43,669 nt of DNA, taken from the NCBI GenBank assembly GCA_900088475.1, contig FLMG01000801.1, forward strand, positions 1-43,669, given 5' to 3'. Of this stretch, positions 1 to 43,669 are shown piece after piece. The notes under the pieces were generated by a model. That model searched no databases, was not told where the DNA came from, and saw only the letters and a list, made by a program, of their open reading frames with translations. Every line of letters starts with the position of its first letter. Position 1 is the stretch's first letter. The translations under genes were made by a program, and so were the position numbers. Source of the stretch: Hyphochytrium catenoides (lineage: Eukaryota > Protista > Hyphochytriomycota).

Positions 1-3000
1 TTCCCCTGAACCGTCTGATGAGACCCTTACCGTGCCGACCACATCTTTGTAAGGCAATGTACGGCAGCATTTTCCCCGTAGTCGATGAAGGACCTCTGAT
101 GTTCTCTTTCTTTTCTACCAATGAACCTTTCGCTGCTGTTATCACTCTCTCGCCCTACAATGACCTCACTGACGGTCCTTGTTCTTTATTCTCCTGACAC
201 CTGACAAAAGGACTTTTAACAGTGAGGAGCCCTGGCGCTGTGGTGGATAAAGAAGACTGACTTCTCCTCTTGCGGGTAAGCAATGCCTGGCTCCTGCCTG
301 TCATAAAGCCCAGTCAAGCATCTTCGACGGTCGTGACTCACACTCCTCCCTCCCTCCTTCCTCATACCGATGTGAGAACGCATCAAGGCAGGAAGAGACG
401 AAGTGGCGGACGACCGGCGGGACTTCCTACTCCTCACCAGGAGCGTGGAGTGACTTGCCGTGTTCAAGAAGAGGGTTCTTAGGGAAGGAGGCGGCTGAGG
501 TGAGTCAGTGAGACAGACAGAGAGAGAAAATAGAGCGGGAGCTAATAAGTCGAGAGACAGAGTGTGAGGAGAGAGGCAGGAGTGGGCGGAATTGGATTGG
601 GAGAGATAATCAGTACACTCCCGCAATGTTAGCAAGGATGGCGAACGATAAGGATAGGTAGAGGTCAAGCCCTTCTAGCCGTTAACGGCTCCAATGAACC
701 AACTGTGGTAGGTTCTGATCCTATGATGGCCGTCGTAGTTGTATGACGGCTGTACAGGTGGCGTACAACGGTGTCCCTAGCTAACGGACGAACAGTAGAA
801 GTTCGAGACTCAGAAGCCACGCAGGCCTGGCAGCAGCAGCAATGATCGATTCGATGAATGAGGAGAGAAGAGAGTGATGAGCTAACAGCGCCGCAGCGAT
901 CATACTTCGTCTCTGTTTAGTGATGACAAAGAGAGAAGAAATATCCATAAACAACCCTGCTGACTGATGAGTGCTGCGAAGGATAAGGGTTGTCACTGCT
1001 CCCCATCATCATCATTATTATTTGAGGCGCTGAGCAGAGATGATGATTATAGAGTAAAAGATCAATAAATCTGCATCATCCTGCCGATTCACTGCTCCCT
1101 CATCGCGCCTAGGGAGGGCCTTGGTTGTGGTGGACACCACCACTGCTGGTGGTTGTCAAATACTACACCACCCTCCTTCACCCCCCCTGGCTGCTGGTTA
1201 TAAGAAGCCTTTTATAGTAGAACCATCTCCACTGCTTCCTTAATACTGTGCTAATTCGATCAAAGCTCACCGGTCGACATGGACAACTTTGTTTGTCAAG
1301 GAAGCCGCACCTTCTAAAGTGAGATTATCATCAGTCAACAGGCCTATCCGTCGTCCTTACTGTATGACTCTTCGAGCAGGGAAGAAACCATCATCCAACA
1401 GAAAGTACCCTACTATCTCGTATTTTATTATCCTCTTTCTTCGACTCAATCATCACAGCAGCCATAATCGCTTTCTTATTACTTATGGAAGACTCGCGTC
1501 TCCTCTGTGAACGAAGCAACGCTAGTAGGTCCGGCCACCAATCTCTGACCATGACGATAAAAAGAGGCCAGTAATTCAGAGTATATAGCACTACTTTGTT
1601 GTTGCCTGTGATTTCCAATTGGTCCAGAGATCGAGAAAAGCTGTGGTCCGAAAAGCGAGCCTCCTGCCTGATGCCATCACGCCTCATTGTTATCGTCTGA
1701 GAGTAAACTTTGGAAATAAAGAAGAAAGTAGACATGATACAAGAGTTGTTGAGGCTATCACAGTATATTCTACTTGATGTGGAGCGGAGGTAGGTGAAAG
1801 GATGAGACTGTATCGCGGAGCCTCACGGATGGATCAGTAGGCGGCCAAGCTTTCACCAGCGATATCAGCTCTATCACCACCCCGACAGTAAATCGAAATG
1901 ATGATGAAGGATGAGGTGGGTTGTTCCTTACCGAAGCCTGGCTAATCATCCCATCATCACCGCCTCTGCCGTCCTCCTCCTGCTCTCTTGGTCTTCGGCT
2001 TTGTTTGCGGTGTGAGCAGCGGGACTATTGTTAGGTGTTCTTTGTTTACTTGTTGTACTATTAATATAGACATAACCTCCACCAGCTAACAGAAAGCTCT
2101 ATCTTTTACCCATAATACTTCAAGCAGTAATGTTAGATGTTGGACGACGCTGCTACAATTGTTGGGGCTATGTGTGGTAGTTTAAAGAGCTCCTCCTTCG
2201 GGTGTAGTAGGGTAGGGGGAGATCAAATCCTTGCATGTTTATTCTCTCCCTGCTCAAGCCTATGTTTTTATTATTATGGCCCTCCTCCTGAAGATCATTA
2301 TCCATAATAAGCCGCATTGTGAAAAAAATGATATTTAACCAGCAGCGGCAAGAAGCAACACCACCGGTCACTGCCTTTTTCAGTCGCCGGGAAGTTGATT
2401 CTTGAGGCAGCACACATCAGGAGATAATAAAGAGCAACAGAATAGAGGTGTAATACTCATGAGAACAACCTGCTTCTGCAGGATGCTGGAGCAACAAGAA
2501 GGTCACCGCTGCTGAATAATGATTCTTTTTATTGTTTCATTGTCATTGGCTGCCCTGGCTTACTATTATCAACTTATTATGGTGGTTGTCGGCTACCCTT
2601 TTTTTTCCCGCTTATATGCATTACCTTCTTCTTGAATCAGTCCTCTTACTTACCCTCCACTACATCAAACAGTAGTGCAGCTTTGCTATTCAAATCTTTG
2701 TGTTCTTTGCTATGCTGCATCCTCAATGACTATTTGTTACTACAGATAAGAACAGCAGCGAACAGCCAACCATCATACAAGTGACATCATCCGGAGTGGG
2801 GCCACTCCTCCAGGGAAGGACTCGAACGTTTGCTTATGAAGTACTAAAGAAAGCTCCATTCTCCTTTGCTGTCAAACGAGGTCTATTGAGGCTTCTCGCT
2901 GCTTGTCGCTCTTTCTCACTTGTGGGTTCTCCCTCTGCATTTTTATCTCTATTGCTTGTTCAGCAGTCATACAAGCAAATGATCCATCTCCCTTCCTTCC

Positions 3001-5322
3001 TCTCGGGCGGCAGCCACATGAAATAGATTGCTGTTATTTCAACTTACTTTCTTGTAGCCCTTTTATGGAATCGAGCTGCCGACCACCATCATGGACTTAC
3101 TTCCTGCTGCTCATTTTTGTCATTATCGTTGGCCAGTCTAACGCCTTCCTCATGAAAGCCCCGTTTGTAATATTGACAAGAGGAGGAAGCAGCAGCAGCA
3201 CCCTCTGGTGGGGAGAGACGAATGACTTCACCTCGTCATCATAGTAACAATTCCTTGTAGTTGCTACAAGTATTGGGGGTACAGTACTGTAATGCAACCT
3301 GTCATCAATGGTGGGTCCTCTTCCCTGGGGAGCTCTATGATGTCCAACAGTCAGCGCTTAATTATGGTAGAAAATGTGTGGTCCTATTTGCAGTCAAAGG
3401 CTAGGCTGCTTTGATGGAAGATGTGGCCTGTCGCTTCTGTAGGTTTCAAAATGATCTTGTCTTCGAACCAGGAACTATCTACTGTACAGCATGGTCTGAT
3501 GGGTTCAGAAAGGAATCGTTCGAGGCTTACTGAGTACCACAGCCGAATGTCATAGAAATCGGTCATGCACATAAGCGCCCATCAAGGGAGATTTCCCTTC
3601 ACAGGCCTCGAGGAGTGGGTGGGCGATGGGAGAGGAAGCTTGTGAGGTGGAGTAGCCGTTGTTATGGATAAATAACACTCTTCGTCATCAAAGCGTCACC
3701 CCATTGGCTTGTCCAGTCAGCATCAAGGGATTCATCTTAGGGCAAGTGAACCTTTAGGCAATGTCGCATGTACATCTACAGAAAAGATAGACCAAAGCAA
3801 GAAGGTCGTCTTTGTAATAAGAACCTGGACAACTTTGAACAGATTGAATTTTTGAAGTCTAGAACTATTTGTGGTAGATTTTGGGAACAGTAGTACAACC
3901 TTTTCACTCGCACTTATTATTACGGACAAATAAAGGTACAACCAAGAATTACTGTACTGGCATTTTATGATGTGCCTCGTCTCCCCTATCCTTTGCTTCG
4001 ATCTTTATGGAAAAAAAGTTATTGTTCGGAGTCCTGTTAGACCATCAATAAGTACAGCGTTCAATAAGCGTTTAGTAAACAGGAATCGCGTAGAATTTTA
4101 CCCAATGTAGAAAGGACGCTTTGTACCCCCTGGAACACTTCGAATTCTCTTATCTATCTATGTAATAAATTTACAAAGAAGGAGGCAGCCTTGGATTGCC
4201 ATTTGCCTGTTGTCTCTTTTAGGGCCAACATACAAAGACCTGTCCACCCCCTCCTTGCCCCCCCAGATCCTTGATAAAACAGGCAAGGAACCAGGAACGA
4301 AACATATCAACAGGAAAAAGCAAGAAACAGCAATCTTTCGCTGTAGGAGCTCGACTCTTTTCTCGAAAGTTCATGATGTTCCCGTCTGAAAGCTTCGCGG
4401 CGTTTTGTTTTCAAGATAAAAAGGGCCTACAGTAGGGGTTACATATGAGGAGTAGTGGCCCGTCCCACCCCAGCTAAAAATACAGTAACCAGTTCCTTTG
4501 AGAAAGTTGGCCTTTCGCGAACAGCGATGTCGTAGGAGGAGCAGACATTAGGTGCACAGCCTCTGACTTAATGCGAAATTCTCAGGATCCACCACACAAT
4601 ACCAAAGGCCGGCTGCCCCCCACCCACTGTCGGCCTTTCTCTCCTCCCATAGCTTATTATCATCAATGTTCATTTCCCAAAGCTTGATCCCTCCTGCTTA
4701 TCAAAGGCTAGGCTCTTCTCCTCCTTCTGCCTCTGTTCCCCTTACCCCGTCGCGTCCTGTTATCGTCGCACCTCTTCTGTTCGCCCACGGCCACGTGCCC
4801 CATCCTTCCTTCATCTTCCTTTGATCTCCTCCCAAAGTCCCACGTTCCAGCCCACCTGACCGAGTTACGGTCAGGTCCACAGCCAGGGAGACAGACAGGC
4901 TGACAGGTCAACAACAACCAGCAGATCACACCTTTCTGAATCCATCGCTCCCACAGACACACAGAGGAAAACGGTGATGAGTGAGGAGGATGAACCCTTC
5001 AGAGGTGTGAACCAATTGCAGAGACCACAAGCAGTTCGTAGCAGGTAGGCAGCAGGGTCAGGAAGAGCATACACAAGGCGGGAAGCCCGCTGCTGCGCGT
5101 CGCCCTATTCTTTTCCCCCTCCCTGATCTTTGTGGCTGCCGGACAGCACGCTCAATCAGGCCTAGCTTATTGCCAACAACAGGGGCATCTCATCTGAGAC
5201 AGAGGTTTTTATTAGTAAGGGTGGAGCAGCATCGACCGCTGGAGTGAGAAGGTTTAGCTCTTTGCTGGACGCGACATAAGATCGCGAGAGGAAGAGGTGC
5301 AGGCAGGAGGAGCTCATTAATT

Positions 5323-8300
5323 ATGCTGATGAAGACGTCAAGCACCAATGACTTTGCTACAGAGCAAAGCTCCAGCTACTTGTCCATTGCTGCTAGGACC
5401 TCATCCATGCCTGCGACTACTTCTCCTGGCAATGCTTCGCCTGTACCCCCTCAGAGAGTCGCTTCCTGCCTGCATCGAGCCCTGAACGGGCAAACGCATC
5501 TAGCCGTACTGCTTCTGGACTCTGCAGGAAACATCGCCTACGCTAGTCCAAGCGCAAGTAAGCTCACTGGTTTTGAGGAAAAGGAGCTGCTGGGAAAAAA
5601 TTTTTGGGAGGAGCTTGTGGACTCCGCAAAGATCAGGATGCCGGTAAAGAAAGAGTATGGTCTTTTCTCAGGATCGTCTTCTCTCTTGGAAACCGAAGGA
5701 GAAGGAGATGGTCTAAAAATAGAAGCGAAAGGGGTTAAGAAGAAGGAGGACAGCACGGAGTCCTCTGCCTTTGCCATAACCTGGCTTCGAAGGAAAACGC
5801 TAAACGGATCGCTGTTGCCGGCGATGCTAAGCAGCTCCACGTATAGCCTTCCGCAGGACGATCTGGCAGTTCAGGAGAAAGCTGACGAAGCAGAGAAGTG
5901 TAATAGAGGCTCTCTCGTCGCATTACTTCCTCTAGATTCTGGCTTTGGCTCTCTCTCCCTTGCAGAAGAGGCATTCCAAGCCATTCAGAACTCTCACGGA
6001 GTGCTAGAGATTGACATTGGTGGCCGCATTCTGTGGGCAAACAAGAACATAGCGGGTTGGCTGGAGTATGAACCTGAGGATCTTGTTGGGTTGCTACACT
6101 GCTCCCTTGTCCCAGAAATAGAGAGAAACTCTTGCTATGCAGAGCTATGGAATAATCTTAGAATGGGTAAGTTCCAGACTGGCGAGTTCATGAGGTTGAC
6201 GAAGACAGGGAAAGAGGTGTGGGTGAAGGGCAGCTATAATCCCATCCGAGGCCCAAATGGAAACGTCGTGAAGGTTGTGAAGACGGCGCTGAATATTACA
6301 CATGAAAAGGAGGCAGCGCTCAACATGGAGCAACGGATCAAGGCCATAGACAAGTCAAGCTCTGTCATTGAGTTTGACCTTGACGGCAACATCCTCACAG
6401 CCAATGAGAACTATCTACACCTTATCAAATACTCGCTTCCGGAGATCATAGGCAAGCATCACTCTATTTTCGTCGAACCTGGCTACGCCCAGAGTGAGGA
6501 GTACCATCAGTTCTGGCAAGACCTGAAACATGGGGCATTCAAGAGCGGAGAGTTTGAAAGGTTGGCAAAAAATGGAGAGAGAGTTTGGATTCATGGCAGC
6601 TATAATCCTATAACGGACCTTCAGGGACGGCCATACAAGGTAGTGAAGTTTGCCTATGATGTGACTGAAAGAAAGCGAGCAGACGCGGCTGTTTCCAAAG
6701 CGCGGTTTGAAGCTGAGATTGCAAAGCAATCTGCCTCTATGAGGTCTCAATTCTTGGCCAATATGAGCCATGAGATTCGAACTCCAATGAATGGAGTTCT
6801 GGGGATGTGCAATCTGCTGGCTAGCACAGCGACAGAGGAGCAGAGGAAGTACATCGAAGTCATGCAAACTTGCGGTAAGGCAAAGGGGCGAATAAACCTG
6901 CTAGGCCCGCCAGTCTCTATATGTCATCATGTTGTCCCTTCTTGGATGTATCACTCTCTATTACCACGGTGTGGCGAATGTCCCTTTTGTCGGTTACTTC
7001 TGCCCCTCTATAAAAAACGCGTACCGTCAAACGCTGACCCTACTATCCCAATCGTTTGCTTCGCTTTTATCTCACTTTCGTCGTCTGCAGGGGATGAGCT
7101 ACTGAAGCTGATTGATGGGATTTTGGATTTATCGAAAGTCGACGCCGGGAAGATGGTACTAGAGCCTATTACCTTCAACCTTAAGGAGGCCATTGAAGAT
7201 ATCGTGATGCTCCTGCTGCCAAAGGCGATGGAGAAAGGAATATCCCTACGCTACGTAGACTCCGACTCTTCACTCCCATCCCAGGTGATCGCAGATGCTT
7301 CTCGGTTCAAGCAGATACTCACCAACTTAGTGGGCAACGCGGTAAAGTTCACAGAGAAGGGACGAGTAGCTATTTCGACTCGGACAACCAAGAGTGAAAC
7401 CAACGGAAGACTCAAGGTGGAGGTGTTTGTGATGGACACAGGGATTGGAATCCCACCTGTGGTGAAGGACAGAATATTCTCCACTTTCATTCAAGCTGAC
7501 CTCTCAACGACAAGGAAGTACGGAGGCAGCGGGTTGGGTTTGGCCATCTGCAAGTCTCTTTGCCAGCTGATGGGAGGTGATATCGCCGTCGATAGTGAAA
7601 TGGGCCAAGGCTCCACGTTCACATTCTCCATTTTAGTGGACGAGGTGGTGAGCAACGGAAAAGCAATTTTGAAGCCCAAGGTTGGAGGCTCCAAGCTTTT
7701 TGACCCGGACCTGGGCAGGCGGCATCCGCTAAGGGTACTAGTAGCCGAGGACGATGCGGTTAACCAACTAGTAGCAAAATCCTTTTTAGAGCGCTTTGGC
7801 TATCGTATGGACCTTGCGACTAATGGGTTGGAGGTTTTGAAGAAGGTCACGGAGCAGGAGTACGATATTATCTTTATGGACTGCCACATGCCTGAATTGG
7901 ATGGTTATGAAGCCACCAAGCGGCTGCGGAAGCTCTACGCCGGAGTTCCAGAACCTCCAAAGATTATAGCTATGACTGCGAGTGCTCTGCATGAGGATGT
8001 GAAGAGATGTTACGATAGCGGCATGGATGGCTTTGTAAGCAAGCCAGTGGATGTTAGAGAGCTCGCGGGTGTACTATCTACTTGCCCAAGGAGAAGGGAG
8101 TCCACGGCGGCTTACAAAAGCAACTCTGGGCGAGCACATGCTGAAGAACCTCAGGGTTCCAAGTCGCGGATAGAGAGCTCAGACCTCATGATCGAAGGAG
8201 GAAAGGGCAATTCTCCTATTCTAGACGAAGAAGCATTGCTCGCTCATGTGAATGGCCTGTACAAGGTTTTCGAAGAGGCTATTCAAGTTCTTATCGTCAA

Positions 8301-8583
8301 ACTTCCCTCTTACAGGGAGCGTATTCGGCTTGCGATTGACAAGCAGAATGCGCAGGAGTTGCGTATTTCCTCACATGCCCTGAAAGGAGCACTGTCCCAA
8401 TTTTTCGCGGAAGAAGCCCGAGAAGCAGCTGCAGAGATGGAAGAAGTAGCTGCAGGAGAGGCTTACTCTCCTTCTAGAGCTGAGTACTGCTTCCAGAGGC
8501 TTGAGCAAGCCATGGACCGTTTAAGGCCCGTCTTGGCAACGTGGCACACACGGTTAAGGGTTTTAGCAGAGGGCGAGGCGTGA
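5323..8583 (+). CDS. Hybrid (unorthodox) sensor histidine kinase: PAS + 2x PAS/PAC - HisKA - HATPase_c - receiver - HPt; exons 5323..6874 and 7091..8583 (~1014 aa spliced)
   Basis: H-box [19 protein letters not shown]; N-box [14 protein letters not shown]; G1 DTGIGI; G2 [11 protein letters not shown]. Receiver VLVAEDD...[14 protein letters not shown]...SKP; HPt SSHALKG. PAS motifs [18 protein letters not shown]...[10 protein letters not shown] 72-aa non-homologous insert inside HisKA is bounded by GTAAGG (6875) and TGCAG (7090). Confidence 0.93.
6875..7090 (+). other. 216-nt spliceosomal intron (3n, no in-frame stop) in the histidine kinase gene
   Basis: G|GTAAGG donor, GCTGAC branch-like site, pyrimidine tract and CTGCAG| acceptor. 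Removal restores ...[22 protein letters not shown], the normal DHp helix 2. Confidence 0.88.
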
Positions 8584-9145
8584 GGTTGAGCGAAGGGCGC
8601 TGAGACACGTGACTAAGACAGGAAAGGAGGGAGGCGTGTCGTGGAGGTAGAGGATACCCGTCCCGCCTTAGGCCCGGGCGCAACAGTGGAAAAGGGCCAG
8701 TTTTGCTAGAGCCACGACTTTTTGTTAGATTCTTACCAGTAAAGAAGAGCGATCTAGATCGCATTGTGCGGACTCTTTTGCAGGCAGACACAAGGACGGC
8801 TACCATTCGTCTTGGCCTGTTTACTCCAATAAATCCACATGATATGCATTATGTTCAGGTACCGTTAGCAACAAGGAGCTCGGCTTCACCTAGTAGGGAT
8901 GCCAAAAGTCGGGCCGGTACATTTCCCTATGTCATTCAAAGCGGAGTCGACCAAAAAGTCACTCCTTAGACTGGACAGCCATAAAGGAGGTGAGAGAGAT
9001 GAAGCCAACAGCGCTTCGAGAAGTAATATTGAATCCTGGGTACAAGTCAGAGGACTGGTGACCTCAACGGACCAATTCAGGCGGCATTGGGAAGGTATTG
9101 GCTGTGATGACCAATTGACAATGCCATCTTTGAGTCTTTGGAGTG

Positions 9146-9873
9146 TCAGTCAAATTGTTGCCTGAGCTGCATCTCAGTCTCGCTCTTCCAGGTTCTGAAG
9201 TCACTTCCGATGCCCGCTTGACCTTTAACCCGCTGATTTTTCACTCGCTCTTTCGCGGTTTGGCGCTCCTTCGTCTTCCTATCCTCACTTTTGCTATCTG
9301 TTGACTGGGCTGCCAAAGAGCGGCCGGACGGTGATGAAAGAGGTGCAGCTTTCTTGGCTTCCATACCACCATTGACGAGCGCCACCTTTCTGGCCTTGGA
9401 GCCTGCGGAGTCGCCTGCTGGAGTCCACGCAGTTAGTGATCAGTGCTAGAAAAAGTGTTTGGTCTGTCCCCGTCACTGCCCTAGTCGTTCTCGACAGATA
9501 CTCCTGTTCCACTTTGGTTCTTACTTCTTCGTAGCAGCTTACCTTCTGTCCCGTCAGAGAGCCGCTTCTTGGATGGCGTTACAGCCTGAGCCCCACTTTC
9601 AGTGGCATAAAACTCTACCAAAAGGGGCTTTTTAGGTAGAAAGTCTGGCTTTACGGTCTCATCCGCTAGCAACTCTGAGGCGGATGGAAGGAGAAGTCTC
9701 TTGCTCACAGCGAGCTGTTTTCCGTTAGGTCCACCATCGACGGCGCCTTCTTTACTTTCTCCGTGAGACCTTAAGCGCTCATCTTCGCTATGTTCACTCG
9801 TAGCTTCTTCCTCTTCTTCATCCTCGGAGTCTGAGGCACCATAGCTGGCAAGCAACTGCAGTGGATTGGCCAT
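9146..9873 (-). CDS. Small conserved uncharacterized protein, 2 exons (9873..9543; 9417 or 9414..9146), ~200 aa
   Basis: N-terminal LLASYGASDSEDEEEEE motif. Phase-1 donor G|GTAAG at 9542, branch CTAAC at 9436..9432, and tandem CAGCAG acceptor in frame with the ORF ending KERVKNQRVKGQAGIGSDFRTWKSETEMQLRQQFD. I recall this C-terminus from uncharacterized plant/algal proteins (not verified). Confidence 0.75.
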
Positions 9874-10559
9874 ATTTCTCTCAGACTGTCACACCGTATG
9901 CCTTTGTCAAATTGAGATATGTCAGAAGTGGGTCGTCAACTCCTCTTATTGCCCCCGACCTGCGATTCGCAAGGTGTGGTCTCTTTCTAGCGTCGAATGT
10001 GCTGCTACAAATGTAGGGTTGTGATGCAAGACGAAGACCAAACGGACCAGGATGGCACCGGGAGGAGTTAGAGAGGGCCAAGCATGAGGAGAAGGAAAAG
10101 AGCCATACATATTTCTATGCAATGCCGACAGCAGAAGACTGCTGTCAGAGGAATCAAGAGCACAGGCGCTGGAAGGACCGGACCTCTTCAGAGCTTGATG
10201 AGTTGATGTTGACCTCTTGTCAAGATTGTGCAGTTAATCTTCGTCATATCGAAAGATGTCACATATCCCGTATACCACCCATTAAATGGCTTATTATTCC
10301 TAATGGTAACGTCCATATCAGGGAGGAGGAACGAAATCGTCCTGAAAAAGGATTCTTGAGCTTTGTTGAAGCTCCGTCTCCGATCATCTCCGCTCACCGT
10401 CGTCTGGCATAAGATTGAGAGAGACCTCAGACATGCTCCATCGCTGAGGACGTAGGTCAAGCCGGGCTCATAGAGAGAGTCTAGAGAACATCCAGCTCAA
10501 CATAAACGTAGCTGTCTGCTAAGTATCTGCAAGTTTGTCGAAGATCCATTATTCTAAGG

Positions 10560-13392
10560 ATGGCATCTAAGCTCGTGGTCGGGATGGTGGGCGGTGGTGT
10601 CGTAGGAGGAGGTCAGTAAGGCGTAACTCTTGCACTTTTTGCAGGAGCTGATCTCATCTTATCTATCCACTGCTTCTTGCAGGCGTTGTGGAGATGCTAG
10701 CCGCCAAGCGCGATCAGCTGCAGAAGCTTGGCGCTCATATTCGCATCAGCAAGGTACATGGTTGGGCCGGGTCAAGCTACTTCTACAAGTGTCCCCCCGG
10801 CCTCGCCACCTCCTCCTGGCAATTGAAGTTCGCTCTACATACGTCCTTCTAGCGGGATATGTTTTATCTCCTGGTCCCTGAACGCATCGTCACCGGTTGC
10901 TCTCTTTCTGTCTCCAGCTATGTGTGAGAGACATTAACAAGCAGAGAGACTTTGCGCTTGACAAGAACACCAAGCTGGTCAATGACTACAAAGGTATAGG
11001 CCTCCGTTATGACGATATCCTTTCCCTGCTCACGATGAGCACTACTCGTCATAACATAAAGACTAAAATTCTTATTATTCTACCCCTTCGGGTCTCTGCT
11101 GCCCCTGGCCTAATTCTTAGCCATCATCGATGACCCGGAGATCAACTGCGTGGTAGAGCTGATGGGAGGCGTCGGGGATGCCAAGTCCGTCGTCTTTGAG
11201 AGTATTAAGAGAGGAAAGCACGTAGTGACGGCAAACAAGGCACTGGTAGCTTCTTTCCTACCTGAGCTCATTGCCCTGCTGAAGGAACACCCCAATGTTA
11301 GATTTGGATATGAAGCTTCCGTGGCTGGAGGTAGCTTAACTCTGAGCTTTGCTTGTGTCTGCTTGTGTCTTTCGCCAATCAATCAATTATAAGCGTCTCC
11401 TTGGTTCTCGGCCCTGCCATAGTTCGTCCTCCTTCTGTTTGCGGTCCGTTCCTTCCTCGCTTAACCTTTCTCTGTAGAAAGTCTGCTTCCCACCCACAAC
11501 TCCTTTCTAAGCCGCTGCCTGTTCCAGTGTGGAACGAAGACCTCTACTTACTTTCGTCGTGGCTCTTGTTCTGTCACCCACATCTCCCGTTTTAGGAATC
11601 CCTATCATTGACACTCTCAGAAGGTCCTTTCTTGGTGATGAGGTCACCCAGGTATCCACAGGGATCGTCACTTCCTTTGACGGCCGTTTGGCTCCCAATC
11701 ACCACTTCGTCAACTCCTACAATCAACTTCTTATGCACGTAGCGCCTATCACGAACCTTAGACCTCACTCAGCCCTCTTCACTCTTCCTCTCGCTTATCT
11801 GCTTTCCCGCCTATCACGAGCCTTAGACCTCACTCAGCCTTCTTCACTCTTCCTCTCGCTTATCTGCTTTCCCTTTGTCTGGCCCGCTGCTTACTGGGGC
11901 AGGTGGCTGGCATAATGAACGGGACCACAAACTACATCCTTACAAAGATGGACAAGGAGCATGCGGACTATTCCAATGTACTAAAGGATGCTCAAAGACT
12001 AGGATTCGCTGAAGGTTGATCTGCACGTCATGTGACATGTCGTCATCTCTATTCTGGCTAGCCGAAGAGTCTCCACACTTGCTTGCTTCCCAAATCGATG
12101 TATCGTGCTGGGCCTTCCCTACATCTTGGCCTCTGATTGTCTTCTCTATTTGCCTTGACCCTCACCTGCAGCTGATCCCACTGCGGACGTGGAAGGGCAT
12201 GACGTCCAAGCAAAGATTGCTCTGCTGACAAAGTTGGCATTTGGAGTCAATGTCCCCCTGGAATGCATTCCTACGATGGGCATTTCTAGGATCACGAGGT
12301 ACCCTCTATTCCCTTAAACTGATCGGCTCTCCTTTTAGTTGTGGTATGGCGACTTGGGGTTCAAGGAACATGTCATCTTTCGCCCACGTCTATTGCTGGT
12401 CCAACGCTTCCTATACGATGGGCACTTGACACCTACTAAGCTGGCTTTTTGGTTCAAAGCATTGACTTCGAGTACGCCAAGATGCTTCAAAGTACCATCA
12501 AGCTGCTGGGCGTGAGCAAGAAGATAGCCGAGAAGAAGATTGCTGTCTACGTCTCACCCATGCTAGTTCCCCTCTCGAACGATATTGCTGGGATCGGTGG
12601 AGCAGAGAATGTCGTCAATGTAGAGTCTAAGGTAAGTAGGGTCTCATTTCTTCTTCATTACTCCGACCTATTCCCTCATTACGGAGGTCCTTTCGGCTCC
12701 GTTGTACTCTGTACTCTTCCAAGTGTTCTGCACTAATAGTCTTGCATTTGCTTATAGAACCTGAAATCTAGCTCCTTTGTCGGCTTTGGTGCTGGAAGGT
12801 TTCCAACCGCCAACTCGGTTGTTAGTGACATCATCCACATCGCTCTTGGCAGTGCAGCGGCCAACCCCTTTCCGCTAGAAGAGCAGGTGAGGAAAATAAC
12901 GAAGAGGAAGGACGCCCAATGGACGGAGATCGATCTATTGTTGCAGACTTTTCTCTTTCTCCTGTCTAACGGCTGCTCTCCTTCTTTCAGATGCAACTTC
13001 AGGATGACTATGAGGCCCGCTTCTATCTCAGGATGAACATCAAGGATCAGGTAAGACAAGACGCTTGATCAACATAAGCATCCCCTCTGGTTGGCCTTAT
13101 CGAAAGTTGCCATGCATATTTTGGTGTCGACACCCCGAGGCCCTTGCTGACAGTTGGTCTCCTCGCTCCTGCCTTGCAGCTTGGTATTATCAAACGTGTG
13201 GGAGAGATCGCTGAGAACCACAAGGTTTCCATCAACGCAGTGCTCCAGAACCATATCCAAGACCGCTCTGATGTCAACTTCGTAGTAGAGACAGAAAAGA
13301 CCACTCTCTCTAATGTGAGGGACATGGCGCGGACCATCTCCAAGGAGCCATGGTCGAAGAGTGACCCTCTAGTAATGCCCTTCCTTTCCTAA
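10560..13392 (+). CDS. hom: Homoserine dehydrogenase, monofunctional with C-terminal ACT domain (11 exons)
   Basis: Rossmann [12 protein letters not shown]; VVELMGG; [11 protein letters not shown]; [12 protein letters not shown]; [11 protein letters not shown]; [19 protein letters not shown]; [17 protein letters not shown]; ACT-like [33 protein letters not shown]. Ten GT-AG introns join these blocks in frame (e.g. 10612..10682, 11652..11902, 12299..12459). Confidence 0.93.
11743..11872 (+). repeat. Tandem direct duplication, 2 x 65 bp, in homoserine dehydrogenase intron 5
   Basis: CGCCTATCACGA(A/G)CCTTAGACCTCACTCAGCC(C/T)TCTTCACTCTTCCTCTCGCTTATCTGCTTTCC at 11743..11807 and 11808..11872, 2 mismatches. 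Confidence 0.95.
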
Positions 13393-13664
13393 TAAGTCAA
13401 CATGCTGGCTCTCTCTGGGTCTTCACCCCCTAAACGTGTGTGCCTTAGTTCTTCACCCTCCGCCTTCAATTTTTCTTTGGATGAACTCTCAAGGCGTCGG
13501 ATGACAGACTGCGATCAGCAAGACAGAAAGGCTAGCCCTCCTAGCCATCTATCCTAACAGCTCTCTGGTTACTCTCCTCATGGGTTGTTCAGAAAGCCAT
13601 CTGCTTCATTCTGGAGCCGGCGGAGTTCGTTCTAGATGAGACAGCTTGTCACTGACCCAGAACT

Positions 13665-16600
13665 TCAAAGTGGGATATAAGACTGATGAAACGGACGTAC
13701 CATTTTGTCATCTCTCGTAGGGAAACGCTCACAAAGCTTCTGAAGGGCTCTGGGGCTAAGCCTTGGAATGCGAGACGTCACTGTAGAAGGGTTCCTAGCA
13801 CTCATGCTTAGCCTGAGAGCTTTGGCAACACTAAGCAGTGATCCGGGACTGTTGCTTCCAGATCGAGAAAGAAGACCTGTGGCTGCCGAGAAGTCGAGAA
13901 TTGGCTGCACTTCCCCGAGAGCTATTAGAGGGGCGGCCTTGTCAATGGTGTTCCCAGCTCCATCTCTTTCACTCTTGATGCTATCCTTACTCTCTAATCT
14001 TTTTCGACCCTCCGTTTTTCTTGATGGTGGAGATGACCTCTGTTTTCTTTTGATGTTTGAGTCGGTCCTCGACGGGACTTTGGACCAGTCAAGCTTCTGA
14101 AATTGGATAGCGTAGGGTTTGCGCTTCAAATAAGAGAAGGATGGTGTCTGACGTCCAACAAAAGCATACGGTACGTCAGCGCCTTAGTCAAAAGCACCAC
14201 ATTCGAAGAAAGAAGGGCATAAGAGGACCAGGTTTGCTAAACGGGAAGGCGGATGCTTGCTATCCTGCTAGGGTCATGTACCTCTGGACTCTGAGACCTC
14301 TCCTTAATGTACTCTGCCTCGCCTGTACTATATTCCCTATCCTCCTTATCGCAATCCGTCGAGATAACTCTCTGCGGTCGCGTAAGAGCCAATAGAGGGG
14401 TGGAAGTCAGCCTTGCGTCCTCAGAGAGAAAATGCGTCCATATGAAGTCCAACAAATGTGGCAGCAAAAAAATGAAATATGATAACTCAGTTGGATGCTG
14501 GCCGACCTGTGTGCAACCCTTTTCTGGCTGCTTTGGCACGTTCTTAACTGCCTTCTCTTTGAAGCGTGTGTTGTGACTCTTTCCAGTTGGCTGGTGAGAC
14601 GCTGAGCCATGCTGCGGTGGCAAGTGCAGCTTAGGGATCCCTTTGCTGCCCTCCTTAAGACTCACAGCGGCACGCAACTGACCCCTCACGAAGTCCTTCG
14701 GAACCCTCTTTTGGAGGGGAAACCAGCGCCCTGAACCCTCAGAAAGGCCCAGGTCCTGCATTTGATTAATCAAAGGAAGTACACCGACAACAAACACTCT
14801 AACGCATACTGACCATGAGAGAGAGAGGGATCAGAATGCTTCCGAGAAAGCCATCGCCGTTCACGTTTGTGTTTTCTGAAAGCCAGAGTTCCAGCTCCCA
14901 TTCTGATAGATCCCCTATCCCCTCCCCGACGGATGGGAACTCTAACACCACTGCGGGGGCCGATTCTTAGAACAGTCAGAAAGGGAATGAATCTTACACA
15001 CTCACCTTCGTCCTTTAAAGTCCAGGAAGGATCTGGGGAACGGCTGGCGGGAGTCACATGACAAGAAGCAAGAATAGCCGATCCCTGTTCAAAATGGGTT
15101 CAGAAAAATGTCATTTAGCCAATGGCACGACAGCGGGAGGGGCAAGTTCTCACCCTCTTTAGGTTTAGATCAAGGTAAACTTCGATGTCTCTGTACTGTG
15201 TGAAGTCAGGACCATACGAAGGCAAATCTCGCACCTCGAAGGGCCTCACCTGCAATTGCCATGAGAAATAAGAGGCAAATGCCAAGAACTGAGATTAGAG
15301 GAACAAGAAAGGCAACCTATCAGCAGTCACAGGCCCTAACGCTAACAGATGGAGATGTTACCCAAGCGGCAAGGCAAACGCCCACTTTGAGCAGTCTGGT
15401 CCTCATGGGGCGAGGGACGAGAAATGAAGGTCACTTACGTGGACTCCTTCCCAAAACGCCTTCTGTTTAGAGCTGGAAGGTGATACACTTTTGGCCGAAG
15501 ATCCAAGTCCGACTTCATTAGACAACCTCTAGAGTGACGCTACTTAGCTAAATTCTGTAGGCGAAAAGTTAGGTCTAATAAGAGAAGCACCTGCTCAGTG
15601 TCCTGGCTAACCGAAACTTGGGAACCCCGATGATAGCTGACTGGCGGTTGATGGTCTATCTGGCTGTGGGTCTGACTTCTGTGGGCTACATGCAGCTGGA
15701 AATAGAGCAGTAGAGTCAGATCACTGCTCGAACCAAGACGGCAAACTAGGTATCACACATTGGCTTGCCGGTATCTCTCTAAGGATTCTCTTAGAGCTGT
15801 TAGATGGCCCTTGGCACCTCGGCGCGTGACAAGGTCTATTATGGCCCCCTTAGAGCTTTTCAGGTTATCGGCGAGGCGTAGAAGAAACGCGTCACTCTCA
15901 GCAGTAGTGCTATAGATACCCAATTTGAAGAGAGGGGACTGCTATTCTTAGCATCCGGTTCACCGCAATAGGATAGGTAGGCTTTGTTACCTTGCTGAAG
16001 CCTGTCTGCCTTGGACCTCCTTCATGACATCTTGCGTCTGTAGGCAGTCATTCTTAAGATCCCGAACTTGGCTAGAACCCCATCGACAACGCACTCTATA
16101 GCCCTGAACCAGAGAGAAGTGAGCTTTAGAATCTTGATCAGGCCTAATTGGGGCTAAATCTACCTCAATGACCGCCATTAGGACTTGTCTTTGCCCTTCG
16201 TTAAGCGCCAACCAGCCTGAGAGGCTTCTGCCTCTTTCTCTGTCAAAAGAGTTGTCTCCTGTTTCAGCATCGCTAGGGGCATCAGCTCCATTACAGGTTA
16301 GCGGCACACTTTGCGTGGCCCCCACAGCTCGAACCTCTGGTGACCATGCATGCTGTGTCAGGGGTTTCGGCGACATGTCCGAACGGCTATTGTCACTTTG
16401 TTGCCCACTTTGACAGTCATCTATTGACCATCTTTTAGGGCTCTCTGAAGCCAGAGGGGGCATATCTAGCTTAGCAGAGCCCTCAGCCTCCACCGAGGAA
16501 TGAACCTGTTTCTCCAGCCTAGAGGTGAACGATCCGACCCCCAACATCGAGGATTCCGGCGTAGGGGCCGCTTCAGGTTTGCTTCCCGCCACCTCAATGT

Positions 16601-17564
16601 CAGTATTGACTTTGACCCATTGTTGAGGCGATAATAGCTCAAATTCATCTCTTTCAGGAAACGTATGGCCATTCAAAGGAAGGGGTAAACCGTGGGGGAG
16701 GCTGTCGTCTGCCCTTATAGAGGCAACGGATTCGTAGGTCCTCTTCGGTTCACCCTGAAAGCTCTCGTCAGAGGCACTCAATGACGAGAAAGCAAGGGGC
16801 TCACTGTCTGGATGACTTTCAGATGCAGCACTGCGCTGAAGATACGCAGCGAGAGTCCAAGTGGGTCTGGGAGTACTAAGAGTGGCCCTATGAGTATCCT
16901 CATCCTGAGCAAGACTGAAGTCAATCTTCGCCGATTGCCCTATAGGCGACTCTAAGGCCCCACGGGTCAGGTTCCTGTCAGTAGAACCACTGCGTTGAAG
17001 AAACGAGGCTAGGCTCCAAGAGCCCGCAGGCGGCTGCCAAGTAGTAGTCTTATCAGTAGGCGATGGGTGCGTCTTTGCTCCATAAGTAGCTAGTGTATCG
17101 CATGTCCCAGATAGTACAAATGCCTTGTCCGCTGTGGAGATGTTCGATGAATCTTTTACGGCTTCCGCAAGCACTTTAGCAGAAGGAGAATCGTAAGCCG
17201 CCAGAGACTCACGTGACTGCACTTCTTCGGCGGCTTTAGAAGCTTTGCTCACCTCGCAAGTATCGTGGATGGCGAAGGAACGTCCTCCATAAAATGTCCC
17301 ACCAGCAGATTCTCGCGAAGCAATGACCTTGTCGTGCTTGGCACTTTCCAGTTCTTGTTGCTGAACGAAATCTTCGTAGGAAAGTGGCAAAGGTCTATGG
17401 GCAGAAAGAGAGAACCAGACGCTCTCTTCTCCAAAACCTAATCCTGATGACAAGTGCAACGCTCTTTCCCTACTGGGTCTACTTGTAAGTGCACCACTAC
17501 TACTATCTTGCAGTTTTCTACGATTCTGGAAGAGCTTGAGCGCCAAGGGATCAACTTTTGCCAT
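13665..17564 (-). CDS. Large multi-exon protein: long Ser-rich disordered N-terminus, C2 domain, basic C-terminal tail (3' end uncertain)
   Basis: Long first exon (MAKVDPLALK..., donor at 15990). Small exons at ~15.25-14.66 kb splice to VHVRPFEVRDLP...SPDPSW...WELELWLSENTNVNGDGFLGSILIPLSLM|DLGLSEGSGRWFPLQKRVPKDFVRGQLRAAV, which matches C2-domain signatures. The last recognisable exon has YLKRKPYAIQFQKLDWSKVPSRTDS. Confidence 0.68.
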
Positions 17565-18278
17565 GTTAAGTCTGAAGCACTTGTCAAGTCGAAAGCACTC
17601 TATTTCACGCTCCAAGCGAAGCCCATCAGCCTCAGCAGGAGAGAGACAACTTCCAAACTGTCCATGACCTCACTTTCGTCGACAACCCAGCAGAAAAGAG
17701 ACAGCTTCCAGTCTGTCATGGCCTCACTTACTTCGGCAAAGGCTAGCTTGAGCCTGTGAGGCGGCAACTTCCTGCTTCAGATGATCCAGAGGTCAATAGC
17801 GGTCATCCTCGGCCGTCCGAGGAGCAGCTGCAGCGCTCTATAGTGCTCAGAGCTTCTGAAGTTAGGGTAGGTGACCTTTGATTTGGCGGGAAGGCCGAGA
17901 ATCCCCCTTCTCACGAAGTTCAAGGTTAACCTTTAGTTATAGCGATAGAGTGGAAACCCCCCTTCTTCGAATGGCAATGCAAATTTTTCTGTGGTCTCTG
18001 AATTTGATCAGAACTCGTACTTAACGTGTTCTGCTCTGTGCCGTCACCATCGGTTCCTCATACTGTCCTTATCGCTGTCAGGAGCCTTCGTACAGGGAGA
18101 AGACGGCACTGCAGACCCATGCGGAGTCCCTGGAAGAGCTCGGAATAGTCTCAGATGCGTGGTCCATGACAGGTTACGCCAGGAAGAATGAGGCCAACCT
18201 TGCCCAGGGTTATGACTTGGGAGTCATTCTCTTCAAGGGCGCCACCACGAGCTTGTATGCTGCGGCAGCTATGAATCC

Positions 18279-21200
18279 ATGGCGTCTTTAACTGTTCAGC
18301 GTGCCTCTAAGAGCTCAACTAGGCCTTTACACCGGGAGGAGGATGGCCTGAAGGAGGATTCTTTGCTAGACTTAGATGCTGCTTGCTCATTCAACGACTC
18401 TTGCATCGGTGGTGTCTATCATATCCCCCGCGAGGTGCTGGAAGACGGAGTCCCGGTGTTAGACTCACCATCTCCAGCCGGTAAGGTGGTCCGGAGACTA
18501 AAGAGTCCGACTGTTTTCGTTGCCAAGAATCGTCAAACGGACTCTCCGCAAGGCTCTGCTCTGGAAGGTGGAGCGACTAGCTCTTTCATCCAACTGGTGG
18601 ACAATACTTGGATTTGTGAGCGAGACGCCACTGGCAAAGTAATGGTCCGGCAAGGGGAGTACCCTGATAGCCTTTATGGTACCAGTTCTGCCAAAGATGT
18701 GCCACAAGAAGCGTCAGACAGCCAAAGGCAATACAAGGGTGTCAAGACTTGGCGAAGCCCGGGGAGCTATCTCCAGGTTACTCCATTTGACTCCTTGTCA
18801 AGTCCTTTGGCGACCAAAGACCAAAAACAGCTTCGTCGCAGCAATCCACAAAAGGAAGTAGCAAGTCCGTCGCCAATTGTAGCGCGTCAGCGGCAGGGTG
18901 GCGCATGCTCGCTCACGGCCTTCAGTGCGAACAAGAAACAGTCTGCGTCTACCACCTCTGACGCTTTCGGACTCTCCTTAGCCTCTCCTATGCCAGGGGA
19001 TAGTATAAGTTGCATAGTAAGCAAAAGGAGAAAGCTATCCAGTGCGGGTTATGCAGGGAGTGCGTTGCACTGGGTACGTCGAAGTCAGCTTCTGTCGCCC
19101 TCTAAAGTTCGTCAAATTGCCACTTACAGACGTGTTTCTCCTTTCTCACCTTTTGCAGTCGGCAAGTCCGCTTAGTACGAGATCTCCCGGGACGAAGCAG
19201 GATAACAATAGAGTAGGCTGCACCCCCAGCAAAGGAACAACGATAAAGGCGTGGAAGGACTACGATGCCGCTTCATCAAGAAGGGAGGAGCATGGCGAAG
19301 CCAAGAAGACCGCTGACAGTATCCAGAACCCAGTGAAAGGCACAAACATATTCCTGACTCCTGAAGGACAGAGAAGCAGAACTCTTACCTCAAAGGAGCC
19401 CACCCTAAGCTCAACGCCTCACAACTATCCTGAAAGTCGAGAGAGAAGAGAAGATGAAGTAGGGGCGATGGTAGCTGAAGGTGCAGAGAATGAGCACGCC
19501 CCTCTATGCACAAATGGAGGAACGTTAAGCATCAGTAGTCAAAGTGAGAAAGTAATTCTGGCACAAGGGAAATCGTCAATACTGTCATCCCCTTTGATAG
19601 CGGAACAGGTGAAGCAACGGGTGGTAACCGCAACTCCTCGAGGACTGCAGTCAAGTGTGAGAGATGGCACACCCACGAACGTTCTTGTGCCGGCAGAGCT
19701 GGGGACACCGACGACCATCGGCACGCGAGAGGTACAGAAGCCTGTAAGTTTGTCAAATGCACTGTGCTGCCTATCTGGGCGAATGTTCTCGTACTGAAAT
19801 ATATTGCTTAGAACCTGGTAGGAGAAGATGGAAAGAAAGTACCAGCAAGAGAAAAGGGCGAGCAGTATCATGGTCTGCTACTAACTCCTCCGCTAGAAGA
19901 TGCTGGGGATAGCATTCAGAGCCCTATGGTGAACCAGACACGGTCGGCAGCTCTTCGCCGTCGGTCATCTGTAAGGTGTGAGCTGCCTCCTGACGGCGCA
20001 ACCATAATTGAAGGAGAGGAAGAGCTCTCTAAGATCCGTAGCGCAAGGGCCACAGCGGGAGAAAGAATGGTCAACGTGTTAATCAACGGCGCCCAAGCGA
20101 CCCGCACTTTTTATGCCGACGGCACCCCTCAGACCTGTTCCAGGCGAAGCCAGCAGACTTCTCCCGCAGTCTTATCCGTGGGCCCCCTTGCGGAAAAGCT
20201 TCAGAGTCAAGGTAACAAGGCCTTAAACAAGAAAGGGCAAAGTATGAAAGAAGGAAATTCAGGCACTGGCTTTACAGAGTTAGCAGAACACCAAAGCCAC
20301 CTTGCTCCTATCAAAAAAAATCTCAATCTCAATCTAAGCACGGTAGAGGAGCATCTCTCTGTGGCTTCCCTAGCTAAAACCAAGATGCTCCAGGACGGAA
20401 TGACGGTCCGCGGGCGATGTTCAGTATGTTATCTTGAAGCTTCCCACCGTATAGAAGTCCAAGAGATCGGCAATGGGTACACTTACCCGGCTCTGGCAGG
20501 AGACGACACACAGCACGATAAACCAAGCGTGTTGCTATGTGCAGTTTGTCAAGTCCCCACACACATATATTGTCTCCCCCTCGATCTCTTAGAAAACAGA
20601 CATTGGGCAGAAACCGATGTGATCACAGACAAGAGGAAGAAGCTACGCGCCTTGGTCTGGACATGTTTTTCCTGCCAGAATGAATCGGCCTCGTCTAGGG
20701 CTTCGTCAAGGTAAGTGGCGAGCTAGAGGCATCCTGCTATAGAACTGTTGTGCGTTAGCATTTTATTGCGTCGTCCCTCCGGCCTCGAAGAACGCCACTG
20801 CCACCTCCTTTCCTTATCTTGCAAGGTTCTGAACATTGTGTCCATTCCAGAGCATGCCTTCTTTGTCCAGTTGAGGACGACAAGCCCTGCTGGTTGCCCA
20901 CGAATAGCGGTCATTGGGTGCATTTTCTTTGTGCTCATCTGGCTGGGCTTGGAATAGAACCAACCGGAGAAGTGCAAGGTATCAGTACTACAGTCGATGC
21001 GAGATAGGCCAAGTTGTTGGCATGGTCAAAGAACCAGGCAACCATAAGAGATAGAGCTCGAGTCAATGCATGCAGAAGGCGATAGAGGGAACACCTATCT
21101 TACATAGGATGAGAGAAAGTATGAATAGGAGCCAAATTTGAGTCTAACGTAGAGCTTGGCGCTAGTCTCAACCTCGCAAGCGGACCAATGGGCCAAGCGC

Positions 21201-24004
21201 TTCAAACAAGATGCTTGTGAAGTTTGTGGAGCAGGAGAAACGTATCTGGTTAAGTGTGAGGAAGAGGAATGTACTACTCGCTTCCACCCGCTGTGCGCTC
21301 TGGAAGTGGGAAACGACTTTTCCCGACGGACATGCCTAGATGATAGGGTCCCCAGCCACTTCTTTTGCGGGTCAGTAAACCTATTACTTGGTGTCTCGGT
21401 GGTACAACCTCCAGTGCAAACAAGCATAACCACGACGACTACTAACTGTACCTTGGCCATTAGGAGGTGCTCCAAGAAGCGCGCAGATGAGGATGCTGCT
21501 GCTGATCGCTGCGGGGTCTGCAAGCGAGGAACCGCCAGGAGTCCATCAGTGAGCTGCGAGCTATGTCAGCAATGCTTCCATCCGGTAAGACCGGCTAAAA
21601 AGTTCTCTTCTGCTCAACCCCACACACTTTTTCCCTTACCAAGCGCTTCTCAGAGATGCCTTCCCCGAAGCTCGTATGTTCCGCAAGAGGATGAGAAATG
21701 GTTCTGCGAGCATTGCCTAAAAGCAGGCCTGGACGAGGCGCTCATAGCACCAGCCACCATTAGAAAGAATGGAAAGTTGGTGCGTAGCTATAGACGGTTG
21801 TCCCTCCATTGAATCCCTCTTTGACATTGCCCGCCCAGTTCGCTTTAGGACTGGGGCTTCATGAGACCGATAGCATAAGTTCTTGAAGTAGTAGCGCTCA
21901 TGTTTCTTGGGTGTGCTTCCTTCGGGTCGGACTATCTGTGCTATGCTGATCTTTCTCCTATCCCGCAGGTTAAGGTGTATCGCAAACTGAATGAACACAA
22001 TATTTTTGCGATGGAGAGGCCCTGCTTTATGACTGGAGGCACTCTTAGCACCAGCACCACGAGCGACAGTCTCCTATTTCGGCAAGCCAGACGTAGGAAA
22101 ACAACTCCTTCTAAGCAAAGTGTCAAAGCTAAGACCACTGAGAGTGAAGCCGAAAGTGAAGCCGATGTGGACCTGAGGAAAGAGGACTCTCGCTTAAGCC
22201 GTCTCCGCCATCCGAGAGTCCTGGAGCTTCTAGCTGGAGACGAGAAAAAGCATCAGCTGCAGAGGGCACAGCTACTCTACCACTATCAGCTGGTATGTAG
22301 AAGAATGCCTCCTACTGTTATGCGCCTTCTGACGCGTTGCCCTCGTCGTCACAGGACATGTCTAGATGGCGCGAGCGGTTACTCTCAGGCTTCTCTTTGC
22401 TGCTCGTTGGCATTGGCTCAAAGAAGGGGCTTACAAAGGTAAGAGTTGTGTGCAGGGGCGTGGTAGAATCCATAAATCGACACTCACTCCTTTTATGGCC
22501 TCCTGTGTTCTAGATATTCTTTGATGAGGTGCTAGCTGCCGATGCTGGTGACCAGCTCATTGTTCACGGGCATAATGCCGCTACTACTATTGAAGGCCTG
22601 CTATCTTATATCACGATTGAGTTCTTGCTGATTCGAAAGCAGTTTGCGAGCCCAAAGGATCAGGTCTCTCCAGCTTTCAAACTCCACTTACTCATAAATA
22701 ACCGCTACACCTCTACGCTCGACCTCGTCATTGATCTTCTGCCTCTCTTTAATGGCGAGACAATCCGTCCGTCATTTGCTTCCCAGCTCACATCTATGCC
22801 AAATCATTGACCCTCTATAGAGCCGGTATATCGCATCGCAGTATAGCAACAGCAAGAACAGGCGTCTTTTTCTTCTTATTTATAACATCGAGGCTCCAGC
22901 ATTACGGGAGCACCAGGAAGTGCTTAGGTGAGTTCATTGCCTACATATCAAAAGCTACCTTGATTGTTTCTCTGTATCTAACTTCCTAGCGTGACTTCAG
23001 CGTATTAGCGGCGGCCGATCGCATCCACCTTGTATCTACTGTCGATCACGTCAATACGGTTCTTCTCTGGGACAAGAGGCTAGTTAGCCTCTTCAACTGG
23101 GTACGTCAAAGTGACTATGGCTCTGCTTTAAATTGGCCTTTAGTATAAGCTCTTCACACCAATGAACCGACCTCTAAGTTATCGCAAGTGTTCCTTGCGA
23201 GTCGCCTCTCTCTCATTCTCTGCAGGATGCCCACTAGTGCCTCTGCCATCTATCGTGCTCTCGCTTCCCATAGTAATCTGCTGCTTGTGCGCCAAACCCT
23301 GGTAATTTTAACGATAGGCCGAAATTGAGGTTCATACCTTTTCGCCCTACCTCGATGGCGAAGTGACCTACGAGCTACCAGTCTCTGAGAGCCGTGGTCA
23401 GGTGACTGCCCGTGGGCTGAGTTTCATTCTCAGGTCATTGACACCCAGGCATCGAGAGATTCTATTTATTTTGGCCAAGCAGCAGCTCAGCAGTTCGTCC
23501 GGGACAGGTAGGTGGCTTGGAGCATCAAGACTGTGCTTATGTGACAGATTACCCTTTTCCTTATGGTCATTAATTTTCAAAGCTTTTGTCAGCGATCTCA
23601 TTTCCCTTGTTGCTAAGTCCTAAAATTCTCATCCAGGGAAGCAGGTTTGCAACCAGCTATTAGTTGTTATCCCCTTTCTTCTATAAGCTATTGTCTGGTC
23701 ATGCTTATCATCCCTCCCCTTAGGCATGGAATTCTGCGAGCTGCTGCAGCACTGTCAAGAAAATTTTATTGTACAGAATGATAGAGCACTCAGGACACAT
23801 CTTGTTGAGCTTAAGGTTAGAGCATTCGTAGTGTCCTGCACAATATGAGCTAAATTGTTTGTCGTGCTCTTTCGATAGGATCATCGACTAATCTCGGTGA
23901 AGCGCAGCAGAGATGGCTCTATGCAGGAAGTGCTTCATATGCCACTCTCCGCAGACACTCTTCGTCGGGAAATTGTAGACAAGCTTCGAGAAGAGTTTGC
24001 CTAG
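18279..24004 (+). CDS. ORC2: Origin recognition complex subunit 2 with N-terminal disordered region, PZP module (PHD-Zn knuckle-ePHD) and extra PHD finger; 15 exons, ~1343 aa
   Basis: ORC2 blocks: RWRERLLSGFSLLLVGIGSK; LIVHGH; LFLLIYNIEAPALR; IHLVSTVDHVNTVLLWD; FNW; HTFSPY; GLSFILRSLTPRHREILFILAKQQL; GMEFCELLQHCQENFIVQNDRALRTHLVELKDHRLI. Exons: 18279-19073, 19159-19743, 19812-20710, 20851-20978, 21166-21370, 21464-21584, 21654-21779, 21969-22292, 22355-22438, 22514-22663, 22821-22927, 23001-23100, 23318-23507, 23724-23815, 23879-24004 (sum 4032 nt, GT-AG, phase-compatible). The ORC2 identity is strong; the single-transcript fusion is less certain. Confidence 0.85.
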
Positions 24005-24275
24005 CCATATGAAGGCCTAACCATAAAGCCTTCCGTGGCCCCTCCCCCTCTCTTTCATGCTCCTCTTCCCTTCTTGTATAACCCTTTCCCCGGCCCGGTT
24101 CTTCATTATACACGGACCTGCATAGCAAAACTTTTTGGCGGTATCTATGTCCAGAAAATGACATCCTTTGGCCCCAGTGGAATGTATCAAGCTTCCTGAG
24201 AACTCTTTACCCAATAAATATGAAGATCAGCCCAAATCGCCGCCTTATCTTCCGTGGATTAGCCGTCATCAGCAG

Positions 24276-27207
<2,932 letters not shown>

Positions 27208-28089
27208 CGTCTGATTAACGGGTAGTGAAGGCCGATATGCTCAGACGGAGTGAGGGTGCCAACTAAACGCTGATAATGCTGGCCGGAAGAAGCACTAGCC
27301 AGCAACTATTGCTGATATGATAGGATGGTGTCCGCTGAGGACAGCGCCGCCGTTATCAGTAGGGCTACTAGGGCTACTCTACCACGGAAGCCTGGCCCTT
27401 ATGCGCAGCTCTTCTTATCTTCGCCGCCGCTCGTGCTCATCCAGCGGAGGGCTAAGCCCAGGCGGTCCCGAGGTCCAGAAGAGCGCGGTGAGGATGACGA
27501 TTGGTGAAGCGATTCTGATGACCATCCTCCTCTCCCGTGCTTTCTCACTCGCAGCCTGTGCGTACCCGTAGTATCCATATGTTTGCTGATGGAACCCTCT
27601 GCATATATACACCTCTACAATTTTTCCGTTTGTTTACTAACCGTTTGCGGCTTCTCGCGTCATCGCCTACTGTACATCCCCCTCTCTCCTCAGCACTTCA
27701 TCAGTGGTCTTTTCTACGCATTGCAGTGCCAGGAGCACAACGAAGATCTAATCTTTGGCGGTACAGGAGGAGAACTAATGATAAGCTGAACTGCCGCAAA
27801 GGTGGGAACCCAAGAGGAGCTGTGAGTCGCTTCTCGCAAGAAAGTGTGCAAGAGGGCTCTTGGGTTATTTTGTAAGAATAGCTCGCTGATGCCCCATGAC
27901 GACCCTACCTTTGCTCTCCATCTCAGTTCAAGGTGTTGCATGACCATGTCAATCACGTTCTCCTTCGACCAGGATGAAGCCTGAGCCTTTCCATCGGCCT
28001 TTCCCCTATCTTTAGTGCCGTACCTTCTACAGCCTACTGCTGGACGGAACGATGGCAGACGGTGAAGCAAAAGGTAGAGTCTGCAACCG

Positions 28090-28566
28090 TCAATTGCCAA
28101 ACTCTACGACTGCATCAATCTCCACAGCAACGCCACGAGGAAGGGCGCTAACTCCTAGTGCGCAACGCGCATGGCTACCAACCTCCGGACCAAAGACTTT
28201 AAGCATTAAATCCGATGCGCCATCTATCACCTCAGGGTGCTCCGTAAACTCAGGCGTGCACTGGACAAAGCCTTGCAGTTTGATAACTCGTGTCACTCTG
28301 TCCAAATCTCCTAGCGCCGCTTTCATTTGAGAGATTAGGTTGATAGCACAGAGACGTGCAGCCTCCCTCCCTTGTTCCACTGTTGCGTTCGCTCCAAGCC
28401 TGCGCTTAACATCCTCCTCTATTCGTCCACCCTTCAATGGAATCTGGCCCGAGATGTAAAGGGTGTTTCCACTGATGACAAAAGGAGCATATTTAGCAAC
28501 AGCAGTGGGTGCTGGTGGAATGGAGAGACCCAGATCCTTGATTCGCTTGTCAACAACTCCTAGCAT
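28090..28566 (-). CDS. RidA/YjgF/YER057c/UK114 family protein (bacterial Rid1-like), uninterrupted ORF
   Basis: LGLSIPPAPTAVAKYAPFVISGNTLYISGQIP; AARLCAINL; HPEVIDGASDL; HARCALGVSALPRGVAVEIDA, with the catalytic Arg retained. An upstream exon is possible because a CAG lies 10 nt before the ATG. Confidence 0.92.
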   Translation of the reverse strand: MLGVVDKRIKDLGLSIPPAPTAVAKYAPFVISGNTLYISGQIPLKGGRIEEDVKRRLGANATVEQGREAARLCAINLISQMKAALGDLDRVTRVIKLQGFVQCTPEFTEHPEVIDGASDLMLKVFGPEVGSHARCALGVSALPRGVAVEIDAVVEFGN

Positions 28567-29522
28567 CGTTCCTATCTGATAAGGAGCTACGCAACCAGGG
28601 ACTTGGACAAGACTAGAAGAGCCGAGACCTAGTGTTACAGGACCGGAGTTGGGTTGGTTGGGACTAACTCAAAGGCAGGCTTGAAGCGGTTGGCCCTCCT
28701 GCAGAGCTGCTTGGGTCTTGCGCGCTGGAGTATGGAGCTCGCGTCTAAACAGCACGGCTCATACCAGACTCACTCGCTTGGCTCCGAGAAAATTGCTGCC
28801 TCTCGGGACTGTTAGTCCTCCAATTCTCCTGGCCGTCTCCTCAAAGGCTAATCGCTCATCCTCTCTGACTGACTTCCCATCATCGGAAGATTTCTTATGC
28901 AACTCAGATCCTTTGGCACTGCTGCTCACTCAGAAAGATCTGTAAGATCATATTTAAAGGCTTGCTTTCTCATACATAGAGCGATTCACCCGCCTGCATA
29001 TCAAGCATCCAGGGCCTAGGATCCGCCAATATAAGTTATAAGCACTACCTATGTTCTAAATACTCTCACATCTAAAAACATCCCCCAGGAGAATATTGAT
29101 CCCAAGCATGCCGTTACCGCCTTTATGAAGGTCGATCAAGGTGAGAGGAGACCAGAAACTGAGTTGCACTCTCTGTGATTTTAGAGACTTGAAGGTCGGA
29201 GTGCGACCGGACATCAGAACTAAAGCAGCACTGCGCTTGGCACGATAGATCTCACGCAGGAGTGGGCAGAAGCATATACGATAGATTAACAGAGAGGCCG
29301 TCCATCAGGCTCACAGTGCCGTGGCTACAACGCACTTAAGGCTAGAGAAGTGGTTCTGAGTAACGAGAAAGGAAGTCACATCTTCAGCCCCGCCCGTGGA
29401 ATCTGCAAGTGACTTCCGAGTTGAACGAGGGAAGATAGACTGTCGCGAGAAGATAAACTCTTAGCTGAGAAGAAGACGAAAAAGTTCAAGAATATCTCCA
29501 GAAAGGATCAGACTTACCTATA

Positions 29523-31398
29523 ATGAGCTTCTACGGGTACGTAGCGCCGCATTCGGCCACTCACGTTGTCCTTTCCATCTGCCGTATCCTTATGTTCCTC
29601 TTTCTCTGATGGTTGTTTCTCGTCTAAGCTCAGTATTTCTGTCTGATTGCAGTGTCCATAAAGATGAGCCAGCGGACAATTATTCGGAGCCCCCGCAGAC
29701 ACCTAATGATACATTGGCTGGCGAAGTGCAAGAGGAGGGCACGGCCAAGGAGAAAGTGAGCGAAACCTTGATCTTCAGTGAGGGGATTCCCCTTTCAGAG
29801 ACAATAGAAGGACAGACTCCCATACAGAATCGATGGTGCTTCTGGTACACAAAGAAGTCTAACAAATATGTAAGTCTTTTCTTGAGAATGACCTCACCAG
29901 GGAGAAAGGAAAAGCAGATGAATATCATAAAGGAAAGGAATGGAGAGAAAACGACAAGTAGTGACGGGAGCGGTTGTTGGACGCGGTGGTCTGTCTAAGT
30001 CAACCCGCTCTAAGGTGGCATGGAGGCGTGTGTGTGAACGATCGGAATAACCTTGAGCACTTATGTCGAGGTAGTCTAACTCTGAAGTGACTTGAGGCGA
30101 AAGAAAGGTCAATGGTTCTTGGATATCACTCTGACGTGACTCTGGCTCACTGTGTAGGAATCCTACGAACAAAACATCAAGCCCATTCAGAGCTTTGGCA
30201 CTGTGGAGGGCTTCTGGCAGGTCTATAACCACATGGCGAGGCCCGCTGACCTGCCTACTGCAGTTGACTTGAACCTGTTTAAGGAAGGAACTAAGCCCAT
30301 GTGGGAGGTAGGCAACCATTCATCTCTATTCTCTTACTCATTAAGATCTTGCGGTGGTTCGTGTCTGTTACCTACGTAATCGGCTTCTTCTCCAGGATGT
30401 GAATAACAAGCGAGGGGGTAAGTGGGTGGTAAGGCTGAAGAAAGGTTTAGCTTCACGGTACTGGGAAGAGTTGGTGAGTACTCTTAGCTCTTTGGCCTCT
30501 TCATCGACTTGAATATGCTTACATGTCCTCTGGCACCTTATTAATTGCCTCGGCAGCTACTGGCTATGGTCGGAGAGCAGTTTGATGTAGGGAATGAGAT
30601 CTGTGGAGCTGTCATTTCTATCAGGTATCATACTAGAGAAAGGACCCTTCCTTAATGAAAAGGCTGACAGTGGAGAATGATTTAATGCGGCTGAGCGCGC
30701 TATACAATTGTTGTCACCAACGATTTTATGGATGGAGCCCCGCAGTCCGTCCATCGAATCAACTTAAGGCCTAATTCCTAGCTCATCGCAGCCCCGAAGG
30801 ACGAGTCTTGCCCTTGGTTTCTATTATTTGGACCTAACCCCTACGTTTTCAATGAAGGTTCAGCGAAGATATGCTAGCGATATGGAACCGAAATGCTGAC
30901 AACCAAGAGGCGCTAATCAAGATTAGGTAGGAAGGCATGCCAGACGAAGGGCGTTCAAAGGAGCTGACGGTTCTCGTAATGCCCAGAGACCAGCTAAGAA
31001 GAGTCTGCAAGTTTCCTCACTGGGTGAACATGGAGTACAAGCGGCACGATCAGTCTATGGGAGGAGGACCTCCTGTGCCTCCATCATCCTCTTCGAACTC
31101 TCTACCTACCGATGGCTCTAATTCTACCTCGCAGAGTGCCACGTACAGCAGAGTAGGAAGCAGTACCTTTTCTAGGCCCTTGAACCGCACTCGCGGTTCT
31201 TTTACCTCTAGAGATAGAGATGAAAGAGGAGGTGTTGGAGGGTTAGGTGACCTTCACCGGTCACGAGGAGAGCACCAAGAGGGAGGAGAGCGCTCCATGG
31301 AGAGGAAGTCCAGTCCTCTTCGCCCAATGGGTTCTTCTGAGCGATTGGGAAGTGATAGAGGACCGTGGAGCAGAGGGAGCAAGTGGGGAGACCGGTAG
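29523..31398 (+). CDS. EIF4E2: Cap-binding protein of the eIF4E family, class II (4EHP/nCBP)-like, ~7 exons, with low-complexity C-terminal extension
   Basis: PIQNRWCFWY; SYEQNIKPIQSFGTVEGFWQVYNHMARP; LFKEGTKPMWE|DVNNKRGGKWVVRLKKGLASRYWEEL|LLAMVGEQFDVGNEICGAVISIR|FSEDMLAIWN; IR|DQLRRV..MEYKRH. These closely parallel 4EHP motifs. Confidence 0.88.
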
Positions 31399-31716
31399 AT
31401 GGGAGGTAGCCTGTAGAATGTGACACTCTCAAAGAACAGACGGGATTGTGGTAGCCATATGATCGGGTACTCTGTCATCTAAATAAAGAGTTCCAAGTGA
31501 ATGTGCCACCAAAGTCGGCTACCGATTGTACGGCCTGGACGGTACCTATCTGTAGCTTCAGCTTTTCTTTAGAAGGAAGCAAGGTTGGAAGGATGAAGAG
31601 CATTTATTGTGATCATTCCTGGGATTAGCATGGCGTGAAAGGCTGAAGATGGTTGAAGTACTCCAGTTTTATTTTTTGCTAGGAGGATTGACCGCTGTCT
31701 CCGGCAATTTGCGGAA

Positions 31717-34700
31717 TTATCTGGGGCCGCCACCGACTTGTAACACCCCTGCAGCGATAAGCTTGTTGATCTTCGCCATCATGCCAGCATTTTGCAGGTG
31801 CTGCGCACGAAGTGGAAAAGTCGAAGGTCAGGTTATGCCATCCAGAGCGGCATAAGAATAAAATGGAGCAAGGAGAGGCTTAGGTGAACAAATGAGGAAG
31901 AGGATGATGACGCAAAGTGCCCTATAGACTGGACACGATAGAGCACGAAATGCAGTAGCACTCATTAAGTAGTTAAAAATGAAGGGGCTGACTCGACAGG
32001 AAAGATTGATGTCGACTGGGACGCTACGGCAGCTTATGTCTTTGCAAAGGGACTCATTCCAGAATGCCTTGGCCCGCGGAAAGGGAAGCTCAAAAGGAAA
32101 GGTGCACAAGTGGGAAAAACGAGACCAGAAAATAGGACAGGACAAGAAAATCAAACACTGCAGCAAAATGAGGATGGCTTTGGGGGAAGGATGCCGAAGT
32201 ACCTTTCGTGCGGCTACAGGGTCGCTCTGCATGTCATTCAGCACCTGCTGTACGACAGGATCCCTAAGGATGGCTTGGATCTCGGGGTCAGCCAGAGCGT
32301 GCGCAGCCCTCTCCTGATCAACTTCCCCAGATGTTGCTGCCTCATTAATCTTCTGCAAGGTCCGCTGCAGCCCATCCTTGCACTCTGCGTTCTCCGGATC
32401 AATTTCAAGGCCTTTTTGATAAGTTTCTATGGCCCTGTGATACTCCTGCCGAACGAGACAGCATAGAACAGTCGATCAGTTACGTAAAGAAAGCCGTAGA
32501 GACCGCCGACGAAGTAACAGCCAGTGTTGTGGGAATATGTCACAGCTGTCCCGTGTCACAGACCCGATTGCGAAGGAGAGACTCATCTTACAGAAAGGTC
32601 GCTACTCCAAAGAAGGTAACAAAGCGGCCGCCTAAGCGGGCACACACGTAGCTCACATCACCTTCAGGAAGAACTGGATGGCGCCAAGCCTAGAGTAGGC
32701 CTTGACATACTTCGGGTCTATGCTAAGGGCTTTCTCACAATCAGCTTTCGCCTCCATGAAGCTAGTGGAAAGGAACACCGAGCGTTAAAAAGGTAAACCC
32801 AGGGCAAGGCAGGAAGAGGACAACAGCTGATAGAAACCGCGAAAGGTGCTGGTATCCCTTCTTCTTAGGCTAGAGCTACCAGACAGCCAAAGAAATGTGA
32901 TGCAGCTTCCGCGTACAGATGTAGCGGGCCAGAGACGTTTCAAGGAATCCTAGACAAAATCAATTTACTCACCTTGTCAGCTTAGTATAAGCCGCAGCTC
33001 TGTTGGCATAGTAGACAGGGTTCTCGGGGTCTCTCTTAATGGCGTCGGAGTACTCTCTGACCGCCCCAGGGAAATCCCCCTTCTTAAAGCACTCATTTCC
33101 CCTTTCCTTTGCCTCTTGTCCCTTCTCTACATCAAGATATGCCCTTTGGTCTGCTTCTTTCTTCAGCTGAATCGTCTTCTTTAGTCTCTTGTCTACTTCT
33201 TGAGTCCTGTTCTCCATCTGAGCGTTCTCGTACGCCTCAATCGCCTGCTCCAGATATGCATCGCCTTTCTTAACGTAGGCGTTCCCTATCCTGACATAAG
33301 CCTGTAGTAAAAATATCAGCCATTGATCACGGACGAAGGAGGGGCTGGCCAGCCACTCCTGGTGTTTGAAAATGACTGAGCTAGTGAATCACGACGAGTT
33401 TGAAGAGCTACCTCGCGGGTTGTTTTAGAGAAAGTAGCTGTGTTGGCATCGAACGAGTACAGAGCTGTACCGCACACACAGACAGACGCAGCAAAACCTA
33501 GTGTACCACCCAAATACACGCAGAAAAAGAATAAAGATAGAACAAGCTTCTGAACTGCATAAAGCACAGAGCTCATAAGATGCCGGTCGCCCGTACCTTG
33601 GCAACAAGGGCATAGTCTGCCCTATTGTCTCTCCCGACTACTATAGCTTTCCTATAATGAGAGAGTTAAAACCTAGGCATGGCGAATGTCAACGACCTGC
33701 ACTGCTAGATAGTCGACTCACTTGCAGTCTTCAATGCATTCATCCAGCTTGCCCTGCTCAAGATATACTGCGGCGCGATTCGAGAGGTAGGACATGTTCT
33801 TCGGGTCTAGCTCGATTGCCTTATTGTAGAACTCAATGGCCTGAGGAGAAGCGCGTCAAAAGAAGCCGACAAGGCTAATAAGGCACGCCAGTCTCCTTAA
33901 AAGATCCTCTGCCCACCGACTCTTCATCCTACAGCCGCCGCCACAGCCATTCCTCCTCGATCTTTCATTTGTCGGTAAGCACGATCACGTGATGCCTGAC
34001 TATATTGCTCAGCATTCACCGAAGGGACTTCTCACCTGGTCGAACTCCTTCTTCTTATAGTGTTCATTGCCCTTCTGTTTCATTGCTTCTGCTTCGTTCC
34101 TGTCGGCATGCAAGGAGATCCCAGAGAGAATTTATGACGTAAGAATGATGGCGGGCAGGGTTTAGTAGAGCTGTAAGCTTCACGAACCGTCGAGCTCTCT
34201 CTTCTTTCTCTTCCTCTGTAAGATTTTCCTCTGCAGGTGGAGGTGGCGGAGGAGGAGTCGATTTTGTTTCTGGTGTGGACTTTGGAGGAGAGGGCATGCT
34301 GGTGCCTGCCGCGTCTGCCATAGGAGTATCGTCTTCCCCTTCCTCTCCAGGGGTCTTCACGTTCAGGCCCATAATGACACCGAGCGCCTGTAGTGGCACG
34401 CGCGTGTAAGCAATAAAGCAAAACGAACTCAGATGGAGCTGATCCTAAAAGTCTTTGCTTGAGAATAAGGGGAACAAAGGAGGGGAAAGCCAGAGCAACT
34501 GAAGAACAGAGCCAAAAGTCGTCAAAACAGGAGATATGATTGGTCCTATCTAAAAATATGCCAAAAGAGCTTTGCACATTATGAAGTTCGTAGGTAGCCG
34601 CACCTCTACAATCCTCGGATCGTTGAAGTGCTGGGAAAGAGAGCTTGGATTCTGCTGGATCTGTTGCAACTTCTGTAGGAAGGCAGGATCGTTGAGATAC

Positions 34701-35364
34701 GCTTTTGTCTTCGGGTTGAGTGCCAGTCGAGCCCACATCTCTGGCCCAAAGGCAGCTGCAAAGGGGTCGCTCCCAGCACCCTCCGCAGAAGCTTGTGCTG
34801 CTCGAACTTCTTCAAGACCACTCTGGAGAGCAGCGTTATTTGGTTCTACCCGCAGGCCGTCCTCATAAGCTTGCTTGGCCTCATCATAACGCCTGAGAGC
34901 ATGCAGTGCTGCTCCCTTGCGCCCATAGCCCTTCGCCCATGAAGGAGCAACCTTGATGCAGCTCTCTGCGTCCTCCAGAGCTTTGCCAGCGTCATTGTTC
35001 GAGAGATATGCGGCTGAGCGGTTGCTATAGAAAACGTGATTCGATTCTAGCTCAATGGCCTATGTCAAACAAAAGTAGGAATGAGGGTGGTGGCAGCCAG
35101 ATGCACAGTATTAGCCACTGCTATTGTCCAGCAAAATGTACGCTTGCTATTCTTGAAAGTAAAGGGCAGTGATGAACTGAAGCCCCACCTTAGTATAGCA
35201 CTTGATGGCTTCATCAAAGGAGCCAGACGATAGAGCAGCATTGCCCTTTGTTTTCCACTCTGCAGCCTGCAAGTCAAAGGTTGTTACCACGGTACCACGT
35301 TGACTATTCGGGTGACATTCCAGGCAAAAAAGACTGCTCCTTTCCCCCTCACCTCGGCTGACAT
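31717..35364 (-). CDS. STI1: Hsp70/Hsp90 organizing protein STI1/HOP (TPR1-DP1-TPR2A-TPR2B-DP2)
   Basis: MSAE|AAEWKTKGNAAL; HVFYSNRSAAYL; WAKGYGRKGAAL; DP1 NPKTKAYLNDPAF; AKERGNECFKKGDFPGAVREYSDAIKRDP...YANRAAAYTKL; DP2 ALADPEIQAILRDPVVQQVLNDMQSDP; KINKLIAAGVL. Multiple GT-AG introns. Confidence 0.95.
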
Positions 35365-36247
35365 CTTGCTTTAACCTGGCGTAAGCCTTCAAATCACGCC
35401 TGCTCTCTCTTAGCCTTCTAAGCCCGCCTCTGGTCTTCACTATCTCACTCTGGGTTGTGATGACCACGACGCGCGCAGTTGCGATGCTACTGCCAGAGAG
35501 CTTCTTCCTGCTAATCTGTGAGCTTATCGGCTTCGTTCGGTCTCTGGCCGTGCTCTTTCTCTTCTCTCTCTCAGAACCTCAGCCATGAAGCTTCGGAACC
35601 AGGATCTCCAGGCCAATTACCAAGAAGGAGGCGGATGGGAGAATGCTTCACTTGAAAGTATTTTGGAAGCAATTGAAATCATGGAAAGGCTGTGTCCACA
35701 AGCGTTCTAGCATTGAGAGTTTCGTACTTTTCAAACTACAACTTTGCTTCAGAACATTCGAGTTCCTTTCTAGAAACCTGAGGACTTTGGAAGGAGGGTG
35801 GGTATGTACCAATCCGCTATCAGTCTACCAAGCTCGTTCAGATTGGCCATAGGTTAGCTTAAAAGCAAGTAATTCCGAATCTACTCAAGCTCCAACAAAG
35901 GTTCGTCTGGGTTTGGAAGAGATCCATCAGAATCTCTCAGCGTGTGACCGAAGCGACACGGCCGTCAGCGCGCCGATACCACGGTCCGCCCAGGGATGCT
36001 CCAGGCACAGAACACGCCGTGGCTGCTGTGGAGGTGTCCATAATGCATGACAATGGCAAGCTTTGAACTTTATTATCAGAGCTCCAACACAGAGTTGTCC
36101 AATGGCTGTGGTGAGCACCTAATTAGTGCCAGAGAGGTACCTGTGAAAGCATATAAGAGTGACGCCTGGCGAAAGCAGCAACCTAGGGTCTAAGTGTGAG
36201 GGAAGAGGAAGGTTAGGTCTATCATATAGCCTACCCTGAATACCGTT

Positions 36248-38392
36248 CTAGGAGGGAACTGGGAGCCAGGTTCTTGGCGGTGTACGAATCAGATCTTCTC
36301 TAATCTCTCTAATGACTGGCTTCTCATCTTCGCCAAATATGCCATACACATCCAGATGCTCAAGGAGGAGCTGCCGAACTAGTGGCTGGTCAACTCTGAA
36401 ATAGAACGGAACCTTGTCTAAGTATGTGGCATCCGCTTCACGGTCAAAGCCGTGCCTGATCGCGGTCATTCCTAGGTAATCGTCGTACTCTGGATAGTTC
36501 CGCTGGCTTGTACTGTTGCTCTCTCTGAGATTCTTGTAGCGCCCTTTGGCCTCATAGAGGATGTGAAAGAGGAGGTGGAACTCCTCTACATCCTGTATAT
36601 AGTGGAAGAGAATAGAATTCCGCGCGCAGCAGGAGGTGGACAGAGAAATGTTCCACAGTCGGTAAAGCTGATACCATTCTGCCGTGACCTCATAATGGCC
36701 ATCCCCACCCGTGAGGCGACTGGGTTGAAAGAGATTGAACCTGTCTCTGCCCTTTTTGTCTCGAGTGTCTGCGGGTCGGGCCCCTGTATCATATCGTGCA
36801 GGAATGACATCTATCAAAAAATGCAGTCACTGTCAAGGAAGCCGCAGAAGTGGTCGTGGCCTGCAAGAATGGAAGCTTATAGGCATAATGGACAGAAAGG
36901 AAGCCAGTAGACTCGTACTCATAAATGAAGAAGGCCCCACCTGTCTTCCGCAATGAGCAAGGGAGAAGAAAGTCTGCCAGTACGTTGCGTGCAAGCGGAT
37001 GGGACGGTAGAGACGTCATGCCGCCGTCCATCGCCGTATTGTAAGTGTGGATAGTGTCGTGTCCCAGGCAAAGCACATCAAGTGATGCCAACAGAGATGG
37101 CCAGCAAGCAGGAGGAGCGCAGACCAAGGGGAACTAGGTTGAGCTTGCTGGATAAGCTGTATAGAGTATGAGAACATAAGGTAGGCCCTACCTGGGCCGT
37201 GATTGCCATCTAGACATTCATGCTTCAGTCCCGCACGCTCATTCGCAAAATATTGAAGCAAAGCTCCGCGGCTGACAACATAGCCTGTACAGTGAGCGAT
37301 GCCATACTCTTAGAAGACATCAGGGGATGAAGAGCTCAGAGAACGGAGAGACCCTTAATTAGTAAGCAGCTCAATATAGGTCGTGGACTGTAGGATGGTT
37401 TAAAGGTTGAAGGAGGTCCTTGCTTACCTGCACCCGAGTTAAACACGAGATAATCGAGATGAGGCCAACTGTATGCGCCCTCCACTGGAAGCCGGAGCGG
37501 TGCACCCAGAAGTAGTGGTTCGTCAGAACGCAGTTCCGAGAGGAATGCCCTGAGGTTCTCTACTACGGTGAAGGCGTTATCCGCGGTGACGTAGAACCAA
37601 TCTGGAGCATAAGCTGGCTGAAGCATGGGCGACAGGATAAGAAAGTGACATAGGCAGACGCAGGAGAAGAGACGCAGGCAGACAGACCGATCGAAGAGAA
37701 GGACGGTCACACCGACTCTGTCCCATGAGCTCATTCACCCGTCCATCTGCTCTGCTTGCTTACCTGGAAACAGGTGTAATTGAGAGCCCAAAGAACAGGG
37801 TGCATTTTTATTTGCTTTTGCTTCAAAAGAGTACCAGGAGAGAGAAGCTGTGCTTTTCCATCAAGGATAGAGTGGACTACTGTGCGTAGGTTGTTCCCAT
37901 CTTGGCTCTCAATAAAGGCAAGATGATCGTCTGAACTCAGCCGACTGCCCCAAGTCTCAAGTATAGCTTGGGCTCTAGCGGGATAGAGCTCCGGAGGAAG
38001 GTTTGCCGATGATACAATAAACTGGATGCGGGGTCTCCTCCTTCTGTATGTCTCATCACTTCGGTCATGCTCTTTTATGGCGGCGATTCTCTGTCCTGTG
38101 CCTTGTTCATCTAGGGTCTACAGTGCAGCAAGCGGAGCGGTCAGAACGTCTGGAGTTTTTCAGATAGGTAAGAGGAAGTAACTGGTGCTGAACTGACCTC
38201 TCCTCTTTTACCAAAGGTTAGAGACTTATACAGAGTGAGCAGTGAAAGTGTCAATAGCGCCAGCAGCGATATCAATTTTGTTCCTCCGAACCACACGGTT
38301 CTCTCCCGCCTCGGCAAGGGCAATGGAGAAAGCGGGACAGGTAATGGAGAGAAAGAGCTCTCCGAGAGCTCTGGGAGGTTTGGGCGATGCAT
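36248..38392 (-). CDS. GT31 family, core-1 beta-1,3-galactosyltransferase (C1GALT1)/Fringe-like type II membrane protein with degenerate DxD motif
   Basis: N-terminal TM LISLLALLTLSLLTLY; RAQAILETWG; DWFYVTADNAFTVVENLRAFL...EPLLLG; FNSGA|GYVVSRGAL; DTRDKKGRDRFNLFQP; WY; CCARNSILFHYI. Internal exon boundaries are only partly resolved. Confidence 0.8.
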
Positions 38393-41300
38393 GTGCACTA
38401 GTATCACTGGTTAACACATACTCCGGAGTCAATCACACAGACAAATTCGATGTCTGTTATTTGTTGCCCTGATGTGACAGCGCACAAACGTAGTCTTGAA
38501 GATTAGAGCAAGCCAAGTTCTTCATTATTCTGCCCTTCTCATAGTCAAGGGTAGGCGCTATCGCTCTTACCTAGAGAGGAAGCATCTCTCGGTGTCGATC
38601 TCTAGCAAGATCCTTTTGTCTTTTGCCAGATCCGTTGCTGTCTGATCCCAAGTCCATCGTTATGAGCAGCAGTGATTCTTATCTTCAACCAAGGCTTGAC
38701 GCCTCTTGGGTGCATGTAGCCGAGGGGTAGCACTTACTGAGAGGTATATCTAATACATTACAATGTCTAAGGGGTAGCCGCACTCTCTATAGTGTACAGG
38801 GGGCTCCCCAAAGGACTCTATGCAGGTGAACAACAAAAGCTCAAGGTCCAGAAGAAAGGTGATCGGCGGCATGGGCAGAAGAGCAGGAGGCACCCCAAAA
38901 GGTACAGAAGAAGGGAAAGCGAGCTGCGGTAGACCGCCTAGTATTGGCCTTTATATCTTTTTTATAGCTGGCGTCTAACAGGAGAGTCCATTCGCCAGAC
39001 ATCCAAGGATTAATAACGGCCTACTGGTAAAGGAACGCACCTAACGACACCCATCGGCAGAGCCAGTCTCGTTTTTTGGAAAGAGTGGCGCTAGTTCTGG
39101 CGATAGCCGAAGGTACATCTGTTCACGCAGGAAGCCGTCTGGTTAGTCTGCTGGAGTGCATCAGCGGCTCCGTCCAGAGGTCGCCACCTAGTTTACGAAA
39201 GAGTATCATGATCTTCAGCAGCAGCACTATAAGTGGGTTGGTTTCCTTTCCTCCCTTCGCCATCTTGTAAAGGTGTTTGAGCGCTCCTCCCGCCGTAACT
39301 TTCGTAGTACAAGATAAGAGGAAAGAGAAGCTCTCCGAACATAGGAACCTACATTGCAAAGGCATTCGGGTTGCTGTTGCCTCTGCCGACGCTGATACAG
39401 CGGACAAGGAATGCCACCATCAGCGCTGACGATATCTATTTCTTGAAGACGACGAACTCCTGTGCATTATCAGTAGCGAGGCGGGGTCCGAGCGAAGAGG
39501 CCTTGGTGCTGCTTCTTCTCTCTTGCCCCTTTCGGCCTATAGACAAGGTTTCATCCTCTCAGTTAACACAGAGACAGTTAACTTTGTCGTCGTCCTTTTG
39601 CTTGTTGTACGAATCATGTTAAGTGCCTGAGTTATCGATCACTCTTCTATTTCATCATCTCTTTCTTCATCATGAGTTCCTCTTACCGAGCTACTTCTTC
39701 CCTGGTAAAGGAGGCTGGTTGGGGGGATCCATCATAGCTTTTCTCCGTTGCTAGCTTAGCATTTGGACTCTGTTCGACTCCTTACTACCGATAGCGCTGT
39801 TGATTATTAGTGACCCAACGGCTCTCTCTGTTGTTTCTCTTCTCTCCCTATGAGACGAATCTCCAGTGTATCACTGTTCACATTATCGCTTCGCTATCCT
39901 CAGCCTTAAGCCTCATCAGTGCTTTGAGCTAAGTAACTGGCTGGAATAGCTTGCGCTTGAGGGTTGACTGCTCTTCTACTAGGCCTACTAGGTCATTGGC
40001 TCCTAGTACGATTGGGATCAATGAACGCTCATACTGTGCCGTCCTGACAGGCCACAGTTAGAAGTTATTATGCACCAAGGAGGAGAGAGACCGTCAATGG
40101 GATGGTTGCTACTAATAATGTTAGTAGATGCTGGTAATGCAAAGTACAGCTCCCGCGGACGGACCCACGCCCTCTCGCAGGATGATGCGTCCTTCGATGG
40201 GACAAAGGGACTGTTACGGTTGGTTGACGAGACGAGCTACAGAGCACGGAAAAATGAGCCTCACGGCAATAGCCTGACTACCCATCTTATCCATGCCACC
40301 ACGATCACGACTGGCTGCTTGTCTCTGCTTTCCTCGACCCACCATCATCGAATATCCAATGCAAACGAAAGGCAATCGGGCGGACAGAAAAGGATCGGCC
40401 TCGGTAGACTATTGAGACATCAAGGGTACTTGTAGCCAGTGCAAGTTCTGCGGGAAAGACGACGTTACAAGCCCTGCAACACCTCTCGGCTCAATATTGC
40501 CTTTCCGGCTCACCCTGCTTATCGTCTTACTGCGACGGTGCAAGCCACTGTCGTGATGGATTTTTTCTCTCTTCTGCCAGACAAAACTCTGCGCCACCGC
40601 TAACAGCGCTTCAATCTCTTTCTGTACAAGGCCCGCTATAAAATAACTCTCAGTGGAGCTGCCCGCAGCAGCAGGTAGTAGTAGTACCTGCAATGTCTCA
40701 AAGCGGCACGCAAGCCTTACTTCGTCACCATCATCACCTCTTCTTTCGGTGCTGAGTGAGGCAAGAAGACCCTGGCAACAATCAAGGAGAGGTGGAGTGT
40801 GCCTGCGCTTGCTGGGGCAAGGCATGACGTGCTGGACCGCCCGATGGTGGTCGTGAGGATACTATTATATTATATGGAGCAAGGTTACCTACTATTAGAA
40901 CTATCTAACTGTGTAACATGCACCGATTGAACCAACCAATAGGAGGTAGTTGCTCCTTTTGGCTGGTAGTGGCTGCTTCCATCTTCTACCTGTACTATGT
41001 GTGAAGAGGATAATACGAATGGAATGGACCAGCGGATCGTCTTCTCGCAGAGTTTCTACGTCCAGCAGGAAAACGCTGCCATCAGTACATCATTAGGTGA
41101 AGAGACAGACCTAAGAAGCCGCTCCTCTTGGTGACAAGATTACCTTTAGTCCTGGGCAACTCTTATTATCACCGCCGGCATGGCATTCGTCTTGTTCCCA
41201 ACTACTGACATTCTCACGTTGCTTGTTGACCACTGTCATCCTTCCTCTTTGTGTCAGTCTGCCTCTTTCTCTGGACTGTAGGCGAGGAGGCGGGTGTGAC

Positions 41301-41764
41301 GTGCTGTCGTTTGTGAGCCATCCCTCCGTCTACTGATTAGCCTGTTCTTCTTCTTCCTCACACCAGTCGACTATCCAGTGCACCACGGATGCACTGAGGT
41401 TCTTTTCAATGACGGCTCTTTGGCCTCTACGTCTCTTCTTCCCTCCGCCAAATCAGCAGGGATTAAGTACAGCAAAAGGAACAGAGAAGGAGACGATGAC
41501 AAGGGAGATGGTGGATGATGGGTAGTATGAGGAAGAATAACAGCGATGAAAATGAGGACGACACATCTTCCTTTGAGGATAGGAGAATCTTGGACTGGCT
41601 CCTGGCTCCTCATCTTCCTCCTTCTTGTTTCGGCGCCCTGGTTGACATCCCATCAATAAGAAGGGTCAACAAGGAAGGACAATAGGAAAGCCGAGCAAGA
41701 CGATTGATGACCTAGCCAATGTAAACACAGGAGGAAGGGAGACATCATATAGATATCTGGCGGG

Positions 41765-41950
41765 AAGAGAGAGGAGAGAGATAGACGAGAGAGCGAGGGG
41801 TAAAGAGAGAGAGAGAGGAGGGAGAAGGAAGAGAGAATGCGAGGGAGAGGAGAGAGAGAGAGAGACAGAGAGCGGAGAGAGAGAGAGAGAGAGGAAAGCT
41901 TAGAGGAGTGGACAAAAGAAGGTGAAAACAGCGAAGGAAGAGGGAGAACG
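41765..41950. repeat. Imperfect (GA)n / polypurine tract
   Basis: Almost purine-only plus strand with several (GA)n runs. Confidence 0.85.
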
Positions 41951-43269
41951 AGATGAAATTCCCATCCGCTACGTATCGAGAGAGGGACCTACCTGCAGGG
42001 ACCAGCACCATAGTATAATCTATGGGCAGTAATGGGACCTTGTGCAGAGAGAAAAAGGACTAATCATCACAATTTTCCCCCAACGGCATGAGCTCTGGCC
42101 CGCCCTGGACCGCCTTGTGGGCTCAGCAAGGGAACTAATGACGGGACGGGCCTATCGAACTCTACCATCGCGATGTGAGAGAGAAGAGGAAGGTGTATGT
42201 AGCACCTTAGAAGAGGGATACTTAGAAGAACAGAGGGCACAGCACAGAGAAGAAGAGATCAATAGAGAGAAGAGAAAAGAGAGGAGCAGCAACATGATAA
42301 AGTACGACCAGCTCCTGATTATTCAACAACACGGTGAAAGAGGAAGAGCGAGAGCATATGATGATTAGTTAGGAGTTGAGGCCGCGCAAATACAGACGTC
42401 TCGGGGAGAAGAAACATTACCAGGACAAAACGAACGACAAAGCAGGGAGCAGTAGCGAGAGTGAGAGAGAGGAGTTCCGAGCCAGAGAAGAAAAAAAGAC
42501 TGACTTCTCAAGGAGGACGACGTAAGTGAAAAAACGCCCGAACCCATGCGTACTGCCTGGCCTCATCCCGTCCGTTGCTTGCCTAAGGAACTGCCGCCGC
42601 ACAGTCTCTTTTGGGTGGATGATGATGATAAGGTTGTCCTCCAGAGAAAGTGATAACGGAACGACGAGAAGACGATGAGGGAGGAGGGACAAGGAAAGAC
42701 CGCTCAATTCGAAGCAAAAGAGGAGTTTCATTGGGCGAAGATGGATGATGCTTGTACCATTCTTCTTTCTTTATCTGTGTCCTTTCCTTCTTCACTTTGC
42801 TTCCTTGTCTTCTGCATGCAGCCGCCCTGCTCTATTCTTAGTCCGAAAGTGGCTCTTGAAGATGTAAAAATATCAATAAAAACAAAGGAATAAATGACTG
42901 AAGAATCAGAAGAGAACTCCAAGCAGCCCCAAGGCCTTGGGTGAGCGCGTGAGACAGAGTGACCTTTAGATACCCAGCGCTTTCTGCTGGAAGGCACTAT
43001 AACCCCGTCATTTGGCGATAGAATGGACGAGCCAGAGTCGATCACAGACATCCACTCAAGCGGTCAGACGATGAGAAAGAAGAAGAAAGGAGCACGATGA
43101 GGCAAGGAAAGAGAAGGAAGAATGTCCATGCATGACGCGCGAGAGCCGGTCGTTCGATCGTTACAAGGGCCAGTTGGTGTGACGGTGAGCCGATGGGGCG
43201 CGGACAGCATTGGAAGAGGAGTAAAACAACAACAGGAAGACATTCTATGGGGAAGAGTTCCAAGAGAAA

Positions 43270-43392
43270 CCTAAGAGGGAACAGGGAAAGAGAGAAGAGA
43301 GAAACAGAGAGAGAACGAGAGGAAGCAGATGAAGAGACAAGAGAGAGAGAGAGAGAGAGAGAGAAAAAGGAGAGAGAGAGAGAGAGAGGAAG
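43270..43392. repeat. (GA)n microsatellite / polypurine tract
   Basis: Perfect (GA)12 at 43341..43364 and (GA)9 from 43370, within a purine-rich tract. Confidence 0.92.
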
Positions 43393-43669
43393 GTTGGCTG
43401 CCAGCCAGGAATGGAGGGACACAAGGCCCATGTACCAGCTCTTTCCAGGGCGGCATAGGTTTAGGTAAGATACATTCCCCTTTCTCCAGTTATTTTGGTC
43501 AACCGGTCGTCTAAGAACGGGTCCCTCCAGTCACACTTTTGGCTGTGTGGGAGGTGGTGGTGTGGGGACGTGGGGCCGTGGCGGCGAATCTTCAGACCGA
43601 GGAGATTCTTTCTGCCGCCCTCCCGCCATCACCAGCGCACTAGACATGACTCCAGTACAGAAAAAGAAA

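Follow-up and report, generated by a model that had tools for sequence, protein, structure and literature searches.

The distribution of two-component signalling among eukaryotes is patchy, and where it came from is argued over separately for each lineage. As a rule, the HPt of eukaryotes is a protein of its own, as in the Sln1-Ypd1-Ssk1 and AHK-AHP-ARR pathways, where the kinase chain ends at the receiver. By contrast, the bacterial kinases BarA/GacS, TorS, ArcB and EvgS/BvgS are tripartite, with kinase, receiver and HPt in one chain (HK-REC-HPt) and a His-Asp-His relay; they are membrane-anchored and sense their signals in a periplasmic or transmembrane manner. This layout has also been described in eukaryotes. 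Kabbara et al. 2018 (PMC6324907) reported HK-REC-HPt in the multi-PAS kinases of Albugo laibachii (AlaibHK1/2) and in PpolyHK5 and PpolyHK18 of Physarum polycephalum, in which the HPt is fused behind the receiver, and found several Ectocarpus kinases to be virus-derived. Judelson and Ah-Fong 2010 (PMC3019232) described soluble PAS-array kinases of oomycetes and discussed their bacterial look and possible independent acquisition. In Phytophthora sojae, the multi-PAS, TorS-like kinase Ps130388, which carries an HPt, has been functionally studied and acts in zoospore chemotaxis and cyst germination (PMC10072465). The original prediction for the DNA considered here, made from its sequence alone, took HK-REC-HPt to be foreign to eukaryotes; that view is outdated, since Albugo, Phytophthora and Physarum all have the layout (PMC6324907, PMC10072465).

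We analysed a stretch of 43,669 nucleotides of the Hyphochytrium catenoides genome (the window) and found that one of its genes is an intact, selectively constrained host nuclear gene. The best explanation of the locus, which we hold to be probable, is that this constrained gene specifies a soluble 'unorthodox' hybrid kinase that carries a bacterial cassette and belongs to an oomycete-like kind. Its features are listed below; residue numbers are those of the unspliced 1086-codon open reading frame (ORF).

5323..8583, + strand: whole gene, ATG to TGA, a single 1086-codon ORF without a stop
5323..6874, + strand: exon 1, with a Ser/Thr-rich N-terminus, three PAS (one weak, two strong) and the initial half of DHp/HisKA
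5500..5616, + strand: PAS1 (Pfam, weak and partial; residues 60-98)
5995..6300, + strand: PAS2 (Pfam; residues 225-326)
6364..6678, + strand: PAS3 (Pfam; residues 348-452)
6739..6874, + strand: exon-1 part of HisKA/DHp, with the H-box SHEIRTP and the His483 codon at 6769-6771
6875..7090, + strand: predicted intron, GTAAGG...TTTCGTCGTCTGCAG, 216 nt, phase 1, in frame and stop-free
7091..8583, + strand: exon 2, with the remaining DHp, catalytic ATP-binding domain, receiver, linker and HPt
7294..7632, + strand: HATPase_c (residues 658-770; Pfam E 3e-26)
7735..8067, + strand: receiver (residues 805-915; Pfam Response_reg E 3e-25)
8278..8526, + strand: HPt (residues 986-1068), a four-helix bundle

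Either the exons or the unbroken ORF served as input to searches, family scans and folds, whereas frame, length, motif positions and hydropathy were taken from the exons joined in silico, which give a spliced model of 1014 aa. The PAS stretches together reached family E-values of ~1e-24 to 1e-28 in Pfam. HisKA matched residues 473-519 (Pfam E 1.1e-16), and the H-box region is 58% identical to the bacterial protein P0009. All boxes of HATPase_c are present, namely N (NAVKF), G1 (DTGIGI), F and G2 (GGSGLGL), and are invariant in an alignment of bacterial relatives (A1), in which the receiver pocket is also conserved (the acidic pair EDD, Thr in AMTAS and Lys in SKP). The receiver motif FMDCHMP holds the phospho-accepting Asp853 (codon 7879-7881). 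In the same ORF, 70 residues beyond the receiver, lies the HPt, with the motif SSHALKG (HxxKG type) and His1018 (codon 8374-8376); its score with the Pfam Hpt model, 33.4 bits (E 5.4e-8), exceeds the cut-off of 24.6. Motifs and domain matches mark a tripartite HK-REC-HPt protein at DHp, HATPase_c, receiver and HPt, and its chain does not end at the receiver as in kinases of the Sln1/AHK type. The intact H-box His, receiver Asp and HPt His (codon at 8374) that had been noticed at the outset are therefore all in place, the layout itself is borne out by a Pfam match for each domain with the HPt above its curated cut-off, and the proposed lack of a membrane segment agrees with a best 19-residue Kyte-Doolittle mean of 1.37, as expected of a soluble, probably cytosolic protein.

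In this respect the kinase resembles the oomycete proteins AlaibHK1/2 and Ps130388, which are likewise eukaryotic and soluble, with an N-terminal PAS array followed by HisKA-HATPase-REC and an HPt in the same chain; the oomycete kinases are stramenopile genes. Both look bacterial, with PAS domains that match diverse bacteria at 35-48% identity (PMC6324907, PMC3019232, PMC10072465, PMC10468136). They differ in size (1014 aa in the window kinase versus ~2160 aa in oomycetes) and in the number of PAS domains, which is two to three (one of them weak) in the window kinase and up to 14 or more in Phytophthora. By architecture and literature, the window kinase would thus share the oomycete multi-PAS/HPt kind, a ground on which the role of Ps130388 is not transferable to it. 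The Physarum kinases have their HPt behind the receiver as it does, although they come from another supergroup (Amoebozoa) and are likened to it by layout alone. The membrane-anchored bacterial kinases share its tripartite relay and differ from its soluble form with cytosolic PAS domains, whereas the Sln1 and AHK pathways share the His-Asp-His-Asp chemistry with the HPt on a separate protein instead of within the kinase. None of the equivalog thresholds in NCBIfam was reached, the best scores being those for BarA (302 bits, cut-off 890), TorS (277, cut-off 676.5) and ArcB (238, cut-off 838).

The closest solved relatives of the kinase core are ShkA and GacS (44% identity), and its fold matches HK853, GacS and RetS. 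Modelled on its own, the HPt had a pLDDT of 93.9 and its best fold match was the bacterial HptB (7c1i, TM 0.73/0.78), with further matches to the HPt domains of a Shewanella kinase (3myf) and ArcB (2a0b). Among solved structures, PAS3 comes nearest to PAS-A of MmoS, which binds FAD (3ewk, E 2e-16), and because PAS3 is closest to this FAD-type PAS the signal may be redox- or flavin-linked; a flavin-type cofactor, suggested by similarity to 3ewk, Aer and DosP, is our guess. On the basis of the residues conserved here and of the chemistry established for the class, we propose that the tandem PAS domains would sense a cytosolic signal and thereby control autophosphorylation of DHp His483. The phosphate would then travel within the same chain from His483 to receiver Asp853 and on to His1018 of the C-terminal HPt, a predicted transfer from which one or more separate response regulators, presumably encoded elsewhere in the genome, would be served. 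Such a partner was not found in the window by tblastn with the receiver of the bacterial partner protein, in line with the expectation that the downstream response regulator lies outside it.

The single intron cuts through the DHp. When it is removed, the exon join, which comes directly after ...VMQTCG, is colinear and without gap against residues 521/522/523 of bacterial P0009, and the second DHp helix is restored. It has GT-AG ends with a pyrimidine tract before CAG, and its 216 nt are close to the mean intron length of 208 nt in Hyphochytrium (PMC5795050). The splice at 6875-7090, the expression of the gene and its 5' end are predicted, as inferred from these features. A second in-frame intron at 5734-5856 was considered and set aside, its support being limited to GT-AG ends and a local cluster of nonsynonymous variants. 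An ORF that runs unbroken for 1086 codons fits the claim of one intron in 3.2 kb; the next-longest ORF of the 43.7 kb window has 542 codons. To one side, positions 1-5300 hold few long ORFs and no Pfam match, and the neighbouring genes are eukaryotic split-exon genes (Dus, YjgF, STI1 and ORC2).

A long unbroken ORF whose best matches are all bacterial might come from contamination or a chimeric assembly, that is, be foreign to the eukaryotic chromosome. Against this, a helix of the DHp that runs unbroken in every bacterial homologue is split here by the GT-AG intron with its pyrimidine tract, and the gene lacks a downstream operon partner. Read depth is even across the gene and both flanks in three DNA runs (~26-32 in X1, 320-370 in X2), DNA contigs span both its start (4922-5713) and its end (7179-8686), and alleles at half depth are present in the locus in all three runs. 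Codon use speaks the same way: the RSCU of the gene correlates with that of its neighbours at 0.40, similar to the within-neighbour baseline of 0.42, and with that of a bacterial homologue at -0.32. We therefore regard contamination as close to untenable. In the stretch from PAS2 to the receiver, every one of the 7 allelic variants is synonymous (7:0), a sign that the gene is functional, and all 4 of the nonsynonymous variants fall in the poorly conserved linker after PAS1 (~residues 100-224). A domesticated gene, as had been supposed, is what the spliceosomal intron, host-like codon use, alleles and domain constraint together describe, and its residence in a eukaryote would have been long enough for both the intron and the codon use to become established.

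The nearest relatives found are all bacterial, at 35-52% identity, with a best value of 45% over the full module and of 52% over HK-REC only (P0087). Across kinase, receiver and HPt, nine bacterial proteins share 38-43% identity in an alignment where His, Asp and Lys vary little or not at all, and in P0309, P0009, P0361 and P0370 a continuous HMMER alignment covers everything between the kinase and the HPt, both included. As queries in word searches, the whole ORF and residues 590-1086 returned matches that were only bacterial or unnamed (35-48% identity) among proteins of 597-1900 aa, a range outside which the oomycete kinases of ~2160 aa lie. An HPt-only word search, a weak test with its 171-residue query, gave no match at E <= 0.001 among 5.8 billion sequences. 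With exon 2 as query in whole-library HMMER, no eukaryotic relative was seen in the best 150 of 1.47 million matches, which scored at least ~342 bits, a level inflated by multi-receiver proteins and below which a eukaryotic relative of ~40% identity would score. Of 20 matches that were looked up, almost none carries a name. The ESM Atlas gave bacterial clusters only. A scan of bacterial and archaeal species found relatives at 33-45% identity in many phyla among the matches listed, and in a metagenome scan relatives were found at up to 47% identity, eukaryotic ones not among them. Taken together, the matches listed spread over Acidobacteriota, Pseudomonadota, Bacteroidota, Myxococcota, Bdellovibrionota and archaeal bins (33-47% identity), and no donor phylum emerges among them from the species and metagenome scans.

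In a careful maximum-likelihood tree, in which the root was not inferred and the window protein is the sole eukaryotic sequence, the kinase falls in a 14-member clade (UFBoot 100/SH-aLRT 98) that itself lies inside a further prokaryotic grouping (99/96). None of the species representatives, whose 36 best-scoring loci were in the tree, fell within this clade. Bacterial operons house every one of the five clade members that were inspected; next to each is a small gene, overlapping or divergent, and two of these members belong to chemotaxis (Che) clusters. The kinases of this clade, which holds P0309, P0009, P0370, P0157 and P0118 from uncultured bacteria, have the same cassette order, 38-45% identity over kinase, receiver and HPt, PAS domains upstream and invariant phospho-sites. 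The bacterial genes are operonic and followed, with a 4 nt overlap, by a gene for a receiver protein of 183-215 aa, whereas the window gene is solitary and intron-bearing, with no comparable partner in its vicinity. The sequence comparison thus supports bacterial ancestry of the HK-REC-HPt cassette, and the nesting by phylogeny that had been anticipated holds, with the entire cassette aligning in one stretch. As part of the overall explanation favoured above, and jointly with it, the cassette probably descended as one unit from bacterial operon-encoded PAS kinases. The data point to neither a particular donor lineage nor a recent date.

The origin of the HPt bears on this reading. A stand-alone HPt gene might have been joined to an ordinary hybrid kinase within a eukaryote, as the usual separation of eukaryotic HPt proteins would suggest, and the receiver-HPt linker is indeed long and disordered, exceeding that of the bacterial relatives by 14 residues. 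The bacterial proteins that match the kinase and receiver are nonetheless also the ones whose HPt is colinear with this HPt and resembles it most (20-35% identity, with the shared motif L-E/R-x-S/A-x-H-x-LKGA-x-S-x-F-x-A-E), and single HMMER stretches cover kinase to HPt in four of them. Its top fold match is a bacterial HptB, not a plant or fungal HPt, AHP1 and the Chaetomium HPt reaching TM 0.5-0.66. Because the HPt aligns within the bacterial cassette, a eukaryotic fusion is hardly plausible. Arrival with an integrated giant virus has its precedent in the Ectocarpus viral kinases (PMC6324907) and would suit a gene with few introns. No relative, however, was found in 2.9 million viral contigs, the neighbours are ordinary cellular genes, the tetranucleotide signature falls inside the range of the remaining window and the closest relatives are in bacterial operons; such a route is very unlikely.

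A lineage-specific event, in which a complete bacterial HK-REC-HPt gene was acquired independently of the oomycete kinases and then gained an intron and adjusted its codons, is possible but unlikely. In its favour, the nearest relatives are all bacterial and the kinase is nested among them with 100/98 and 99/96 support; it has one intron in 3.2 kb in an intron-rich window whose next-longest ORF is 542 codons; and eukaryotic relatives were not seen in the word (597-1900 aa), whole-library (best 150) and metagenome searches. Moreover, many independent transfers of PAS into eukaryotes have been argued for by Xing et al. 2023 (PMC10468136). The lack of eukaryotic matches is, however, a weak argument, because the searches were blind to long oomycete proteins. 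No donor emerges, the relatives at 33-47% identity are spread across many phyla among the matches listed, and the composition bears no trace of recent arrival. Oomycetes have this architecture too (PMC6324907, PMC10072465). An older origin common to both is no less likely. If the window gene and the oomycete genes are orthologous, any transfer would be old and shared. Read as a recent or lineage-specific transfer, the original prediction finds nothing that points there, the best identity being 45% over the full module (52% over HK-REC only) and the relatives lying across phyla. Had the gene entered this lineage alone, recently and independently, it would illustrate cleanly how a transferred gene gains an intron. 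At the speculative end, the kinase gene and the oomycete multi-PAS/HPt kinases may all stem from one old transfer from a bacterial Che cluster into an ancestor of the 'pseudofungi', and perhaps still serve chemotaxis of swimming spores as Ps130388 does, with the sensor and intramolecular relay kept and the bacterial receiver partner replaced; we consider this scenario, drawn by analogy, decidedly improbable.

To conclude, the soluble hybrid kinase that we favour would overturn nothing, as its architecture and bacterial look have previously been reported for oomycetes and Physarum; the layout being already known there, it is a further member of the kind and not a new architecture. It is a clear case in which a full kinase-receiver-HPt cassette, beyond single domains, is traced to a supported bacterial clade. 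As a short, tractable relative of the oomycete kinases, among them a regulator of zoospore chemotaxis in a crop pathogen, it could also ease the biochemistry of this family.

The kinase gene is a stop-free open reading frame (ORF) of 1086 codons at positions 5323-8583 of the forward strand, exactly the extent given in the original prediction, and Pfam resolves the following domains along it.

Domains of the kinase ORF (forward strand; ORF residues)
60-98, PAS, weak match
225-326, PAS, strong match (PAS2)
348-452, PAS, strong match (PAS3)
473-519, HisKA
658-770, HATPase_c
805-915, Response_reg
986-1068, Hpt (33.4 bits against a curated cut-off of 24.6)

All three phospho-sites are intact, namely His483 in the H-box, Asp853 (FMDCHMP) and His1018 (SSHALKG), the codon of the last having been correctly placed at 8374. 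A local script joining the exons gave a spliced model of 1014 aa, in which the N, G1, F and G2 boxes were all found. A hydropathy check of this model revealed no hydrophobic stretch long enough to cross a membrane, as had been proposed. Searches were run with separate exons or the unspliced ORF, and the joined model served only for the local frame, motif and hydropathy check.

The HisKA match stops at profile position 48 of 66, exactly at GTAAGG in the DNA, and a pyrimidine tract and CAG follow about 200 nt later. The predicted intron (6875-7090; 216 nt, phase 1) would be the only one in the gene, and its excision links ...EVMQTCG with [15 protein letters not shown]. Compared with the bacterial homologue P0009, exon 1 ends at residue 521, the split-codon Gly is residue 522 and exon 2 starts at residue 523; the predicted splice therefore restores colinearity with no gap. 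The intron measures exactly 72 codons, in frame and without stop codons (a chance of about 3%), and it is because of this coincidence that the whole gene reads as a single ORF. A prokaryotic gene caller would accept the intron-bearing gene whole, and intron retention would put 72 extra residues into the second DHp helix. We infer that the gene is expressed and spliced.

The Pfam score, the homologue alignment and the fold matches agree in indicating that the proposed C-terminal HPt is real. In an alignment with the HPt domains of nine bacterial relatives, the phospho-His is nearly invariant and the LKG motif is conserved. The structure model of exon 2 comprises a kinase core, whose nearest solved relatives are ShkA and GacS, a receiver, a disordered linker and a helical bundle. 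When the HPt was modelled alone (pLDDT 93.9), its top structural matches were HPt proteins almost throughout, with P. aeruginosa HptB among the best (TM 0.73/0.78), alongside the HPt of a Shewanella hybrid kinase, plant and fungal HPt proteins and the ArcB HPt.

The kinase gene belongs to the host genome and appears to be functional. Elsewhere in the window lie eukaryotic genes with split exons (Dus, YjgF, STI1/HOP), and codon use in the kinase correlates with that of its pooled neighbours (0.40) much as the neighbours do among themselves (0.42), versus -0.32 with a bacterial homologue. The tetranucleotide signature also falls within the window's own range. Contigs from three DNA sequencing runs span the gene and both flanks at even depth and run across its start and stop, and half-depth variants in these runs represent alleles. 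The 11 coding variants listed comprise seven located in PAS2, the kinase core or the receiver, all of them synonymous, and four nonsynonymous ones inside 66 bp (5714-5779) encoding a poorly conserved linker (ORF residues 131-153). The sample is small (n=11), but such a pattern is what purifying selection on the domains produces.

Contigs of two of the runs break at these same 66 bp. A candidate in-frame intron (5734-5856, GTTAAG...CAG, 123 nt) overlaps up to three of the four linker variants (5752 and 5779; 5731-5734 lies at its first bases, just outside). In runs X1 and X3, position 9825 also appears joined to 4713 through an intervening CTC (sites 4713-4733 and 9804-9825). A single contig accounts for this: it matches the window twice, over about 21 nt of CT-rich sequence each time, and differs from it for about 250 letters on either side. 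The contig most likely represents a different locus rather than a rearrangement at the kinase gene. Upstream, positions 1-5300 have a reduced G+C content (0.43-0.51) and contain few long ORFs, and no Pfam match was found for the three ORFs of at least 100 aa.

Word searches that took the complete ORF or its residues 590-1086 as query, in a collection without the window's own protein and covering proteins of 597-1900 aa (oomycete kinases, at about 2160 aa, fall outside this range), returned thousands of matches, none of them close (35-48% identity). With exon 2 as query, a HMMER search of the whole library produced 1.47 million matches; among those listed, above about 342 bits, the best contiguous kinase-receiver-HPt matches were the homologues P0309 (45%), P0009 (43%), P0301, P0361, P0370, P0105 and P0157, and P0087 reached 52-53% over kinase and receiver only. 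Relatives with a name or a checked context were all bacterial. When one genome was scanned for each prokaryotic species, the matches listed (33-45% identity) came from Acidobacteriota, Pseudomonadota, Bacteroidota, Myxococcota, Bdellovibrionota and others, and no single phylum was prominent among them; JGI metagenomes held relatives at up to 47% identity, and the scan of viral contigs found none. Related hybrid kinases in two Methanothrix bins (L008, L032) and a Saccharimonadales bin (L019) cluster with bacterial sequences in the tree; either transfer between prokaryotes or misbinning may explain them.

Five contigs of relatives were inspected for gene context. In four (P0009, P0157, P0370 and P0118) a small receiver gene comes next after the kinase gene and overlaps it by 4 nt, and P0087 has a small HPt gene beside it in divergent orientation. 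Chemotaxis-type clusters with CheA and CheW are present on the P0157 and P0118 contigs, that of P0157 additionally having CheR, CheB/CheD and an MCP.

Gene context of bacterial relatives
L001 3172-3813; L165 11396-12040; L166 2817-3368; contig of P0370: partner receiver protein, 183-215 aa, 4-nt overlap with the kinase gene
L165 3919-7535 and 14256-19072; L166 3509-6220: chemotaxis-type cluster

The small receiver protein looks like a conserved partner of the bacterial kinases. In L001 and L165 it has a DHp-like HEINNPL box without an ATPase domain. A search of the window with this partner found no trace of it, in keeping with the original statement that a downstream response regulator is absent there.

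As to how the kinase would work, its soluble PAS domains may bind or sense a cytosolic cue, upon which the dimeric DHp/CA core would autophosphorylate His483 and the phosphate would pass to Asp853 and then His1018; the HPt would then serve one or more separate receivers encoded elsewhere in the genome. These relay steps rest on the known chemistry of tripartite kinases. PAS3 most resembles the FAD-binding PAS-A of MmoS (3ewk, E 2e-16), followed by DosP and Aer, and also matches the NifL model; a redox or oxygen-linked input is thus at most a reasonable guess.

A careful maximum-likelihood tree of 50 modules, with the window protein as sole eukaryotic member and the root not inferred, places it in a 14-member clade (UFBoot 100 / SH-aLRT 98) nested in a further prokaryotic grouping (99/96), on an end branch of 1.34 against a median of 0.97; a quick tree of 71 rows agrees. 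The bacterial nesting expected under horizontal transfer was thus recovered. Together, the alignment, the tree and the contig context of relatives argue that the kinase-receiver-HPt cassette is bacterial by descent as a unit. That a eukaryotic HPt was joined to an existing hybrid kinase is unlikely, since the HPt appears to share this bacterial descent.

Whether the transfer was special and recent is another matter. An older census of narrow sampling found no HK-RR-HPt protein in eukaryotes (PMC4558063). Yet both multi-PAS kinases that the oomycete Albugo laibachii possesses carry a fused HPt after the receiver (Kabbara et al. 2018, PMC6324907), as do Physarum PpolyHK5/18 (PMC6324907), and P. 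sojae Ps130388 combines multiple PAS domains, a TorS-like core and an HPt in a 6486-bp ORF (PMC10072465). The oomycete kinases are soluble, with PAS arrays of bacterial size, and their independent acquisition was left unsettled (Judelson and Ah-Fong 2010, PMC3019232). One P. sojae PAS domain has matches in diverse bacteria only, at 35-48% identity (Xing et al. 2023, PMC10468136), and the matches of the window kinase are similarly spread at similar identity. Ps130388, which shares the architecture of the window kinase, is required for zoospore chemotaxis and cyst germination (PMC10072465), beside which the chemotaxis context of two of the five inspected bacterial relatives is curious.

The original reading of horizontal transfer therefore holds for the bacterial nesting and for domestication (intron, host codon use, alleles), but not for HK-REC-HPt being foreign to eukaryotes (PMC6324907, PMC10072465). 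Moderate identity with no nameable donor, full assimilation and an architecture already present in eukaryotes all argue against a special, recent transfer. The observation is confirmed and its interpretation supported in part. The protist has a soluble unorthodox hybrid kinase of PAS type and bacterial descent, a new member of a kind already known. Should the organism be near kin of the oomycetes, an old origin common to both would be no less likely than a transfer into this lineage alone.

What the first reader, a model, noticed from the sequence alone, without database searches (positions are those of the whole stretch)
18279..24004. ORC2 fused to a BRPF/JADE/AF10-type PZP histone-reader module plus a third PHD finger
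Seen in sequence: the fragmented ORFs from 18279 to 24004 can be joined through 14 canonical GT-AG introns into one ~1343-aa frame. It contains PHD1 (CSVC...CAVCQVPTHIYC...WTCFSC, ~20418-20675), a Zn knuckle (CLLCP...WLPTNSGHWVHFLCA, ~20855-20930), an extended PHD2 (CEVC...VKCEEEECTTRFHPLCA...FCGRC, ~21213-21470), a canonical C4HC3 PHD (CGVC...CELCQQCFHP|RCL...WFCEHC, ~21510-21716), and then a full ORC2 domain with winged helix. The key junction is a phase-0 intron, 21780..21968 (TTG|GTGCGT...CCGCAG|GTT), and only ~190 nt separate the two exons. Established knowledge: chromatin-reader domains in ORC normally sit on ORC1 (BAH; BAH+PHD in plants). PZP modules belong to the HBO1/MOZ scaffolds BRPF and JADE and to AF10, and HBO1 complexes act at replication origins. 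I know of no ORC2 carrying PHD/PZP. Inference: this lineage may target origins through histone-tail and DNA reading by ORC2, a Rosetta-stone fusion linking PZP readers to origin licensing.
Basis: partly seen in the sequence, partly recalled or inferred. Interest (0 to 1): 0.9.

Follow-up and report, generated by a model that had tools for sequence, protein, structure and literature searches.

The report
ORC2 fused to histone-reader fingers
This soil protist (probably Hyphochytrium catenoides) very likely makes its replication-origin protein ORC2 as one long protein with a JADE/BRPF-type chromatin-reading module on the front; an unrelated-looking microbe encodes the same combination in one unbroken reading frame, so the fusion is real as a type, though no RNA data could confirm the splice here.

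Summary
On the + strand, 15 exons (18279-24004) join through 14 GT-AG introns into about 1296 aa: a long disordered N-terminus, PHD1, Zn knuckle, extended PHD (together a PZP), a further C4HC3 PHD, then a complete ORC2 (RecA-like domain plus winged helix).

The critical phase-0 intron 21780-21968 could not be tested with RNA. No RNA run was listed, and the four runs I laid were all DNA.

The best support is comparative. A 912-aa protein (P0032) is encoded as one uninterrupted ORF on a 23.9-kb genomic contig of a GC-rich, apparently intron-poor eukaryote. It has the same PZP-PHD-ORC2 order and aligns collinearly with the window model. The two ORC2 halves group together in a tree.

The junction intron has the gene's best acceptor, a typical length, four in-frame stops and intron-like SNP density.

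I put about 0.8 on a true fusion. The rival is two abutting genes: stop at 21810-21812, ORC2 start at ATG 21900 or 22011.

The PZP is not a BRPF/JADE scaffold, because no EPL1/EPcA region was found. Histone and DNA reading is inferred, not shown.

I found no paper describing a PZP- or PHD-bearing ORC2. A PWWP-ORC2 fusion in marine metagenomes and a PHD-bearing ORC4 cluster in Ascomycota show that reader domains on ORC are not confined to ORC1.

The parts
18279..19073 (+). Exon 1: ATG start and a disordered Ser/Pro/Lys-rich N-terminus (aa 1-265)
   Evidence: 298-aa ORF; codon score 0.23 bits per codon; donor GTACGT at 19074
19159..19743 (+). Exon 2: disordered region (aa 266-460)
   Evidence: 251-aa ORF in frame after intron 19074-19158; codon score 0.28
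19920..20710 (+). Exon 3: disordered region, then PHD1 of the PZP (about 20418-20675), with long inserts in two loops
   Evidence: Ligand pattern C2-C2-H-C-C2 read from the sequence. Pfam PHD only 10.7 bits. P0032 has the same long basic insert before the last Cys pair.
20851..20978 (+). Exon 4: Zn knuckle of the PZP (CLLCP...HWVHFLCA)
   Evidence: zf-HC5HC2H_2 profile positions 3-29, 15.5 bits; aligns with P0032 CKLC...GWVHVTCV
21166..21370 (+). Exon 5: extended PHD (ePHD) of the PZP
   Evidence: zf-HC5HC2H 32.5 bits and zf-HC5HC2H_2 29.5 bits, both above the Pfam cut-offs
21464..21779 (+). Exons 6 and 7 (21464-21584, 21654-21779): third, canonical C4HC3 PHD finger split by intron 21585-21653, then a short linker ending in ...RKNGKL
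   Evidence: Pfam PHD 24.7 bits; spliced sequence CGVC...CELCQQCFHPRC...WFCEHC
21780..21968 (+). Junction intron: phase 0, 189 nt, GTGCGT...CTGAT...polypyrimidine...CAG. If it is not spliced, the PHD frame stops at TGA 21810-21812.
   Evidence: Acceptor score 8.65, the best of the gene's 14 introns and in the top 0.7% of all AG sites in the window; donor in the top 5% of GT sites. Four in-frame stops. Three SNPs. Genome mean intron length is 208 bp (PMC5795050).
21969..22292 (+). Exon 8: linker/ORC2 N-terminal region up to the start of the RecA-like domain. Contains the in-frame ATGs 22011 and 22029, the rival ORC2 starts.
   Evidence: Codon score 0.23 bits per codon; the ORC2 profile alignment begins in its C-terminal part
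22355..23507 (+). Exons 9-13 (22355-22438, 22514-22663, 22842-22927, 23001-23100, 23330-23507; exon 13 may start at 23318): ORC2 RecA-like domain
   Evidence: Collinear RecA-like_ORC2 hits; alignment with ORC2 homologues; indels between alleles fall in the predicted introns
23724..24004 (+). Exons 14 and 15 (23724-23815, 23879-24004): ORC2 winged-helix domain and TAG stop
   Evidence: WHD_ORC2 32.9 and 15 bits

Best explanation
The stretch 18279-24004 is one 15-exon gene of a diploid stramenopile, probably Hyphochytrium catenoides. Its product is an ORC2 subunit whose usual disordered N-terminus has been extended. Upstream of a complete ORC2 RecA-like domain and winged helix it carries a JADE/BRPF-type PZP module (PHD1, Zn knuckle, extended PHD) followed directly by a further PHD finger.

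Shown: the domains, their order and the reading frame; and that the same architecture exists as a single unspliced ORF in another eukaryote.

Inferred:
(a) That intron 21780-21968 is removed, so that one polypeptide is made here.
(b) That the zinc-finger module tethers the origin recognition complex to nucleosomes by binding the histone H3 tail and/or DNA. It would then do in cis on ORC2 what the BAH domain (or the plant PHD) does on ORC1 and what JADE/BRPF-HBO1 complexes do in trans at origins.
For: 1. Another organism encodes the fusion in one ORF. P0032 (912 aa) is one uninterrupted ORF at 1546-4284 of locus L004, on a 23.9-kb genomic Logan contig with genes on both strands. It carries zf-HC5HC2H_2 (77.5 bits), zf-HC5HC2H (70.6), PHD (52.6), RecA-like_ORC2 (219) and WHD_ORC2 (39).

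2. The window model and P0032 align collinearly. One HSP runs from the end of PHD1 through the Zn knuckle, ePHD, third PHD and linker into ORC2 (E 8e-18); a second covers ORC2 (E 4e-38).

3. In an 86-sequence ORC2 tree, the window and P0032 fall in one group with the PWWP-ORC2 protein P0095 (SH-aLRT 90). That group lies inside a clade (99) separate from animals, fungi and Dictyostelium.

4. The PHD exons and ORC2 exons are on the same strand. Only 189 nt separate exons 7 and 8, and both are in phase 0.

5. The junction intron looks like an intron. Its acceptor is the strongest of the gene's 14 and in the top 0.7% of AG sites; its donor is in the top 5% of GT sites. Its length fits the genome mean of 208 bp (PMC5795050), and it contains four in-frame stops.

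6. The 10-codon tail that would end a separate PHD protein looks non-coding. Its codon score is -2.45 (coding 1.57±2.28; intron -1.13±2.02). It holds 2 SNPs in 33 nt, against 4.1 SNPs per kb in exons and 13.1 per kb in introns among the SNPs listed.

7. A profile search that allowed candidates of 267-849 aa and included window exon pieces found no stand-alone ORC2 of this organism. This is weak evidence, because the organism's proteins may simply be absent from the collection.
Against: - There is no transcript evidence. No RNA run was listed, and all runs laid were DNA with no joints.
- The rival is physically possible. The PHD frame has a stop 10 codons past the donor. In-frame ATGs at 21900, 22011 and 22029 would give a 365-400-aa ORC2, which is the size of the plant protein as I recall it (from memory, not checked).
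- The genome is compact here: the convergent Dus gene ends 272 nt after the ORC2 stop.
- The junction donor scores slightly below the other 13 donors (5.1 against 5.4-11.2).
- The codon score of 21900-21968 is indeterminate (0.5).
- The window's PZP is divergent. PHD1 and the Zn knuckle are below Pfam thresholds, and the PDB search with the ePHD gave only NSD3 at E 0.059.
- Window and P0032 ORC2 share only 28-38% identity and both sit on long branches, so their grouping could be long-branch attraction.
- The closest plain ORC2 relatives (P0007, P0011) have no PZP gene beside them.
- Histone or DNA binding is untested.
Confidence: 0.8

Rival explanations
1. Two abutting genes. A PZP-PHD protein of about 927 aa ends at TGA 21810-21812. 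A separate short ORC2 of about 365-400 aa starts at ATG 21900, 22011 or 22029. The adjacency would be a relic of fission of an ancestral fused gene, and the GT...AG pair is not used.
For: Stop 10 codons after the donor, and three in-frame ATGs. A short ORC2 N-terminus is the plant-like condition (my recollection, not checked). Compact genome: 272 nt between convergent stops. The junction donor is the weakest-scoring of the gene. No RNA was available to exclude it.
Against: Only 87 nt (to ATG 21900) or 198 nt (to ATG 22011) would have to hold a 3' UTR, a promoter and a 5' UTR. The acceptor at 21968 is the best in the gene and in frame with the donor; my rough chance estimate for such an in-frame pair is about 1%. 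The tail after the donor looks non-coding. The same domain order exists as one ORF in P0032. ATG 21900 would give a hydrophobic, Cys-rich N-terminus unlike the basic N-termini of ORC2 homologues.
Confidence: 0.12
2. Both forms are made. The fused mRNA is the main or a regulated isoform, and an internal promoter or retention of the junction intron also yields a PHD-only protein and/or a stand-alone ORC2.
For: Retaining the intron gives a clean stop at 21810, and ATGs downstream could restart translation. The genome paper reports multiple splice forms for 406 gene models.
Against: There is no direct evidence for any isoform. The rest is as for the first rival.
Confidence: 0.08
3. The fusion is real, but the zinc-finger module no longer reads histone tails. 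It serves as a DNA-binding or protein-protein module, for example contacting other ORC subunits, Cdc6/Cdt1 or a HAT.
For: The window's PHD1 has long loop inserts and is sub-threshold in Pfam. The third PHD has Cys where H3K4me3 readers have the cage Trp, and its N-terminal segment is basic (KRGTARSPS) where H3K4me0 readers are acidic (read; reader classes from my own knowledge). BRPF1's ePHD is known as a DNA binder (my own knowledge of the literature).
Against: P0032's PZP matches the H3-bound JADE1, JADE3 and BRPF1 PZP structures at E 1e-22 to 6e-30. Its third PHD matches CHD4, KDM5B, DPF, AIRE, BAZ2 and UHRF1 fingers, which I know as readers of the unmodified H3 tail.
Confidence: 0.25

Closest known systems
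ORC2 (origin recognition complex subunit 2; Pfam PF04084 RecA-like_ORC2 + PF24882 WHD_ORC2)
   Same: Complete, collinear RecA-like domain and winged helix: 241 bits against a profile of five homologues, plus Pfam hits on exons 9 and 11-15. Falls inside the ORC2 tree.
   Different: Other ORC2s found here (about 85) have only a disordered N-terminus of roughly 100-350 aa. This one has about 620 aa of disorder plus PZP and PHD. It is also divergent: 30-37% identity to any homologue.
PZP modules of the HBO1/MOZ scaffolds JADE1-3 and BRPF1-3 (PDB 8ge0, 8gdx, 11af, 6u04, 5erc), yeast Nto1, AF10, PHF14
   Same: PHD1, Zn knuckle and ePHD in the same order with the full ligand pattern. P0032's PZP hits JADE1 at E 6e-30, JADE3 at 8e-27, BRPF1 at 2e-22, Nto1 at 7e-18 and AF10 at 1e-15.
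   Different: No EPL1/EPcA HAT-binding regions, bromodomain or PWWP. Long basic insert in the last loop of PHD1 in both fused proteins. A further PHD follows the ePHD after about 10-20 residues. It is attached to ORC2 rather than to a HAT scaffold.
Reader domains on ORC1: BAH in animals and fungi; PHD+BAH in plants (Arabidopsis ORC1b, PDB 5hh7; PMC7058166)
   Same: A chromatin-reading module covalently attached to an ORC subunit. P0032's third PHD matches the ORC1b PHD at E 2.7e-9.
   Different: Different subunit (ORC2, not ORC1), a different and larger module (PZP+PHD, not BAH or a single PHD), and an independent origin. PMC7058166 reports PHD only in Chloroplastida ORC1.
P0032, unannotated 912-aa ORF on Logan contig SRR23287145_43779 (L004)
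   Same: Same PZP-PHD-linker-ORC2 order; collinear alignment; grouped with the window in the ORC2 tree.
   Different: No introns; 65% GC; short N-terminus (84 aa before the PZP); about 140-aa acidic/basic linker against about 40-100 aa here; much better conserved PZP. The organism is unknown.
PWWP-ORC2 (P0095, 1374 aa, marine metagenome contigs L087-L089)
   Same: ORC2 with an N-terminal chromatin-reader domain in a single ORF. It groups with the window and P0032 in the tree (very long branch).
   Different: No WHD hit in Pfam.

Membership tests
ORC2 | RecA-like ORC2 domain (PF04084), complete and collinear | tested here: met
   Exon pieces hit profile positions 43-67, 130-152, 160-191 and 196-251 in order. 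The spliced sequence scores 241 bits, E 8e-76, against a profile of five ORC2s covering model positions 21-327 of 331.
ORC2 | C-terminal ORC2 winged-helix domain (PF24882) | tested here: met
   Exon 14: 32.9 bits (cut-off 27.3), profile positions 9-37. Exon 15: 15 bits, profile positions 39-62.
ORC2 | Groups with ORC2 orthologues rather than other ORC/Cdc6 paralogues | tested here: inconclusive
   Placed inside a tree of ORC2 sequences, but no ORC3-5 or Cdc6 outgroups were included. The Pfam family assignment is specific to ORC2.
ORC2 | Assembles into ORC and is needed for MCM loading | not testable with these tools
   Needs biochemistry or genetics.
PZP module (PHD-Zn knuckle-PHD) | Extended PHD (zf-HC5HC2H / zf-HC5HC2H_2) above the family threshold | tested here: met
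   32.5 bits against a 29.1 cut-off, and 29.5-30.6 bits against a 27 cut-off.
PZP module (PHD-Zn knuckle-PHD) | Zn knuckle (C-x2-C...H-x3-C) directly before the ePHD | tested here: inconclusive
   The pattern CLLCP...HWVHFLCA is present and aligns to profile positions 3-29, but at only 15.5 bits, E 0.02. It aligns with P0032's knuckle.
PZP module (PHD-Zn knuckle-PHD) | N-terminal canonical PHD1 (C4HC3) | tested here: inconclusive
   All eight ligands can be read (CSVC, CAVC, H, C, CFSC), but with 34- and 30-residue loop inserts. Pfam PHD only 10.7 bits, E 0.57.
BRPF/JADE HAT scaffold | EPL1/EPcA regions flanking the PZP that bind the MYST acetyltransferase and ING/EAF6 | tested here: not met
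   No Pfam hit at E<=1 on exons 1-3, and none in P0032 at E<=0.01. Short or divergent EPcA motifs could still escape Pfam.
PHD finger (PF00628), third finger | C4HC3 ligand pattern and a family-level score | tested here: met
   CGVC-x14-CELC-x4-H-x2-C-x15-CEHC after splicing. PHD 24.7 bits against a 24 cut-off, so borderline.
H3K4me3-reading PHD subclass | Aromatic cage with Trp two residues before the His ligand | tested here: not met
   That position is Cys (CQQCFH) in the window and Gly (DKGFH) in P0032. This is sequence inspection only; the criterion comes from my knowledge of BPTF- and ING-type fingers.
Rosetta-stone fusion (Marcotte sense) | The two halves occur as separate proteins in other genomes and fused in at least one | tested here: met
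   Stand-alone ORC2 in about 85 other sequences, including the intronless P0007 and P0011 with no PZP neighbour. PZP occurs in JADE, BRPF and AF10. It is fused in one ORF in P0032. For the window itself, the fusion rests on an unverified splice.

The most novel reading that the evidence does not exclude
A protist lineage, or several, has hard-wired nucleosome reading into ORC2. An ancestral ORC2 captured a JADE/BRPF-type PZP plus a PHD finger, and in a related marine form a PWWP domain. Origin choice in these organisms would then be set by ORC2 reading the H3 tail and linker DNA rather than by an ORC1 BAH domain or disordered regions. The fusion would also be a natural Rosetta stone for the HBO1-JADE/BRPF link to ORC seen in animals.
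Probability: 0.3. Interest if true: 0.8.

Novelty: new variant of a known kind. Interest (0 to 1): 0.62.

Why it matters
How eukaryotic ORC finds origins without sequence specificity is still an open question. The known chromatin-based answers are ORC1-BAH reading H4K20me2, the plant ORC1 PHD reading H3K4me3, disordered-region tethering, and HBO1-JADE/BRPF acetylation at origins.

An ORC2 that itself carries a JADE/BRPF-type PZP and a further PHD would be a different solution on a different subunit. It would also give a compact natural construct for testing whether histone-tail and DNA reading is enough to position ORC.

Three findings together suggest that ORC subunits have acquired chromatin readers repeatedly, more widely than the ORC1-centred picture implies: the same architecture in a second, distant eukaryote; a PWWP-ORC2 in marine protists; and a PHD-bearing ORC4 cluster in Ascomycota.

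The claim for this genome still needs a single RT-PCR or long-read experiment.

Tried and rejected
- RNA evidence. The look-up of sequencing runs with kind rna on 20400-24000 listed nothing. Kind any gave only DNA runs of organism A, a soil metagenome and three tiny runs. Read laying on 18200-24100 (5,901 letters, four runs) showed contiguous genomic contigs and no joints.

- The search of protein representatives with exon 13 gave 12 hits: plain ORC2s, short metagenome fragments and one bacterial false positive, P0002. The fragments sit on contigs under 900 nt and were uninformative.

- P0032 as a whole query returned only itself and one fish PHD protein. Low-complexity words probably swamped the 8000 candidates.

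- P0032 region 690-805 returned 31 ORC2s and no further PZP fusion.

- Alignment A2 (P0032 plus window exon pieces) was misaligned and I did not use it.

Alignment A4 gave 80 metagenome ORC2 loci, none with a PZP nearby by tblastn.

- Exact look-ups of two neighbouring window ORFs, hoping to see the source annotation, found nothing on record.

- The Atlas search on an L004 neighbour did not reveal the organism of P0032. A full-text search for its run accession found no paper.

- Withdrawn argument. I first thought the conserved ORC2 'YF' motif (YFAMHR in P0032) was the window's IFAMER, which spans ATG 22011 and would have excluded that start. But a second candidate, LFRQAR, lies downstream, and a profile HMM aligns neither. 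This is not evidence either way.

- Extending exon 10 past 22663 to fill a gap against homologues. The codon score there is intron-like (-3.4), so I kept the donor at 22664. That boundary and the exon 13 acceptor (23318 or 23330) remain uncertain.

- The bacterial-type promoter/terminator scan of the junction region found nothing and does not apply to a eukaryote.

Full report
**What is there.**
The window is eukaryotic: about 50% GC, with many short GT-AG introns. Reading the + strand from 18279 to 24004, I rebuilt a model of 15 exons and 14 introns. It gives 3891 nt and 1296 aa without an internal stop.

All 15 exons score positive on a codon-usage model trained largely on other coding sequence in the window (0.04-0.28 bits per codon). 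Indels between the two alleles seen in the DNA runs fall in the predicted introns, with one exception in exon 3 seen only in a low-depth contig. Among the SNPs listed, density is 13.1 per kb in introns against 4.1 per kb in exons.

**Domains.**
Pfam places the following:
- zf-HC5HC2H and zf-HC5HC2H_2 on exon 5, above threshold.
- The start of the same profile on the Zn-knuckle exon 4, below threshold.
- A borderline PHD on exons 6-7.
- Collinear pieces of RecA-like_ORC2 on exons 9, 11, 12 and 13.
- WHD_ORC2 on exons 14 and 15.

PHD1 is visible only as a ligand pattern with long loop inserts. A profile of five ORC2 homologues scores the spliced C-terminal part at 241 bits.

**The critical junction.**
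Exon 7 ends at 21779 (…RKNGKL) and exon 8 starts at 21969. The intron between them is 189 nt, phase 0, GTGCGT…CAG.

If it is not spliced, the PHD frame ends at TGA 21810-21812. In-frame ATGs at 21900, 22011 and 22029 could then start a 365-400-aa ORC2.

No RNA data could be obtained. No RNA run was listed. The runs that hold the stretch are DNA. Laying four of them gave contiguous genomic contigs and no joints.

**Organism.**
Earlier notes of this scan identify the genome as probably Hyphochytrium catenoides (one of them rests on the known HcCCR gene). This fits what I saw:
- DNA runs dated 2011 and 2017, matching the GAIIx and HiSeq data sets of the genome paper.
- A heterozygous genome, which the paper describes as diploid.
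- A near-identical hit in a soil metagenome.
- A reported mean intron length of 208 bp (PMC5795050).

That paper used only a small 454 transcriptome of 6202 contigs.

**Comparative evidence.**
A profile search with ORC2 homologues plus the window's ORC2 exon pieces returned 60 ORC2 proteins. One of them, P0032 (912 aa), carries zf-HC5HC2H_2, zf-HC5HC2H, PHD, RecA-like_ORC2 and WHD_ORC2.

It is encoded by one uninterrupted ORF (L004 1546-4284). The contig is 23.9 kb of genomic DNA, 65% GC, with closely packed genes on both strands and long unbroken ORFs. In that organism no splicing is needed to make a PZP-PHD-ORC2 protein, and there is no stop between the halves.

The window model aligns with it collinearly, from the end of PHD1 through the Zn knuckle, ePHD, third PHD and linker into ORC2 (E 8e-18, plus an ORC2 HSP at 4e-38). 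Both proteins also share a long basic insert before the last Cys pair of PHD1, and a third PHD only 10-20 residues after the ePHD.

In a tree of 86 ORC2 sequences, the window and P0032 fall in one group together with a PWWP-ORC2 (SH-aLRT 90). That group lies inside a clade (99) that excludes animals, fungi and Dictyostelium. All three have long branches, so this is supportive but not decisive.

**Signals at the junction.**
I built position weight matrices from the other 13 introns of the gene.
- The acceptor at 21968 is the best of all 14 (8.65 against at most 5.2) and lies in the top 0.7% of AG sites in the window.
- The donor is in the top 5% of GT sites, though slightly weaker than the others.
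- A CTGAT branch-like motif and a pyrimidine tract precede the AG.
- The intron has four in-frame stops.
- The 10-codon tail after the donor has an intron-like codon score (-2.45) and 2 SNPs in 33 nt.

My rough estimate for such an in-frame donor-acceptor pair arising by chance at the boundary of two separate genes is about 1%.

A separate-gene reading would also need a 3' UTR, a promoter and a 5' UTR inside 87-198 nt. The genome is compact, however: there are 272 nt between the ORC2 stop and the stop of the convergent Dus/zf-met gene.

Weighing all this, I put about 0.8 on a true fusion here, about 0.12 on two abutting genes (a fission relic), and the rest on mixed isoforms.

**What it most likely does.**
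P0032's PZP is closest to the solved, H3-bound PZPs of JADE1 (E 6e-30), JADE3 and BRPF1, then Nto1, AF10 and PHF14. Its third PHD matches CHD4, KDM5B, DPF2/3, KAT6A, AIRE, BAZ2A/B, UHRF1, and also Arabidopsis ORC1b. From my own knowledge, those fingers mostly read the unmodified H3 N-terminus, and BRPF1's ePHD binds DNA.

The most likely mechanism is therefore that the module tethers ORC to nucleosomes through the H3 tail and DNA, in cis on ORC2. This is inference.

The window's own module is much more divergent. Its third PHD lacks both the cage Trp of H3K4me3 readers and the acidic N-terminal segment of H3K4me0 readers. A DNA-binding or protein-protein role is therefore a live alternative.

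Neither fused protein has the EPL1/EPcA regions of BRPF/JADE scaffolds. They carry a PZP but are not members of that scaffold family.

**Distribution and novelty.**
- Plain ORC2s closest to the window (P0007, P0011; intronless genes on metagenome contigs) have no PZP gene beside them.
- None of 80 ORC2 loci from JGI metagenomes has a PZP nearby.
- A survey of ORC evolution in 132 eukaryotes mentions PHD only in Chloroplastida ORC1 (PMC7058166).
- Papers holding both 'ORC2' and 'PZP' concern HBO1 complexes, not a fusion.

Within what I could search, the architecture is undescribed. P0032 is an unannotated ORF.

The theme itself is known: a reader domain on an ORC subunit. A PWWP-ORC2 is encoded as one 1374-codon ORF on four marine metagenome contigs. 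An Atlas cluster of 713 mostly Ascomycota proteins combines ORC4_C, AAA and PHD.

I therefore rate it a new variant of a known kind.

**Limits.**
- There is no transcript evidence.
- The organism of P0032 is unknown.
- The exact donor of intron 10 and the acceptor of intron 12 are uncertain.
- The 5' part of the gene (exons 1-3) rests on long ORFs and in-frame splice sites only.

Noticed in passing
L087:3271-7395, L088:2890-7014, L089:82-4206 (protein P0095): A 1374-aa PWWP-ORC2 fusion is encoded as one uninterrupted ORF on four marine metagenome contigs (Tara and JGI). It groups with the window's ORC2 and P0032 in the tree, on a very long branch. This is a second kind of chromatin reader on ORC2.
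   Followed up: partly
ESM Atlas cluster, rank 22 (no window coordinates): A cluster of 713 mostly Ascomycota proteins of about 921 aa combines ORC4_C, AAA and PHD. Many filamentous fungi therefore seem to carry a PHD finger on ORC4.
   Followed up: no
window 24276-25431, - strand: A convergent downstream gene has a dihydrouridine synthase (Dus) piece and a C-terminal zf-met/zf-C2H2_jaz finger. Its stop lies only 272 nt from the ORC2 stop, which shows how compact this genome is.
   Followed up: partly
window 18200-24100: The DNA runs carry two haplotypes. Among the 40 SNPs listed there are 13.1 per kb in introns and 4.1 per kb in exons (8 synonymous, 8 non-synonymous), and allele indels lie in introns. 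This fits the diploid genome reported for H. catenoides.
   Followed up: partly
window 22056-22446: A 2025 soil metagenome run (X4) holds near-identical 151-nt contigs of the ORC2 exon 8/9 region including the intron. The organism or a very close relative therefore occurs in that soil sample.
   Followed up: no
window 15987-17615, - strand: A 542-codon ORF upstream, head-to-head with the gene about 660 nt away, is Ser-rich and has no Pfam match. No exact product is on record in the gene collection.
   Followed up: partly
P0016 (928 aa, Dispira parvispora, NCBI): Annotated as 'F-actin-capping protein subunit beta' but carries F-actin capping plus a full ORC2. It looks like a merged gene model of two neighbours, and is a caution for reading fusions from annotation alone.
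   Followed up: no
I used it only as coding training data. No exact product is on record.
   Followed up: no
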